From Candidatus Obscuribacteraceae bacterium (GTDB lineage: Bacteria; Cyanobacteriota; Vampirovibrionia; Obscuribacterales; Obscuribacteraceae), in contig JBGASG010000008.1 in NCBI GenBank assembly GCA_044229845.1, forward strand, positions 96,001 to 160,000: 64,000 nt of DNA, given 5' to 3'. Both the position numbers and the translations under genes were made by a program. Each line of letters starts with the position of its first letter. Position 1 is the first letter of the stretch. The notes beneath the pieces are model-generated. The model was not told where the DNA came from, searched no databases, and worked only from the letters and a program-made list of their open reading frames with translations. Below are positions 1 through 64,000 of the stretch, piece by piece.

Positions 1-696
1 CTCAAACGGATCGCCGTCGGTCGTGCTGTAGGTTTCTTCCGCAGTCAAACCAGCCGCAGCGAGCATGCGCACGATCTCGCCGATTGTGTGGATGTAGTGT
101 GATGCAGATCGTTTCTCGACCTGACCTTTTTGCAAATAAGTAAGTTCACTGTCCAGCCGCGATTCGAGCGGCACGTATTCGTTTTTGATCAGCATGATGA
201 TGTCGTCTGCTTGCACCCATTCTTTGACGCCGCCCGTGACGAGATAGGTCTCAGCCGCCATGGCTGTATCGATCAAGAAACGTCCGCCGGGTTTGAGGGC
301 TCTGGCAATGCCGTCGAGAAACCGCTGAGTGTCTGCCGGAACGAAGTATCCGAAACTGTTTCCTGCGCAGAAAGCGGCATCGAATTGCGCCTGGTACGGC
401 AGGGCGCGCATGTCATGACTTTCGAACCGCAGCCGATCCCAGATGTGTTGACGGCAGAGCGCCAGCATCTCCTCCGAGATGTCCACACCGGTGACGTCAA
501 AACCGCAATGGGACATAGCAATGGCGTGGCGTCCGTTGCCAGCAGGAACGTCAAGAATGCGTTGCCCCTCCTCCAGATGTAGCGCTTCGACGAAGAAACT
601 TACTTCGGCAGCGGTTATTTCAGGGGTGGTGAAGCGTCGCCAGAGGTCGGTGGCGACCCCCTGGAAGAACTGAGTAAACCATTCCTCTGTGGGCAT
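1..696 (-). CDS. Class I SAM-dependent methyltransferase (runs off the window edge; 3' end missing)
   Basis: Manual minus-strand translation from ATG at 696 gives MPTEEWFTQFFQGVATDLWRRF...RILDVPAGNGRHAIAMSHCGFDVTGVDIS, with the SAM-binding motif I (LDVPAGNG) and VTGVD. Absent from the ORF track because no stop lies in the window. Confidence 0.85.
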   Translation of the reverse strand, partial: MPTEEWFTQFFQGVATDLWRRFTTPEITAAEVSFFVEALHLEEGQRILDVPAGNGRHAIAMSHCGFDVTGVDISEEMLALCRQHIWDRLRFESHDMRALPYQAQFDAAFCAGNSFGYFVPADTQRFLDGIARALKPGGRFLIDTAMAAETYLVTGGVKEWVQADDIIMLIKNEYVPLESRLDSELTYLQKGQVEKRSASHYIHTIGEIVRMLAAAGLTAEETYSTTDGDPFE

Positions 697-824
697 TTGA
701 GCGTCCTTTGCTGCGCCAATGATAATAATCGGTCCGCCCGGCGTAACAATGACCATCAGCTAAGGTTTTCGAGGCGAACTCAAGAGACAATGGCACCTTC
801 AACCAGTCGCCTGAGGATACTCAC

Positions 825-1670
825 ATGGTCGTTGCCACGCAGCAAATCACCATTGCGCACAGCCCGGACTCCGATGATGCCTTCATGTTCTACGCGCTCG
901 CCGCGGAAAAAATCGACACGCACGGATTGCAAGTCAAGCAAGTTTTGAAAGACATTCAATCGCTGAACGTCGATGCCAAGAACGGCGTCTACGAAGTTTC
1001 CGCAATTTCGTTCGCGGTCTTTCCGCAGATCGATGAAAAGTATTCGCTGATGCCCTGTGGTGCCAGCATGGGTCTTAACTATGGCCCGACCATCGTCTCC
1101 AAACGCCCTCTCACCAGGCTGGAACTGCGTAAAAGCAAACTGGCCATTCCCGGCAAACTGACCACCGCCTATCTGGTCGCCCGTCTCTACGAGCCAGACC
1201 TGAATGTCGTCGAAGTGCCGTTCGACAAAATTATCGACGCCGTCCAGGCTGGAGAAGTAGATGCCGGTTTACTGATTCACGAAGGTCAACTGACCTATGC
1301 CGACCTCGGCTTGACCAAAGTAGTCGACCTGGGTGAATGGTGGTACGAGAAATTCAAGCTGCCTCTGCCGCTGGGCGGCAACGTCATCCGCAAGGACCTC
1401 GGCGACAAAGTCATTCGTGATGCCACTTTGATGTTGCAAGAGTCCATCAAGTACTCACTTGCCCACCGCGAACAAGCACTCGAGTACGCCATGCAATTCG
1501 CCCGCGAGTTGAACAAACCGCAAGCGGACAAGTTCGTCGGCATGTACGTCAACGACCTGACAGTCGACTACGGCGACGATGGCCGCAAGGCGCTGCGCAA
1601 ACTATTCGAGCTGGCTTTCGAGAATCGTTTGATCGACAAGCCCGTCAAAGTGGAATTCGTCGAAATCTAA
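825..1670 (+). CDS. mqnD: 1,4-dihydroxy-6-naphthoate synthase (futalosine menaquinone pathway)
   Basis: AHSPDSDDAFMFYAL, GLLIHEGQLTY, DLGEWW...LPLPLGG and MYVN motifs typical of MqnD; 281 aa. Confidence 0.88.
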   Translation: MVVATQQITIAHSPDSDDAFMFYALAAEKIDTHGLQVKQVLKDIQSLNVDAKNGVYEVSAISFAVFPQIDEKYSLMPCGASMGLNYGPTIVSKRPLTRLELRKSKLAIPGKLTTAYLVARLYEPDLNVVEVPFDKIIDAVQAGEVDAGLLIHEGQLTYADLGLTKVVDLGEWWYEKFKLPLPLGGNVIRKDLGDKVIRDATLMLQESIKYSLAHREQALEYAMQFARELNKPQADKFVGMYVNDLTVDYGDDGRKALRKLFELAFENRLIDKPVKVEFVEI

Positions 1671-1679
1671 CGGCCACCC

Positions 1680-1982
1680 GTGCAAGAAGATCAAAACCTG
1701 CGAACCACCGGCGAGATCTACAAACCTCGCCCGTGGTTTTTGCGCACCGCCATAATCGGTTTGATCACAGGATTTGTTCTGGGAATCATCGGCACCATCG
1801 TCCTCGGGCTGTGCATGTCCGCGTACGGCAACACCAGTGTCACCGATGTCTTCACGGGCGAGAAGTTCATGAATTACCTGCCCGCCATCGGACTGGTGGG
1901 ACCAATATTTTCGGTATTTGCAGTGATTCTGGTCAGCTTTACCAAACTGCTGGAGCGCATCAAGCCGCCAGAAGATTTCTAG
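1680..1982 (+). CDS. Small membrane protein, two predicted TM helices
   Basis: Starts 10 bp after mqnD; two hydrophobic stretches. Confidence 0.65.
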   Translation: MQEDQNLRTTGEIYKPRPWFLRTAIIGLITGFVLGIIGTIVLGLCMSAYGNTSVTDVFTGEKFMNYLPAIGLVGPIFSVFAVILVSFTKLLERIKPPEDF

Positions 1983-1987
1983 CCTGA

Positions 1988-3463
1988 CTAGACACCAGGA
2001 GTGGTGCGAATTTTTCCCGCCTCGACCGCTTTCATCAAAGCGTCGTAATCGCGCTCATTTTGTTTTCGGTAAGCAAACGCGAACTTAGTCAGCGCTTCGT
2101 CGAAGGTATCACTGTTGCCCAGATAGCCGTAGAGAAGGGCCGGATCCCCAGTGCGGGCATGAGCGCGGGACAGCACGTATGCACACACTTCGGCGTAATC
2201 TTCGATGCCATCGGCGTCGAGTTCCGAGACGGCGACCGAACCCTTCATGTCCATCAGCTGGCGGAAGTAGAACTGCCTTTTGGGGCCGCTGCCCCAACCG
2301 AGAAACAAATCGAAGGCCGCCTGGATCAAACGCTGTCCGTTGACGATGCGTTCGCCGTTGTGCGCAAACTGACTCTTGCCCAGGTAGCGCTCCAGCACTG
2401 AACGATTCGCTTCCTTAACTTGCAAGAATATATAGTCGTCGACCTCTCCTTCACCCTGAAAAAGAGCGATACCGGCCGCGGTGCCAACGCTGCCGATGCC
2501 GACCACTTTGGCAGCCACGTCCACGAGATGATACCGCTGCATGAGTCTTTGACGGGATGGCCATAACGACTGCACGTAATGGATGAATACTTCTCGGGAA
2601 CTTTCCACGTCGGCTAAGCCGGAATGATAAACGAGTGGTGGCACGTCCTTGATACGCCGCTTGCCGTCGACCACTTCAGTCAGCTTGGCCAGTGCTCCGG
2701 CATGGCTGCGTTTCTCCAGCATGCGAATCATGGTCGATGTTTTGTGCTTAGACTTCAAACGCTTGATCAGATAGTCGAGGTTAATGCGCTCATACCAGAC
2801 ATCGAGCGAGCGAATCCGCGAAAACTCCTGCATCTTTTGCCGATAGGTTTTAGCCAGGGTGTATACACACCGCTCTACGGTGGCGTCGGAAAGCCCGTTG
2901 TCCGCACAGGCGATGGCAAAACTGGCCGCCAGGCGCTTTAAGTCCCACTCAAACGGACCGGGCAAGGTTTCATCGAAGTCATTGAGGTCGAAGATTACAT
3001 TGCGCTCCGGAGTTGCGAAGACGCCAAAGTTGGAGAGGTGACAGTCGCCGCATAGTTGCACTGGAGACTTCGTTCGCGGCATTTCGGACAGATCGCTTGC
3101 CATAATCAGCGCGGCGCCGCGGAAAAACGCAAACGGCGATTGCGCCATGCGCCCGTAGCGCAGAGGAATCAAATGCGCGCTGCGCGCATCATCTTGAGAA
3201 GCGAGCAGGCTGAGCGGGTCGACGCGATGCGCGGGCGGCTTCCACTGCCCGTTCGATCGTCTCGAGCATTGAGCACGCATTTCCTTGCCCTGTGCGACGC
3301 GCACTTTGTAGGACTGCCGGGGCTCGCGCAGATATGACCAGTCTTTGAGCAGACTGCTGGTGGTCATTTCGCGGGAATTGGTTCTGCGCTTCATGATTGA
3401 GACCCGATCAGTGAGTGGGGGTTGGGCTTTGAAAACTGCTGCGACGGCATAATAAGGTACCAC
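1988..3463 (-). CDS. DUF2252 family protein (kinase-like fold); true start probably ~3394 or ~3367
   Basis: LRYGRMAQSPFAFFRGAA, CGDCHLSNFG, FDLNDFDE, GPFEWDLKRLA, KVVGIGSVG, LQVKEA, RAHARTGD motifs. Confidence 0.9.
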   Translation of the reverse strand: MVPYYAVAAVFKAQPPLTDRVSIMKRRTNSREMTTSSLLKDWSYLREPRQSYKVRVAQGKEMRAQCSRRSNGQWKPPAHRVDPLSLLASQDDARSAHLIPLRYGRMAQSPFAFFRGAALIMASDLSEMPRTKSPVQLCGDCHLSNFGVFATPERNVIFDLNDFDETLPGPFEWDLKRLAASFAIACADNGLSDATVERCVYTLAKTYRQKMQEFSRIRSLDVWYERINLDYLIKRLKSKHKTSTMIRMLEKRSHAGALAKLTEVVDGKRRIKDVPPLVYHSGLADVESSREVFIHYVQSLWPSRQRLMQRYHLVDVAAKVVGIGSVGTAAGIALFQGEGEVDDYIFLQVKEANRSVLERYLGKSQFAHNGERIVNGQRLIQAAFDLFLGWGSGPKRQFYFRQLMDMKGSVAVSELDADGIEDYAEVCAYVLSRAHARTGDPALLYGYLGNSDTFDEALTKFAFAYRKQNERDYDALMKAVEAGKIRTTPGV

Positions 3464-3507
3464 CGTCTACGCATGCACTGATGATTTTTCGTGGCCGAGC
3501 AATTAAC

Positions 3508-3535
3508 TTGACAACCGCACCATAATTGGTAGCAT
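3508..3535 (+). promoter_or_regulatory. Putative sigma70-type promoter TTGACA-N16-TAGCAT
   Basis: Perfect -35 hexamer and a 4/6 -10 hexamer in the divergent intergenic region before the VirB4-like gene. Confidence 0.5.
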
Positions 3536-3715
3536 CGTACATTGAAGGAACCTACGCGCAATTTGTCCTTTTAAATCAATCGCGGCGCACGCAGCACGCT
3601 GTAGATTTGGCGCGTGCCTTCACACCCGAAAAGGGTTACACAGGTAGAGGAAGGCTCGGATTAACCAACGGGGAACCAAGCAGGGAAATCCAAATCAGGT
3701 TTGCAAAACAGCTCA

Positions 3716-3749
3716 ATGCACGCGCCCGCACGAGGGCGCGTGCATGTTT
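3716..3749 (+). terminator. Strong 12-bp hairpin ATGCACGCGCCC-GCACGA-GGGCGCGTGCAT followed by GTTT (possible attenuator or terminator)
   Basis: Perfect 12-bp inverted repeat; U-tract is short. Confidence 0.4.
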
Positions 3750-4088
3750 CGCACCAAGGCGTGACTATCGCGAGTTTGTGGTTAGACACGCGACTGCTAC
3801 GTCTTAGCAGCGAAACCGTCAACTTATAACGGAACTGCGCTTCGTCGTGCGCGCCGTATTTCGGTGCGCAGTCGTGATGCTCGGCGCCGCAGAGCGTTTG
3901 TTGGCACCAATTATGGTGGCAACATGTCCCAGCGCGAATGCGATGCCGGACGCGGGTGCAGGGCGAGGATACCCCTCGTCCTCTACCCTGCGTACGATCA
4001 GTGCGGCTCCGGAGAGGAACATCGATAGAGCGCGCTCCTGACACCGGGGGCGGTACCAGTTCGCGCACCAAAGCGGGAGGGCGCTATA

Positions 4089-6914
4089 GTGACGCAAGGC
4101 ACATTCGCCAAACGGCCATCGGAAAATTCATCGCTAAATGGTAAAAATGTTCCTCCGACCTTGGGGACGAGGTTGAAGCGCCTGGTCAGGGATGTCTCAG
4201 GTGGAGCCAGGCGCTTCTTCCCTCAAATCGCTGATGGCGCCACTGCCGGCAGTGCCGTATGTCCGGCGCAGGAACCGTCCGTTTCTCACCAATCGTTGGT
4301 CTCGCCCGGCTGGCCGACACCGGCCGAAACGCTGCAGCCGGTGCCTCCGCAGCAGGCATCCGGCCGGCAGCAGTCGTCCGAGTCGTCGCACCACGCCTCC
4401 GGTTCGCCCCCTACCGACTCCGAGAGGTTCAACTCGTGGGCCGATGTCTGTTTCTTGCACGCCCTGCCCGGCGGCGATGAGGATCAAGAAGCAATTGCCG
4501 TTCTGCGCGACGGTTCACTGAGACGTTTCATTTCCTGCAAAGGTATAAATGCACTACTCTCCGATCACCACGACCAGGAGTTTTTGGCACGCCAGTTCGC
4601 CAACCTGGCGAACATAGCCGACTGCGACATGCAAATCATCGTCACGTCGCGCAACCTGCCGGTCGAAGAATACCTGAGCAAATACCAGCAACTGATCAAA
4701 ACCGACGACACGTACCTCAAATGGTATTCATCGTATACAGACACGTGGTTCCGGCTTATGCAGGAAGTTTCGTTCGTGCCTCAGCGCGAGTTCTACGTGA
4801 TCGTTTCGTACACACCGCCCGATGCTCTGGCAGGCTCTCAGTGGAAGAAACGCAGCAAAGCTCAGCATGAGGAATTCGTCGCGCGTCTCGACCGCATCAC
4901 CAAAACTGTCGGCGAGCAATTGCGTCAGTCGGGACTTCGTCCTTCCATCATGTCGATACGCGAGGTGCGGCAACTCATTTATCACCACCTCAATCCCAAT
5001 TTGAGTAAGCGCGATCCGGTACCACCGCCGCGCTCGGCACACAACAGCGAAGCGTCGTCGCTAGCGCGCTCCGCCCTGTCTATCAACTGGAACCACATCA
5101 AGCTCGACAACTCGTATATCGGCTCACTCTACATGGCGGAACCACCTCATGAAACATGGTTTGGATGGATGTCTGATCTGCTCACGCTTGGCGTGGAATA
5201 CACACTGTCAATCTTTATCCATAAGTGCGATCAGGAGCAGGTTAGAAAACAACTTGCGCACAAGCACCGGGTCAGCTACGCCTGCAATGCCGGACTCTTT
5301 GTACCAGACGTTGAGGGACTTGAAGCCACCCACACCGCTGCGACAGCAATTCAGGAATTCCTGCGCTCGTCAAATAAAGCTTTCGATGTAAGCATGTACA
5401 TACGCACGCATGCGTCATCGCTGCAGCAGCTGCGCTCGAACGCGGATGAAATTCGGCGCGTCTTCAACAATCGCGGCGCCCGCATGGAAATTGCGGACGG
5501 TATGCAATTCGCCACCTGGCAGGCAACGCTGCCGGTGGGCGTTGATACCATCGCCATTACTCATCGCCTCATGTCCCCGATTGTGGGCACCATGTGGCCC
5601 TTCTTCACCGCCAGTTGCGGCACACCGGACGGAGTGCCGTTCGGCTTTGCCCTGGCATCGCGCGAGCCGGTGCTGCTCAATCCGTTTTTCCGCGGCTCGG
5701 GCAAGGACGCCAATAATATGTTTGTGGTCGGGACGACGGGCGCCGGCAAGTCGTTCGCCATGTCGATGCTGATGCTGCGCCTGCTCCCCATGGGCATGAA
5801 ATTTGTTTTGATCGACAAGACCATCGATAAGAATGGGTCATACAGATTTATCACCGATTTGCTGGGACCGGAGATGTGCGCTTACATCGACCTGGGACCC
5901 AGTTGCGGTCAGGTGATCAATCCCTTCGATCTGGGACCGGATGACAAAATCGGCGCACCATCAGCCAGCAAGCTGGAGTTCTTGCTGATGCTGCTGGACA
6001 TTATGTTAGCGCCGCAAGACCAAGAAGAAATGAATGTCGAAGACAAGGCTTTACTGGACGAGCTGCTGCGCGAAGCCTATCGCGAAGCAGGGACGCGCGA
6101 CACGATTCCGACTATGACCGACTTGATGCGCGTCACAGAAGCGGCGGCGAAGGCAGATTCGGAACCTGCACAGAGAGACCGTTATCTCTGCCTTTCGCGC
6201 GCCCTCAAATTGTTCACCAACGGCAGTTCGTATGGTGGCTTTATCGACGGCATGACCAACGTAGACACCGACAAGATGTTCATCGTGTTTGACACGCGCG
6301 AGGTGAATGACCCGCGCCTGGAACGCATGGCAGCGTTCTTGCTGGCGGAATTCGTGCGCCGCAAAGCGCAGGAAAACAAGGCCCGCAAAATCAAGTTTGC
6401 GGCGATCATTGATGAGGCGGCGACGCTGATGCGGTTTAAGGCTGGTGCCAGGTTGCTGGATGATCTGTCCCGGCGCGGGCGTCAATACGGGATGATGCTG
6501 GTGACGATTACACAGCAGTTGAAGGACTTTTTCCGGCAGGCGGAGATTGCCGACAGCGTGGTGAAGAATGCGCATATGAAGATATTGCTTCGTCAGGATG
6601 CGAGCGACTTGCAATTGTTGCGCGACGTTTTGCGATTGAACGACCCAGAGATTGCCGCCATCGCGAACTTTTCGCGCGACGAAGAAAAGCGCAAGGACAG
6701 CCAGTGTCTATTGATAGTTGGCGGTGTGAGGGGCACGTTGCGCTTGATTCCGTCACCGATGGATTATTGGGTGTGCACGTCCGAACCAATCAACGACATT
6801 CCGAAACGCAAAGAAATCATCGTCGAGTTGCGCGAACAATTTCCGGAGATGGATGAGTTGTCCCTGGTGCGGCGCGCCGTCTACGAACTCGGCATGCGCA
6901 CCGCCAATCAGTAA
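4089..6914 (+). CDS. VirB4/TraC/ConE-like conjugative or T4SS ATPase
   Basis: Walker A GTTGAGKS, Walker B IIDEA, RRGRQYG, ITQQ and INPFD motifs; 941 aa with a low-complexity N-terminus. Confidence 0.85.
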   Translation: MTQGTFAKRPSENSSLNGKNVPPTLGTRLKRLVRDVSGGARRFFPQIADGATAGSAVCPAQEPSVSHQSLVSPGWPTPAETLQPVPPQQASGRQQSSESSHHASGSPPTDSERFNSWADVCFLHALPGGDEDQEAIAVLRDGSLRRFISCKGINALLSDHHDQEFLARQFANLANIADCDMQIIVTSRNLPVEEYLSKYQQLIKTDDTYLKWYSSYTDTWFRLMQEVSFVPQREFYVIVSYTPPDALAGSQWKKRSKAQHEEFVARLDRITKTVGEQLRQSGLRPSIMSIREVRQLIYHHLNPNLSKRDPVPPPRSAHNSEASSLARSALSINWNHIKLDNSYIGSLYMAEPPHETWFGWMSDLLTLGVEYTLSIFIHKCDQEQVRKQLAHKHRVSYACNAGLFVPDVEGLEATHTAATAIQEFLRSSNKAFDVSMYIRTHASSLQQLRSNADEIRRVFNNRGARMEIADGMQFATWQATLPVGVDTIAITHRLMSPIVGTMWPFFTASCGTPDGVPFGFALASREPVLLNPFFRGSGKDANNMFVVGTTGAGKSFAMSMLMLRLLPMGMKFVLIDKTIDKNGSYRFITDLLGPEMCAYIDLGPSCGQVINPFDLGPDDKIGAPSASKLEFLLMLLDIMLAPQDQEEMNVEDKALLDELLREAYREAGTRDTIPTMTDLMRVTEAAAKADSEPAQRDRYLCLSRALKLFTNGSSYGGFIDGMTNVDTDKMFIVFDTREVNDPRLERMAAFLLAEFVRRKAQENKARKIKFAAIIDEAATLMRFKAGARLLDDLSRRGRQYGMMLVTITQQLKDFFRQAEIADSVVKNAHMKILLRQDASDLQLLRDVLRLNDPEIAAIANFSRDEEKRKDSQCLLIVGGVRGTLRLIPSPMDYWVCTSEPINDIPKRKEIIVELREQFPEMDELSLVRRAVYELGMRTANQ

Positions 6915-7124
6915 TTCGATCAAGCAGCTCCGCGACGGACGGCGAATATCAGTGCGCGAATACTTGCGCGCGCTCTGCATGCATGTCTCCTGACGACCGG
7001 GTGATTTAATCACTTGGCTTGAACTTTTTCGCGGGTCGCAACGTACTAGTGAACAGACCTAAGTAGTCCGTCTTTCACATCACCCGCTGCTGGCATTCAC
7101 CAGCGGTTAAAGAGGCTCGTCTTT

Positions 7125-7922
7125 ATGACTATGAGAATCGATCACAACTTGATCAATTGGAATGCGCCGCTCGACGATATCCGCGACCACACGGAATTCG
7201 ATGCTGTTTTCACTCAAGATCTTTTGAATGCGAGGTTTAGTGTTCAGGCAAAGAGCCCATTCATCGGGCTGCCTCGCCTTCAGCGGCTAGGGGAGCCACT
7301 GCTTGGTTTGCCAGAACGCGGAGTCCGCTTGTGCATTTTCATTCGCGTTCCCGATGCTTGGGAAGTTCGCAACTCAATCAACACAATCGATGCAGCTAAG
7401 GCCAGAAGGATAGAAGATGCGATCAACCTGCTAGAAGCTGCTGGCGCTCACATCAATCTTATCCAGGGAATTCATCAAAAAGTCTGTGTCATGGATGGCT
7501 GCGTTGTGTACCGCGGCAGCCTCAATATCTTGAGTTTCTACAACAGTGAGGAAGAGATGATGCGCAAGGTCAACGCAAAAGAAGCACTACAGGCAATGAC
7601 TTACAGCGGTATCGATAGATGCTTTTGCGCCGGTCCACCCGCCGTAGAGTTGCTTGCAAATCCAGACATCATCGGACAGCAGTTGCTTCGGATTCGCGAA
7701 AGTCTAAATCTGACACAAGAACAGGTGTGTGAAACTCTCAACAAAATTGACCCTTCGCTATTGAGTAGGATCGAAAGCCAAAAACGGGAGCCGTCGTTCA
7801 GGCAAGTTGCGCAAATTGGTGAAGCTCTTGGTCGCGGAGTAGGTCTGCTCCTTCCCAGCCAAATTCATTATCTCGACCAAATCGAATGCGTGATGCGAGA
7901 AAATGCAACACGCTCACGATAG
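7125..7922 (+). CDS. PLD-like (HKD) domain fused to a C-terminal XRE/Cro-C1 HTH
   Basis: HQKVCVMD...GSLN (HxKxxxxD-GSxN); C-terminal IRESLNLTQEQVCETL...LLSRIESQKREPS; AGAGG RBS upstream. Confidence 0.75.
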   Translation: MTMRIDHNLINWNAPLDDIRDHTEFDAVFTQDLLNARFSVQAKSPFIGLPRLQRLGEPLLGLPERGVRLCIFIRVPDAWEVRNSINTIDAAKARRIEDAINLLEAAGAHINLIQGIHQKVCVMDGCVVYRGSLNILSFYNSEEEMMRKVNAKEALQAMTYSGIDRCFCAGPPAVELLANPDIIGQQLLRIRESLNLTQEQVCETLNKIDPSLLSRIESQKREPSFRQVAQIGEALGRGVGLLLPSQIHYLDQIECVMRENATRSR

Positions 7923-7962
7923 GAGTTGACTTGCTCAGATGAACCCTTGGATCGGAGCTGGG

Positions 7963-8101
7963 TTTTTGTCAAGTTTTTCGGCAGTTTGGTTGACAAATCA
8001 GTGTTCCAGACTCGATTTTGTCAAGTTTTCCGGCGGTTTGGTTGACAAATTCGTGCGCATGCATCAGTTTTGTCAACTTATCCAGCACGTTTGTTGACAA
8101 A
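7963..8101. repeat. Array of three TGTCAA-N17-TTGACA inverted-repeat units at 52-bp pitch (copy 1)
   Basis: TGTCAA at 7967, 8019, 8071; TTGACA at 7990, 8042, 8094. Confidence 0.9.
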
Positions 8102-8257
8102 CGAGTCGAACGGCTCTGTGAACAGCGAGCCTTTCGCTTCGCATCACCCTGCGGAGAATTTTCCGAGAACATTTGTACGACATGGGCTAGGAACTTGCTC
8201 ACTTGATCGTCGTCACCCTCAACGACGTTAGATCTAACTGGAGGCCGTGAGTCAATA

Positions 8258-8875
8258 ATGCCCGAAGGAAAGAAATCCTCTACTACGAAGAAGTCGGCGA
8301 GCAGCGCGAAGAAAGCAAGTTCTGCTCGAAAGCCGACGAAGAAATCTGCGGCATCAAAACCAGCTGCCGCAAGGAAGAAACCAGCCGCGAAGAAACCGGC
8401 CGCCACTAAAAAATCGGCCGCCAAGTCTACCGCCGCCAAAAAGCCGGCTGCGAAGAAAGGAGCATCGCCGCGTAAGAGTGTGACCGCAACGAAGAAATCA
8501 ACCGCGATGGCGACGAAGAAGGGCGCCGCGGCGAAGAAGGGTGCAACCGCGAAGAAACCTTCTGCCAAGAAGGCACCAGCCAAGAAAGGCGCTGCCACTA
8601 AATCTGCGCCGAAGAAGTCGGCTGCGAAATCTACTGCGAAAAAATCCGCGCCGAGGAAAGCGGCGACCGGCTCCACAAAAGCCAAAGGCGCGACAAAACG
8701 GAAGACCAGCGGCACACGCAAGTCGGCTCCTAAAGGACCGATCGAAACCGTGAAGGCAGTGCTCAGCACTATCGTCGAAAACATCACCGGCGGCGAAAGC
8801 ACCAATTCCAATAGCGAAGGCGAAGCGAAAAACGCCGAATCCGAGGAAAAGGCAACCGACCATCAAGGTCAGTAG
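8258..8875 (+). CDS. Lys/Ala-rich histone H1-like (nucleoid-associated) protein
   Basis: ~165 residues of KKPAAKK/KKSAAK repeats followed by an acidic tail; GGAGG upstream. Confidence 0.7.
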   Translation: MPEGKKSSTTKKSASSAKKASSARKPTKKSAASKPAAARKKPAAKKPAATKKSAAKSTAAKKPAAKKGASPRKSVTATKKSTAMATKKGAAAKKGATAKKPSAKKAPAKKGAATKSAPKKSAAKSTAKKSAPRKAATGSTKAKGATKRKTSGTRKSAPKGPIETVKAVLSTIVENITGGESTNSNSEGEAKNAESEEKATDHQGQ

Positions 8876-8897
8876 GAGCGCAACGCGGACGATTAAG

Positions 8898-8932
8898 CAA
8901 AAAGAAACCGCCCCGAACGGGGCGGTTTCTCG
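8898..8932. terminator. Intrinsic terminator between convergent genes
   Basis: AGAAACCGCCCC-GAAC-GGGGCGGTTTCT (8903-8930), preceded by an A-run. Confidence 0.85.
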
Positions 8933-8952
8933 CATTCTCTATTACATTCGAC

Positions 8953-9738
8953 CTAGTCGCGGCTGCGCAGTTTGGCGAGCAGGCGCAAGATTTCCAGATA
9001 CAACCAGACCAGGGTCACCAGGAGTCCGAACCCGGCGTACCACTCCATATATTTGGGAGCGCGCATTGCGGCGCCTGTCTCGATGAAGTCGAAGTCGAGC
9101 ACCAGATTAAGCGCGGCAATCACAACTACAAAAAGGCTGAAGCCGATGCCAATGGGTCCACTGCTGTGGATGAACGGCACCGTGACATGGAAGAATCCAA
9201 GCACTATGCTCACCAGATAAACCAGGGCTATGCCGCCGGTAGCGGCCACAATGCCGAGTTTAAAGTTTTCGGTCGGCTTGATGACACGAGTCACATAGGC
9301 GGTGAGCAACGTTCCGAACACACCGATGGTGAGGGCGACTGCCTGGATAACAATGAATTTGTATTCGGCGTCGAAAGCACCCGAAATACCGCCCAGGAAT
9401 AGACCTTCGCAAATTGCGTAAAGCGGCGCCGTGATGGGCGAGGCTTTCTTGTTGAAAATGGTTACCAACGCCACAACAAATCCGGCGATGGCGCCGCCGA
9501 TCATCAAAAGACCAGCCAGAGCGCTGCCGGTCGCGACCAGATGCCAGGTCACTCCCGCCGCGGCCAGCAAAAGCGCCAAAAGAACGAACGACTTTGCGAC
9601 CGTCCCGTCCAACGTCATCGCGTCGCCGGAAACGATAGCGCTGCCGCCTTGCATCGGCGAAACGCCGCCGCCGCCGTCTTCTATCGCATCGCGGAACGTC
9701 TTGTCATTGAGAGCAGGATTGCCTGTACGGAAAGCCAT
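8953..9738 (-). CDS. Bax inhibitor-1/YccA family membrane protein
   Basis: NPAL, MTLDGTV, LVLDFDFIE, APKYMEWYAGFGLLVTLVWLYLEILRLL motifs. Confidence 0.92.
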   Translation of the reverse strand: MAFRTGNPALNDKTFRDAIEDGGGGVSPMQGGSAIVSGDAMTLDGTVAKSFVLLALLLAAAGVTWHLVATGSALAGLLMIGGAIAGFVVALVTIFNKKASPITAPLYAICEGLFLGGISGAFDAEYKFIVIQAVALTIGVFGTLLTAYVTRVIKPTENFKLGIVAATGGIALVYLVSIVLGFFHVTVPFIHSSGPIGIGFSLFVVVIAALNLVLDFDFIETGAAMRAPKYMEWYAGFGLLVTLVWLYLEILRLLAKLRSRD

Positions 9739-9936
9739 GGTTATTACCTCGACTTAAACTGGTGATTTGAGTATAGCAAGGAAATCTCCAATTTAACGCT
9801 CTGTTTATATTTCAGCGATTTCCAACCGACCTCGCCACCATATTCGGTGTCGTGGCAAAAGCAGAACGGGAACTCTCAGCAGCAAATCGAATTCATTTCT
9901 GGTAGAAACATAGAGGATGCGATTGGAGGGCGACAC

Positions 9937-10188
9937 ATGCGCGGCTTTTGGGGACTTTTGATAGGTAGTGTCGCTGGATTTGTCGTGGGTCAGCTGTATG
10001 CGCCCAAATCCGGCAGAGAATTGCGCCGCGAATTAATGGATGCAACCGACGAAGTCTATCGACGCGTCGCGTTCGAAATCGAAGACATTCGCACCAGCCC
10101 TGGCGGCGTTGCTGGCTTCATCGAAAGACTGACCGCAGCGGATGAGCCACGCAAGCTCGTCGATATGGAATCGGCAGCCAACCAATAA
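9937..10188 (+). CDS. YtxH-domain protein
   Basis: MRGFWGLLIGSVAG...LYAPKSGRELR signature; GGAGG before ATG at 9937. Confidence 0.75.
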   Translation: MRGFWGLLIGSVAGFVVGQLYAPKSGRELRRELMDATDEVYRRVAFEIEDIRTSPGGVAGFIERLTAADEPRKLVDMESAANQ

Positions 10189-10206
10189 GGTGGGCAACGA
10201 AATAGG

Positions 10207-11637
10207 TCAGGCGGTTACTTTGTGCACTTCGCGGGTTTCGCGGACGCGCTCGCGCACACCCTCGCCCGCCAGCATACCGCTGGTCGCCGCTTGTCCCACA
10301 CCACGCGTCCAACTACTCGAGTCGCCGATGATATAAAGGTTGGCGACGTTTGTTTCCATATTTTTGGAGACTGTAATCGAATCCGGATAGCTCTTGCATT
10401 CAGGTGCGTACAGCAGAGTCGACTCGTGCGCCACGCCCGGACAAATCTTGTCGAGCGCATCGAGGTATTCGATGATGCCCTCGAGAATGCGATGCGGATA
10501 CGCCAGCGAAATATCGCCGGGTTCAGCTTCGAGGGTCGGCTTGATCAAATTGTTGGCGAGCGATTTCGTGCGCCGTCCCGCCTTCAGATCACCGAGCCTC
10601 TGAATCAGCGGACCGCCTCCCGCCAACATGTTGACGATCTTGGCGATGTTCTGCGAATACATTTGCGGATTCTTGAAGGGTCGAGTAAACGTCTTCGACA
10701 CCAGCACCGCGAAGTTGTTGTTTTCGGACTTCTCGAACATCTTGGAGTGCCCGTTCACCAGCACGTATTCGCGGTGGTTTTCGGGCGTGACGAAACCCTT
10801 CGGGTTCGAGCAGAAATTGCGCACCACATCGTTGTGGCGACGGCTGCGGTAGTACAGCTTTGGCTCGTAAAAACGTTTGTCCACTTCTTCGGTGAAGTAG
10901 CTGCTGGTTTCCACGCGCACGCCGATATCGACTTGCCCGGGTTGCGTATCCAGCGTCTTGTAGAACTCTTGCTGCGTCAGCCAGTTGGCACCACCGCGCC
11001 CGACAGACAGGATGCAGATGTCGAAAACTTCTTCCTCTTCGACTCCGGGCTTGCGGTAGTGATCGTGCTTGATGACGAACTTGTCACCACGACGCGACAC
11101 CGACATGACCTTGGTGTCCCAGTGGAAATTGATATTCGGGCCAGCTTCTTTTATCTCACTGAGAATACTGGTGTTAATCGCAGGCGCATTGTCCGAGCCG
11201 CAATGCAGCAGTTCTTGGAAGTGATAGACCATACCGGCCATGGTGGCACGTTTCTTGATCCACTCGAGGTCATCCTCATCCGGCTTGACCACCGGAATCT
11301 CAACGGGCGAATGCTGCAGAATCATGCCTTTCAACTTATCGAGGCGCTTCTGCAACTCAGCCTCGCCAATCAAGTCATACAAGCGTCCGCCGATCACGGG
11401 CGACGCCGAGAGAATTACTTTGAAGTCGTTCCAACTGCCGGCTGATTGACCTGGTGCGCAATAGCTGCAGGCTTTCGGCGGACAAACTTCCAGTTTGCCT
11501 TGATCAATCGGGCACGCATATCTTTTTTCGTAGGTGGGTCCGACGTCGAATACGTGTACTTCAACGTTCGCTCCGGCCAATTCCTTTAAACAGAATAGTC
11601 CTGAAGCTCCGAGACCTACGAGTGCAAGCTTTTTCAA
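10207..11637 (-). CDS. NAD(P)/FAD-dependent oxidoreductase (COG2509-like)
   Basis: N-terminal GLGASG Rossmann motif, Cys cluster, VDIGVRVE, VNGHS, LYIIGDSS. Confidence 0.85.
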   Translation of the reverse strand: MKKLALVGLGASGLFCLKELAGANVEVHVFDVGPTYEKRYACPIDQGKLEVCPPKACSYCAPGQSAGSWNDFKVILSASPVIGGRLYDLIGEAELQKRLDKLKGMILQHSPVEIPVVKPDEDDLEWIKKRATMAGMVYHFQELLHCGSDNAPAINTSILSEIKEAGPNINFHWDTKVMSVSRRGDKFVIKHDHYRKPGVEEEEVFDICILSVGRGGANWLTQQEFYKTLDTQPGQVDIGVRVETSSYFTEEVDKRFYEPKLYYRSRRHNDVVRNFCSNPKGFVTPENHREYVLVNGHSKMFEKSENNNFAVLVSKTFTRPFKNPQMYSQNIAKIVNMLAGGGPLIQRLGDLKAGRRTKSLANNLIKPTLEAEPGDISLAYPHRILEGIIEYLDALDKICPGVAHESTLLYAPECKSYPDSITVSKNMETNVANLYIIGDSSSWTRGVGQAATSGMLAGEGVRERVRETREVHKVTA

Positions 11638-11784
11638 ACCACACCTTCAATGGGACTTTGCGCAATCAACAGTTACCCGCGCAAGCCCAACGTTCAATTT
11701 TACCACTTCCAGCAGTTGCAAAGACCGAAAAATCGCTAATCTTGGGCATATAACGCATGTTCTTGGCAAGGCGGTCAATCATCC

Positions 11785-12912
11785 ATGCCGAATCATCCGC
11801 AATCCAAAACACCCGAATACCAGTTCAACGACGGCAAGCTCTACGTCATGACCCGCAACGGGTTGGTCACTTACGACGGGCGCAGCGCAACAATATCTGA
11901 CGCTTTCAGTCCCAAGACCCTGCTGATTCTGGGTGTCGTCATCGGTTACATTCCGTTGCTCGTTTGTCTGAATATCGCGGCCTCGATTATCGAAAGCCGC
12001 GGAGGAATGTTCGACCTCATCTTCCTGGGGTTCATGACGCTGCTCTTCGCCGGCGGCGCCGCTCGTTTTGCCCGAACCGGGCGCCAGGTCTTGCAGACGG
12101 TTTCCTCCGCCGATCTGCCGCCCAGTGCAGACTTGAACGACCCGGCATACAAAGCTCATCTGCATGCCATATACCAGCGCGAGTCGCGCAAAAGCGCCAA
12201 TCTACCGGTGGGCATGTCGTGGATCCGCAAGCTGGTCGGCTGGCTGGTGCTCCTCGCCTTCGGAGGCATGGCTCTGGCAGGGCTGGCTTTCAGCGTCATG
12301 CATGTGATGAACGCGGTGGAAAAAGCGAAGGTCCGCGAAGAGCGCCGAGCAGAGAAGAAACTCGACCCGGCGACGCGAGAGAAGCACCTGGCGAAACTGG
12401 CGAAAGTCCCGGACCGCCCCGAGACTGCCGAGAAACGTGCCGACATCATGGAAGACCTGGGAGCAGTCAGCGTTGAGCAGGGCAATACTTCATCCGGTGC
12501 CCGGTACTACCAGGCGGCGCTGGACCTGCGCTTCGGAGAGATGGACACGATCGCCACTTCCAAAGACTTCGAAAATCTGGTCACCAAACTCGGTCACAAT
12601 GCCATCTGGCTCGTCGAAGCGCAGGTAGCGCTCGATCCGAAGACCAATTTGACGCCCCTGGAAAAACAGCTTCTGGACTCGGTGGCCGGCGGCAGTCACC
12701 GTCTCAATCTCAAGACTTACAACGAGCAGCGCGGGCTGGTGCGCCAGATCTCCAAGACTCTCAAGCGACGCGATTACAAAGACCTGACGGCATATACGCA
12801 CGATCGCATCGCGGTGCTCAATAATGCCTCGGAGGGCGAACGCCGAGCGGGACTGGAAAGCCTGCTGCACGAACTGTTCCAGACAATCGTCCAGTCAAGA
12901 AACGGCGCCTAG
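11785..12912 (+). CDS. Hypothetical membrane protein (3 TM) with a TPR-like soluble C-terminus
   Basis: 375-aa ORF with three hydrophobic segments and a helical repeat-like segment. Confidence 0.7.
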   Translation: MPNHPQSKTPEYQFNDGKLYVMTRNGLVTYDGRSATISDAFSPKTLLILGVVIGYIPLLVCLNIAASIIESRGGMFDLIFLGFMTLLFAGGAARFARTGRQVLQTVSSADLPPSADLNDPAYKAHLHAIYQRESRKSANLPVGMSWIRKLVGWLVLLAFGGMALAGLAFSVMHVMNAVEKAKVREERRAEKKLDPATREKHLAKLAKVPDRPETAEKRADIMEDLGAVSVEQGNTSSGARYYQAALDLRFGEMDTIATSKDFENLVTKLGHNAIWLVEAQVALDPKTNLTPLEKQLLDSVAGGSHRLNLKTYNEQRGLVRQISKTLKRRDYKDLTAYTHDRIAVLNNASEGERRAGLESLLHELFQTIVQSRNGA

Positions 12913-14150
12913 TTGACGAACACGATCTCGCGCGACTTATCGATGGTGGCGAGCATACCTGAGATCTGCTGCGACAGATTGAGCGTCACTTCCTCGATCA
13001 CGCCCTTCTTGTTTTTCTTGTAGTCGGCATAGCGGGTGAGCAGATCGATCGGCTCACCGATATTGATGTAGATCAGTCGCGGACCTTTGACCGAAACTTC
13101 GCCGAAGACCTCGCTTTCGAAAAGCTCAACGACGTTGGACAAACGCTCTTGCGTAGTCGGCGGCGTCAGATACCCTTCGTAGATGGCAATGAATGCCACC
13201 ACGCGATCGAGATCGCGATAGAAGCGGCGGACTTTGGACGCCTTCTCTTCCCAGATTTTCCGCTGGTACGGAGGCAAATCGTCAGTATCGCCGTAGATAA
13301 AGTCATCCATGTTGTTGCGCAAGACGCGCACCCAATCAAGATGCGAGCCTTTGGGCGGCAACTCCACATCGAGAAATTCCGCCATCGTCCGCAGTGCCTC
13401 GGTCTTGACACGACTCATGCGGTCGTTCAACGTATCCGTCTTGAGTTTCTTGCAGTTGTATTCGCTCTCCAGCGTGCTGAGCACCACTTCCGAGGCGCGG
13501 CGCACCCGCTTGTAGAGCGACGTCTCGCCGTCTTCTTCAATGCCGACGCGTCGCTCGATCTTGAACATGCACCAGGAGAGACGTTCGGTAATGTCGTGCT
13601 TGTAAGTATATTTAAGTGCCACCGGTTGAATAAAAACTGGCTCGTCCGGTTTCGTCTTATGCAATTCATCAAGCGCCCAGTAGGACAGCTGCACGGCGCC
13701 GGTTTCCAGCGGCAATAACACGTCGTTCTGGCGCGAGATTTCGCCTTCCGGAAAGAGCACCAGTTTCTTCTTGTTCTGCACAATGATGTTCTTGGTGGTT
13801 TTAAAAGATTCGCGATCGACGGCGCCGCGCACCACCGAGTAGCAGCCCAGCTGTTGAAGAAACCAGCCGTTGAGCCCGTTGTTCCAATCAAACACTTCGC
13901 GCGCAGCGATGAAGTTGAACTCCTCATCGGCCATGTCGGCGAGCCCGAACATTACCTCCGGGTCATGCCGGTATGAATGGTTGGGGCAGACAACCGTGCG
14001 TTTTCCCTTCAGTTTTTTGAAACGCTCCAGCCCGTCGCCGACGACTTTCAGTTCGGCACCGTGCAATTTGAATTTGAGGACGAGGGGGAAAACCAGTTTG
14101 GTGAAATTGATGACAAATTCGTTGTCTTCAGGGGGTCTGAAATCTAGCAC
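12909..14150 (-). CDS. 1-acyl-sn-glycerol-3-phosphate acyltransferase (PlsC-like, long form)
   Basis: NHSYRHD (HX4D), FPEG and PVALKY motifs. Confidence 0.88.
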   Translation of the reverse strand: MLDFRPPEDNEFVINFTKLVFPLVLKFKLHGAELKVVGDGLERFKKLKGKRTVVCPNHSYRHDPEVMFGLADMADEEFNFIAAREVFDWNNGLNGWFLQQLGCYSVVRGAVDRESFKTTKNIIVQNKKKLVLFPEGEISRQNDVLLPLETGAVQLSYWALDELHKTKPDEPVFIQPVALKYTYKHDITERLSWCMFKIERRVGIEEDGETSLYKRVRRASEVVLSTLESEYNCKKLKTDTLNDRMSRVKTEALRTMAEFLDVELPPKGSHLDWVRVLRNNMDDFIYGDTDDLPPYQRKIWEEKASKVRRFYRDLDRVVAFIAIYEGYLTPPTTQERLSNVVELFESEVFGEVSVKGPRLIYINIGEPIDLLTRYADYKKNKKGVIEEVTLNLSQQISGMLATIDKSREIVFVN

Positions 14151-14862
14151 TTGCTTTAACCTGCGCCATTTTTAGTCCGCGATCTTTCGCAGTACATATT
14201 ATTTGCTTGGCAGCAGCAATTGTCTGATCTCCTATCCCATAACCTTCGTGGAGGACCACAACCGTTCCGGGAGCCAGCTTCCAGAGCACTCGCCGTACCA
14301 CTCTTTCTGTACCCGGTGCGCTCCAGTCCTCAGGCGCCGCCCCCCAGTAGACCGGCGTCATACTGCGTTCTTTCAGACAATCGCCGGCCCGCTGGTCCAT
14401 AAACCCGTAGGGCGCCCGGAAAAACGTCGGCGCCTCGCCGGTGACGTCCTCGATGGCACGATTGGTCCGTTCAATTTCTTCTTCCAGCGCCGGTGTGGGC
14501 AGCGAGAGCAGCCACGGGTGCGAGTAGCTATGGTTGGCGACTGTGTGTCCCGCCTTTCTGATACTCTGCACCAGCTCCGGGTGCCTTTCAACATGGCGCC
14601 CGATCAGGAAAAACATCGCCTGGACACCGTTTTCCTCGAGCAATTCCAGAAGGCGCGGCGTGGTATGCGGGTCCGGACCGTCATCGAAGGTCAAATAGAT
14701 GGGTGCCTCCGCCGCAGGAGATACGCCGCAGTGCCCGCCCCAGAATCCGTCCGGCAAAAGATTGCGCCCGACGCCGGTCAGAAAGTCGATTTTTGCGACC
14801 GAATATCGGTCGAATGCGGTTTCGGAAAAGGTCTGCAGTTGGGCGAGCCAGTTTGTTGCCAT
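14128..14862 (-). CDS. Polysaccharide deacetylase (NodB/CE4)
   Basis: LTFDDGP, NHSYSH, FRAPYG, VVLHEG motifs. Confidence 0.92.
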   Translation of the reverse strand: MATNWLAQLQTFSETAFDRYSVAKIDFLTGVGRNLLPDGFWGGHCGVSPAAEAPIYLTFDDGPDPHTTPRLLELLEENGVQAMFFLIGRHVERHPELVQSIRKAGHTVANHSYSHPWLLSLPTPALEEEIERTNRAIEDVTGEAPTFFRAPYGFMDQRAGDCLKERSMTPVYWGAAPEDWSAPGTERVVRRVLWKLAPGTVVVLHEGYGIGDQTIAAAKQIICTAKDRGLKMAQVKASARFQTP

Positions 14863-14986
14863 ATCAATTCAAGTCGATGTCGTAGCCTCACTTAACCGTT
14901 TTAGCACAGGGCACAGTCTGCCCACAGCCCAACCGAACATTCCGGCAAGTGTACGGAGGATACGGAGGCGTGCGAAAACCGACCCT

Positions 14987-15814
14987 TTAAGGCTGGGGAG
15001 CGAGGGCTGGCGTTGACAGGTGGGTGGTCGATTGAATCAGTCGATATATGATGCGGCGGGCTTCATCGCCCGGTTCGGTGCCGCGACGGTAGGCAATGGC
15101 TTCAATGGCGCTGGCGAAGGCATAGAAGCGCTCGAGCGGCATGTGGGTGGCTCGCGGATGCGGCAGCAGACTGCGCATATAGCCGCGCAGGTTCTCGGCT
15201 TCCGGTTCTTCCAGGGGCTGAATCAGCTCCAGAAGCGGGCGCATGGACTTGAGCGAGATCAGCGCCGTCTGGTAGACGAGGACATCGTGTGCCAGGGCAC
15301 GGTGCAGCAGCACGCATTCTTTGAGCGGCGCTTCCTTGTCGCCCGGAGCCGGCTTAATAGAATCGAGAAACGGCTCGTAAGCGTCGAATTCGTACCAGAT
15401 ATGACACAAAGAATCGACAGTCCCGGCTTCCGGGAAGGCAACCGGCAACAGCCCGAATATGTACGGGCGGGCGGCGCATTTGTCCACGTCTTTGGACGCG
15501 TTGAGCATGGCTCCAGACAGGCTGGGAGTCTGGATGACCGCAGTTTCTTTGAAATTGGTCGAACGGGTGGGGGTGAAGTTGACTTCTTTGACTGCGTACT
15601 CCTGGCAGAGGAGCACATCAAAAACCTTTTCGCCTTGCAGGTAGCCAAACTCAGCGGCAGCGGCGGCTCCGGCCACAAAGTGCACCAGAACCTCAGGGAT
15701 ATTTTTGCCCCACGAAACGTTGAGTATGCCTGTCACCTTCTCCAGGTTCAGGAACTGCATCACGTTGAATAGGGTGCCTTCCCGTACGGAAGTAATGTGG
15801 AAACTAATGCCCAC
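14987..15814 (-). CDS. DUF4388 (PatA-N-like) domain protein
   Basis: N-terminal LFNVMQFLNLEKVTGILNV...VHFVAG...GEKVF pattern. Confidence 0.65.
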   Translation of the reverse strand: MGISFHITSVREGTLFNVMQFLNLEKVTGILNVSWGKNIPEVLVHFVAGAAAAAEFGYLQGEKVFDVLLCQEYAVKEVNFTPTRSTNFKETAVIQTPSLSGAMLNASKDVDKCAARPYIFGLLPVAFPEAGTVDSLCHIWYEFDAYEPFLDSIKPAPGDKEAPLKECVLLHRALAHDVLVYQTALISLKSMRPLLELIQPLEEPEAENLRGYMRSLLPHPRATHMPLERFYAFASAIEAIAYRRGTEPGDEARRIIYRLIQSTTHLSTPALAPQP

Positions 15815-15972
15815 TTACGTTGATCCCTCAACCGCGCACGTAATTAACCAGCCTGCGTGCGTTGATTAAATTATACCCAGAGGCATGCGCCATAACCGTC
15901 CACGTCGCGTGTTTGGACATTTGGGTATGCGAAATACCCGCTTGGGAACCGACCGACTCGCCGGATCATCGA

Positions 15973-17508
15973 CTAGGGGCGGGATTTGAGCGCCTTGGCC
16001 ACTTCTTTGCGATCATCGAAATCGATCGTGCGGTCTGCAAGTATCTGATAATCTTCGTGCCCTTTACCTGCCACCACCACCACATCGACCGGTCGCGCGT
16101 TGCCGACCGCCAGCGCTATTGCTGAGGCTCGATCCGGTTCGACCGTGACAACCTTCATGCGGCTGATGCCGGCCAGGATGTTGGCAATAATTTGCTGCGG
16201 ATCTTCACTCCTGGGATTATCGGAAGTGACGATCACTTCGTCGGCGTGTGTTTCGGCTATCTGGGCCATCTGGGGGCGTTTGGAAGCGTCGCGATCGCCA
16301 CCACATCCGAAGACACAGATCAGCTTGCCGCCTTGAGGAACCAGTCCAGCTGCGGTTTTCAATACATTGTCCAGTCCATCCGGGGTATGGGCGTAGTCCA
16401 CGACCACCAGCGGCTCCGCTTCCCGTCCCGATGACACCACTTCGAAGCGTCCCGCCACACCGGAAAAGTTTTCCATCGCTTCTTTGATGACAGCGAGCGG
16501 CACGCCTTCGTGCAAGCAAATGGCAGCGGCAGCCATCGTGTTGTACATGTTGAAACGTCCGGTAAGCCTGAGCCGCATATCCAGCGGTCCGGCAGGCGTA
16601 TTGAGCGAAAGTTCGGTAATGCCCTGCCAGTACTTCATCGACTTCACGTGCAGGTCGGCAGGCGCGTTCCAACCGTAGGTAAGCAACTTGACGCCGCCAT
16701 CGCCGGCGGTACCATTAGCAGCTTTGATTGTCTGGCTGAACTCGCCTACCAGCGGTTCGTCGGCATTGAGAACGGCGGCGCGATTTTTCTGATGCCCGCC
16801 GGCGATATCTTCGAAGAGCAGCCGCTTGGCGCGCCAGTAATTCTCCATGGTCTTGTGAAAGTCGAGGTGATCCTGCGTGACGTTGGTCAGACAGGCGACC
16901 GCAAAGTCGCAGCCGGCAACGCGCTTCTGCACGAGCGCATGGCTCGATACTTCCATTGAGACGTGCGTGCATGTCGCATCAGCCATCTCGCCCAACAACC
17001 GTTGCAGGTCGGAGGAGAAAGGCGTCGTGTGCTTGACGTCCGTATAACTCTCGTTGGCGGTGGAACGGGCACCGAGCGTGCCAATGAGCCCACAGCGCTG
17101 ACCGGCATGATTGAGAATGTGCTGGACCAGATGGGTGGTCGTCGTCTTGCCGTTAGTGCCGGTGACGGCAATCAGCCGCAGGCGCTGGCTGGGATTGCCG
17201 TAGAATTGAGCCGCCACCACCCCCAGTGCCAGGCGCACATCCGACACAATCACTTGCGGCACCGAAGCGTCTTCAAACGGCTTTTCGGTGATCACGACCG
17301 CAGCCCCACTGGCAACGGCATCGCGGATGAATTGATTGCCGTCGAAGTTCTGTCCAGGCATGCAGAAAAAAGCATCTCCGGAATGCACCTTTCGCGAATC
17401 GAAGGAAATTCCGGAGATTGATAGCTTAGTTTCGTCGATGCCGATATATCTCGGCTTGAGCTGGGCCAGCGAATCTGCCATAAAAACGGAAACGGGAGTT
17501 TGCGTCAT
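15973..17508 (-). CDS. murE: UDP-N-acetylmuramoyl-L-alanyl-D-glutamate--2,6-diaminopimelate ligase
   Basis: VTGTNGKTT, MEVSSH, DHLDFH, VDYAHTPD, FGCGGDRD, DNPR, AGKGHEDYQ. Confidence 0.97.
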   Translation of the reverse strand: MTQTPVSVFMADSLAQLKPRYIGIDETKLSISGISFDSRKVHSGDAFFCMPGQNFDGNQFIRDAVASGAAVVITEKPFEDASVPQVIVSDVRLALGVVAAQFYGNPSQRLRLIAVTGTNGKTTTTHLVQHILNHAGQRCGLIGTLGARSTANESYTDVKHTTPFSSDLQRLLGEMADATCTHVSMEVSSHALVQKRVAGCDFAVACLTNVTQDHLDFHKTMENYWRAKRLLFEDIAGGHQKNRAAVLNADEPLVGEFSQTIKAANGTAGDGGVKLLTYGWNAPADLHVKSMKYWQGITELSLNTPAGPLDMRLRLTGRFNMYNTMAAAAICLHEGVPLAVIKEAMENFSGVAGRFEVVSSGREAEPLVVVDYAHTPDGLDNVLKTAAGLVPQGGKLICVFGCGGDRDASKRPQMAQIAETHADEVIVTSDNPRSEDPQQIIANILAGISRMKVVTVEPDRASAIALAVGNARPVDVVVVAGKGHEDYQILADRTIDFDDRKEVAKALKSRP

Positions 17509-17798
17509 TAACCTTTGGCCGGCGCGGCAGCTGCTTCATCAGCATCGGGGAGCAGATCGATAGTAACCATCTTGTGACCGCGCGATTCGTAGAAACGCAC
17601 CAGTCCATGAGCCACGGCGTACAGCGAATCATCGCCGGCGCGACGGACGTTTGGACCCGGATGAATCTTGGTTCCGCGCTGGCGAACGATGATGCCGCCT
17701 GAGAGAACGAATTCACCGCCGTAGCGTTTCACGCCGAGACGCTTCGGGTTGGAGTCTCTGCCGTTTCTTGTAGAACCTGCGCCTTTCTTATGTGCCAT
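17508..17798 (-). CDS. rpmA: 50S ribosomal protein L27
   Basis: [24 protein letters not shown]. Confidence 0.99.
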
Positions 17799-17843
17799 AA
17801 GAACATCACATCCTTTGTATAAGCAGCGAACTTAGCTTTGCAG

Positions 17844-18362
17844 CTATTCGCCCTTCTTCTTAGCGGGGGCCTTTTTGTCTTTGGCTTCGCCTTTGGCGGG
17901 AGCCTTGGTTTCAGCTTTCTTAGCTGATGCCTTTTCTTCAGACTTAGGAGCGGCATCTTTCTCTTTCTTCGGAGCGGCAGGAGCCGACTCTTTGTGCGAG
18001 GTCGCCGATTTGCCTTTGTCAGTCGCTTCGCTCACGACTTTGTCGTTGAGCTTGATCGAATTGATGAAGATGCGGGTGTAACCCTGGCGGTGACCGGTGC
18101 GCTTACGAGTACCTTTCTTGGGGCGATACTTATAAACGACCAGCTTCGGTCCTTTGCCGTGCGAGATGATTTTGCCGGTTACTTTGGCGCCATCAACGAA
18201 CGGTGCACCGATAGTGGAATCCTTGCCGTTTACGATGGCGAGGACTTTGTCGAACACAAACTCTTGGTCAGGTTCAGCGGAAACCAGCTCTACGTCCACG
18301 TAACGACCGGACTCTAACTGGTATTGTCTGCCACCTGCTTCTACAACAGCGTACATAATCAC
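17844..18362 (-). CDS. rplU: 50S ribosomal protein L21 with a Lys/Ala-rich C-terminal extension
   Basis: MYAVVEAGGRQY...GHRQGYT; adjacent to rpmA. Confidence 0.97.
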   Translation of the reverse strand: MIMYAVVEAGGRQYQLESGRYVDVELVSAEPDQEFVFDKVLAIVNGKDSTIGAPFVDGAKVTGKIISHGKGPKLVVYKYRPKKGTRKRTGHRQGYTRIFINSIKLNDKVVSEATDKGKSATSHKESAPAAPKKEKDAAPKSEEKASAKKAETKAPAKGEAKDKKAPAKKKGE

Positions 18363-18658
18363 TCCGACTCAGCAATGCGGGAGGACGAAAAATCGCGCCC
18401 TCGATCAATAGGCGTCCACATATAGGACAAGCAAACGGTGATGGTACCAATTTACGTTGTCGAGGTCAAATGGGCAGGCGTTCTCGGGAGCTTTTGCCGC
18501 AATGTAAGTTACATTATAAAAACAGTAGCAAAGTCGAAGGTCGTCGAACGCCAGCCGATCCTGACAATGACAGCTAGAATTTCACTGTCGAGCCCGAAGA
18601 AAATTCGCTCGGCACAACTAAGAAAACATCGCTTGACTACCGGAATAAACGAAGCACC

Positions 18659-18841
18659 ATGGCAGCTGATGCGGTTAAAGAAGACGAATTAGGGCGCAGC
18701 AAACATGCGGCAACGCCGCGCGAGCATCTGCAGCACCTGATCAACATCGGCTGGGACCCGCGCAGCCCCTTAATCTACAAGTACGTCACGCAGCACGGAC
18801 TGCAGCGCGAACTGGAAGAACTCGTTCGGGCATTGAGATAA
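18659..18841 (+). CDS. Small hypothetical protein (60 aa)
   Basis: ATG start, globular-looking composition, fills the gap before the peroxiredoxin. Confidence 0.55.
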   Translation: MAADAVKEDELGRSKHAATPREHLQHLINIGWDPRSPLIYKYVTQHGLQRELEELVRALR

Positions 18842-18929
18842 AAACATTAAAGCTGCCTGATTGGATGCGCCGCCGGGATAGAATGCCCGGCGTAGATATT
18901 CTTTTTCTCGCTGTTTGGAGTACGTGTAG

Positions 18930-19469
18930 ATGTTGCAAGTAGGCAAGAAAGCTCCTGATTTTGATATGCCTTCGACCAAAGATATGAAAGGTCTGAAGGA
19001 AAACGTCCGCTTGGCCGATTACAAAGGCAAATGGCTGGTTCTTTTCTTCTATCCGCTGGATTTCACTTTCGTCTGCCCGACGGAAATCAAAGCCTTCAGC
19101 GACAGAATGGAAGAGTTCAAGAAAGCCGGTGCTGAAATCGTCGCAGTCTCCACAGACAGCGCATACAGCCACCGTGCATGGATCCAAACCGCTCCCGATA
19201 AGGGCGGTCTGGGCGACATCAAATACCCGCTCGCTTCCGACATCACCAAAGATGTCAGCCGCGATTACGGCGTTCTGATCGAAGACAAAGGCATCGCCCT
19301 GCGCGGTCTGTTCGTCATCGACCAAGAAGGCATCCTGCAATATCAAGTCGTGCATGCGCTCAACATCGGACGCAGCGTCGACGAAACATTGCGCGTACTG
19401 GAAGCCTTGAAACAAGGCGGACTGTGCGGAGCTGACTGGAAACCGGGCCAAAAGCCGCTCCAAGTCTAA
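18930..19469 (+). CDS. ahpC: 2-Cys peroxiredoxin (AhpC/Prx1)
   Basis: [30 protein letters not shown], resolving Cys in LCGADW. Confidence 0.93.
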
Positions 19470-19649
19470 GACCTCAAGTTCATACAAGGGAAAAGCGAAC
19501 ATTCGCAGAGTTTAGGCTTTGCGAATGTCGCATTTTTCGGGACATGATCTAGTTCATCCCGCGCGGGATCGCGTACAATTTCTCATCACGTTCATACGCA
19601 GGATTGAGCCCCCAGCATCTTTCCGTAAGCCGCTCCCCAGGAGGTCGTC

Positions 19650-20120
19650 ATGCCACTTCGAATGGACACACCATTGCCGTCACTGGAAGGTGGAACCGAC
19701 TGGTTCAATTCCGAACCGATCACCAACGACCAGTTGAAGGGGCACACCGTGCTCATCCACTTCTGGTCGATCAGCTGCGGCATCTGCAAGGAATCGCTGC
19801 CCGACATCACTCGCTGGATCGAAGAGTACGGTCCAAAGGGTTTGAAAGTTGTCTCTATTCATATGCCGAGACAAGAATCAGACACCAATGTCGAAGCCGT
19901 CAAAGAAGCCATCGAGTACTACGAAGTCAAACAACCCTGCGTAGTCGACAACTGGCATACGATCACCGATGCCTTTGAAAACAAGTTCGTCCCAGCATTC
20001 TATGTTTTCGACAATGAAGGCAAGATGCGTGATTTCAAAGCCGGCGAGAAAGCCATCAAGATGGTAGAGCCGGTTCTCGAGCGCTTGCTCAATGCTAAGC
20101 AAGAGCAGCCCGCCACTTAA
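19650..20120 (+). CDS. Thioredoxin-like redoxin (TlpA/YkuV-like)
   Basis: HFWSISCGIC (CxxC); AGGAGG RBS. Confidence 0.88.
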   Translation: MPLRMDTPLPSLEGGTDWFNSEPITNDQLKGHTVLIHFWSISCGICKESLPDITRWIEEYGPKGLKVVSIHMPRQESDTNVEAVKEAIEYYEVKQPCVVDNWHTITDAFENKFVPAFYVFDNEGKMRDFKAGEKAIKMVEPVLERLLNAKQEQPAT

Positions 20121-20167
20121 ATACCTATACCGACCCCAGTTAAATACCTCGCCGGGAGAGAAGCAAA

Positions 20168-21484
<1,317 letters not shown>

Positions 21485-21513
21485 ACCTCAGCCGTCACGG
21501 GTATGTTCCATAC

Positions 21514-23421
21514 ATGACGGACAGCGACTCGATTACCGACCGGCTGTTTGACGGCAAATATGTCTTACTCGGCCGAGCGGGAGAAGGCGGGCACGGCGAA
21601 GTTATGCGCGCCCTCGACCGCGACCTCGACCGCATCGTGGCCATCAAAATGCTCACCAGAGGGCATGCTCAAAAGCCTCATGCCATCAACCGCCTGCAAC
21701 GGGAGGCGCTGCTCCTCAGCAAGCTGGATCACCCCAATATCGCCCGCGTTTACTCCTTCGCAGTGACACCAGAAGGGACGCCCTATCTGGTCATGGAGTA
21801 TCTGCAAGCAAATACACTCTCGCAGCGTATTGCATCAAGCGGCACCTTTTCCATTGAGGACTGGAGCGTGGTGGCAAGACAGCTGTGCGATGCAATTTCA
21901 TACGCGCATGCACAAAACGTCATCCACCGCGACATCAAACCGCAAAACATATTACTCGTGCAGGCAGAAGGTCCGGGCGGAGCCGCCGCCGGTGGATTTT
22001 TCGTCAAGCTGGTCGACTTCGGCATGGCCAAACCCGCCGACTCCGAACCGACTTCACTGATCACCACAGGCAGCAACCCCAATATCGGCACGCCGATTTA
22101 CGCCAGCCCCGAGCAATATGGTGCCGGTCACATCGATCACCGCACAGACATCTATTCTCTGTCTTGCGTTTTTTATGAAATGCTGGCCGGCAAACCGCCT
22201 TACGTTGGCGGCACAGTCTTTGAAACCATGATGTACAAACTGGAGACGACCGCTCCGTTGATCCCGGCACTCGTGTACTATCCGGCTCTGGAAGCGGCGC
22301 TCTTGAAAGGACTCTCTCCAAAGTCGGAGGATCGTTTTCAGACCATCAATGAATATCGCGAAGCGATCGAAGCGGCATTGCAGGCTCCGGCATCTTCACG
22401 GCAGCAGTCCAATAATAAGGCAAAGCTGCGTCTGCCACGCGTTTCAAAGCTGAGCACCGTCACTTTCGCAGTCATCCTGTCTGCCCTCGTCGCCATCGGA
22501 TGTCTGGCCTATTTGCAAACTCGTCCCGGCAGTGACACCACCGGCGACGGCGAAGTACACTACGCCACCTGGAAGGATGCCCTCAAAGAGGCGCAAGCCG
22601 TCTCCGACCTGTATGTCGTCAGCAGGCTCCCCGAGGACGGCTTTCGAGCTGGTAAGACATTCGAGCAGGCAATTCTTGTCGCCGATCGCACGGCACGCGA
22701 GGTCGATCCGCAACTGCGGTTCGCATCGCCGTCCGATCAGCAACTGCATCTCGACCGCATCGATGCACGCCTGCACGCGGCCCGTTTCTATCTGAGAAGC
22801 AGTAACTTTGTAGAAAATCGAGTAGTCATGGCGAAACGCTTTTTGCGAGAAGCCGGCAACATCATTGACGAGTTGCAGTCCAACCAGTTTCCGCTGACAG
22901 CAGATTTGATGCGGCGCAACTGGATTTTGCTGGACGCCCTCTCCTTCGGCTATCTGGAGCACGAAGAAGCGGAGAAAGCGCAGCCATACGCTGAGAATTC
23001 GCTGCAGTTGAGAATAGATGGTGGCGGCACAGAAACCGATTTGTTTTGGGGACGCCAGAGGTTGGCTGAAACAATGCTCGGACAGTCCAACTTTGACGGT
23101 GCACTACCGCTGGTGACAACCAATCTGGAAGACCTCCGCAAGGGCGGCATCATTACTAAAGATGTGGAAGCAGTCTGGGCGCAAAACCTGATCTTGTGGA
23201 ATCAGGCCAAATATCACCAGATCGGCGCCACGAAAGTGCTGAGTTCCTGCGAAGAGTGGCTTCCCCCCGGCTGCGTCGACAAGGAAGCAATACACCTGGT
23301 CATGACGGGCACGCTAGTGGGCCGCAAAGCTAATGCAGAACTGTGTAAGCAGTGGGGCTTCCAACTGCCTACAGGCAATCAGGTGCGCATATTCATTTCT
23401 CCGCCACGAGACCAGATTTGA
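21514..23421 (+). CDS. Membrane-anchored Hanks-type Ser/Thr protein kinase with a helical/TPR-like C-terminal domain
   Basis: GEGGHG, VAIK, HRDIKPQN, DFG, GTPIYASPE, DIYSL; central TM helix. Confidence 0.92.
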   Translation: MTDSDSITDRLFDGKYVLLGRAGEGGHGEVMRALDRDLDRIVAIKMLTRGHAQKPHAINRLQREALLLSKLDHPNIARVYSFAVTPEGTPYLVMEYLQANTLSQRIASSGTFSIEDWSVVARQLCDAISYAHAQNVIHRDIKPQNILLVQAEGPGGAAAGGFFVKLVDFGMAKPADSEPTSLITTGSNPNIGTPIYASPEQYGAGHIDHRTDIYSLSCVFYEMLAGKPPYVGGTVFETMMYKLETTAPLIPALVYYPALEAALLKGLSPKSEDRFQTINEYREAIEAALQAPASSRQQSNNKAKLRLPRVSKLSTVTFAVILSALVAIGCLAYLQTRPGSDTTGDGEVHYATWKDALKEAQAVSDLYVVSRLPEDGFRAGKTFEQAILVADRTAREVDPQLRFASPSDQQLHLDRIDARLHAARFYLRSSNFVENRVVMAKRFLREAGNIIDELQSNQFPLTADLMRRNWILLDALSFGYLEHEEAEKAQPYAENSLQLRIDGGGTETDLFWGRQRLAETMLGQSNFDGALPLVTTNLEDLRKGGIITKDVEAVWAQNLILWNQAKYHQIGATKVLSSCEEWLPPGCVDKEAIHLVMTGTLVGRKANAELCKQWGFQLPTGNQVRIFISPPRDQI

Positions 23422-24226
23422 GTTCGCATCTGAGCACCGCTCGCGCAACGGAAAGTCCCGCGACTCGTTTGGCTCCGGCTTTCATAAGGGTGCGTGCCGC
23501 CTCCGACATGGTGGCACCGGATGTGTAAATGTCGTCGACGATCACGACCGTGCAGTCTGCAAGAGTTTCTCCCTGACGCAGCACCTTGCCGATACCGTCG
23601 TCAACTGAAAACGCCGCCTCCATATTGACTCGCCGCTCTTCTCTCGACAAAAGGTGATGGGCGTTGGTGGCGCGCGAGCGCTTCAGCAATCCGCGCACCA
23701 GCCTGGGAGGGCTCAGCACTGGCGATTGGCGACCGGTTTCAGTCCGCCGCAGTCGGCGCAGCATCTCTTGCGACAGAAGTTCCGCCTGGTTGAAACGACG
23801 TCGATACTGGCGTCGCCAGTGGAGCGGCACCGGCACTATCAAACAAGCCGAATCCGTCATTTCTCCCGCCAGTTGCTCGAAAGCTCGGCACAGCGGCTGC
23901 GACAGGTCTCGTGCGATCAAGCGATCGTTGTCGTACTTCAAGTGATACAACAGTTTCTTTGCCAGTCCATCATAGGCGGTGCCCGACGCCAGCGGGAACG
24001 CCCGCGAGTCATCCAGCGGCACCCATTCATATGAGGGCGCATCCGCGCTCAATTCGCTCCAGCAGCTTTCGCAAACAGTCAGTGTATGCGAGCGCGATGA
24101 TATGGGGCGATGGCAGCCGCGACAGTTTTCGCAGCAGAGAAAACCAAACAGAGTTTCCAGCATCTCAGTACCCCGTCTTCGCTCAGACCAGATTAAAGCC
24201 TTATCTGTATACGACGGAGCCGGCAA
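23393..24226 (-). CDS. comF: ComF-family protein (zinc ribbon + PRTase); start probably ~24163
   Basis: CxxC...CxxC, VPVPLHWRR, FNQAELL, IVDDIYTSGAT. Confidence 0.88.
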   Translation of the reverse strand: MPAPSYTDKALIWSERRRGTEMLETLFGFLCCENCRGCHRPISSRSHTLTVCESCWSELSADAPSYEWVPLDDSRAFPLASGTAYDGLAKKLLYHLKYDNDRLIARDLSQPLCRAFEQLAGEMTDSACLIVPVPLHWRRQYRRRFNQAELLSQEMLRRLRRTETGRQSPVLSPPRLVRGLLKRSRATNAHHLLSREERRVNMEAAFSVDDGIGKVLRQGETLADCTVVIVDDIYTSGATMSEAARTLMKAGAKRVAGLSVARAVLRCELKSGLVAEK

Positions 24227-24266
24227 AATAGTTCAATTCAAATAGTTCAGGAGGGTGCTGTTTCCT

Positions 24267-24379
24267 CTTAGGGCAAATCAACACTAGTGTTTAAAAACTG
24301 GTAGCACGGCGGATGCGAGAAAGCCCACGAAAACACATTCGTTCGACAGATTTAAACAGAAGTGTTGATTTGCCCTAAG
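24267..24379. mobile_element. MITE/REP-like element with terminal inverted repeats CTTAGGGCAAATCAACACT
   Basis: Perfect 19-bp IR (24267-24285 / 24361-24379), extending to 29 bp with 2 mismatches; the same 19-mer recurs at 63973-63991. Confidence 0.7.
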
Positions 24380-24407
24380 GAGCAAATGACACCCCTGCCT
24401 CCAGAGA

Positions 24408-24659
24408 CTACGAACCGATGATGTGCTGCAAAACCCGCCCCATCAAATAGATGCCGCCGGAAGCGATGCCGGCCATCACCCACAAGGTCAACAATCCGAG
24501 CAGGAAGAATGCCACGCGATTGAACTTCTGATTAGGTCGGGGCGGACTGTAGTCGATTTCAGGGAGAGGCTCGTGCTCGGCGGGTTCCAAGGCTGAATCA
24601 GGCGCGGGCTCTATCAGAGCCTCATCTACTGTTTCTTCTTTGTCCTGATCCGGGTTCAC
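24408..24659 (-). CDS. Small single-TM membrane protein
   Basis: Acidic Pro-rich N-terminus plus one hydrophobic helix. Confidence 0.6.
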   Translation of the reverse strand: MNPDQDKEETVDEALIEPAPDSALEPAEHEPLPEIDYSPPRPNQKFNRVAFFLLGLLTLWVMAGIASGGIYLMGRVLQHIIGS

Positions 24660-24794
24660 AAGATTTTCACGATAGCCGACTATTATCGATCAGTACTTTC
24701 GCGCCCAACTTCAACAGCTTACCAACAAGTTATAGCAGCGAGTGCTTTTTGCTGCGCGTCGATACGGCTCGCTGCTTTCGTTTCATGCCCTGCA

Positions 24795-26252
24795 ATGAGA
24801 ATGCCTTGCCAGGTGGAAATGGGACAAGACTTTCATCCCAATTCTGAAGCGGAAATCGCCACCACAGTAGCGAAATCCATCCCGATTGAAAGTGGTGATC
24901 CATCACCCTTGAGTTTTGGCGCGGTCATGGCGGATCAAGGCACTCAGGTTGCCGATTCGCGAGTGCCAGGCGGCACCCGCAACAACGGCGACGCCGGCAA
25001 CCTCATCGACATAACCCGCTGGCTACCAAAGTACGACATCGCCAACCCGGGACTGGTGCGCGCTATCTCGGGTTTCGGCGACCAGCGACAGCCGTCCGCC
25101 GTGACACAGGTCGGCGACCGCACGACACAGACGGCCGCCGTGCCGGGAGACGGCGGCAAACCCAAAGACATATACATCAAGCCAGGTGGCGACCCGCGCC
25201 GGGACGCCCAGCAGATTCAAGATGCTATCGATGCTGCAGCTCGCGCTGGAGAACAGGTCAACATCAATGTTCCGCCAGGAATTTATAGAGGAAACATCGT
25301 CTTCCCCCCCGGAGCGCGCAACATCTCACTGAAGGCGCAAGAAGTAAACGGACGGCGCGCGGTGTTCGACATGACCGGCATGCCGACCAGTGATGATACG
25401 CAAGCGGTGTTCAAGCTGCAGAACAACCAGAACATCACCATCGAAGGATTCGAAATCAAAAACTACAAAGGTTCGTCGCGTGACAATCCGCCGGTAGGCA
25501 TCATGGTCACCGGCGTCAACAAAGACATTACGCTGCGCGGCAACGATATCCATCATCTCGGACTTGACGCCCAGGGGCAGCCGGACAGAATCGGCTCACA
25601 GCCAATCATCGTGTTTGGCAAAGGATCGACCGAAGCAACGGCAACTCGCAATATCAACATTACCAACAACCATGTCCACGATTCAAACCTCGGTCAACAC
25701 GAGGGCATCACGCTGAACGGCAATGTGGATGGCTTCCAGATCTCGATCAATCGCTTGACCAATCTGAACAACATCGGCATCGATATCGTCGGCGGTGAGA
25801 CTACTTCGTCCAATCGCGCCCTTGATGCAGCCCGCAATGGTCTGATTCGCGGCAATTTCGTGAGCGGCATCGACAGCGACAAGAATCCCACTTATCCGAA
25901 AGGCGACCGTTCAGCCGGGGGCATCTATATCGATGGCGGACGGGACGTGCGCATTGAAAACAACGTGGTCGAAAATACCAACCGCGGCATCGAGATCGGC
26001 AGCGAGCATGCCGGTACTTCGGCGCAAAACATCACAGTCAGCAACAACTGGCTGAAAAGAAACCACCTGGCGGCGATTACAGTGGGCGCCGGCGAGCGAA
26101 ACCAGGGCAGCACCGTCAACGTGTCCCTTATCAATAATATCTTCCAGGCAAACGGTCCGGATGCCAAAACCGGCGTCGTCGAGCAATACAATGTCAGTCG
26201 GCTGTTTCAATCCGGCAACAAATTCGTCGATCCCTTCTGGATTCCTCGCTAG
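24795..26252 (+). CDS. Right-handed parallel beta-helix repeat protein
   Basis: Repeated NITI/NNxxxN strands, SAGGIYIDGG, NRGIEIGSE. Confidence 0.8.
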   Translation: MRMPCQVEMGQDFHPNSEAEIATTVAKSIPIESGDPSPLSFGAVMADQGTQVADSRVPGGTRNNGDAGNLIDITRWLPKYDIANPGLVRAISGFGDQRQPSAVTQVGDRTTQTAAVPGDGGKPKDIYIKPGGDPRRDAQQIQDAIDAAARAGEQVNINVPPGIYRGNIVFPPGARNISLKAQEVNGRRAVFDMTGMPTSDDTQAVFKLQNNQNITIEGFEIKNYKGSSRDNPPVGIMVTGVNKDITLRGNDIHHLGLDAQGQPDRIGSQPIIVFGKGSTEATATRNINITNNHVHDSNLGQHEGITLNGNVDGFQISINRLTNLNNIGIDIVGGETTSSNRALDAARNGLIRGNFVSGIDSDKNPTYPKGDRSAGGIYIDGGRDVRIENNVVENTNRGIEIGSEHAGTSAQNITVSNNWLKRNHLAAITVGAGERNQGSTVNVSLINNIFQANGPDAKTGVVEQYNVSRLFQSGNKFVDPFWIPR

Positions 26253-26260
26253 GCTATAAT

Positions 26261-27532
26261 GTGCTCAGCATGTCCACTACTTACATTGATGCACAGCGAC
26301 TGGTTGTCGATTGTGAGAAAGAACTTTTGCCGACTTTCGCGCGCGTCGATGACATCGCTCTGGCAAACCAGAAGCGGGTGCTGGACGCCTTCAAAGACCA
26401 TCGCCTGACCGAAGAATTTTTTGCCGAGCGCACCGGCTACGGCATCGACGACATCGGTCGAGAAACGATCGACAAGATATTCGCCACCGTATTCGGTGCG
26501 GAGGCGGCAGCCGCACGCATGCAATTCGTTTCCGGAACTCATGCGCTGGCCTGTGCTTTATTCGGCAACTTGATGCCCGGCGAGCGCATGGCCTGCCTGA
26601 CGGGGCGCCCCTACGACACCATGGAAAAGGTGATCGGCATCAACGGCAATGAGCCCGGCTCGCTGAAGAGTCTGGGCGTCGAATACTTGCAGATCGACTT
26701 CGTGGCGGAAGCGACTGTAGCTGATCTGGAGGCGGCGCTGCAGCCACCGACAGCGGTGGCGTACATACAAAAGTCCTGCGGCTACACCTACGGTCGGCGG
26801 TCGCTCTCAACACGCGAAGTGCAGGCACTCTGCCAGCGAGTGCGCATGTTGCGCCCTGACTGCAAGATCATCGTCGACAACTGCTATGGCGAGTTTGTCG
26901 AAACGCGTGAGCCGACTATGGGTGGAGCCGACCTCATAGCGGGGTCGTTGATCAAAAATCCCGGCGGCGGCTTGGCGCTGACCGGCGGTTATATCGCGGG
27001 CACCCGGCAGTGCGTCGATGCTGCTCTCAATCGGCTGACGGCGCCCGGAGTCGGCGGGCATCTGGGTCTTACTTTCAATCAAAACCGGCTGCTTCTGCAG
27101 GGTCTTTTCACCGCGCCCTCAGTCGTGGCTAATGCTCTGAAAGGAGCCGCGTTGTTTGCTCTCGTTTTCAATAAGCTGGGTTTCGACACATCGCCCGATC
27201 CCACAGATGAGCGGGCCGACATCATCCAGAGCATTCGCTTTGGAGACCCTAAGCTGTTGACCAACTTCTTGCGCTGCATGCAGATGTTTTCCCCCGTTAA
27301 CTCGCATGTACAGCCGGAACCGTCAGAGATGCCGGGATACGAAGACAAAGTGATCATGGCGGGAGGCAGTTTTATCGAGGGTTCGACCATCGAATTGTCC
27401 GCGGATGGACCATTGCGTCCGCCGTATGCCGCATTTGTTCAGGGCGGGCTTACTTACTATCACGTCAAATGCGCGCTGGTTGGCATCGTCGAGCAAGGAC
27501 AGCTGGAGCCGACGCGTTTTCTGCGCAGCTGA
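26261..27532 (+). CDS. Methionine gamma-lyase family / aluminium-resistance (YnbB-like) PLP enzyme
   Basis: TGYGIDDIGRE, VSGTHA, VDNCYGEF, GSLIKNPGGG, IELSADGP. Confidence 0.9.
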   Translation: MLSMSTTYIDAQRLVVDCEKELLPTFARVDDIALANQKRVLDAFKDHRLTEEFFAERTGYGIDDIGRETIDKIFATVFGAEAAAARMQFVSGTHALACALFGNLMPGERMACLTGRPYDTMEKVIGINGNEPGSLKSLGVEYLQIDFVAEATVADLEAALQPPTAVAYIQKSCGYTYGRRSLSTREVQALCQRVRMLRPDCKIIVDNCYGEFVETREPTMGGADLIAGSLIKNPGGGLALTGGYIAGTRQCVDAALNRLTAPGVGGHLGLTFNQNRLLLQGLFTAPSVVANALKGAALFALVFNKLGFDTSPDPTDERADIIQSIRFGDPKLLTNFLRCMQMFSPVNSHVQPEPSEMPGYEDKVIMAGGSFIEGSTIELSADGPLRPPYAAFVQGGLTYYHVKCALVGIVEQGQLEPTRFLRS

Positions 27533-27640
27533 GCCGCACCTGAGCGGAAACTCACCCGAACGCAGCACTAAACATTTGTTCATTCCTCAGCCCTGGCGCG
27601 AAATTCTTCTCTAAAATGACCCAAGGGCTGCGAGGATCAC

Positions 27641-28651
27641 ATGCGCGAGGGCAGACAGTTGGTTGCACAGATGCCATTACGTCAAAAGACTCAGCCAGGC
27701 AGCAATGTGACATTTAAAGTCTTTTCGGGGACTGCTAATCCCGAACTGGCTAAAGAAGTGGCTGACTACGTCGGCACAGACCTCGGACACATCAAAATCA
27801 CGCCCTTCTCGGACGGCGAAATCTACGTCCAGATTCAGGAGAGCGTACGCGGCGTCGATTGTTTCTTGATTCAACCCACTTGCAGCCCCGTCAACGAAAA
27901 CTTGATGGAGCTTTTGATTTTGCTCGATGCGTTCAAACGCGCATCTGCCGGGCGTATCACGGTAGTCATGCCCTATTACGGCTATGCCAGACAAGACCGG
28001 AAAGCCGCCGGACGGGAGGCAATCACAGCCAAACTGGTCGCCGACCTTCTGACTACGGCCGGCGCCAATCGCGTCGTGGCGCTGGATTTGCACGCACCGC
28101 AGATTATGGGTTTCTTCAATATCCTGGTCGATCACTTGTATGCAAGCCCAGTGCTGCTCGACCATATCGCCAACTCCAGCGACTTCCCCAAAGAAGACCT
28201 GGTAGTCGTCAGCCCCGACGTGGGCGGTGTGGGTCGCGCTCGCGCCTTCGCCAAGAAACTGAACGACTCGCCAATCGCCATCATCGATAAAAGACGCAGC
28301 GCCGCCAACGTCGCCGAAGTTCTGTCGGTTGTCGGCGATGTCAAAAACAAAACCGCAATCATGGTCGACGACATGGTCGACACTGCCGGCACACTGGTCA
28401 AAGGCGCCGAGCTCTTGAAGCGCGAGGGTGCCAAAGCCGTCTATGCCTGTGCCACGCACGGAGTCCTCTCCGGACCGGCTTTCGAGCGCCTCGAGCACTC
28501 ACCCATCGAGCAACTGATCGTCACCAACTCGATCCCGGTTGAGCAATCGAAGCTGAGCAAGAAGATTCAGCAAGTCAGCGTCGCCAGATTGCTGGGCGAA
28601 GCGATTGCTCGCATTCACGAAGATTGCTCCGTCAGCGAGCTATTCGAGTAG
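27641..28651 (+). CDS. prs: Ribose-phosphate pyrophosphokinase
   Basis: FSDGE, PYYGYARQDRK, DLHAPQI, VVSPDVGG, DDMVDTAGT. Confidence 0.98.
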   Translation: MREGRQLVAQMPLRQKTQPGSNVTFKVFSGTANPELAKEVADYVGTDLGHIKITPFSDGEIYVQIQESVRGVDCFLIQPTCSPVNENLMELLILLDAFKRASAGRITVVMPYYGYARQDRKAAGREAITAKLVADLLTTAGANRVVALDLHAPQIMGFFNILVDHLYASPVLLDHIANSSDFPKEDLVVVSPDVGGVGRARAFAKKLNDSPIAIIDKRRSAANVAEVLSVVGDVKNKTAIMVDDMVDTAGTLVKGAELLKREGAKAVYACATHGVLSGPAFERLEHSPIEQLIVTNSIPVEQSKLSKKIQQVSVARLLGEAIARIHEDCSVSELFE

Positions 28652-28652
28652 T

Positions 28653-29285
28653 ATGCACGTTATCACTTTTCCAGCCGGCCCGTTGCAGTGCAACTGCTCG
28701 ATCATCGCGTGTCCGGAAACTAAAGAAGCCGCTGTCATCGACCCGGGCGGCGACGTGGACGAGATTTTGAAACTGCTGCAGGACAACGGCTTGACCGTCA
28801 AATACTTGCTGCACACGCACGCACACTTCGACCACATTCTCGGTTCTCGCGAACTGAAGGAAAAGACGGGCGCCAAGATCTGCCTGCACGAAGGCGACGA
28901 CTGGCTCTACGAGAACCTCGGCATGCAATGCGGCTTGTTCGGATTTAAATCGGACGAACCGCTGCCCGTCGACGTACATTTGAACGACGAAGAAGAATTG
29001 AAGATAGGCAACATCAAAACCAAAGTCATTCACACTCCAGGGCATACGCCAGGCAGTTTGTGTTTTGAGATGTCCGCCAAAGACAACTTGCTCTACTCAG
29101 GCGATACGCTGTTCCAGCACAGCATCGGGCGCACGGATTTGTGGGGCGGCAGCATGGACGACATAATCAAATCGATTCGCGGCAAACTGTTCCGGCTGGA
29201 TGATTCGACAACGGTGGTGCCTGGGCACGGACCGAACACCACAATTCATCAAGAGAAGAAACTCAACCCGTTCGTCGGCGCCTGA
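28653..29285 (+). CDS. MBL-fold metallo-hydrolase (glyoxalase II-like)
   Basis: HTHAHFDH, HTPGHTPG, SGDTLF, PGHG; ATG 2 bp after the prs stop. Confidence 0.92.
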   Translation: MHVITFPAGPLQCNCSIIACPETKEAAVIDPGGDVDEILKLLQDNGLTVKYLLHTHAHFDHILGSRELKEKTGAKICLHEGDDWLYENLGMQCGLFGFKSDEPLPVDVHLNDEEELKIGNIKTKVIHTPGHTPGSLCFEMSAKDNLLYSGDTLFQHSIGRTDLWGGSMDDIIKSIRGKLFRLDDSTTVVPGHGPNTTIHQEKKLNPFVGA

Positions 29286-29288
29286 ATT

Positions 29289-30827
29289 CTACTTAGCTTT
29301 GCCACCATTGGCGATGGCGAGAAACTTGGGCGAGTATTCGATCTTCGTCGTCTTGCGCTTGTCTTGCAACCACTTCTCCAAGACCAACTGAGTTTTCAGC
29401 TGCTGCACTTGCAGCGCCACAAGCGGCTTGACGTCATTGAAGGCGAGATAGCCCGGCTTTTCGTGTCCGGTGACTTTAATGATCTGGTAGCCGAGTTCGG
29501 TCTTGATCAGGCGCGGCAACACGGTGCCCGTCGGCAAGGTCCAGACGGCGTCCGCCACTGCGGGCGTCAGCGATTCTTTGTCGAGCCAGCCCAGTTCACC
29601 GCCGGTGCCGCGCATTTTTGCTTGCATGTCATCGGTGCTTTCGTTGGCGAGTTTGCCGAAATCTTTGGTCGCCTGAGCTTTTCCAAGGATCACCAGCGCC
29701 TTCTGCTCAAGCTCTTTATTGACCAGAGCTACGCGCGCATCGACTTCCGCATCGGTGAGTTTGGGGTTCTGGTTTTTGATCTCGGTCTTGATGCTGCGGA
29801 TTGCCGGCGGCACATCAGCGCTGGGCGCCAGAATCAGAATCGATGAAAGCCGCACGCGCTCGCCGTGCTTGAACAGTTCTTTGTTCTTCGCGTACACAGC
29901 CTTGAGTTCGGCATCTGTGACTTTGGAACCTTTGGTCACCTTTTCGGCTTGCAACTTAGCCAATTCGGTTTTGACAATCTCGTCCTTAAGAGCATCCTGC
30001 GGCAACCCGCTTTGTTGCAGCACCAGCGGATAGCTTCGTGAATGCTTGAACAGGAAATATTTGTTCATAGCGTCCTTCTCAAGCCCGCCTGCCTTGGCGG
30101 CGTTGCAGAGAATTTCGCGATTAACCAGTTCAGGCAGCAGCCCTTGTTGCAAAAGCACGCTGGACATTTTGTAAGCCAGCCCGATGTTGTAGATTTCTTC
30201 GGCGTATTGCGCTTCGGTCAATCCTCTGTCTTTGAGAAACTTTTCGAAGCCGCCCGGTTCTTTGGACTGCCCTTCCTTGGCGGTCTTGAGCAGCTTTTCC
30301 TTGTCGCCGGGTGAGAGGGTCAAATTGCGCGCTTTGGCTTCCGCCAGCAGCTTAGCCCTCACCGTGGGGTCAGCCCCGATGCCGGAACTTGCCTGTACTT
30401 GTTGCAACACCAACATGCTCTTATACGTGCTGATGCGCAGGGGAGTGCCGCCGACGGTGCAGATCACCGTTTCGTTCGGCAGGTCTTTCATGCTGATGCT
30501 GATTTCTTTTTGCCCGTCGGGCAAGGTGCGGGTCTCCACGTCCGGCTTGCCTGTGGTGGTCGCCGTGGCGCTGTCCGTCGCGGCACCTGTACCTGTCGCC
30601 GCAGTGCCATCAGTAGCAGTGGCTGTTCCGGTTGCCGTCGCGCTGTCGGTGGCGGTACCGGCGGCGGTGGCATCAGTGGCAGTCGCGGTGCCGGTGGCAG
30701 TCGCAGCCGGCTGTTTGGGATCGGGCGTCTGGGCAGGGTTGAGGTTAGACTGCATGTTGGCGCCGTTGCAGCCCGCCAGCAAAGCTACGCTGAAGGCGAC
30801 CAACAGAGTTTGAGATTGCTTGTTCAT
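29289..30827 (-). CDS. Lipoprotein parvulin-type peptidyl-prolyl isomerase (PrsA/SurA-like)
   Basis: Lipobox LLAGC, Thr/Ala-rich linker, GGELGW...GYQIIKV parvulin motif. Confidence 0.8.
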   Translation of the reverse strand: MNKQSQTLLVAFSVALLAGCNGANMQSNLNPAQTPDPKQPAATATGTATATDATAAGTATDSATATGTATATDGTAATGTGAATDSATATTTGKPDVETRTLPDGQKEISISMKDLPNETVICTVGGTPLRISTYKSMLVLQQVQASSGIGADPTVRAKLLAEAKARNLTLSPGDKEKLLKTAKEGQSKEPGGFEKFLKDRGLTEAQYAEEIYNIGLAYKMSSVLLQQGLLPELVNREILCNAAKAGGLEKDAMNKYFLFKHSRSYPLVLQQSGLPQDALKDEIVKTELAKLQAEKVTKGSKVTDAELKAVYAKNKELFKHGERVRLSSILILAPSADVPPAIRSIKTEIKNQNPKLTDAEVDARVALVNKELEQKALVILGKAQATKDFGKLANESTDDMQAKMRGTGGELGWLDKESLTPAVADAVWTLPTGTVLPRLIKTELGYQIIKVTGHEKPGYLAFNDVKPLVALQVQQLKTQLVLEKWLQDKRKTTKIEYSPKFLAIANGGKAK

Positions 30828-30846
30828 TTAAAAGACGTTCCCCGCC

Positions 30847-33800
30847 CTAACCGGCTTTGGTGGCTGCTTGATAGGTGACCATGCTATTTAGAAGTTCTTC
30901 CAAAAGATTGAGCTGCTCGACTGGATCTAGCCCTTCAGAGCGGACGAGCACATAAGGTGACGGACCGACGGCTCCAGCCGAGCCAGGTTTGTAGGTGGTG
31001 CGACTGCCAAGATGCTTGGGCAAGCGCTGCTGAATGGGCAGCCATGTCTGTAGGCGGTAATTGACGAGCAGGCGCAACCCCACCATATCAGGTTTGATCG
31101 CCGACACGCCCACCGAGCTGGCCAACAGGCGCAGTTTGACGATCTGGCAAAGCTGCTTCACTTCCACAGGCAATGGACCGAAACGATCGCGCCATTCTTC
31201 AGTGAGCATGATCAACTCGCGCTCGGACTTCACATCAGCAAGACGCTTGTACTCGATGATGCGATGCTGCGAATCTTCCACGTAGCTATCCGGGATGAAG
31301 GCCGTAACGTTGATATCTATCTGCGTGTCGTAGTCGCTGGAGACAGCCTGACCCTTCAGTTCGGCAACCGACTCTTCGAGCAGTTTGCAATAGAGGTCGA
31401 AGCCGACCGCCACCATGTGGCCGTGCTGTTCGGCACCAAGAATGTTGCCGACGCCGCGGATTTCCATATCACGCAAGGCGATTTGATAACCCGATCCCAG
31501 ACTTGTAAACTCGCGGATTGCCTTCAACCTGTTTTGCGCGGTATCGCTCAAGACACGCTCCGGACGGTAGAAGCAGTATGCATAAGCCTGCACATCCGAA
31601 CGCCCGACACGTCCGCGCAATTGATAGAGTTGCGCCAATCCCAATTTGTCGGCCGAGTCGACAATGATCGTGTTGCAGTTGGGAATGTCCAGACCCGATT
31701 CAATAATGGTTGTGCAGACGAGAATATCGGCTTCGTGATTGGCAAACGCCAGCATCACGTTTTCCAGATCTCGCTCATTCATCTGACCGTGTCCGACCAG
31801 GATCTTGGTGCCCGGCATCAGCTCTTGCAGTTCAAAAGCAATACCTTCGATGGTCTCCACTCGGTTATGGACGAAGAAAACCTGTCCGCCGCGTTCCAGT
31901 TCGTGCAATATGGCGGTGCGCACCACTTGCGGACGATATTCGCCGACGTAGGTCTTAATCGGTGCTCTGTTAATCGGCGGAGTGTTGATCAAAGACATAT
32001 CGCGGGCGCCGGAAAGCGCCATGTGCAGCGTGCGCGGGATTGGTGTCGCCGACATGGTGATCACGTCGACCATGACGCGCAGTTGTTTCAGTTTCTCCTT
32101 GTGACCGACACCGAAGCGGTGCTCTTCGTCGATCACCACCAGCCCCAGATCCTTGAAGAGGACGTCTTTCTGCAGCAGCCGGTGCGTTCCCACAACGACG
32201 TCGCATTCGCCGGTAGCCATGCGCCTGGCGGTTTCTCGCTGTTCCTTAGCTGTGCGGAAACGCGACAGCAGACCGACTCGTATCGGATACGCGGCGAATC
32301 TTTCCGCCATCGTATTGAAATGCTGCTGGGCAAGAATTGTAGTGGGCACCAGAATCACAGCCTGGCGACCCGACATAACAGTCTTGAAAATCGCGCGGAT
32401 GGCAACTTCGGTTTTGCCGAATCCGACGTCGCCGCAGATCAGGCGATCCATCGGCTTCACAGCTTCCATGTCGGACTTCACGTCTTGAATGGCTTGCCAC
32501 TGGTCGGGCGTTTCCTCATAGGGGAATGCCTCTTCCATTTCATACTGCCACGGCGTATCGGGGATGCTGGCGAAACCTTCTTGCTTAGCCCGCATCGCAT
32601 ACAAATTAGTCAGGTCCTCGGCAATTTGCTTGACTGACTTCTTGACGCGTTTTTTGGTGCTCTCCCAATCGGCGCCGCCCAATCGCGAAAGGCGCGGTAC
32701 GGTATCACCGGCGCCGCGATAACGCGACAACAGGTTGATCTGATCCACCGGCACATAGACCCGGTCTTCGCCCAGGTAATTGATGGTCAGATATTCACGC
32801 GTCTGCCCGTCGTAGGCGATGCGCTGGTTACCGACGAACTGTCCGATACCATGCTTGATGTGCACGACATAATCGCCGACCTGCAGATCGGAGACGCTGG
32901 TGAAGCGCTCGTAGTTCTTCTCCAGATTTGGCTTGCGATAGGTGGCGGGCTTGCGCTTCACACCGAAGAGTTCGGAATCAGTGACCGAAACCAGACGCAC
33001 ATCGTCCAGCCGGAAACCGCCCGTGAAACCCTGGCGAGTGATGCAAACTGCGTTGGAATTGGCCGAGGCGCCCAGCCCGTGTCCAGCCAGCGGGTTGTCT
33101 CCAGAACGGCTGACGCCCTCGCCGGGCGCCGCTGCGGCATCTTCCGCCGGGTCGCCGAGCACACCGCTGCCGGTGCGTCCTTCGGCGCCGGCGCTCAAAA
33201 ACGTGGCATCGCAATCCCATTCTTTGAGGAGACCGAGAACACGCTGCGCTTGCTCGGTAGAAACAACGACACGATAGCCGCCCGCCGTCCACTCTTTTAT
33301 GCGTGTGACGAACTGCTGCACATTGCTGTTGAAACGCTCGACGGAGGTGCACTCGAACCTGACGATACCCTGATTGGCACCAGACTCGGTGTCGTCGTAG
33401 CTGGATTCAACTCCGGGCATCTGCACAAGAAAGCCGCGCTGTTTCGCCTGCGACAACTCTGTGAATTCCGAAATGGTCAGGTGCAGTGGGCGCGGCAGGG
33501 GCAGCAGTCGTCCGTGGCTGGTGCCTTCGGTATACGCCTCCTCCATCTTTTGCTCGTAGCTCTTGAGCGCCATCGAGATCGTGTCCCATTCATCGAATAG
33601 AAGCAGCGCATCGTCAGGCATGTAATGCATGATGGTGGAGAACTGCTCGTGCACGTAAGGCGCGTAGTACTCGGTCGATTCCGGATACTGCGTGTTCTGC
33701 AGAGCGTGCTGGTCATTCTCCATCACGCAGCGCAAGGTTTCTCGCGCCTCATCGTCCAGGGCTGCCAGCGCTTTCTCAACTGCTTCAGCCAGGCGATCTT

Positions 33801-34551
33801 TGAATTCCTCCGGCTTATGCAAAACCACCCAGAAACGCGGCGGCACCGAGATCTCCGCAAGCTCTTCGACAGAGCGCTGTGTTTCAGTGGAGAAGGTGCG
33901 AATCGATTCGATTTCGTCACCAAACAACTCAATACGCACCGGCGGCCCGCAGGACGGGAAGATGTCGATGATATCGCCCCTGGTGCAGAACTCGCCACGC
34001 AGTGTGACCAGGTTTTCTTTGGTGTACCCCAGTTCAGCGACCTGGCGAGCCAGCTGGCGAATGTCGACCTGCTCACCCTTCTTGATGGTGAAGGTATTTT
34101 CCACCAGCGTCTGGCGATCGAGAACGCGCTGCACTAGGGCGCGCGCCGGCAATATGACGACATAGGGAGTCGTCGAACTTTGAGCGACGTGCTCGAGAAC
34201 CTCCATTTGCGCAGCGACCGTATCCGGGCTGTGCAGCACTTGCTCGTATGGCGACACTTCAGACGCCGGGTAAAGGAACACCGGAAACCGGCTGAGATTG
34301 CTGATTTCCTGAAAGTATCGCGATGCATGATTCTGGTCGGTGGCGACCAGGAAGAAGGGGCGCTTCACTTCGTGATGCAAAAGCGCCAGGATCAACGATT
34401 TGGCTGAATCAGACAGTCCGGTAATGTGCAGTTCACCGCGGGCGGCGCGCGCGGTGCGGGCTAACAGTTTGGCGTATTGAGAACACTCCAGGAACCGCGG
34501 ATGCAGCACCTGAGCCAGCATGTTATCTCGCATAGTCAACATCGATGTCAC
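30847..34551 (-). CDS. mfd: Transcription-repair coupling factor
   Basis: VHIKHGIG CarD-like domain, GDVGFGKTEVA, DEEHRFGV, QLRGRVGRS, TRCF C-terminus. Confidence 0.98.
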   Translation of the reverse strand: MTSMLTMRDNMLAQVLHPRFLECSQYAKLLARTARAARGELHITGLSDSAKSLILALLHHEVKRPFFLVATDQNHASRYFQEISNLSRFPVFLYPASEVSPYEQVLHSPDTVAAQMEVLEHVAQSSTTPYVVILPARALVQRVLDRQTLVENTFTIKKGEQVDIRQLARQVAELGYTKENLVTLRGEFCTRGDIIDIFPSCGPPVRIELFGDEIESIRTFSTETQRSVEELAEISVPPRFWVVLHKPEEFKDRLAEAVEKALAALDDEARETLRCVMENDQHALQNTQYPESTEYYAPYVHEQFSTIMHYMPDDALLLFDEWDTISMALKSYEQKMEEAYTEGTSHGRLLPLPRPLHLTISEFTELSQAKQRGFLVQMPGVESSYDDTESGANQGIVRFECTSVERFNSNVQQFVTRIKEWTAGGYRVVVSTEQAQRVLGLLKEWDCDATFLSAGAEGRTGSGVLGDPAEDAAAAPGEGVSRSGDNPLAGHGLGASANSNAVCITRQGFTGGFRLDDVRLVSVTDSELFGVKRKPATYRKPNLEKNYERFTSVSDLQVGDYVVHIKHGIGQFVGNQRIAYDGQTREYLTINYLGEDRVYVPVDQINLLSRYRGAGDTVPRLSRLGGADWESTKKRVKKSVKQIAEDLTNLYAMRAKQEGFASIPDTPWQYEMEEAFPYEETPDQWQAIQDVKSDMEAVKPMDRLICGDVGFGKTEVAIRAIFKTVMSGRQAVILVPTTILAQQHFNTMAERFAAYPIRVGLLSRFRTAKEQRETARRMATGECDVVVGTHRLLQKDVLFKDLGLVVIDEEHRFGVGHKEKLKQLRVMVDVITMSATPIPRTLHMALSGARDMSLINTPPINRAPIKTYVGEYRPQVVRTAILHELERGGQVFFVHNRVETIEGIAFELQELMPGTKILVGHGQMNERDLENVMLAFANHEADILVCTTIIESGLDIPNCNTIIVDSADKLGLAQLYQLRGRVGRSDVQAYAYCFYRPERVLSDTAQNRLKAIREFTSLGSGYQIALRDMEIRGVGNILGAEQHGHMVAVGFDLYCKLLEESVAELKGQAVSSDYDTQIDINVTAFIPDSYVEDSQHRIIEYKRLADVKSERELIMLTEEWRDRFGPLPVEVKQLCQIVKLRLLASSVGVSAIKPDMVGLRLLVNYRLQTWLPIQQRLPKHLGSRTTYKPGSAGAVGPSPYVLVRSEGLDPVEQLNLLEELLNSMVTYQAATKAG

Positions 34552-34836
34552 CAGTGGGTTTCCTCTTTGTGTGCCGACAGCAGGAGCCGCACGCCGCCAG
34601 TTGATGGCTGAAGAGCGTGTGGTTTAGATTGGCGAATAACGCGATATGCACGCCGAGTGCGCCTTCCCCGTCAAGCGAACTGGTAATTTTACCACATAGA
34701 AACGCCCGTTTGGCTGGTTGCCAAGAGCGTCATCCACCCGACTTCAGGCTGTCCGCAGCGCATTAACCCATAAATGCCCGATTGCCGTGGCGCCGGAAGC
34801 GATTTAGACTGAAATCTGTCAGGGAATGAAGGAAAT

Positions 34837-36312
34837 ATGGGAAATATCTTCCTCAATTTCGTAACTATCCTTTGCGGTCGCCGGTCGACGCGGGGCGTGG
34901 CAAAACCGGCGGTGTGCCTGATTGCGGGCATTGTCCTGGCTGCCGGCAGTCCGTCCCCAGTTGCGGCATTCGACATATTTGGCGGAGCCGAGGCTTTGCT
35001 GCGTGAAGGGCAAGACTTACTGGAGCAGGGAAAACTTTTAGAAGCCCGCCAGTTGCTGGAACAAGCAATTCAGAAAGACCCGCAAAATGCGGAAGCTTAC
35101 GCCACGCTGGGCACCTGCCTCGAACGTCAGGAAGCGCCGCGTCTGGCAGAACAAGCCTACAAACAAGCCATCAAGCTTGACCCGCAAAACAAGCCGGCGC
35201 TCAACAATCTCGCCACGCTCTACTGGGTGCGCATGAAGCGATATCCGGAATCGGTGGAACTGCTCAAGAAGGTGATCGAACTCGATCCGCAGAGCAAAGA
35301 AGCTTATGTCAGCCTGGGCGCTGCCTACAACTTCTGGGCAGCCAACGATAAGTCGCTGTCCGAACAGCAAAAGGCCGCCACCTATCAAGAAGCGATCAAA
35401 GCCTTTCAGGAAGCCATTCACATAGATCCTGACTTTGCAAAAGCGCACGCCAATCTCGGGCAATGTTATCTATTCATGGGACGAGCGGCTGATGCGGAGC
35501 GGGAGTTGCAGAAGGCACTCAATCTCGAACCGACCTACGCCTTCGCGCACTTCAATCTCGCTGAGTTGTACGAGGCGCAGGACAAGCTGCAGCAAGCCAT
35601 GCAGCATTACCGCGCTTCGTATGAAAACGAACAGTATGAGTCGAATCGACTGGCCACCATGCGCCATATCGAGCGCGTTGAGCTGAAGATGGGAACGGCC
35701 AAGCTGCTTTCCGTCGCCAACGTGAAGATGAGCCAGGGCAAGTGGGCTGAGGCGGCAGATGCGTTTGCCAACGCGATGAGCGACCCGCGCTCGACTGCAC
35801 CACGCAGTCCGGTCGCCTGGAACAATTACGGTTATGTGCTGGCGCGTCTGGGCAAGCACACTGAAGCTGTGCAGAAATTCGGCAAAGCGACGGCGATGAA
35901 ACCGCCTTTACCGGCTGCCTTCTACAATCTGGGGCATTCGCTATTGATGCTGGGCGACAAGGCTGGAGCGGAACGGGCTTTCAATGCCGCTGTGCGAGCC
36001 GGCGGTGGTCAGCACGCGCTGGCGCACAACTCGCTCGGCATACTGCTCAAGGACCGCGGCAAGTGCGCGGAGGCGTGCCATGAATACAAACTGGCAATCA
36101 TGCAATCGGGCGACGAATTGCACGTGACGCACTACAACTGGGGGCTCTGCTACGAGAAGATGGGCAAGCCGGATAAGGCTTTACATCATTATCGGGTCTA
36201 TTTGAATACCGCATCGCCCGCCTCCCCCAACCGACCACGAGTACAGGCGCGGGCTGACAAGCTGACCGCCCAGGGCGTTAAGCTGACCCCGTCTTCAGCG
36301 CAAGACGACTAG
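34837..36312 (+). CDS. Exported TPR-repeat protein
   Basis: Signal-like N-terminus and multiple TPRs. Confidence 0.88.
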   Translation: MGNIFLNFVTILCGRRSTRGVAKPAVCLIAGIVLAAGSPSPVAAFDIFGGAEALLREGQDLLEQGKLLEARQLLEQAIQKDPQNAEAYATLGTCLERQEAPRLAEQAYKQAIKLDPQNKPALNNLATLYWVRMKRYPESVELLKKVIELDPQSKEAYVSLGAAYNFWAANDKSLSEQQKAATYQEAIKAFQEAIHIDPDFAKAHANLGQCYLFMGRAADAERELQKALNLEPTYAFAHFNLAELYEAQDKLQQAMQHYRASYENEQYESNRLATMRHIERVELKMGTAKLLSVANVKMSQGKWAEAADAFANAMSDPRSTAPRSPVAWNNYGYVLARLGKHTEAVQKFGKATAMKPPLPAAFYNLGHSLLMLGDKAGAERAFNAAVRAGGGQHALAHNSLGILLKDRGKCAEACHEYKLAIMQSGDELHVTHYNWGLCYEKMGKPDKALHHYRVYLNTASPASPNRPRVQARADKLTAQGVKLTPSSAQDD

Positions 36313-36366
36313 CGCGCCTGGCAGTGCAGCGAGCGCTCTCCACCGGCGACCGCTCGTTCCCCCATA

Positions 36367-36503
36367 TCTGTCAAGTTTTGCCCCCGCCGAGTTGACAAAA
36401 CAGCGTTCGCAACACCAATTTGTCAACTTTTTCGACTTCCGGGTTGACAAAAAGCCGGTCGCAGCCCGGATCTGTCAACTTTTTTGATTTAGAAGTTGAC
36501 AAA
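36367..36503. repeat. Array of three TGTCAA-N17-TTGACA inverted-repeat units at 52-bp pitch (copy 2)
   Basis: TGTCAA at 36369, 36421, 36473; TTGACA at 36392, 36444, 36496. Confidence 0.9.
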
Positions 36504-36672
36504 CCATCGGGCTCCAATATGGTTATTGCGCGCGATTCCGCGAGAAACACTGTAACGGACACAATGACAAGTGTTTGGCTTTTGTAGTAGATTGAATATC
36601 TGCGCGGCGTATTTCGACTTCGACCAGATCGAAGTGCAATCTTCGATTTCAAGGAAAACAGGAAGCACCACC

Positions 36673-37821
36673 GTGACCACGCACGAAACAGATAGAACAC
36701 AAGAACTGGAAGCAGTGCTGGAATGCTCACTGGCCGCCCGCAAAAACGCGGGTCCGGTGACGAAGAGTGCCACACGCGTTGCAGTTTGCATGAGTGGTGG
36801 CGTTGACAGCAGCGTGACGGCATTGCTATTGCAAAAAGCAGGTTATGACGTCGTGGGAGTGACGGGCTGGCTGATCAAGTCGGGCTCGCGTTGCTGCGAT
36901 ACGGGCATGATCGATGCAGCCCGGGTTTGCGAACAACTGGGTGTCGAGCACCACGCCGTCGATCTGCGCGAAATGTTCAAGTCCAACATCATTGATAACT
37001 TCCATCAATCCTACGCGCAAGCGCGTACACCTCTGCCTTGCAGCATGTGCAACACGCTGGTGAAGTGGGGCGCGCTTCTGCAATTCGGCAAGAAAGTGTT
37101 GGGAGCCAGCTATGTGGCCACCGGTCACTACGGGCGCGTAGAACGCCGCGATGACGGCACAGTCAGACTGGCTCGCTCACGCGATCTCAAAAAGGATCAA
37201 TCATACGTACTCTGGGGCATCACCCGCGAACAACTGGCGGAAACACTGCTTCCTCTGGGCGACTACACGAAGGAAGAAATTCGCGCCATCGCTGAAGAGG
37301 CAGGACTTGTGGTGGCAAATCGTCCGGACAGCCAGGACCTCTGCTTCATTCCACAAGGCACAACCACACAACAATATCTGGCCGTCTTCCTGCCCGAAAA
37401 GCCCGGTCCCATCGTGCACACGATCACGGGCGACGTATTGGGTGGACATACGGGTACTCACAATTTCACGATCGGGCAACGGCGCGGAATCGGCATCGCC
37501 AATCCGGAGCCGCTCTACGTCACATCTATAGATCCGGATATGAACACTGTATATGTCGGACCCAAAGAAGCGCTTTTGCGCTGCGAGCTGACCGCCTCCG
37601 AGATTAACTGGCTGACGCCGGATGTACCCACACAACCGTTTCGCGCGCTGGCAAAAATCCGCTACAACAGTCCTACGGAGAAAGCTCTGATTACGCCGCT
37701 TGCCGACGGACGCGTGCAAGTCGTTTTTGACAATCCACAACCGGCGATAACTCCAGGACAGGTACTTGGAATTTACGATGACACCGACACCTATATATTG
37801 GGTGGAGGTTGGATAGACTGA
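36673..37821 (+). CDS. mnmA: tRNA-specific 2-thiouridylase
   Basis: MSGGVDSS, ATGHY, KDQSY, DSQDLCF, TIGQRRG, ITPGQ; probable GTG start at 36673 after AGGAAG. Confidence 0.96.
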   Translation: MTTHETDRTQELEAVLECSLAARKNAGPVTKSATRVAVCMSGGVDSSVTALLLQKAGYDVVGVTGWLIKSGSRCCDTGMIDAARVCEQLGVEHHAVDLREMFKSNIIDNFHQSYAQARTPLPCSMCNTLVKWGALLQFGKKVLGASYVATGHYGRVERRDDGTVRLARSRDLKKDQSYVLWGITREQLAETLLPLGDYTKEEIRAIAEEAGLVVANRPDSQDLCFIPQGTTTQQYLAVFLPEKPGPIVHTITGDVLGGHTGTHNFTIGQRRGIGIANPEPLYVTSIDPDMNTVYVGPKEALLRCELTASEINWLTPDVPTQPFRALAKIRYNSPTEKALITPLADGRVQVVFDNPQPAITPGQVLGIYDDTDTYILGGGWID

Positions 37822-37899
37822 TTCCAAGGCGATCCAGACAGGTTTTGCCCGATCGTTTATAATCAAGCCTGAGTAATTTCCATCAGCGTTGAGCGAGTT

Positions 37900-38985
37900 T
37901 TGATGGGCAAGTTTCGCATTCAGGCGATTCGATCGACAGCCGCGGTGGCGGCAGCGTTTCTTGCCACCATGCTCACGCCCTTTATGCCTGATTTTTCGGC
38001 GTTCGACAACTGTGGCGACGGCATAACCATTAATGCCAACGCAGCGGCGCAAGCCCGTCGCGGGCGGTCATCCGCCAGTTCATCGCGTCGGCGCGCCCCA
38101 GCGAGCAGGCGCGGCGGCACGTCGTCCCGCGGCAGACGCGGCGCGCGCAGCACCGGGCACCATGGGCGGTATCGCCATGCCGTGCACGCGGCTCCAAAAC
38201 CGCGTTATGCGTACCCGCTGGATTTCTTCTCCTACAAAACCTCCGACTACGATCACAGCCCACTCGATGCCGACACGGCGGCGAAGGTGCGCGAAGCGTT
38301 TCGTATCGGCACGGCCGATGTCTACCCGCCTAACTTCCTGGTGCGGTCCGGTACAGTCTTCCATTACCCGCTGCGTGGTGGCATCTTCAAACGGCGCGAT
38401 ACCGTTAAATACATCGTGGTCCACTCGACAGAAACCGGTGTGCCTCAAGATGCGAAACACGTCATCGATGCCTGGTCGTCCGGCGGTCGCCGACATCCCG
38501 GCACCCAATACATTATCGATCGTGACGGCACCATCTATCAACCTGTGCACCCGGATTGGGGCACCGTGCACGTCAACATCTTCAAGACCCTGCCGGGCAT
38601 CAACAACGACAACACCATCGGTATTGAAATGTGCCACTGGGGACACATCACTTACCCGTCCGAACAACGCCAGGCGTGCAAAATGCTGGTCGCTTACCTG
38701 CAAGATCGGTATCACGTTCTGGACGAGAACGTGATCACGCACCGTTATGCGCAACAGGGAGATCACACAGACCCGGTTGCTTTCGACTGGGAAGGTTTCC
38801 TGGCTCAAAAAAATCAGTTCAGACTGGCGGCCCAGCCGCTCAAGCGCCCGGCGGCAGGAGAAGAGCTCCCCGATTTCGACTTCCCGACCGCATCCGTATA
38901 TATGGAAATACACGGACCGCTGAAAGACATCCCGGCCAGCGACACCCAGCAGAGCAGTGCCGCGCCCCTTCCTGGCGGTCTTTGA
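37900..38985 (+). CDS. N-acetylmuramoyl-L-alanine amidase (Amidase_2) with signal peptide and Arg-rich linker
   Basis: IVVHSTE, YIIDRDG, IGIE, ITH...HTDP zinc-amidase pattern. Confidence 0.8.
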   Translation: MMGKFRIQAIRSTAAVAAAFLATMLTPFMPDFSAFDNCGDGITINANAAAQARRGRSSASSSRRRAPASRRGGTSSRGRRGARSTGHHGRYRHAVHAAPKPRYAYPLDFFSYKTSDYDHSPLDADTAAKVREAFRIGTADVYPPNFLVRSGTVFHYPLRGGIFKRRDTVKYIVVHSTETGVPQDAKHVIDAWSSGGRRHPGTQYIIDRDGTIYQPVHPDWGTVHVNIFKTLPGINNDNTIGIEMCHWGHITYPSEQRQACKMLVAYLQDRYHVLDENVITHRYAQQGDHTDPVAFDWEGFLAQKNQFRLAAQPLKRPAAGEELPDFDFPTASVYMEIHGPLKDIPASDTQQSSAAPLPGGL

Positions 38986-39117
38986 ACTGCTGAGTTCAAA
39001 AAATCTGGGAATTTTTTGACATTTAATGCAAAACCTTTGAACTTTTTGAGGGGGTCGAGCGTTTTAGATCCTGTGGTCACCGGCAGAGACCGGTGAAGGA
39101 AACAAGGAGCGAACGCA

Positions 39118-39798
39118 ATGAAAACCCCCATATTCGTAGCAGTGGCAGCGGTTCTGGGTCTGGCAATGGCCCCCGTGATGGCGCAGGAGTCTCGACTTTC
39201 TCCAGCAATCGCCAGCGATTCGTCACCAGATTTGATCGCACAGCTTTCGACAACCGCTTCAGTGCCGGATAAGAAGAAGTTCGAGCTGTCGACGGAACAG
39301 TTGGAAAAATTGCATGCATTGAAAAACCAGTACAGCACCGCCAACAGCGCCAAGAAAGCTGAACTGAAGACTTTGAAAGGGCAACTGCGCGATGTGCTGA
39401 CGGCGGTTTCCGTCGACAAATCGCAAGCCTTGTCTCTGCAGGGCAAAATCAACGCCATCAAAGCCGATCTGGCTAACAGCCGCGTCAGCTTCATGGCTGA
39501 TGCCAGCACCGTGTTCACCACCGAGCAACGCCAGCAAATGCATCGTCGCGCTCTCATGCGTGGCATGGGCGGACATAGACACCACGGTGGTGGTGGCGGA
39601 TGCGGTGGCGGCTTCCGTGGTGGCAAAGGTCATCATGGCGGCGGACACGGCGGCTTCCATGGCAAACGCGGTTTCGGCGGTCCTGCTGGACCCGGCGTCC
39701 CCGGCGTCCCCGGCGGACCGGCAGGCTCAGCCAGCATCGATGGACCGGACAGCACCGCCAACACCATGCCGGAAGTCCCTGCTGACGACAACTCATAG
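39118..39798 (+). CDS. Spy/CpxP-family periplasmic protein with a Gly/His-rich tail
   Basis: Signal peptide; LSTEQ and FTTEQR (LTxxQ-like) motifs. Confidence 0.75.
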   Translation: MKTPIFVAVAAVLGLAMAPVMAQESRLSPAIASDSSPDLIAQLSTTASVPDKKKFELSTEQLEKLHALKNQYSTANSAKKAELKTLKGQLRDVLTAVSVDKSQALSLQGKINAIKADLANSRVSFMADASTVFTTEQRQQMHRRALMRGMGGHRHHGGGGGCGGGFRGGKGHHGGGHGGFHGKRGFGGPAGPGVPGVPGGPAGSASIDGPDSTANTMPEVPADDNS

Positions 39799-39848
39799 TT
39801 CATTCAAGTTGACGGGATAAGCACCGACGCGGTGCTGCTATGTGGACC

Positions 39849-39878
39849 GAGGGCGGAACACTTTGTGTTCCGCTTTCG
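39849..39878 (+). terminator. Intrinsic terminator after the Spy/CpxP gene
   Basis: GCGGAACAC-TTT-GTGTTCCGC followed by TTTC. Confidence 0.65.
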
Positions 39879-40176
39879 ATTTGCTGTCCAATTCAATCCG
39901 CCGGCGGATATATATATCACTCGGCGGTTCCCACCACATCACCCGGTCGCGGGAGAGTATTGCTTTGACAGAAATCGGCAAACATCAAGCCCAGGATTAC
40001 GTGCCTCAATTGCAGGAATTTTTCAAAGCCTAGAACAATATACTCAACACGCCACCACCGGCGGAGCTGGTGCAATAAAAAGGCGCTGAATGAAAGAAAC
40101 GCGACACGTCTCCGCGTCGCGCTTCAATTCTTAGCTGTTCACTTTGGTGCTTAGCACCGATCCCGACAGTCCGCTT

Positions 40177-40878
40177 TTAGAAGAAACGGTTGCCGCCACG
40201 TGCAGCAATCGCATTGTTCAAGCGCTGATCCAGATTTTTCAGACGACGCACCAGTCCATTGCCGCGACCGTAGTTGCCGTTCATGGCACGCTGGTTCATA
40301 CGGCTGATGATGTCGTTGTATTCGTTACGCATCGCCACAGCCTCGCCGGGCGAGATGACACCACGCTGGCGAGCGCGTTCGATACGCATGCTCAAGCCGT
40401 TTCTCCAGTTGGTTAGCTGACTGTAGTTGTTGAAGCTATAGTCGAAGTTCGGATGGTAGCCAAGACGGCTGTTGCCGTTATAGTTGCTTCCGTAAGGACC
40501 GCCGTAGTTGCCGCCCCAATAGCCGTTGCCGGCGACGTTGGTGGCACTGTTGTTGACCGCGGAAGATATGTGTGCGTTCAAATTATTGAATGAATTCAAC
40601 AACGAACTGACTTCGTTTTGCGAATATCCACCAGCGGCATATAAATTCCGCATGGACATGATATCGTTGAGTTCACCGCGCAGCTGAGCTGCTTCCGCCG
40701 GGGTGATGTGCCCCGAATTGATGCCGGTAGAAATCTGATTCTCGTAGTTCGCAAATCCCGTCTCCATGTTGTTATCAATCATGGCTTGGTTGGGATCATA
40801 AGCATTCGCCGGCTGGAGATTGATTCCCAGCGCCACCATGGCGACCAGACCGACGGAAGCAAGTTTATCAATACGCAT
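40177..40878 (-). CDS. Secreted Asn/Gly-rich hypothetical protein with two internal helical repeats
   Basis: GGAGG RBS before ATG at 40878; signal peptide ending ANA; GHITPAEAAQLR and GVISPGEAVAMR repeats. Confidence 0.75.
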   Translation of the reverse strand: MRIDKLASVGLVAMVALGINLQPANAYDPNQAMIDNNMETGFANYENQISTGINSGHITPAEAAQLRGELNDIMSMRNLYAAGGYSQNEVSSLLNSFNNLNAHISSAVNNSATNVAGNGYWGGNYGGPYGSNYNGNSRLGYHPNFDYSFNNYSQLTNWRNGLSMRIERARQRGVISPGEAVAMRNEYNDIISRMNQRAMNGNYGRGNGLVRRLKNLDQRLNNAIAARGGNRFF

Positions 40879-41028
40879 AATAGCCTCCAGTTCCTTATAT
40901 AGAAGGGCAATTCTTGCTCGCAGAGCTTTGCCGCTTACCGGACTTCGACGAAGTACGTCGGCAACAGTTCCGATTAAACCTGCCGGCTGGATGGGAACAT
41001 GCATGCGCCTGCGGGAACAGGACGATTT

Positions 41029-41607
41029 CTAAATCAGCGGGAAATTCTCTAAGGCTTCGTAGGCACCGCCCGTTCCCAGATGACTCTCAATCAAAGAAAT
41101 CATCTGTATATCTAAAGAAACGGGCAGGCTATCGGCGAGCGGAAAGAATTCCGGCAGCTCCAGCCGCTGCTTGCCGCCTACGCCATCGAAGCGCATGAGC
41201 GTTATGTGTGGACGGTATCGTTTGTCTTCGTGCTCCGCCCATTTGCGGCAGCGACTCTTGAGCGCGGTCGCCAGCTGCATAACCGGCTGGGGGACAGTCT
41301 CAGGTTGCAGCACCAGCATGCGCGCGCCGCGAGCTCTGGGCCAAAACGTCGGGGTAGCAAATTGCATTTGCATCGGTCCGTGATGGCGCGCTTCCTCAGC
41401 GCAGATGGTGCGGATTTCTTCAATCTCCGCCGACGACACCGACCCGATAAAAAACCAGGTCAGATGTAATTTTTCAGGGCGGACAAACCGCAACTTGCAT
41501 TGCCACTGCTCAGTCAATTGCGCTTCGCATTCGCGCAGTCGCCCCAGACGCTCCTGATCCGGCGCGGCAAGAAACGTGCCGATGAAGACGCGCCGCCGGT
41601 CGGTCAC
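41029..41607 (-). CDS. thpR: RNA 2',3'-cyclic phosphodiesterase (2H phosphoesterase)
   Basis: Two HxT motifs (KLHLTW, PHITL). Confidence 0.88.
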   Translation of the reverse strand: MTDRRRVFIGTFLAAPDQERLGRLRECEAQLTEQWQCKLRFVRPEKLHLTWFFIGSVSSAEIEEIRTICAEEARHHGPMQMQFATPTFWPRARGARMLVLQPETVPQPVMQLATALKSRCRKWAEHEDKRYRPHITLMRFDGVGGKQRLELPEFFPLADSLPVSLDIQMISLIESHLGTGGAYEALENFPLI

Positions 41608-43757
41608 TATTCTTCTTGTCCAGAACCGAGTGAGTAGAACCCTCTCCCACTGCTCACGTACTTACGCACCAGTTGGGAGACCTGACGCGGCGGATTGCTG
41701 CGCGCATAAATCTCTTCCAGCTTGTCCATGGCGAACGGCAAAGTCAAACTGTCGGCCCAGCGCAAGACGCCACCGCGAAACGCCGGGAAGCCGATGCCCT
41801 GAACCAGAGCCATATCCACTTCCCGCGGACGCATAACAATGCGCTCCTCCAGGCAGCGAGCGGCTTCATCAACCATCGGCAGAAACAGCTTATAGACAAT
41901 TTCCTGCTTGGTGGCTTCATCCGGTTTCTCGCTGGAGAGTTTGAAGCCGGATTCGGCAACCATACCTTCGTTGTAGCCGCCCTTCTTGCCGGTTTCGTCA
42001 TAGTGAAAAATGCGCGTGCCTGTCCGCTGTCCGTACGCACGTACCGCCTCCACACGCTCCATAACATCGGTGGAGGCAAAGCGTGTTCCAAAGGCATTGT
42101 GCAGGGTCTGCGCCACTTCGCACGAAAGGTCCAGCCCCACTTGGTCCAGCACTTCCCACGGACCCATCGGCATGCCGAATTCCACAATCGCGGAATCTAT
42201 CCAGGAAAGAGGCAGCCCTTCGGCAGCCATCTGCGCCGCTTCATACAAGCAGCACGTGATCAGACGATTGATCAAAAATCCCGGTCCGTCTTTCAATAAA
42301 ACCGGTGTTTTGTCGAGGGCGCACACCACACCAGCGGCGGTGGCGACCGCGGCTTTCGATGTGGCCGGCACCGAGATAATCTCGGCAAGCGGCATGCGCT
42401 CTACCGGCGTGAAGAAGTGCACGCCGAGAAATCGCTCAGGGTGCTCGACTGCGGCGGCCAGTTCTTTGAGGGGCAAGCAAGAGGTGTTGCTGGCAATCAC
42501 GCAATCGGGGCGTACCACCTGACTGACTGCCCGCAAGAGATCCGTCTTCACCGGCATGTCTTCGACGGTGGTCTCCAGCACGAAGTTAACGTCGGCTATG
42601 GCTTTTAGATCCGGCTCGATACTGATTGAATCGCTGACCAACTCGGGCGGAAAATCGTGCACCACCCGCACGCGGGCAGCCACTGCGTTCAAGCGTTCTA
42701 AGGTACGTCCAGTCCGTCCTTCATCGACGCAGAGGATCACTTTGACACCGTACGCCGCAGCCAGCGCTGCGATGCTGGTGGCCATCATGCCGCCCCCGAG
42801 CACAGCGATGGTGCCGACATCGCGGGCACCAAACTTGGCAGCCATATTTTGCGCCGACTGTTTGGCGAAATCTGTGGCAAAGAAGAGGCTCATCAAATTA
42901 GCGCTGACCTCGCCCAATGCCAGGTCGGCAAAAGTCTCGCTTTCCAGCTGCAAACCGGCCTCGATACCGTTGGCGATACCACAGCGAATTACTTCAATGG
43001 CTCTCGTTTGAGCCGGATAGTTGCCTCGTGTCTTGACGCGAACAGCGCGCTCAGTGATCGCCAGAAGTTTCTTCGACCGCTCATCGGACAGTTCATTGCC
43101 GAGATCGCGTTTGAGAGTGACTTTGCCGTCGGCAAGCTCCAGGGCAAACTTCTCCGCTTCATCAAGAAGCTGGTCGCGCTCGCAAAGTCGATCGACGATG
43201 TTCTTTGCCAGTGCGTCCTGGGCGGACAACGGTTCGGCGCTCAAAATCACATCGAGAGCTGTCTTCAGCCCGGACAGGCGCGGCAAGCGCTGGGTTCCGC
43301 CCAAACCGGGGATCAGCCCGATGCGTGTCTCAGGCAGACCAAGCAGCGTCGACTTGCTGTTGGTGGCGATGCGAGCCGTGCAGCTGAGCGCCAGCTCTAA
43401 TCCGCCACCGAGACAGATACCATGGATAGCTGCCACCACCGGTATGGGCAACTGGGAGAGTCGGTGCAAACCGCGTTGACCACGCCGGGAGAGATCGCCT
43501 ATCGACTCACGAGTGGTCAACTTGCGCACTTCTTGCAAGTCCGCTCCCAGACAGAACGAATCAGGCTTGCCACTGGCGACGACCAGAGCCTTGATGTCTT
43601 TGTCCTTGAGGACATGGTCCATCAATTCTTCGAGTTCGGCGACGGTGATGCCGCCAATGGCATTCACCTTGCCCGGTCCGTCGAGCAGCACCAGGGCGCA
43701 ACCGGAAGGTTTCTTGATCAGCATCAGCTGACGGGTGGGGGTGGCCGTTTCAGTCAT
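41607..43757 (-). CDS. Fatty-acid oxidation complex alpha subunit (enoyl-CoA hydratase / 3-hydroxyacyl-CoA dehydrogenase, FadJ/FadB-like)
   Basis: GADL, GGGLELAL, GLPE, GGTQRLPRL, ASNTS, GVHFF, PGFLINR, PMGP, GFPAFRGG. Confidence 0.9.
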   Translation of the reverse strand: MTETATPTRQLMLIKKPSGCALVLLDGPGKVNAIGGITVAELEELMDHVLKDKDIKALVVASGKPDSFCLGADLQEVRKLTTRESIGDLSRRGQRGLHRLSQLPIPVVAAIHGICLGGGLELALSCTARIATNSKSTLLGLPETRIGLIPGLGGTQRLPRLSGLKTALDVILSAEPLSAQDALAKNIVDRLCERDQLLDEAEKFALELADGKVTLKRDLGNELSDERSKKLLAITERAVRVKTRGNYPAQTRAIEVIRCGIANGIEAGLQLESETFADLALGEVSANLMSLFFATDFAKQSAQNMAAKFGARDVGTIAVLGGGMMATSIAALAAAYGVKVILCVDEGRTGRTLERLNAVAARVRVVHDFPPELVSDSISIEPDLKAIADVNFVLETTVEDMPVKTDLLRAVSQVVRPDCVIASNTSCLPLKELAAAVEHPERFLGVHFFTPVERMPLAEIISVPATSKAAVATAAGVVCALDKTPVLLKDGPGFLINRLITCCLYEAAQMAAEGLPLSWIDSAIVEFGMPMGPWEVLDQVGLDLSCEVAQTLHNAFGTRFASTDVMERVEAVRAYGQRTGTRIFHYDETGKKGGYNEGMVAESGFKLSSEKPDEATKQEIVYKLFLPMVDEAARCLEERIVMRPREVDMALVQGIGFPAFRGGVLRWADSLTLPFAMDKLEEIYARSNPPRQVSQLVRKYVSSGRGFYSLGSGQEE

Positions 43758-44298
43758 TGTCTTTAGTCAACTTCAATTGCTTACGGATGCCCACGCCTTT
43801 CAGCATGAGGGCAACACCGGCGGCTAGGGGGACGAACATGAGTATAAAGCTAATGGCGCTCACCATCGGGAAGGTGATGACCAGCTGCGAGAGAATGGTA
43901 AAGATTACCAGCGCCAGTCCCAGTCCGGTGACGATGTAACCGGCTCGCCACTTGCTGTTGTAGAAGATCATGCCGATACCGATCAGCAGAGGCAAGAAGA
44001 CAAAACCGCCGCCTCCCGCTCCGAATCCCAACCAGGCGAGAGCACCCGTGCCGATGCGAATATTGCTGAACACCATCAGGATGCCAACCGCCAGAGCCAC
44101 CAGACCGCCGATCATATAAAGATCGGCTTTCAGCTCCTCACCGTCGTCGGCGACTGCGTGCTTTTTGGCGCCCCCAGACTTGGCTTCGCGCTTTTCTTCT
44201 TCGCGCGCCACTTCGTCTTGTTTGAGCTCTTCCTGGTGTAGAGCCAGTTCTAGCTGCTCTAGTTTGTTTTCTATTTCGTCATCCCGTTTTTTGGGCAT
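43750..44298 (-). CDS. Hypothetical membrane protein (4 TM)
   Basis: Charged N-terminus plus four hydrophobic helices; overlaps the start of the fadJ-like gene. Confidence 0.75.
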   Translation of the reverse strand: MPKKRDDEIENKLEQLELALHQEELKQDEVAREEEKREAKSGGAKKHAVADDGEELKADLYMIGGLVALAVGILMVFSNIRIGTGALAWLGFGAGGGGFVFLPLLIGIGMIFYNSKWRAGYIVTGLGLALVIFTILSQLVITFPMVSAISFILMFVPLAAGVALMLKGVGIRKQLKLTKDND

Positions 44299-44330
44299 GG
44301 CTTGCTGGCTTCCTCAAATGAGCCGGGTGC

Positions 44331-46019
44331 TTACAATACAGACTTGTCAGCGGTTTTTCCAGCCTCTGCCTGCTCTCTGAAACGTTGTGCAATAGGCATG
44401 CGCCAGCCAAATCCGAACGACTGCGAGGTCACCTTGAGCCCCGGCGCCGCTTGATATCGTTTGTACTCGTTGCGGTCGATGCGGTTGACTACATCCATAA
44501 CCACATCCGGGCGATACCCCAGCTTGACAATCTCGGCTGCCGATTTGCGCTCTTCGACATAAGCCCGCAATATGCCGTCCAGCACCACATATGGAGGCAA
44601 CGTGTCCTGGTCTTTTTGGTCCGGACGCAGCTCCGCCGATGGTGGCTTCTCGATGGTAGCGGCAGGAATAATTTCGTGCGCGTTGATCTCATTGATGTAT
44701 TGGGCCAGCTCGTAGACCATCATCTTCGGCAAGTCGGATATCACCGCCAGTCCGCCGCACATGTCGCCGTATAAAGTGCAATAACCGACAGCCAGTTCAG
44801 ACTTGTTGCCGGTGGTCAAAACTAAATAACCGAATTTGTTGGACAGCGACATCAAAATCAAACCGCGCAATCGGGCTTGCATGTTCTCTTCCGTGAGGTC
44901 GGGCTGGGTATCCGCGAAGAGCGGCGCCAGAGTTTCTTCCATAGCCGTCATGCCGAGATTGATCGGCACCACTTCGTGGCGAATACCGAGGTTGGCGGCC
45001 AGCTGTTTGGCGTCGGTGATGCTGCCCTCAGATGAGTGAGGCGAAGGCATCAACACACCCATGACGCTCTCGGCGCCCAGCGCATCCACAGCCAGTGCCG
45101 CCACCACCGCCGAATCGATGCCGCCGGAAAGTCCGACTACCGCTCTGGTGAAACCACACTTGCGCATGTAGTCGCGCGTGCCCAACACAAGCGCCTTGTG
45201 GATGTTTTCGACGTTGTCTTCCGGACACTGGCGAATCGGACCGGCACCGGTTTGCAGGTCGACCAGAATCAGGTCTTCCTGGAATGCCGCCGCCTGCGCG
45301 ATTAAGGTGCCGCCAGCGTCGACAACGATGGAACGCCCGTCGAATATCAGCTCGTCGTTGCCGCCGACTTGATTGACGTATACGACCGGAATCTGGTTTT
45401 TCTGCGCGTGGCTGCGCACCAGCTCGTGGCGAATATGCTGCTTGCCTATCGAATAGGGAGATGCCGAGATATTGATGAGCAGCTGAGGTTTGCCGGTTGT
45501 GCTCGATATGAGCTTGGCGATCGGATCATGTTGATACCGCGGGCGGGGATATATCGAGCCCTCGTTCCAGATATCTTCGCAAATCGATAGACCGATTAGA
45601 TTTTCTCCCAGCGTGGCACAGCCGTGCGTCACTGCCGGCTCGAAATAACGGTCTTCGTCAAAGACATCGTATGTGGGTAGAAGAGTCTTATATTGCACGG
45701 TCTGCATGACGCCGCCATGGAGGAAGGCACACGCGTTTCGCAACGGCCGACCGGGATGCTCGTTTCTGTCGACAAAGCCGAGAACCACAGCTATATGCGC
45801 CAGTCGTGCTTGTATATCTGCAACACCCTGTAAAGTCGCATCCACGAAACTAGGCTTCAGTAGCAGATCGAGCGGTGGATATCCGCAGACGGCCAGCTCC
45901 GGAAACACAACCATATCAGCGCCCAAATCGCTGGACCGGAGCCCGTAGTCGACGATCCGCTCAACATTACCGGTGATGTCACCGACCGTTGGATTAATTT
46001 GTGCCAGAGCGATTTTCAT
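44331..46019 (-). CDS. nadE: Glutamine-dependent NAD+ synthetase
   Basis: Nitrilase domain (FPEL, ICEDIW) plus SGGIDS, TTGNKSE, PPSAEL, NEYKRYQ. Confidence 0.96.
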   Translation of the reverse strand: MKIALAQINPTVGDITGNVERIVDYGLRSSDLGADMVVFPELAVCGYPPLDLLLKPSFVDATLQGVADIQARLAHIAVVLGFVDRNEHPGRPLRNACAFLHGGVMQTVQYKTLLPTYDVFDEDRYFEPAVTHGCATLGENLIGLSICEDIWNEGSIYPRPRYQHDPIAKLISSTTGKPQLLINISASPYSIGKQHIRHELVRSHAQKNQIPVVYVNQVGGNDELIFDGRSIVVDAGGTLIAQAAAFQEDLILVDLQTGAGPIRQCPEDNVENIHKALVLGTRDYMRKCGFTRAVVGLSGGIDSAVVAALAVDALGAESVMGVLMPSPHSSEGSITDAKQLAANLGIRHEVVPINLGMTAMEETLAPLFADTQPDLTEENMQARLRGLILMSLSNKFGYLVLTTGNKSELAVGYCTLYGDMCGGLAVISDLPKMMVYELAQYINEINAHEIIPAATIEKPPSAELRPDQKDQDTLPPYVVLDGILRAYVEERKSAAEIVKLGYRPDVVMDVVNRIDRNEYKRYQAAPGLKVTSQSFGFGWRMPIAQRFREQAEAGKTADKSVL

Positions 46020-46102
46020 GAGCTGTCCCTATTCGCCCGATATCGGCGCAGGTCCGCATTCCGAGCCGAACACCATTATATGAATAAGGCCTTGTCAGTT
46101 CC

Positions 46103-47560
46103 ATGTCAACAGCTATAATCGAATTATCCTTGACTGACTTTCCTCCCACCTTACTAGGAAGGCCGCCCCTCCGCATGAGTCTCGCACCCCGCCGGCGACC
46201 GTTGTTCGCCCTTTTATCCGCCCTTGCAATCCTCACTTCCGCAGCCACATCCCTGGTGGTGCCGCAAGCCGCCACGGCTCGTGAATCGTCCGCCGCCGGA
46301 CACACCGCCGATGGTGCCGGACTATGGATCACCATGTGGGACTATCCGAGCGGAGACCTCGATGCCTACTGCAACAACCTGCGTGCCAACGGCATCCGCA
46401 ACCTCTTCGTGCAGACCTCTCGCAGCAATACACCTGCGATCGTCAAACCGACCGAACTGGGCAATTTGATCGACGCCTGTCACCGCCATCAAATCCGCGT
46501 TGTTGCCTGGTCATTTGCCACTCTCACCAGCCCGGTCGCCGATGCCGACAAAATGGTGGCAGCCGCTGAGTTTACCTCTCCAGGCGGCGACCGCATCGAC
46601 GGACTGGCACCGGATCTGGAGACCAATCTCGAGTTGTGGCGCGTCGAAGCCTACAGCAAGCGGTTGCGCGAGAAACTGGGCAACAACTATCCTTTGACCG
46701 CCGTGGTCTACAGCCCGCTCAACAAGGCTCCGGAAGTGGCTCGCACACCGTGGCGCTTGCTGGCCAAGTACTACGACGTGATCGCGCCGATGGCTTACTG
46801 GAACAGCAAGTGGGCCAAGCTCGATGCCTATGAATACACGGTCGAGACTGTCCAGCGCATCCGCGAACTGACCGCGCGCCCGGACATGGAGATTCACGTG
46901 ATCGGCGATGGCATGGGCACCAAGAAAGACGCGATTGCCATGTTCATGAAAGGCTGCCAGCGCGCCGAGGCGACCAGCGCCAGTCTGTATCCCAACCACA
47001 AGGTGACCGACGAACAGCTGGCATCGATGTCGCGCTACAGCGACTACTTCAAAGCCAACTCGCGCGTGCGCCTGGCGGCATTCAAAGAAATGATGAACGG
47101 CGGTGACCTGAATGCCCCGCCCCTCAGCGACCCGTCGCAGCCGATCAACCGTGGCGACTTCTACGCACTGGTCTGCAAGCAACTGGTGCTGCGCGGCAGC
47201 GCCAAAGCCACCAGCATGCGCGATTTGAGCCAGTTGGAAGCCTATCAGTTGTTGCTCAACAGCGGCATGTTGCCCCAGCCCACCAAGATGGGTGATGCTT
47301 GCGAAAGGCTGATTCTGCCTATATCGCAGCAAGAAGCGACGTCGTTGATTGCCCATGTGGTCGCCTCCAAACACGGAGGGCATCACGGGCGCAGTCGGCA
47401 TATCTCAGCCATCGGCCGCGGCAGTGTCGGCGCGTTGATTGGCGGGCATCTGACTCCGCCAGCAGCGGCAGCCATGCCGGCGGTGCCGACCTCGGCGGCC
47501 AATGCAGTCAACTATCTCGATGCAGCGCACATGGTGCTGCAAGCGCGCTCGTCACTTTAG
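46103..47560 (+). CDS. Exported glycoside-hydrolase-like TIM-barrel protein with an SLH-like C-terminus (start probably 46175)
   Basis: GLWIT, DGLAPDLE, DVIAPMAYW pattern; PSQPINRGDF and PISQQEA resemble SLH motifs. Confidence 0.6.
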   Translation: MSTAIIELSLTDFPPTLLGRPPLRMSLAPRRRPLFALLSALAILTSAATSLVVPQAATARESSAAGHTADGAGLWITMWDYPSGDLDAYCNNLRANGIRNLFVQTSRSNTPAIVKPTELGNLIDACHRHQIRVVAWSFATLTSPVADADKMVAAAEFTSPGGDRIDGLAPDLETNLELWRVEAYSKRLREKLGNNYPLTAVVYSPLNKAPEVARTPWRLLAKYYDVIAPMAYWNSKWAKLDAYEYTVETVQRIRELTARPDMEIHVIGDGMGTKKDAIAMFMKGCQRAEATSASLYPNHKVTDEQLASMSRYSDYFKANSRVRLAAFKEMMNGGDLNAPPLSDPSQPINRGDFYALVCKQLVLRGSAKATSMRDLSQLEAYQLLLNSGMLPQPTKMGDACERLILPISQQEATSLIAHVVASKHGGHHGRSRHISAIGRGSVGALIGGHLTPPAAAAMPAVPTSAANAVNYLDAAHMVLQARSSL

Positions 47561-47825
47561 GTCATCGGCTAGAGCATCCGCTCGTATCTACTTAACTCGG
47601 CCCAAGTGGCGGCCGCGAAGCGAGCGCGATGACTCGATGCAGCCCCTCGAATCCATTTATTGATGGGTTATTACTTCGAAAAGCGGGTAAATGGCTTATA
47701 CGTCAGTGAGTGCTGGTTTGGAAGGAGACATAGGAGTCTCGAGGTTGCCATCTGGGTGGCATAATCAGCCTTTTCGCTGCCATTAAATCTGCATCTTTAT
47801 CGATTTAAAGGTGTTATCCTGTTAG

Positions 47826-47980
47826 TAGCTAAAAATACGATGGATTCAGGTGTTCAGCCTGATTCACCCGCACACGAAAGGGGGCAATCCTGACCTGCGG
47901 GACATAGGTTTCATTCGGAAGGGTGGCAGCGAGGCTGTCAGCCCTTTTCGTCGTTTTATAGGGTGTTAGGAGGTTCTCGC
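47826..47980 (+). promoter_or_regulatory. Structured 5' leader of hpf/lrtA
   Basis: Extended -10-like TGTTATCCT (47812-47820), three consecutive stems, AGGAGG RBS at 47968. Confidence 0.5.
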
Positions 47981-48580
47981 ATGCATGTAACCGTCACCGG
48001 ACGAAACATAGACCTGACTCCTCCATTGAAAGAGTACTTGATGGACAAACTGCGCCGAGCGCAGAAGCATTTCGATCATCCGCTGGAAGTAACCGCAACG
48101 CTCAGCGTTGCTAAGAACCCATCCATAGCCGACAACCAGACCGTTGAGGTAAGCATCAAAGTCAACGGCACTGTCATCCGCGGCGAAGAATCGACCGAAA
48201 ACATGTACGCATCAATCGACCTCGTCGCCGACAAGATTGAGCGTCAGTTGCGCAAATACAAGACCAAGTACTGGCACAAGGGAGCCAAGGGCAACGGGCA
48301 TCGCGTCGCCGACGACGACGAGCCGGTTGTGCTGGACACGGGCGCAGAAGAAGACGATGAAATGGCAGTTGTTCGCGCCATGAACTTCGACGATCTCAAG
48401 CCGAAAATCGTCCGTTCCAAGCGTTTTCCATTGAAGCCCATGACTGCCGAAGAGGCCGCCGCCCACATGGATCTGCTAGGACATGACTTCTTCATGTTCA
48501 TCAACTCAGATTCCGGTCAGGTCAACACGGTCTATCACCGTCGCGACGGCAACTACGGACTGATTGAACCGGAAGTCTGA
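47981..48580 (+). CDS. hpf: Ribosome hibernation promoting factor, long form (HPF/RaiA/LrtA)
   Basis: VTGRNIDLT, NMYASIDLVADKIERQLRKYK, KPMTAEEA...LGHDFF...YHRRDGNYGLIEP. Confidence 0.95.
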   Translation: MHVTVTGRNIDLTPPLKEYLMDKLRRAQKHFDHPLEVTATLSVAKNPSIADNQTVEVSIKVNGTVIRGEESTENMYASIDLVADKIERQLRKYKTKYWHKGAKGNGHRVADDDEPVVLDTGAEEDDEMAVVRAMNFDDLKPKIVRSKRFPLKPMTAEEAAAHMDLLGHDFFMFINSDSGQVNTVYHRRDGNYGLIEPEV

Positions 48581-48721
48581 AGTCCGGACACCAAAATCCA
48601 GGTTTAAATTACGTTGACTCTAGGTCTAACCCTCGGGCGGGCTTCAACGGTTTCCTTTAGAATCGCTAAGTGGGATTCGTGCTCTCGCCTTTTTTCTGCA
48701 CTTTTTTGAGGTATTCCGGCT

Positions 48722-51700
48722 TTGGGTAACAACGTCTTTTTGGCGTCGCGTCGCAAGAGGGTCTCTCTCTTGATTTCCTGCCTGAGCACGCTATTGGCAG
48801 CCACCGTCACCATCTCGCCCTGGTCGCCGTCTCCCAGCAACTTTGCATACGCTGCCGCCAGCGGAGCGGTAATCAGCCTCAACAACGAAGGCGTCAAAGC
48901 ACTCAACGCCGGCAACTATCAACTCGCCATTCAGAAATTCGAAGCCGCTTACAAGCTCGACCCCACCTATCAACTGGCGCGGGAGAACCTCGCCATCGCC
49001 TACAACAACTACGGTCTGCAGATGCAGAACAACCCGGGCGAAGCCATCAAGTGGTTCCACAAGTCACTGTCGCTCAACCCGAACAACGCCACCACTCAAG
49101 GCAACCTCAACACCATCGTGCAGATGCTGGGCAAAAACCCGGGCAGCTACAAAGACCGCATGGAGATGGGACGGGCAGCGCGTCTCGCCGGCGACTTCGA
49201 TGGTGCCATCGTCGAATATGCAGCGGCGCTGCGCATCAAAGACGACCCCAAATTGCATGCCGACCTCGGCGATGTTTACCGCGTGCGCGATCGGCTTGAT
49301 GACGCCATTCGCGAGTTTCAGGCAGCACTGAAGTCCGGCGTAGATCCGGCAACCGCCGCCGATGTCAACGTAAAACTCGGTCAGGCATTCCAGGCCAAGA
49401 AAGACCTCAAGTCGGCGATCGTGGCTTACGGTGAGGCGATCAAAGCCAAGCCCGACGACCGCGACGTGCTCGATGCCTTGCAAGCCGGTTGGGAACAGGC
49501 TCTGCGCGAGAATCCCCAGGCACCGGAAAACCATATCGGTCTCGGACAAGCGCTGCAATACCGCGGCGACTTCCAGCAAGCCGAAGCCGAATACAAGATG
49601 GCTCTGCGTTTCGATCCCAACAATGCCATCGCCAAACGGCTCCTGGCAGGCATCCCCGATGCCAAACGGCAGTCCGCGATCAACAAGAACATCAACGCCG
49701 GCGTCGACTTGCAAGCACGCAAGCAATACGACATGGCTATCGCTCAATATTTGGAAGCACTGAAAGCTGATCCGAAAAACGTCGACGTGATCGTCAACAT
49801 CGGGACCGCATTCCAGGCGAAGGGCGACTACGACAACGCGATTGCCTACTACCAGAAAGCTCAGGCGATTCAGCCCAGTAATCAATTAGCGGCGCAAGGC
49901 ATCAAAGCATCAACCGCTGAGAAACGCGAGAAGATGCTGGAAGCCGCAGGCAAAGCCGGTCAGGAACTGTTTGCTGCCAAGAAATACCCTGAAGCTCTCG
50001 CTGCATATCAAAAGGTAGCGGCGGCGCAACCGGAAGATCCGGAAAACCACTTCAACATCGGCGCCGTGCTGCAAGCTATGGGTCGGTTGGATGAAGCGAT
50101 TGCCGAGTACAACCAGGCGATCCGCTTGAACAAAGATCCCAAGGAGAAACGGTACGACGACGCTCTTGCTGCGGCACGGAAGAAGAAAGCCGATCCGATT
50201 ATGGAACAGGCAGTCGCCGCCCACAAAGCCAAGGACTACAACAAGGCGATCGATCTGTATCAACAAGCAATCAGCTTGCAGCCCGACAACGCCAGCTTGT
50301 ACTTCAACCTGGCTGGTGCTCTGTACTCGCGTGAGAATTATCCGGACGCGCAGAAGAACTACGAGAAAGCGCTGCAACTGGATCCGAAAGGACAAGTCGA
50401 CGACCTCTGGTTGATCGGCGCCATTCAAGAACACATGGGCGATGGCTATGCCGCCATGGGCTCGTACCGCAAATATGTGACGCAGGCACCGAGCGGAAAA
50501 TTCATCGCGTTAGCCAAGGACCGTCTTGATGCCCTGACAAGAAACCCGCGCGACACGCAGAAGATCAAGAACGAAGCCGAGCTGAATGCCATCGCCTCCG
50601 CCGGTGACGCGTACAAAGCTGGTACGGCCGCGTACGCCGAAAAACGCTACGACGAAGCCCTCGCCGCGTATCAGAAGGCATTCGCCGCGCAGCCGAAAGA
50701 ACCTGCCTACGCCTACGCAGTCGGCACCGCTTTTCACGCGAAGCAAGACTACGACAACGCAATGAAGTGGTATCAATCCGCTGCCGAAATTTTGAAGGGA
50801 CAGACTAAACCGGATCCGGTCCTGGTCAAGGACATTCCGGCAGCCATGGAAAAAGCCATGGGCGACAAAGCCGAGCCAATTGCTAAAGCTGCTGTCGAGA
50901 AACAAACAGCCGGCGACCTTGCGGGCGCTATAGCGATGTATAACCAGGCACTACAGCTGATACCAAAGAACGCTCCCCTGTGGACAAACTTAGGTTCCGC
51001 CTACCAAAACAGCGACGACTTCCAGAACGCGCGCAACGCGTATCAAAAGGCTCTGGACCTCGACAAGAAAGCCTCGTGCGCCAACTACTATTTGCTCGCC
51101 AAAATCGATGAGCACTTCGGCAAGGCATCGGACGCGCTCAACAACTATCGCAAGTACCTCTCGGAATGTGGTGGCGGACAGTTCTCCGCCGACGCCAACG
51201 ATCGCGTCAAGATACTGGCACAGGGCGGACCGACGCAGAAGCTATCGACCCAAGCTGAAATCAAAACAGCCAAGGCCGCCGGCGATGCATTCGATGCAGC
51301 CACCAAAGCGCAGACAGCCGGCAACTGGGACGAAGCAATCGCCAACTACAACAAAGCGATTCAGATTCAACCGAAGGAACCGGCTTATCTGTTCGGCTTG
51401 GGTTCCGCCTATCAAGGAAAGCAGGACTTTGCAAACGCAATCGTCTGGTATCAAAAGGCAGTCGACCTGGCCAACTCGCCCGAGTTGAAGACAAAGTATA
51501 AGGATCAAATCGCTGAGTACAGTAAATATCTGGGCATCGCCAAGACAGGCGCCATGCAACCGATCGCTGACGAAGCACTGAAACTGTTCCAGGCGCAAGA
51601 CTACAAGGGTGCGGCTGGAAAGTACCGTCAAGCTCTAACCATGATGCCCGACGATCCGGACCTGCACCTCAACCTGGCAGCAGCACTGCAGGCCGCCGAC

Positions 51701-53263
51701 GACTTCGCCGGCGCCAAGCCTGAGTACGAAAAAACATACCAGCTCGATCCAAAAGGCAAAGCCGACACGCTCTACTTCATTGCCGCGCTCCAGGAGCACT
51801 TCGGTGACGGCGCCAAGGCGCTGGACACATACCGACAATACGTCACTAAGTGCCCAACGGGACAGTACCTAGAATACGCCAAACTCCGCATCGCAGCCCT
51901 GTCCAAGAACGTACTCGACATAGTAAAAATCCCGACCGCGGCCGAGAGCAAAAACCAAACCGCTATTCGTGACAATTTCGACAAAGGCGTCAAACTGCAG
52001 CAAGACGGTAAGCTGCAAGAAGCCGTTGCCATCTATCAAGACCTCCAGAAGCAGGTTCCCAACGAACCAGCCTACGCGTACGCGGAAGGCACGGCACAAC
52101 AGCAGCTGGGCAACATGGAAGCCGCGATTTCTCTTTACGAAAAGGCATCGCGCCTGGATTCGAAGAACAAGGATTACGCCAACGCATTGTCTGCTGCCAA
52201 ACAAGCACGCGGTGCCACCATGCTTGATGATGCTGCGAAGAAACAAGCAGCCGGAGACCTGCCTGGCGCGCAAGAAGCCTACAAGAAAGCAATCGCCGCC
52301 GATCCCAAAAACGCCAAGTTGCACACCTATTACGCGGCATTGCTACAGCAGATGGAAAACTGGCAGGGCGCCCGCGACGAATTCAACACCGCCCTGGCAA
52401 TGGATCCCAAGGGCGAAGGCGAAGACTACTTCTATATGGCTCGTTTGGACGAGCACTTCGGGCGCGGCGCACAAGCAAACGGCGAGTATCAGAAGTACAT
52501 AGCGCAATATCCGAAAGGACAGTATGCCGCAGAGGCGCAAGCTCGCGTCAAGGCTCTGACAGCCAATCCCAACGACGTGATCAAGATGCAAACCGCTGCC
52601 GAAGTCAAAGTTGCCGGCGAAGGGCAGGCTCTTTTTGATGAAGCTGTAAAACTCCAACAAGATAAGAAAACGGACGAAGCAATCGCAAAGTATCTGGAAG
52701 TCCTGAAGGTAATCCCGAACTCCGACGCTGCCTGGTACGCGTATGCCACTGCTTTGTTTGAGAAACAAGATTGGGACGGCGCCATCAAAGCACTTGAAAA
52801 AGCGATTCAAATTAAACCCAGCGAGGCGTCCTACAAGCAGGTACTGCAACAAGCGAAAGCCGCGAAAGGACAGGTGCAAGCTGGTCCGTTGCTGCAATCC
52901 GCCATCGACAAACAGACCAAGCAAAACGACTTGAAGGGCGCGATTGCCGATTACGAAGCCGCGCTCAAGTTGTGGGATGATGCTTCGACTCACATGAATT
53001 GCGGTACCGCCTACCAAGCCGACAACAACTTCCAGGGCGCGCTCATGCATTACGACCGCGCGCTGCAACTCGATCCGAAGTTGTTTGATGTGCTCTACTA
53101 CCGCGGGCTGGTCTACGAAAACTTGAAGAAAGCGCCGCAAGCCATCGCCGACTACAAGAAGTACTTGCAGTTACAACCGACCGGTCAAAATGCACCTGCC
53201 GTCAAAGACCGTCTCAAGGCGCTCGGCGTCAAAATGGTGACCGCGCCCGCCAAACACATGTAG
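48722..53263 (+). CDS. Giant exported TPR-repeat protein (1513 aa)
   Basis: Signal-like N-terminus, many TPRs organised in ~220-228-aa super-repeats. Confidence 0.9.
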   Translation: MGNNVFLASRRKRVSLLISCLSTLLAATVTISPWSPSPSNFAYAAASGAVISLNNEGVKALNAGNYQLAIQKFEAAYKLDPTYQLARENLAIAYNNYGLQMQNNPGEAIKWFHKSLSLNPNNATTQGNLNTIVQMLGKNPGSYKDRMEMGRAARLAGDFDGAIVEYAAALRIKDDPKLHADLGDVYRVRDRLDDAIREFQAALKSGVDPATAADVNVKLGQAFQAKKDLKSAIVAYGEAIKAKPDDRDVLDALQAGWEQALRENPQAPENHIGLGQALQYRGDFQQAEAEYKMALRFDPNNAIAKRLLAGIPDAKRQSAINKNINAGVDLQARKQYDMAIAQYLEALKADPKNVDVIVNIGTAFQAKGDYDNAIAYYQKAQAIQPSNQLAAQGIKASTAEKREKMLEAAGKAGQELFAAKKYPEALAAYQKVAAAQPEDPENHFNIGAVLQAMGRLDEAIAEYNQAIRLNKDPKEKRYDDALAAARKKKADPIMEQAVAAHKAKDYNKAIDLYQQAISLQPDNASLYFNLAGALYSRENYPDAQKNYEKALQLDPKGQVDDLWLIGAIQEHMGDGYAAMGSYRKYVTQAPSGKFIALAKDRLDALTRNPRDTQKIKNEAELNAIASAGDAYKAGTAAYAEKRYDEALAAYQKAFAAQPKEPAYAYAVGTAFHAKQDYDNAMKWYQSAAEILKGQTKPDPVLVKDIPAAMEKAMGDKAEPIAKAAVEKQTAGDLAGAIAMYNQALQLIPKNAPLWTNLGSAYQNSDDFQNARNAYQKALDLDKKASCANYYLLAKIDEHFGKASDALNNYRKYLSECGGGQFSADANDRVKILAQGGPTQKLSTQAEIKTAKAAGDAFDAATKAQTAGNWDEAIANYNKAIQIQPKEPAYLFGLGSAYQGKQDFANAIVWYQKAVDLANSPELKTKYKDQIAEYSKYLGIAKTGAMQPIADEALKLFQAQDYKGAAGKYRQALTMMPDDPDLHLNLAAALQAADDFAGAKPEYEKTYQLDPKGKADTLYFIAALQEHFGDGAKALDTYRQYVTKCPTGQYLEYAKLRIAALSKNVLDIVKIPTAAESKNQTAIRDNFDKGVKLQQDGKLQEAVAIYQDLQKQVPNEPAYAYAEGTAQQQLGNMEAAISLYEKASRLDSKNKDYANALSAAKQARGATMLDDAAKKQAAGDLPGAQEAYKKAIAADPKNAKLHTYYAALLQQMENWQGARDEFNTALAMDPKGEGEDYFYMARLDEHFGRGAQANGEYQKYIAQYPKGQYAAEAQARVKALTANPNDVIKMQTAAEVKVAGEGQALFDEAVKLQQDKKTDEAIAKYLEVLKVIPNSDAAWYAYATALFEKQDWDGAIKALEKAIQIKPSEASYKQVLQQAKAAKGQVQAGPLLQSAIDKQTKQNDLKGAIADYEAALKLWDDASTHMNCGTAYQADNNFQGALMHYDRALQLDPKLFDVLYYRGLVYENLKKAPQAIADYKKYLQLQPTGQNAPAVKDRLKALGVKMVTAPAKHM

Positions 53264-53314
53264 AGTCGGTGGCCGCCTAAAGCGCGGTCGGCGATGCGTT
53301 GTCCCCCTAAGGCA

Positions 53315-53554
53315 TTGACCGCAGTGGCGGCCAACAAAAGACATTTTTGACCGCAGTGGCGGCCAAACCTCGCATTTGTGGCCGCCGTGGCGGTCAAATG
53401 CTGCTGTGTCCGACCGCCGTGGCGGCCACCGCGAACGAAGCACATCGGCGCCGTCATCGATCCGCGCGCATCGATCCGTTGTCGGCATTGTCACCTCCCA
53501 CGTTGTCCGCCACGGCGGGCAAATCGAGCCATTCGTGTCCGCCAAGGCGGACAG
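53315..53554. repeat. Array of six 16-bp imperfect palindromes GNCCGC(C/A)-NN-GGCGGNC in 31-32-bp register
   Basis: Units start at 53317, 53349, 53380, 53412, 53505, 53537. Confidence 0.85.
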
Positions 53555-53600
53555 AGTGGGATCACCCGGGTGGTTAGCGACCCGTTCATCAAGCGGGGGC

Positions 53601-53640
53601 CTCATTTCGTGGGCTGCGGCGCTCATTTCGTGGGCTGCGG
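53601..53640. repeat. Tandem duplication of CTCATTTCGTGGGCTGCGG (21-bp period) spanning the SGNH gene stop
   Basis: Identical 19-mers at 53601 and 53622. Confidence 0.85.
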
Positions 53641-54498
53641 TGCGGATGGTTTGTAGGCGAGGTAGTATTCCCAGGCGAGACGCTGAAGTTCTTCTGCCTT
53701 CGCCGGCGGCAGGTCAACGACGGTAATGTCGCGCTTGCGCGTTTCGTTGAGTGCGGTGATCTTCGCCGGCATGCCCGTTGGCTCGCGCCCGAACATGTAG
53801 CAGTAGAACACGCACGCCGAGAGATATGAGCCCTCCGGTCCCGGATGGTGATGGTCGCTCGACCAGAGATCGATTTTTGGATTTTGCCCGACTGCGTAAA
53901 ACCAGGTTTCGCCGACCGGAATCACCGGTGCGCCGGTTGCCTCAGCCAGCTCGGCGTAAGCTTTCGTGACCTTCGCCTGATTATCCGCTTGTCCGAGATA
54001 GGCATAAGTCTGAAATAAGATCGGCTGCTCGTGATGCTCACGAGCCATCTGTGCAAGCTGGTATCCGTAGTAGATCAGACCCTTACGATCATAGATAGGT
54101 TCGGTGCTCGCCCCTTGAATAACCATGTAATCGAACGGACCGTTGTTATCTAGAATCCGCTTCACGAGCCCGTCGTCGATATGCTGCTCGAGGCGCCGCG
54201 ATGGTATCAGCACCTGCCAGAATTTAGTTTGCTTGTGCAAACCCCGATCACTTTCAATAAACGCTTTGAGAATTGCAGGAATCGAATTTGTAAATGTGAG
54301 ACTGTTGCCGACCCACATGATTTTGACCGCGTCCGCGTCCTTGCTGTCGGAAAGCCGTGGTGCCTGGTTGACCTCCATCTCGCAAAGTGCGCGGTCGAAC
54401 ATAAACCAGAAGCCGACACCAAAAATAACAACGAATGCCACCACCGCGAACAGAAATAATTTGATCACTCGCCAAACGGTTTTTTTGGTTATCGCCAT
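53623..54498 (-). CDS. SGNH/GDSL-like hydrolase with an N-terminal TM anchor
   Basis: VGNSLT (block I), IPVGETW, DHHHP..GSYL (block V); ATG at 54498 avoids overlap with rsgA. Confidence 0.82.
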   Translation of the reverse strand: MAITKKTVWRVIKLFLFAVVAFVVIFGVGFWFMFDRALCEMEVNQAPRLSDSKDADAVKIMWVGNSLTFTNSIPAILKAFIESDRGLHKQTKFWQVLIPSRRLEQHIDDGLVKRILDNNGPFDYMVIQGASTEPIYDRKGLIYYGYQLAQMAREHHEQPILFQTYAYLGQADNQAKVTKAYAELAEATGAPVIPVGETWFYAVGQNPKIDLWSSDHHHPGPEGSYLSACVFYCYMFGREPTGMPAKITALNETRKRDITVVDLPPAKAEELQRLAWEYYLAYKPSAPQPTK

Positions 54499-54559
54499 GA
54501 AGATGCTTTTGAAGATGCTTTGCTGATGCTTTTGTTGATGTTGGTGTGGGGTCAGTTCT

Positions 54560-55741
54560 TTAGTTGTCTTCGTCCAAATCCGAGTCGTCGAGGTACGGCT
54601 CCCTATCGACTTCCCCATCTCCAGCCCCATCCATGTCCTCATCGACGATTTCTTCACCCTCGGCGTCGATATCGGTGAGTTGCTGCTTTTGCTTGCGACG
54701 CGAGTCGGCGCGGTAGCGACTGCTCAGTTTTGGAATCGAACGGGCACCACCTTTGCCACCAACTACTTTCACAACACCAGTTTCGACCTTCTGCGAGGTC
54801 TGCTTTTGCAACTGCTGCTCCTGCTGAGATTCGCCGATGATCGTCTGGTAACTGTCGTAGCGCGCAGGCGCGATTTTATCGATGTTTTCCAGCACCGCAC
54901 AGCCGGTCTCCACCAGGTGCAGGCAGTTTGCGTATTTGCACTCCTCAGCAAATTGCGCGATATCAGGAAACTGCCATGCCACCTCCTGCGGTTGCGGGTG
55001 ACGCAATTCGCCAAGCGAGAAACCGGGAGTGTCGGCTATCCACGTTTCCCCCCCATGAGCACCGCCACCCGGAACTGATGCCTTGATGGGCAGTTGATAC
55101 AGCTCGCTATAAGTGGTTGTGTGCCGACCGACCAATAATTCTTCCCGGACGTCGACCTTCAAATTGAGCGTTGGGTTCAATTTGTTAATGAGGCTGGATT
55201 TACCTACGCCCGAGGGTCCGGTGAGCACCGACGTGCTTCCGGCAAGCGCAGCCTGCAATTCCTCGATTCCCGCGCCAGTTTTGGCAGAGACAAGTAACAC
55301 TCTGTAATCAAGTGGTTCATAAATGTTTCGTAAAGCCGCCAGCTCGCTTTCTTCGGCGAGATCGCACTTGTTCACCAACACGAAATGCCGCACTGCAGGC
55401 AGTTCTAGCTGCAAATGGACCAGGTACCGATCACACAACAACCCATTAAAATCGGGCTGCCGTGACGCTTGTACAATAAACACCTGGTCGACGTTCGCTA
55501 AATACGGGCGAGACAGCAAATTGCGGCGCTCCAGCCGAGCAACAATCACTGCTGTCCCTCTGCTGTCGGAGTTAGCGTCGGTGAGGTCTACTTCATCGAT
55601 TTCAACTTCGTCTCCAGTGAAGATTGATACGCCCTCTTTCTTCAAGCGAGCTCGAACCGGGCATTGGAGCGTGGCATCATGCTCCGGCGTGTACACCAGA
55701 TACCCGCCTGCATGCCTTCTCAACACTCGCCCTGTCACCAT
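54560..55741 (-). CDS. rsgA: Ribosome small subunit-dependent GTPase A
   Basis: NKCD, GPSGVGKSS, GRHTT, DTPGF, CKYANCLH..C zinc site; acidic tail. Confidence 0.96.
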   Translation of the reverse strand: MVTGRVLRRHAGGYLVYTPEHDATLQCPVRARLKKEGVSIFTGDEVEIDEVDLTDANSDSRGTAVIVARLERRNLLSRPYLANVDQVFIVQASRQPDFNGLLCDRYLVHLQLELPAVRHFVLVNKCDLAEESELAALRNIYEPLDYRVLLVSAKTGAGIEELQAALAGSTSVLTGPSGVGKSSLINKLNPTLNLKVDVREELLVGRHTTTYSELYQLPIKASVPGGGAHGGETWIADTPGFSLGELRHPQPQEVAWQFPDIAQFAEECKYANCLHLVETGCAVLENIDKIAPARYDSYQTIIGESQQEQQLQKQTSQKVETGVVKVVGGKGGARSIPKLSSRYRADSRRKQKQQLTDIDAEGEEIVDEDMDGAGDGEVDREPYLDDSDLDEDN

Positions 55742-55820
55742 TCCGGTGAATCGCTCCTTCTGGTAATGCTCATCATCTTAGAAGCATTTGCTGGAATCGC
55801 AAATCTAATATGATTATTCG

Positions 55821-57689
<1,869 letters not shown>

Positions 57690-57847
57690 ACCGACACAAT
57701 TAATCCAGGCGACACCGGCGTAAACGTGCTCCAGCTGGCGCTCGTTAATAAATCAGCACATCTTATGTGATCTGGGGAACTACAGCGTATTGCGGTAGTC
57801 ATTTAGATGAGCTAGCGTATGCTTTTGGTCTCGAGAGCAGCTAGTGA

Positions 57848-60800
57848 GTGCCGGAAATCCCGGGGGCTAGCGTGGTGATCGGAGCCAACCGTAAACAGCA
57901 GACCGTCACCATGGTTCGTTCGAAGCTTCGCGAGCGCATTTTCTTTGCCGCCCTCACCGTAGGCGCGGCAGCGTTCATCTGCATGGTCACAGGCACCCAC
58001 TTCGTCATGGACGGCTGGTCGCACGACCGCATTCAGTCCATCATGTCGCAGTGGCTGACGCGCCAGGTGCACCTGGGAGAGACTTCCTGGTCGCTGGGAC
58101 TGAATGGACTGGTCTTGACCAGCGAGTCGTTCTCGGTTGACGAGAAAGACGCCAAAACGACATTTCTCAAATCAGGCAAAACCGAAATCGGGCTGGCGCT
58201 CCTACCGATGGCGCAAGGCAAGTTCTACGCGCATCACATCAAGTTTGTCGACCCGCAAATCAAAGCCGTCCATATCTCCGGCAAGCGCTGGAATTTCTCG
58301 GACCTGCCCCAGGCTCCGGGGCTGAAGTACCTCTCATGGATGCAGATCTCGGGCGGGCAAATTGCCGTCCAGGATCAAGAGACGAAACCAGCTGCCTGGT
58401 CGGGACGACATCTCGAGAATGTGACGCTGACTGTGCAACGTCCACGAGAAAACTCGGTCTGGCCGTTCGCCATCACAGCCGAGATGCCCGGCACCACCCA
58501 TGCCACACCGACCGCGCCGGGCAAAGCGTACGTCACCAAAATCAATCTCAGTGGTATCGGCACCGGTGCCCTCGATGACTGGGCAAAGAACAACCATACC
58601 TTCGAAGCTGAGGTCAACGACCTCAATGCCGAAGACGTGCACATGTTCTCGGCTGAGGCGCCGAGCATGCACGGTTTCGTAGATGCGAAGCTAAAAGGCA
58701 GCGGCGTGCCGCAAAAAGGATTCCATGCCAACGCCGACATCATCACAAAGAAACTGCGGGTAGTCATCCCGGAAGTCGGCGACTGGAACGTCGTCGACGG
58801 CACCAGCTCAGCAGATCTGGTTATCGACGAACAACAAATCGACTACAAGAACTTTTCGCTGGCACTGCCCACAGTGCTGGTGCGCTCGGACGGCAACATC
58901 GCCGACTGGCGCACCAAAGACCCGTCATACAAAATCAACTTCGACTTCGTCGCCTCCGACGTCGCCAAGCTGGCAGACATGGTGCCGGCCCGCATCTTGC
59001 CGCGCGACATCCTGGGACCGCAAGCCAGCGGCGAATTGCGAAGCAACGAACAGCTGACTATCGCGCAGGCTCTTCTACCGGCAAAGGTAGGCGGTGCCGG
59101 CATAATCAAAGCCAACTTCGTCGGCAAAGGCAAAGACCTGACCGCCGATATCTCATTGCGCGGCGATGCGCTGAGAGCCAACACACTCATGAAAAACGGC
59201 ACCCAGGTGCATACAGTCGGCAAGGTCGACATGCATGCTCAGCTGGTCAGCGTGCATCATCCCAAACAGAAAGACACCATCACGGGCACCGCCACCATCG
59301 AGAACGGGTCGCTCTCCATCGACAAGGGCGACATGGTCGCGCACGCAGTGAGCGGCAACGTCACCATCCGCAATACCGACATGTTACTGCACGAACTGAA
59401 AGGCAAGTTCGGCCCCGGCGACTTCCAGCTGAGCGGCACCTTGCCGGAGAAACCAACCGGACCGGTGGCGCTGCACTACGTGGGCAACGACATCAATTTA
59501 TTGCAAGTCAAACGAGTTATGAAGGCGCTCGATATTGATGCCATGCCCGCCAACAATCACAATATCGCCGGCACCATCAAAAACGCAGTCGTAGATGTCA
59601 CCGGCACGTTCAGAAAGCCGAATGTCGTGATGACTGCCGTGCCGAAGCAGGTCTACTTCCAGACCGGCGCCCTCGAACGCGCACTGACAGTGACGTCCGG
59701 CATCGTGCGTTATGGCGACGGTGCCTTCCGCCTGGAAGATGTGAACGGACGCCTGGGGCGCGGCACCTTCATGGTGAATGGCTCAACTACCGCCGCCGGC
59801 GCCAACAACCTGAGCGTGGAAGCCAGAGATATAGATCTATCCGATGTAGAGTTGGCAGTCAAAGGTCTCGACATACGCCCGATCTCGCTGCAGCCGCAAG
59901 TGCTGTTCGGCACGGTCGCCAGCGCTAAACTGCACGTCACAGGTTCTGCCGCCGCCCCGTCGGTCGAACTGACCACCGTTCCCAGCCACCTCTACTACGT
60001 GCCCAAAGGCTTCAGCCGCACGTTCGTGCTCACCGGCGGCAATGTTTCTTTGAAGAAAAACATTGCCACCATGCACGACCTGACGGGCTCACTGGGACGA
60101 GGCGTCTTCGTGCTGAACGGCACGGCGCACCTGACCGGTCCCGATGCAGCCTCGGACCTGAAGCTGGCAGCGCGCAACCTCGACATGTCCAACGTCAAAC
60201 TGGCCCTGCAGGCACTGGGGGTTCATCATCCCTTGCTCGCCCAACAACTGCTCTACGGCACCGCCGACGACGTCAAACTGAAACTAAAGGGTCTGAATCA
60301 GCCCCCGGATATTTCGCTGGTGGCAGTGCCGGGCAACATCCACTTCGAGCCACTGGGCAGCTCGCGGACGCTCTCACTGAGCGGCGGCAAAGTCACCTAC
60401 GAAAACGACTCGCTGCAGTTGGATAAAGTGCGCATCCATAGCCAGCGCACCAATGCCCTCGTCAGCCTGCAACTAGACAGCCTGAGCAAAAATTCGCAAC
60501 TGCACATGATCGACCTGAACGCCAAGTCGTTCGACCTCGGCGACCTGCACAGCTATCTGGCAGCCGACCGCACGCCCCCGACGGTGCGCGACACGTACCA
60601 CAAAATCATCGCGCAATACGGACTGTCGCGCCCGCACGGCACGATGTCCGGCGTTTTCCATATGGATGCTCGCGGCGACCATCCGGAGGTGACGGGACAG
60701 CTCAACCTGACACGATTCGGATTGCGTTTCTATCAATATCCGATTCACCACGTCACCGGCTCTCTAATTGCCGACGGCAAAGACATTCACCTCACCAACA

Positions 60801-62602
60801 TCCAGGGTTCTATCGGTAGCTCGCAGTTTCAAGTAGACGGCAAAGTAGCCGATGCCGCCACTAAGGACGCTAAGTGGAACGCCGACGTCAACATGCAGGT
60901 CAACGTCAAAAACTTCCTGGCGCTCATATCCACCGTCGATCCGAGCATGCAAAACATCATCACCGCCTCCGGACCGATTCCCTTGCACATGAAAGTAGCA
61001 GGCGATCTAAGCGGTATGACCACAGGACGGTTTAAGTCATCTATTCCACCGGAGACAATCATCAGTCTGGGCGGTCCGCTGGGCAACGTCACCAAACCCG
61101 CCGGACAACCGGTAAATCTGGAGGGTGCGCTCGCTTTCGGCGGCGATAATCCGCCGCGCATCGAAGTTACGGAGAGCAAAGTCACCATAGGTGATACCGT
61201 AGTCGGCTGGACCGGTGAATACATAGTAAGTGAAACTAAATCGCCCCGCCTGCACTTCTCGCTGGAGCTGCCCAATCCGCTGCCCATCAGTCAGCTGGTG
61301 GGTTTCCTGCCGGCAGATAATCGCCTCAAAGATATCTTCAAAAACGCCTCCGGTATGGCGAAAGGAAGATTGGAGTTTGAAGGTCCGACCACCGGACCGG
61401 CAATGCGCGGACACATCGACATCTCGGAAGCCAATCTGCCGGCTCTGAAAATCGCCGACGTCAGTGGACGGCTGCAGGCTAATGACTGGTTTCCTCCCAA
61501 GAAAGTGACGGCCAGCGAGCGCGCTAACATGCCCCCGTCCACGTCAAAACTGGAAATTACCCTCAGCAAGGCACGCGTCGCCGACTTCGCTTTTGAAAAC
61601 GTAGCCGGCACCGTCCTCGCCGAAGACACGGACAAAGGTCCGAAGCTGAGCTTCCGCGACATGAGCGCCGCTGTTTTCGGAGGCACCGGCACTTGCGAAG
61701 GCTGGTTCATGCTCGAAGGACAGCGCCCCTTCAGCTTGCTGACCCGGTTCAACAGCATCAATGCCGATAAGATGGTGACCGCGCTGCTGCATGCGCCAGG
61801 TCAAATGACCGGCACCATCGACGGACGCACACAGATTGACGGACTGGCAGTCACCAACGAAGAGGACTTTTTGAGAAACCTGCGGGCGATCGGCGCTTTC
61901 ACAGCGCACAACGGCAGAGTGACTCGCCTCAAAGAATTGCAGACGAAACTCACGCAGGGCAATTTTCTGATGCAAGGTCTCTTAGGATTCGACATCAATA
62001 ATCTGCTGGCAACGCTGGCACCTGTTAAGTCGGGGAGCTTCGATACGTTCGAAGGGAAATTCCGTCTGCGCAACGAGCAACTGCACCTGGCTAAGGTGTT
62101 GTTTACCGGCGTGGAACTGCGCCTGCGCGGCGAGGGAGACATCGACCTGTCCAACAAGACAATCGATATGCACGTTGCCGGCAATATCCCGCGCATCGCC
62201 AAATCGTTCCTACCGGGTCCGCTGGAATCTATTGCCAGCTTCCTCAGCCCAGGCACCATCCTCAATACCATTGCCGCCCATACCTCACTGGATTTCCCGA
62301 CGCTTCCTTTGATCGGAGACACGGGAGACAGCAAACCGCGTTCTTTTGAATTCACTGTCAAAACTAAGCTAGATAACCCGAACACAATCGCCAAAGCGAT
62401 TCAGGAAACATTCCATTTCCTGCCGCCGCAACCCTCAGCAACTGCCTACCCGGCAATCGGCATCGGCATGTCCGGGCAGGACACACGCCAGTTTGCCCCA
62501 CAACGCAGTGCCACTTCCGACACAATGATGGTTCCGCCGGCACCAGAGTCCACAATGGTCGTCGAACCTACTAGCGTGAAAGAAGCCTCAGCGGAGAAAT
62601 AA
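57848..62602 (+). CDS. AsmA-like / TamB-like large beta-taco envelope protein (start probably 57911)
   Basis: N-terminal TM anchor, WNFSDL motif, long beta-rich repeats, C-terminal GEGDIDL AsmA_2-like region. Confidence 0.8.
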   Translation: MPEIPGASVVIGANRKQQTVTMVRSKLRERIFFAALTVGAAAFICMVTGTHFVMDGWSHDRIQSIMSQWLTRQVHLGETSWSLGLNGLVLTSESFSVDEKDAKTTFLKSGKTEIGLALLPMAQGKFYAHHIKFVDPQIKAVHISGKRWNFSDLPQAPGLKYLSWMQISGGQIAVQDQETKPAAWSGRHLENVTLTVQRPRENSVWPFAITAEMPGTTHATPTAPGKAYVTKINLSGIGTGALDDWAKNNHTFEAEVNDLNAEDVHMFSAEAPSMHGFVDAKLKGSGVPQKGFHANADIITKKLRVVIPEVGDWNVVDGTSSADLVIDEQQIDYKNFSLALPTVLVRSDGNIADWRTKDPSYKINFDFVASDVAKLADMVPARILPRDILGPQASGELRSNEQLTIAQALLPAKVGGAGIIKANFVGKGKDLTADISLRGDALRANTLMKNGTQVHTVGKVDMHAQLVSVHHPKQKDTITGTATIENGSLSIDKGDMVAHAVSGNVTIRNTDMLLHELKGKFGPGDFQLSGTLPEKPTGPVALHYVGNDINLLQVKRVMKALDIDAMPANNHNIAGTIKNAVVDVTGTFRKPNVVMTAVPKQVYFQTGALERALTVTSGIVRYGDGAFRLEDVNGRLGRGTFMVNGSTTAAGANNLSVEARDIDLSDVELAVKGLDIRPISLQPQVLFGTVASAKLHVTGSAAAPSVELTTVPSHLYYVPKGFSRTFVLTGGNVSLKKNIATMHDLTGSLGRGVFVLNGTAHLTGPDAASDLKLAARNLDMSNVKLALQALGVHHPLLAQQLLYGTADDVKLKLKGLNQPPDISLVAVPGNIHFEPLGSSRTLSLSGGKVTYENDSLQLDKVRIHSQRTNALVSLQLDSLSKNSQLHMIDLNAKSFDLGDLHSYLAADRTPPTVRDTYHKIIAQYGLSRPHGTMSGVFHMDARGDHPEVTGQLNLTRFGLRFYQYPIHHVTGSLIADGKDIHLTNIQGSIGSSQFQVDGKVADAATKDAKWNADVNMQVNVKNFLALISTVDPSMQNIITASGPIPLHMKVAGDLSGMTTGRFKSSIPPETIISLGGPLGNVTKPAGQPVNLEGALAFGGDNPPRIEVTESKVTIGDTVVGWTGEYIVSETKSPRLHFSLELPNPLPISQLVGFLPADNRLKDIFKNASGMAKGRLEFEGPTTGPAMRGHIDISEANLPALKIADVSGRLQANDWFPPKKVTASERANMPPSTSKLEITLSKARVADFAFENVAGTVLAEDTDKGPKLSFRDMSAAVFGGTGTCEGWFMLEGQRPFSLLTRFNSINADKMVTALLHAPGQMTGTIDGRTQIDGLAVTNEEDFLRNLRAIGAFTAHNGRVTRLKELQTKLTQGNFLMQGLLGFDINNLLATLAPVKSGSFDTFEGKFRLRNEQLHLAKVLFTGVELRLRGEGDIDLSNKTIDMHVAGNIPRIAKSFLPGPLESIASFLSPGTILNTIAAHTSLDFPTLPLIGDTGDSKPRSFEFTVKTKLDNPNTIAKAIQETFHFLPPQPSATAYPAIGIGMSGQDTRQFAPQRSATSDTMMVPPAPESTMVVEPTSVKEASAEK

Positions 62603-62626
62603 TCCCAATTGGAAACCCGGAAACCC

Positions 62627-63946
62627 ATGTCCAGCACGCTCGAAAAGCCAAGACCGGCAGCAGGCAGTGAAAAATCCAGTCACCCTCTGCGCGTCTTCCG
62701 CAATCCCAACTTTCGACTTTACTTCAGTGGTCAACTGATCTCGCAAGTGGGCACCTGGATGCAACAGGTGGCGCTGAGCTGGCTGGCGTACAAGCTCACA
62801 GGCTCGCCATTTATGCTGGCTGTGGTCGGCGTCTCCGGACAGCTTCCGTCGCTGGTGGCGATGCCTTTCGCGGGCGTTTTCGTGGATCGACTCAACCGCC
62901 ATAAGATTCTGGTAGCGACCTCCGTGCTCGCCATGGCGGAGGCAGCAATATTGACGGCACTGGTGCTCTCGCACATGATCCAGGTCTGGCACCTGGTGGT
63001 GCTCGGTATCGCCTCCGGTTTGATCACCGCCTTCGACATGCCGACGCGCACAGCGTTTGTGGTTGAGTTAACCGGCGACCGCGACGATCTGCCGACCTCA
63101 CTGGCTATGAACGCCGCGCTCATGAACATTACCAGGTTATTTGGACCGGCCCTGGCTGGTTTCATTGTCGCTGCAGCAGGCGAAGGTATCTGTTTCTTGA
63201 TCAATGCGGTCAGCTACATCGCGGTAATTGCGGCGCTTCTAGCAATCAATGGCGACTTCGCGCCGAAGGCAGACAAGCAGGCGAAGGTTTTGGACGAACT
63301 GAAGAGCGGCTTCAAGTACACATTCGAAACTCCTCCAATCCGGGCTCTGATCGTCTTGCAGGCGGCATTCGGACTGGGTGGCATGGCCTATGCCATGTTG
63401 ATGCCGGTTTTCGTGAAACAGATTGGTGGCAATGCCAACACACTGGGATATCTGATGGCAGCCTCCGCACTCGGTTCACTGGCAGGCAGCGCTGCTCTGG
63501 CTAGCAGAAAATCGGTGCTCGGGCTGGGACGCTGGGTAGTGGTGGCGTCATTCTGCTTCTCTATGGCGCTGATAGCGTTTTCGTTTACGCATGCTTTGAT
63601 ACCGGCGATGATGGCGCTCTCCGTGATCGGAGCCATGATGATGCTACAGATGGGCTCCGCCGGCACCATCATCCAGTCTATTGTCGAAGAGGACAAACGC
63701 GGTCGCGTCATGAGCCTGTTCACAATGGCTTTCCTGGGCACTGCGCCAATCGGGAGCTTGATCGCCGGAGCCCTCGCCGACCGCTTCGGCTTCCAGCACA
63801 CCATTCTTGGATGCGGCATCTACTGCTTGTTGGTGGCGATTGCATTCGTCACCCAACTGCCCAGACTGCGCCGCGAATCGAAACCCATCTACATTCAACG
63901 CGGACTGCTGAATGCCGAAGAAGAAGTCGACCTTTTGACGAGTTGA
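62627..63946 (+). CDS. MFS transporter (MFS_3/EntS-like)
   Basis: NFRLYFSGQLISQVGTWMQQVA, DRLNR, RGRVMS; about 12 hydrophobic segments. Confidence 0.93.
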   Translation: MSSTLEKPRPAAGSEKSSHPLRVFRNPNFRLYFSGQLISQVGTWMQQVALSWLAYKLTGSPFMLAVVGVSGQLPSLVAMPFAGVFVDRLNRHKILVATSVLAMAEAAILTALVLSHMIQVWHLVVLGIASGLITAFDMPTRTAFVVELTGDRDDLPTSLAMNAALMNITRLFGPALAGFIVAAAGEGICFLINAVSYIAVIAALLAINGDFAPKADKQAKVLDELKSGFKYTFETPPIRALIVLQAAFGLGGMAYAMLMPVFVKQIGGNANTLGYLMAASALGSLAGSAALASRKSVLGLGRWVVVASFCFSMALIAFSFTHALIPAMMALSVIGAMMMLQMGSAGTIIQSIVEEDKRGRVMSLFTMAFLGTAPIGSLIAGALADRFGFQHTILGCGIYCLLVAIAFVTQLPRLRRESKPIYIQRGLLNAEEEVDLLTS

Positions 63947-63972
63947 CGCGGCACCGGGGCTCCTGATTTTCC

Positions 63973-64000
63973 CTTAGGGCAAATCAACACTACTGTTGAT
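63973..64000. mobile_element. Left end of a second copy of the CTTAGGGCAAATCAACACT element (truncated by the window end)
   Basis: 19/19 match to the terminal inverted repeat at 24267-24285. Confidence 0.65.

Follow-up and report, generated by a model that had tools for sequence, protein, structure and literature searches.

A PLD-XRE-HTH gene and its adjoining helically phased dyad array are exchanged as one island in a sister genome of Obscuribacteraceae

What is known of the spread of short intergenic repeats in bacteria is an outline drawn from RAYT/REP. In the available text of one account, a chromosomal nuclease gene is flanked by its own intergenic repeats, the dispersal of these repeats tracks gene presence, a genome carries several paralogues with one repeat class each, classes switch at orthologous genes with the old repeats left behind, and frameshifted gene copies occur (PMC3686654). 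The locus described here resembles RAYT/REP in all these respects. Likeness to three further systems is evident. The AbiEi/Rv2827c proteins are dimeric HTH proteins that bind tandem inverted repeats, as the accessible part of one report sets out (PMC7319586). Nuc, NucT and Zucchini share with our protein a fold and the motif HxK(x4)D(x6)GSxN, one per chain, and each homodimer of single-HKD PLD members has a single active site, according to the portion available of another study (PMC10783504). Finally, accessory DNA can be deleted or added by transformation, and mobile elements that interfere with transformation are in conflict over the retention of such DNA; in the sections available, their strategies act cell-wide, through gene disruption, repression or the blocking of uptake (PMC12378983).

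The window, which is the whole 64,000-nucleotide stretch analysed, belongs to a Candidatus Obscuribacteraceae genome of 5.16 Mb in 22 contigs (G000), from an uncultured group related to cyanobacteria, and its main features are collected in Table 1. A first-pass annotation had reported three units with 17-bp spacers, 23-bp gaps and a 52-bp pitch, and this layout was recovered exactly, with units at 7967-7995, 8019-8047 and 8071-8099. Its suggestion of a dispersed element also holds. Six TGTCAA-N17-TTGACA matches lie in the window against none in each of 100 shuffles, and genome-wide a 17-bp spacer gives 15 exact units, compared with 0-3 for any other length in the range 0-40. These 15 units form six clusters, each a separate locus, with intervals of 52 bp in 8/9, and a PWM scan adds imperfect loci (19 sites of at least 20 bits versus 0 in the reversed genome). 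Among 41 relatives, TGTCAA units are enriched only in G001, a sister genome of the same genus that is ~95% identical in aligned blocks; it has nine units and the other 39 have 0-2. The doubled 52-bp geometry is found in 2/104 family genomes, and a species-wide collection yielded three matches, all in Ca. Obscuribacterales, one of them the orthologue of the second array in the window. Phage, plasmid and viral collections gave no match.

Table 1. Coordinates of the array-linked features in the window
Feature	Position	Strand	Description
ECF-type promoter-like motif	7018..7049	+	TTGAACTTTTT-N11-CGTA, upstream of the PLD-HTH gene
PLD-XRE-HTH gene	7125..7922	+	265 aa; single-HKD PLD nuclease-like domain (H117, K119, D124), Cys motif, C-terminal HTH_3 (Pfam)
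Swapped island	7200..8180	.	3' 90% of the PLD-HTH gene, the array and a ~80 bp tail
Dyad array	7965..8101	.	3 x TGTCAA-N17-TTGACA, pitch 52 bp = 5 helical turns
Second TGTCAA triple, orphan	36369..36501	.	Between a TPR gene and mnmA; kept in G001

The half-sites extend beyond the hexamers to approximately TTTGTCAA(C/G)TT, and the gaps between units frequently begin with AAACC and end with GGTTT. The filler does diverge, as had been noted, but these gap ends and extended half-sites mean that it is not wholly unrelated. Beyond the hexamers, the arms are complementary at 2.29/8 positions compared with 3.26/8 in shuffled pairs, and the gaps at 2.57/9 compared with 3.75/9. Arms that are less complementary than shuffled ones point to protein recognition of double-stranded DNA, not to a hairpin, and they uphold the proposal that half-sites and geometry are under constraint. 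These observations support the conclusion that the half-sites and their geometry are what the array keeps while its filler diverges. A hairpin or RNA role for the array was rejected given the under-complementary arms and the lack of any Rfam match at E<=1 for 6900-8300. In RNA contigs from four runs, which cannot show absence, the H1-like gene is covered from about 8234-8248; neither the PLD-HTH gene nor the array is covered, except by a single 151-nt contig that runs from 8100.

The PLD-XRE-HTH protein is likely to be the cognate binder and cutter of the adjoining array. Its structure model (pLDDT 85.7) has Nuc, NucT and Zucchini as best fold matches (Foldseek Nuc E 1.6e-7), with TrmBL2 also among the matches, and it combines the PLD fold with HxK(x4)D(x6)GSxN, the two marks of a single-HKD PLD nuclease. 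As each chain has one HKD motif, a homodimer active site is expected. The protein differs from Nuc, NucT and Zucchini in its fused Cys motif and XRE HTH and in having cognate genomic arrays, and a signal peptide or membrane anchor is not evident in its sequence. The HKD motif is present in 72/72 loci, and HxK(x4)D in 143/145 library matches. There are five intact copies of the gene in G000 and 10 in G001; full-length copies were counted by hand in about 30/104 genomes of the family and found in 0/120 genomes of the class that belong to other families. At 50% identity and E<=1e-30 the protein family comprises 403 clusters, and of the 10 looked up two are named, both generically. PADLOC returned single-domain matches only (the PLD part of MkoC, and HTH_VI), NCBIfam gave no match, the Atlas showed no PLD-HTH cluster, and a metagenome scan with a single PLD-HTH protein found no relative. 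Strains in two public runs (X13/X14) carry frameshift deletions in the PLD-HTH gene of the window, and the sole difference in their array sits in a gap.

Adjacency of arrays to the family was scored with a fixed detector, a repeated dyad within 350 bp of a homologue, leaving out the PLD-only loci L046 and L048. Arrays lay beside 20/52 homologues and then beside 7/20 in a later-fetched set, giving 27/72, compared with 90/2307 G000 genes with a long intergenic flank, 0/22 BI-1 loci and 1/186 distal windows; since the homologues are kin, p-values for this adjacency overstate its significance. In these 27 cases the array was downstream only in 17, upstream in eight and on both sides in two. Across the family, array pitches fall near multiples of 10.5 bp (R=0.66; for 17 distinct values R=0.57, p=0.004), in line with the phased layout proposed from the window and unlike G000 arrays overall (R=0.2). 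Supported protein clades have a common array geometry, such as TATNNN-N6-NNNATA at 31-34 bp in three genera.

The adjoining motifs are private to the genomes that carry them. All five intact G000 paralogues adjoin a different dispersed dyad family, with patterns drawn by eye, of 11-22 copies versus 0-2 in the reversed genome. In 5/5 further genomes tested, the motif beside the gene is dispersed at home and nearly absent elsewhere: 94 copies in G007 versus at most three per strand in 103 others, 51 in G085 versus 0, 7+7 in G069 versus at most one, five in G010 versus 0-2 in four others, and 11 in G041 versus 0 in four other genomes. The G041 motif is also missing (0 copies) from four congeners without a PLD-HTH gene, and its copies lie within 2.44-2.99 Mb, around the two PLD-HTH genes. 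Such a chromosomal territory is seen in G041 and partly in G010; it is not general, as the copies in G007 are spread over several contigs and the TGTCAC units of G001 over seven. Orphan arrays are found at gene 3' ends, beside unrelated genes. One doublet of the dyad family TGGCCGCCRYGGCGGTCA, the type adjoining the PLD-HTH paralogue at G000 C1:955k, is present in the window at 53379-53428. A third sibling type with a 52-bp pitch, TGTAAT-N17-ATTACA, occurs at G000 C19:478.5-478.9k, in one run with TGTCAC and TGTCAA, and at L099 and L101; as this type was found without a cognate gene, a third allele is predicted.

Comparison with G001 shows that the PLD-HTH gene and the array were exchanged as one island. 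Over about 1 kb, identity to G001 is 43-73% per 100 bp, compared with 87-100% in the flanks, and the orthologous place in G001 carries 3 x TGTCAC-N17-GTGACA, again at a pitch of 52 bp. The proteins encoded by the two alleles are 61% identical, and the first residues of what we take to be the recognition helix differ (DPSLLSRIES in the window, DRTLLSRIER in G001). This co-swap and the adjacency across the family make the PLD-HTH protein, one of two binders nominated by the first-pass annotation, the likely one. The other nominee, the H1-like protein, is rejected as a specificity partner because its gene lies outside the island and is about 99% identical in G001 although the array type has switched. 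The reading of TTGACA as a sigma-70 -35 box is likewise not supported, there being no promoter match and GTGACA standing at that place in G001. Genome-wide, TGTCAA and TGTCAC units number 15 and 4 in G000 and 9 and 16 in G001 (by unit p=0.006), and by locus the ratios of 6:3 and 5:7 do not differ significantly (p=0.39). As a weak control, which did not recover the empty ancestral site, virB4 loci in 28 other genomes match the other, operonic paralogue, with a PLD-HTH gene or array in 0/28. At 4089-6914 the window itself encodes another VirB4-like ATPase that is not part of the family-wide operon; this paralogue is present in both G000 and G001. In G001, a stretch directly after an expanded TGTCAC array (L096:2500-2600) resembles a group II intron 3' end.

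Once the allele has switched, copies of the new motif spread, and at distant sites they take over the positions of older arrays. G000 C8:134k and G001 C10:75k are syntenic and differ in both alleles and arrays; G001 has 14 copies of its motif and G000 has one, and the older motif persists in both genomes at 14 and 15 sites. At the orphan site C22:353k/C2, the G001 type stands in place of the G000 type. The PLD-HTH gene at G001 C16:24k is intact, and its motif occurs nine times in G001 versus once in G000; in the G000 counterpart the 5' part of the gene, the catalytic motif and the array are replaced by a short patch, which carries another dyad repeat. Replacement also takes place away from any PLD-HTH gene: at C8:632k/C41 a ~200-bp patch that begins directly after a stop codon is of the TGTCAA type in G000 and the TGTCAC type in G001, with flanks mostly 96-100% identical, and at C22:383k a TGTCAC unit is found in place of an array from another family.

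The replaced patches are 120-400 bp long with sharp ends and with varying lengths and flanks. No target duplication was seen at two clean insertions inspected, and an insertion sequence or MITE end was rejected on these grounds. For the unique patch flanks, no donor was found elsewhere in G000 or in a G001 sample of 0.78 of 6.4 Mb plus five loci. Array bodies are 70-89% alike between loci, and in some arrays the units are nearly identical and change in copy number. Orthologous intergenic regions were disrupted in 6/10 cases with arrays versus 22/243, a test in which gaps are counted and to which slippage therefore contributes; a stricter test gave 1/6 versus 4/210 (p=0.13). Syntenic blocks form a mosaic of 84 to 99.7% identity, as expected under frequent exchange. 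At G000 C21:42.4k (L189 versus L102), a TGTCAA array is followed ~100 bp further on by the start of a 1.8-kb deletion within a glycogen debranching gene.

The motif upstream of the window gene suggests a link to transformation. At 16 bits or more, TTGAACTTTTT-N11-CGTWT precedes 29 of ~4360 G000 genes, compared with 0/1500 reversed. This sharp regulon of about 29 genes spans transformation, replication, repair and envelope functions and includes YifB, which we take to be ComM, a ComF-like gene assigned below the curated cut-off, YraN, DnaB, PriA, an ECF sigma factor and TnpB. The motif stands before 3/5 G000 PLD-HTH genes, that of the window included. ComM and YraN process the transformation D-loop, as stated in the part of the source available (PMC13663708). 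Given the replication, repair and envelope genes in this regulon, the ECF-type motif may not mark competence, and the transformation link is the weakest step of the argument because the motif is seen at only 10/51 PLD-HTH homologues and the regulon is broader than competence. Two further copies of the motif lie in the window, at 24211-24237 (-) before the comF-like gene (23393-24022) and at 39036-39062 (+) before a gene (39118-39798) for a 226-aa secreted-looking protein.

These data allow us to hypothesise that PLD-XRE-HTH is a self-marking nuclease that biases putative transformation toward its own arrays, a proposal to which we give an even chance. The array would be the private DNA mark of the adjoining gene, and a PLD-HTH dimer would bind the phased half-sites through its HTH. 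By analogy with the biochemistry of single-HKD PLD proteins, the homodimer would be an active nuclease, and the promoter motif in common suggests that it is co-expressed with comM, comF and yraN. It might then act on transformation intermediates, cutting recombination intermediates near the array, so that short patches bearing its own type of array would be retained or acquired and those of a rival type overwritten. Unlike the cell-wide strategies of mobile elements, such a system would act locally, at marked sites, and it would be a selfish pairing of gene and repeat of a new kind. A broader version seems to us possible but doubtful: a transformation-powered gene-drive war among hundreds of fast-diverging PLD-HTH nucleases, each marking the chromosome with private phased arrays. 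Switched on with comM and yraN, the nucleases would resolve the recombination of incoming DNA toward their own mark, overwriting the arrays of rivals and even knocking out rival paralogues. If this were true, it would, together with the unrelated DUF6088 arrays, amount to a broad class of selfish genes steering transformation locally. Should the transformation link hold, a gene would have a cis-acting way to bias recombination around itself. The family would also supply small sequence-specific nucleases with the target written beside the gene. The natural allele pair, with 61% identical proteins and TGTCAA versus TGTCAC arrays, makes specificity directly testable.

Several other explanations need to be weighed against a self-marking nuclease. 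In a RAYT-like process of intragenomic copy-and-paste, PLD-HTH would recognise its own array and copy units to new intergenic sites, often within existing arrays, and transformation would play no role. The population pattern equals the orthoswitches of RAYT/REP, as far as these are described in the available text (PMC3686654), new types spread after allele switches, array bodies are alike between loci, and mixed arrays exist. Yet old DNA is replaced and not added to, the patch flanks are unique with no donor found in the sequence covered, target duplications are absent at the two insertions inspected, and the promoter motif of comM, comF and yraN is left unexplained, which together lead us to regard copy-and-paste as unlikely. 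The geometry could also arise from neutral processes, as slippage minisatellites, hairpins or stacked -35 boxes. Near-identical units with copy-number changes in some arrays and the folding of the single strand (z=-3.55) would fit, but geometry is kept while filler diverges, the arms are under-complementary, the arrays are enriched beside one gene family and a sigma-70 promoter match is absent. Adjacency to homologues, under-complementary arms and phasing largely refute neutral origins, which we consider very improbable.

Two alternatives remain. If PLD-HTH were a passenger beside pre-existing host repeats, the true binder would be another protein, for example a solo winged-helix protein of DUF6088/AbiEi-like type or one of the nucleoid. 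DUF6088 paralogues do have arrays with 52-bp units mixed in, an operator-like match exists at L144, and the fixed detector found no array at 45/72 homologues. However, a DNA-binding family was found in 0/19 neighbours scanned of 52-bp-family arrays (seven without a Pfam match), new motifs in G001 accompany new alleles in three cases, congeners without the gene are without the motif, and DUF6088 arrays have different half-sites; a passenger role is thus improbable. The arrays might instead be operators in the regulon of an XRE repressor, AbiEi/Rv2827c-like, with the sensor part played by the PLD domain, as in TrmB-like proteins. Operators built of tandem inverted repeats have precedent in the part of the report available (PMC7319586), TrmBL2 is among the fold matches, and the geometry recurs at L144, where a TA operon starts. 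Against operators stand the downstream-only position of 17/27 arrays, the orphans at 3' ends of unrelated genes, the replacement of whole patches at orthologous sites and the invariant catalytic motif, and we judge an operator regulon highly improbable.

In relation to described systems, the gene is bordered by its cognate repeats, which are scattered through intergenic DNA of the same genome, as for RAYT/REP. The window system differs in having PLD and XRE-HTH domains in place of an HUH enzyme, a helically phased pitch, short-patch replacement and the promoter motif of transformation genes, and in having no arm covariation. Four PF01797 (Y1_Tnp) matches occur in G000, all away from TGTCAA arrays. 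No REP tag GTAG/CTAC is present in window positions 7901-8200, where GGAG occurs only at 7922, 7954 and 8153 and not at unit ends, and no REP-type hairpin palindrome was found, the arms being less complementary than shuffled pairs. REP/RAYT membership was rejected since the HUH enzyme, the GT(A/G)G tag and arm covariation are all absent. The system is a second one of this sort, with unrelated parts and the same dynamics. The literature searched, which left most subscription papers and bioRxiv supplements outside, contained no account of a PLD-HTH/array system. We conclude that the system is undescribed and its components new, while its logic converges on RAYT/REP. The first-pass interpretation stands in part: it had missed the family-wide private motifs, the co-swaps of allele and array and the promoter of transformation genes.

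The 17/23/52 geometry was met once elsewhere, with TGTCAC half-sites, at the start of a DUF6088-AbiEii operon from an unrelated AT-rich organism (L144:121-212), the only metagenome match to the 52-bp geometry; on a plain reading this is an AbiEi-type operator. The window array differs from AbiEi operators in that it is downstream of its gene, dispersed, without a toxin partner and linked to a protein with an intact nuclease motif. An AbiE-type type IV TA operator was rejected, as the array lies 45 bp past the PLD-HTH stop and a tblastn search with the L144 toxin found no AbiEii homologue in G000. Solo DUF6088-like genes without a toxin occur in G000 at C21:2.5k, C7:46k, C2:79k, C1:297k and C1:561k, each with its own upstream dyad-repeat variant around a TTTTGGYACCARAA core, and constitute a second array-linked gene family. 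Their arrays differ in half-sites from the 52-bp family, and TGTCAA/TGTAAT units are mixed into them at three loci.

G000 also contains regionally confined families of short palindromes that are not helically phased, at C3:139-283k, C6:181-283k and C18:2-109k, with the sequences AAGCGATATCGCTT, AACCGA-N2-TCGGTT and AGTGATATCACT. The C3:139-283k zone includes an IS1595-like gene that has the ECF motif. Across the whole genome, GCACCA-N4-TGGTGC occurs 63 times versus about 2.5 expected.
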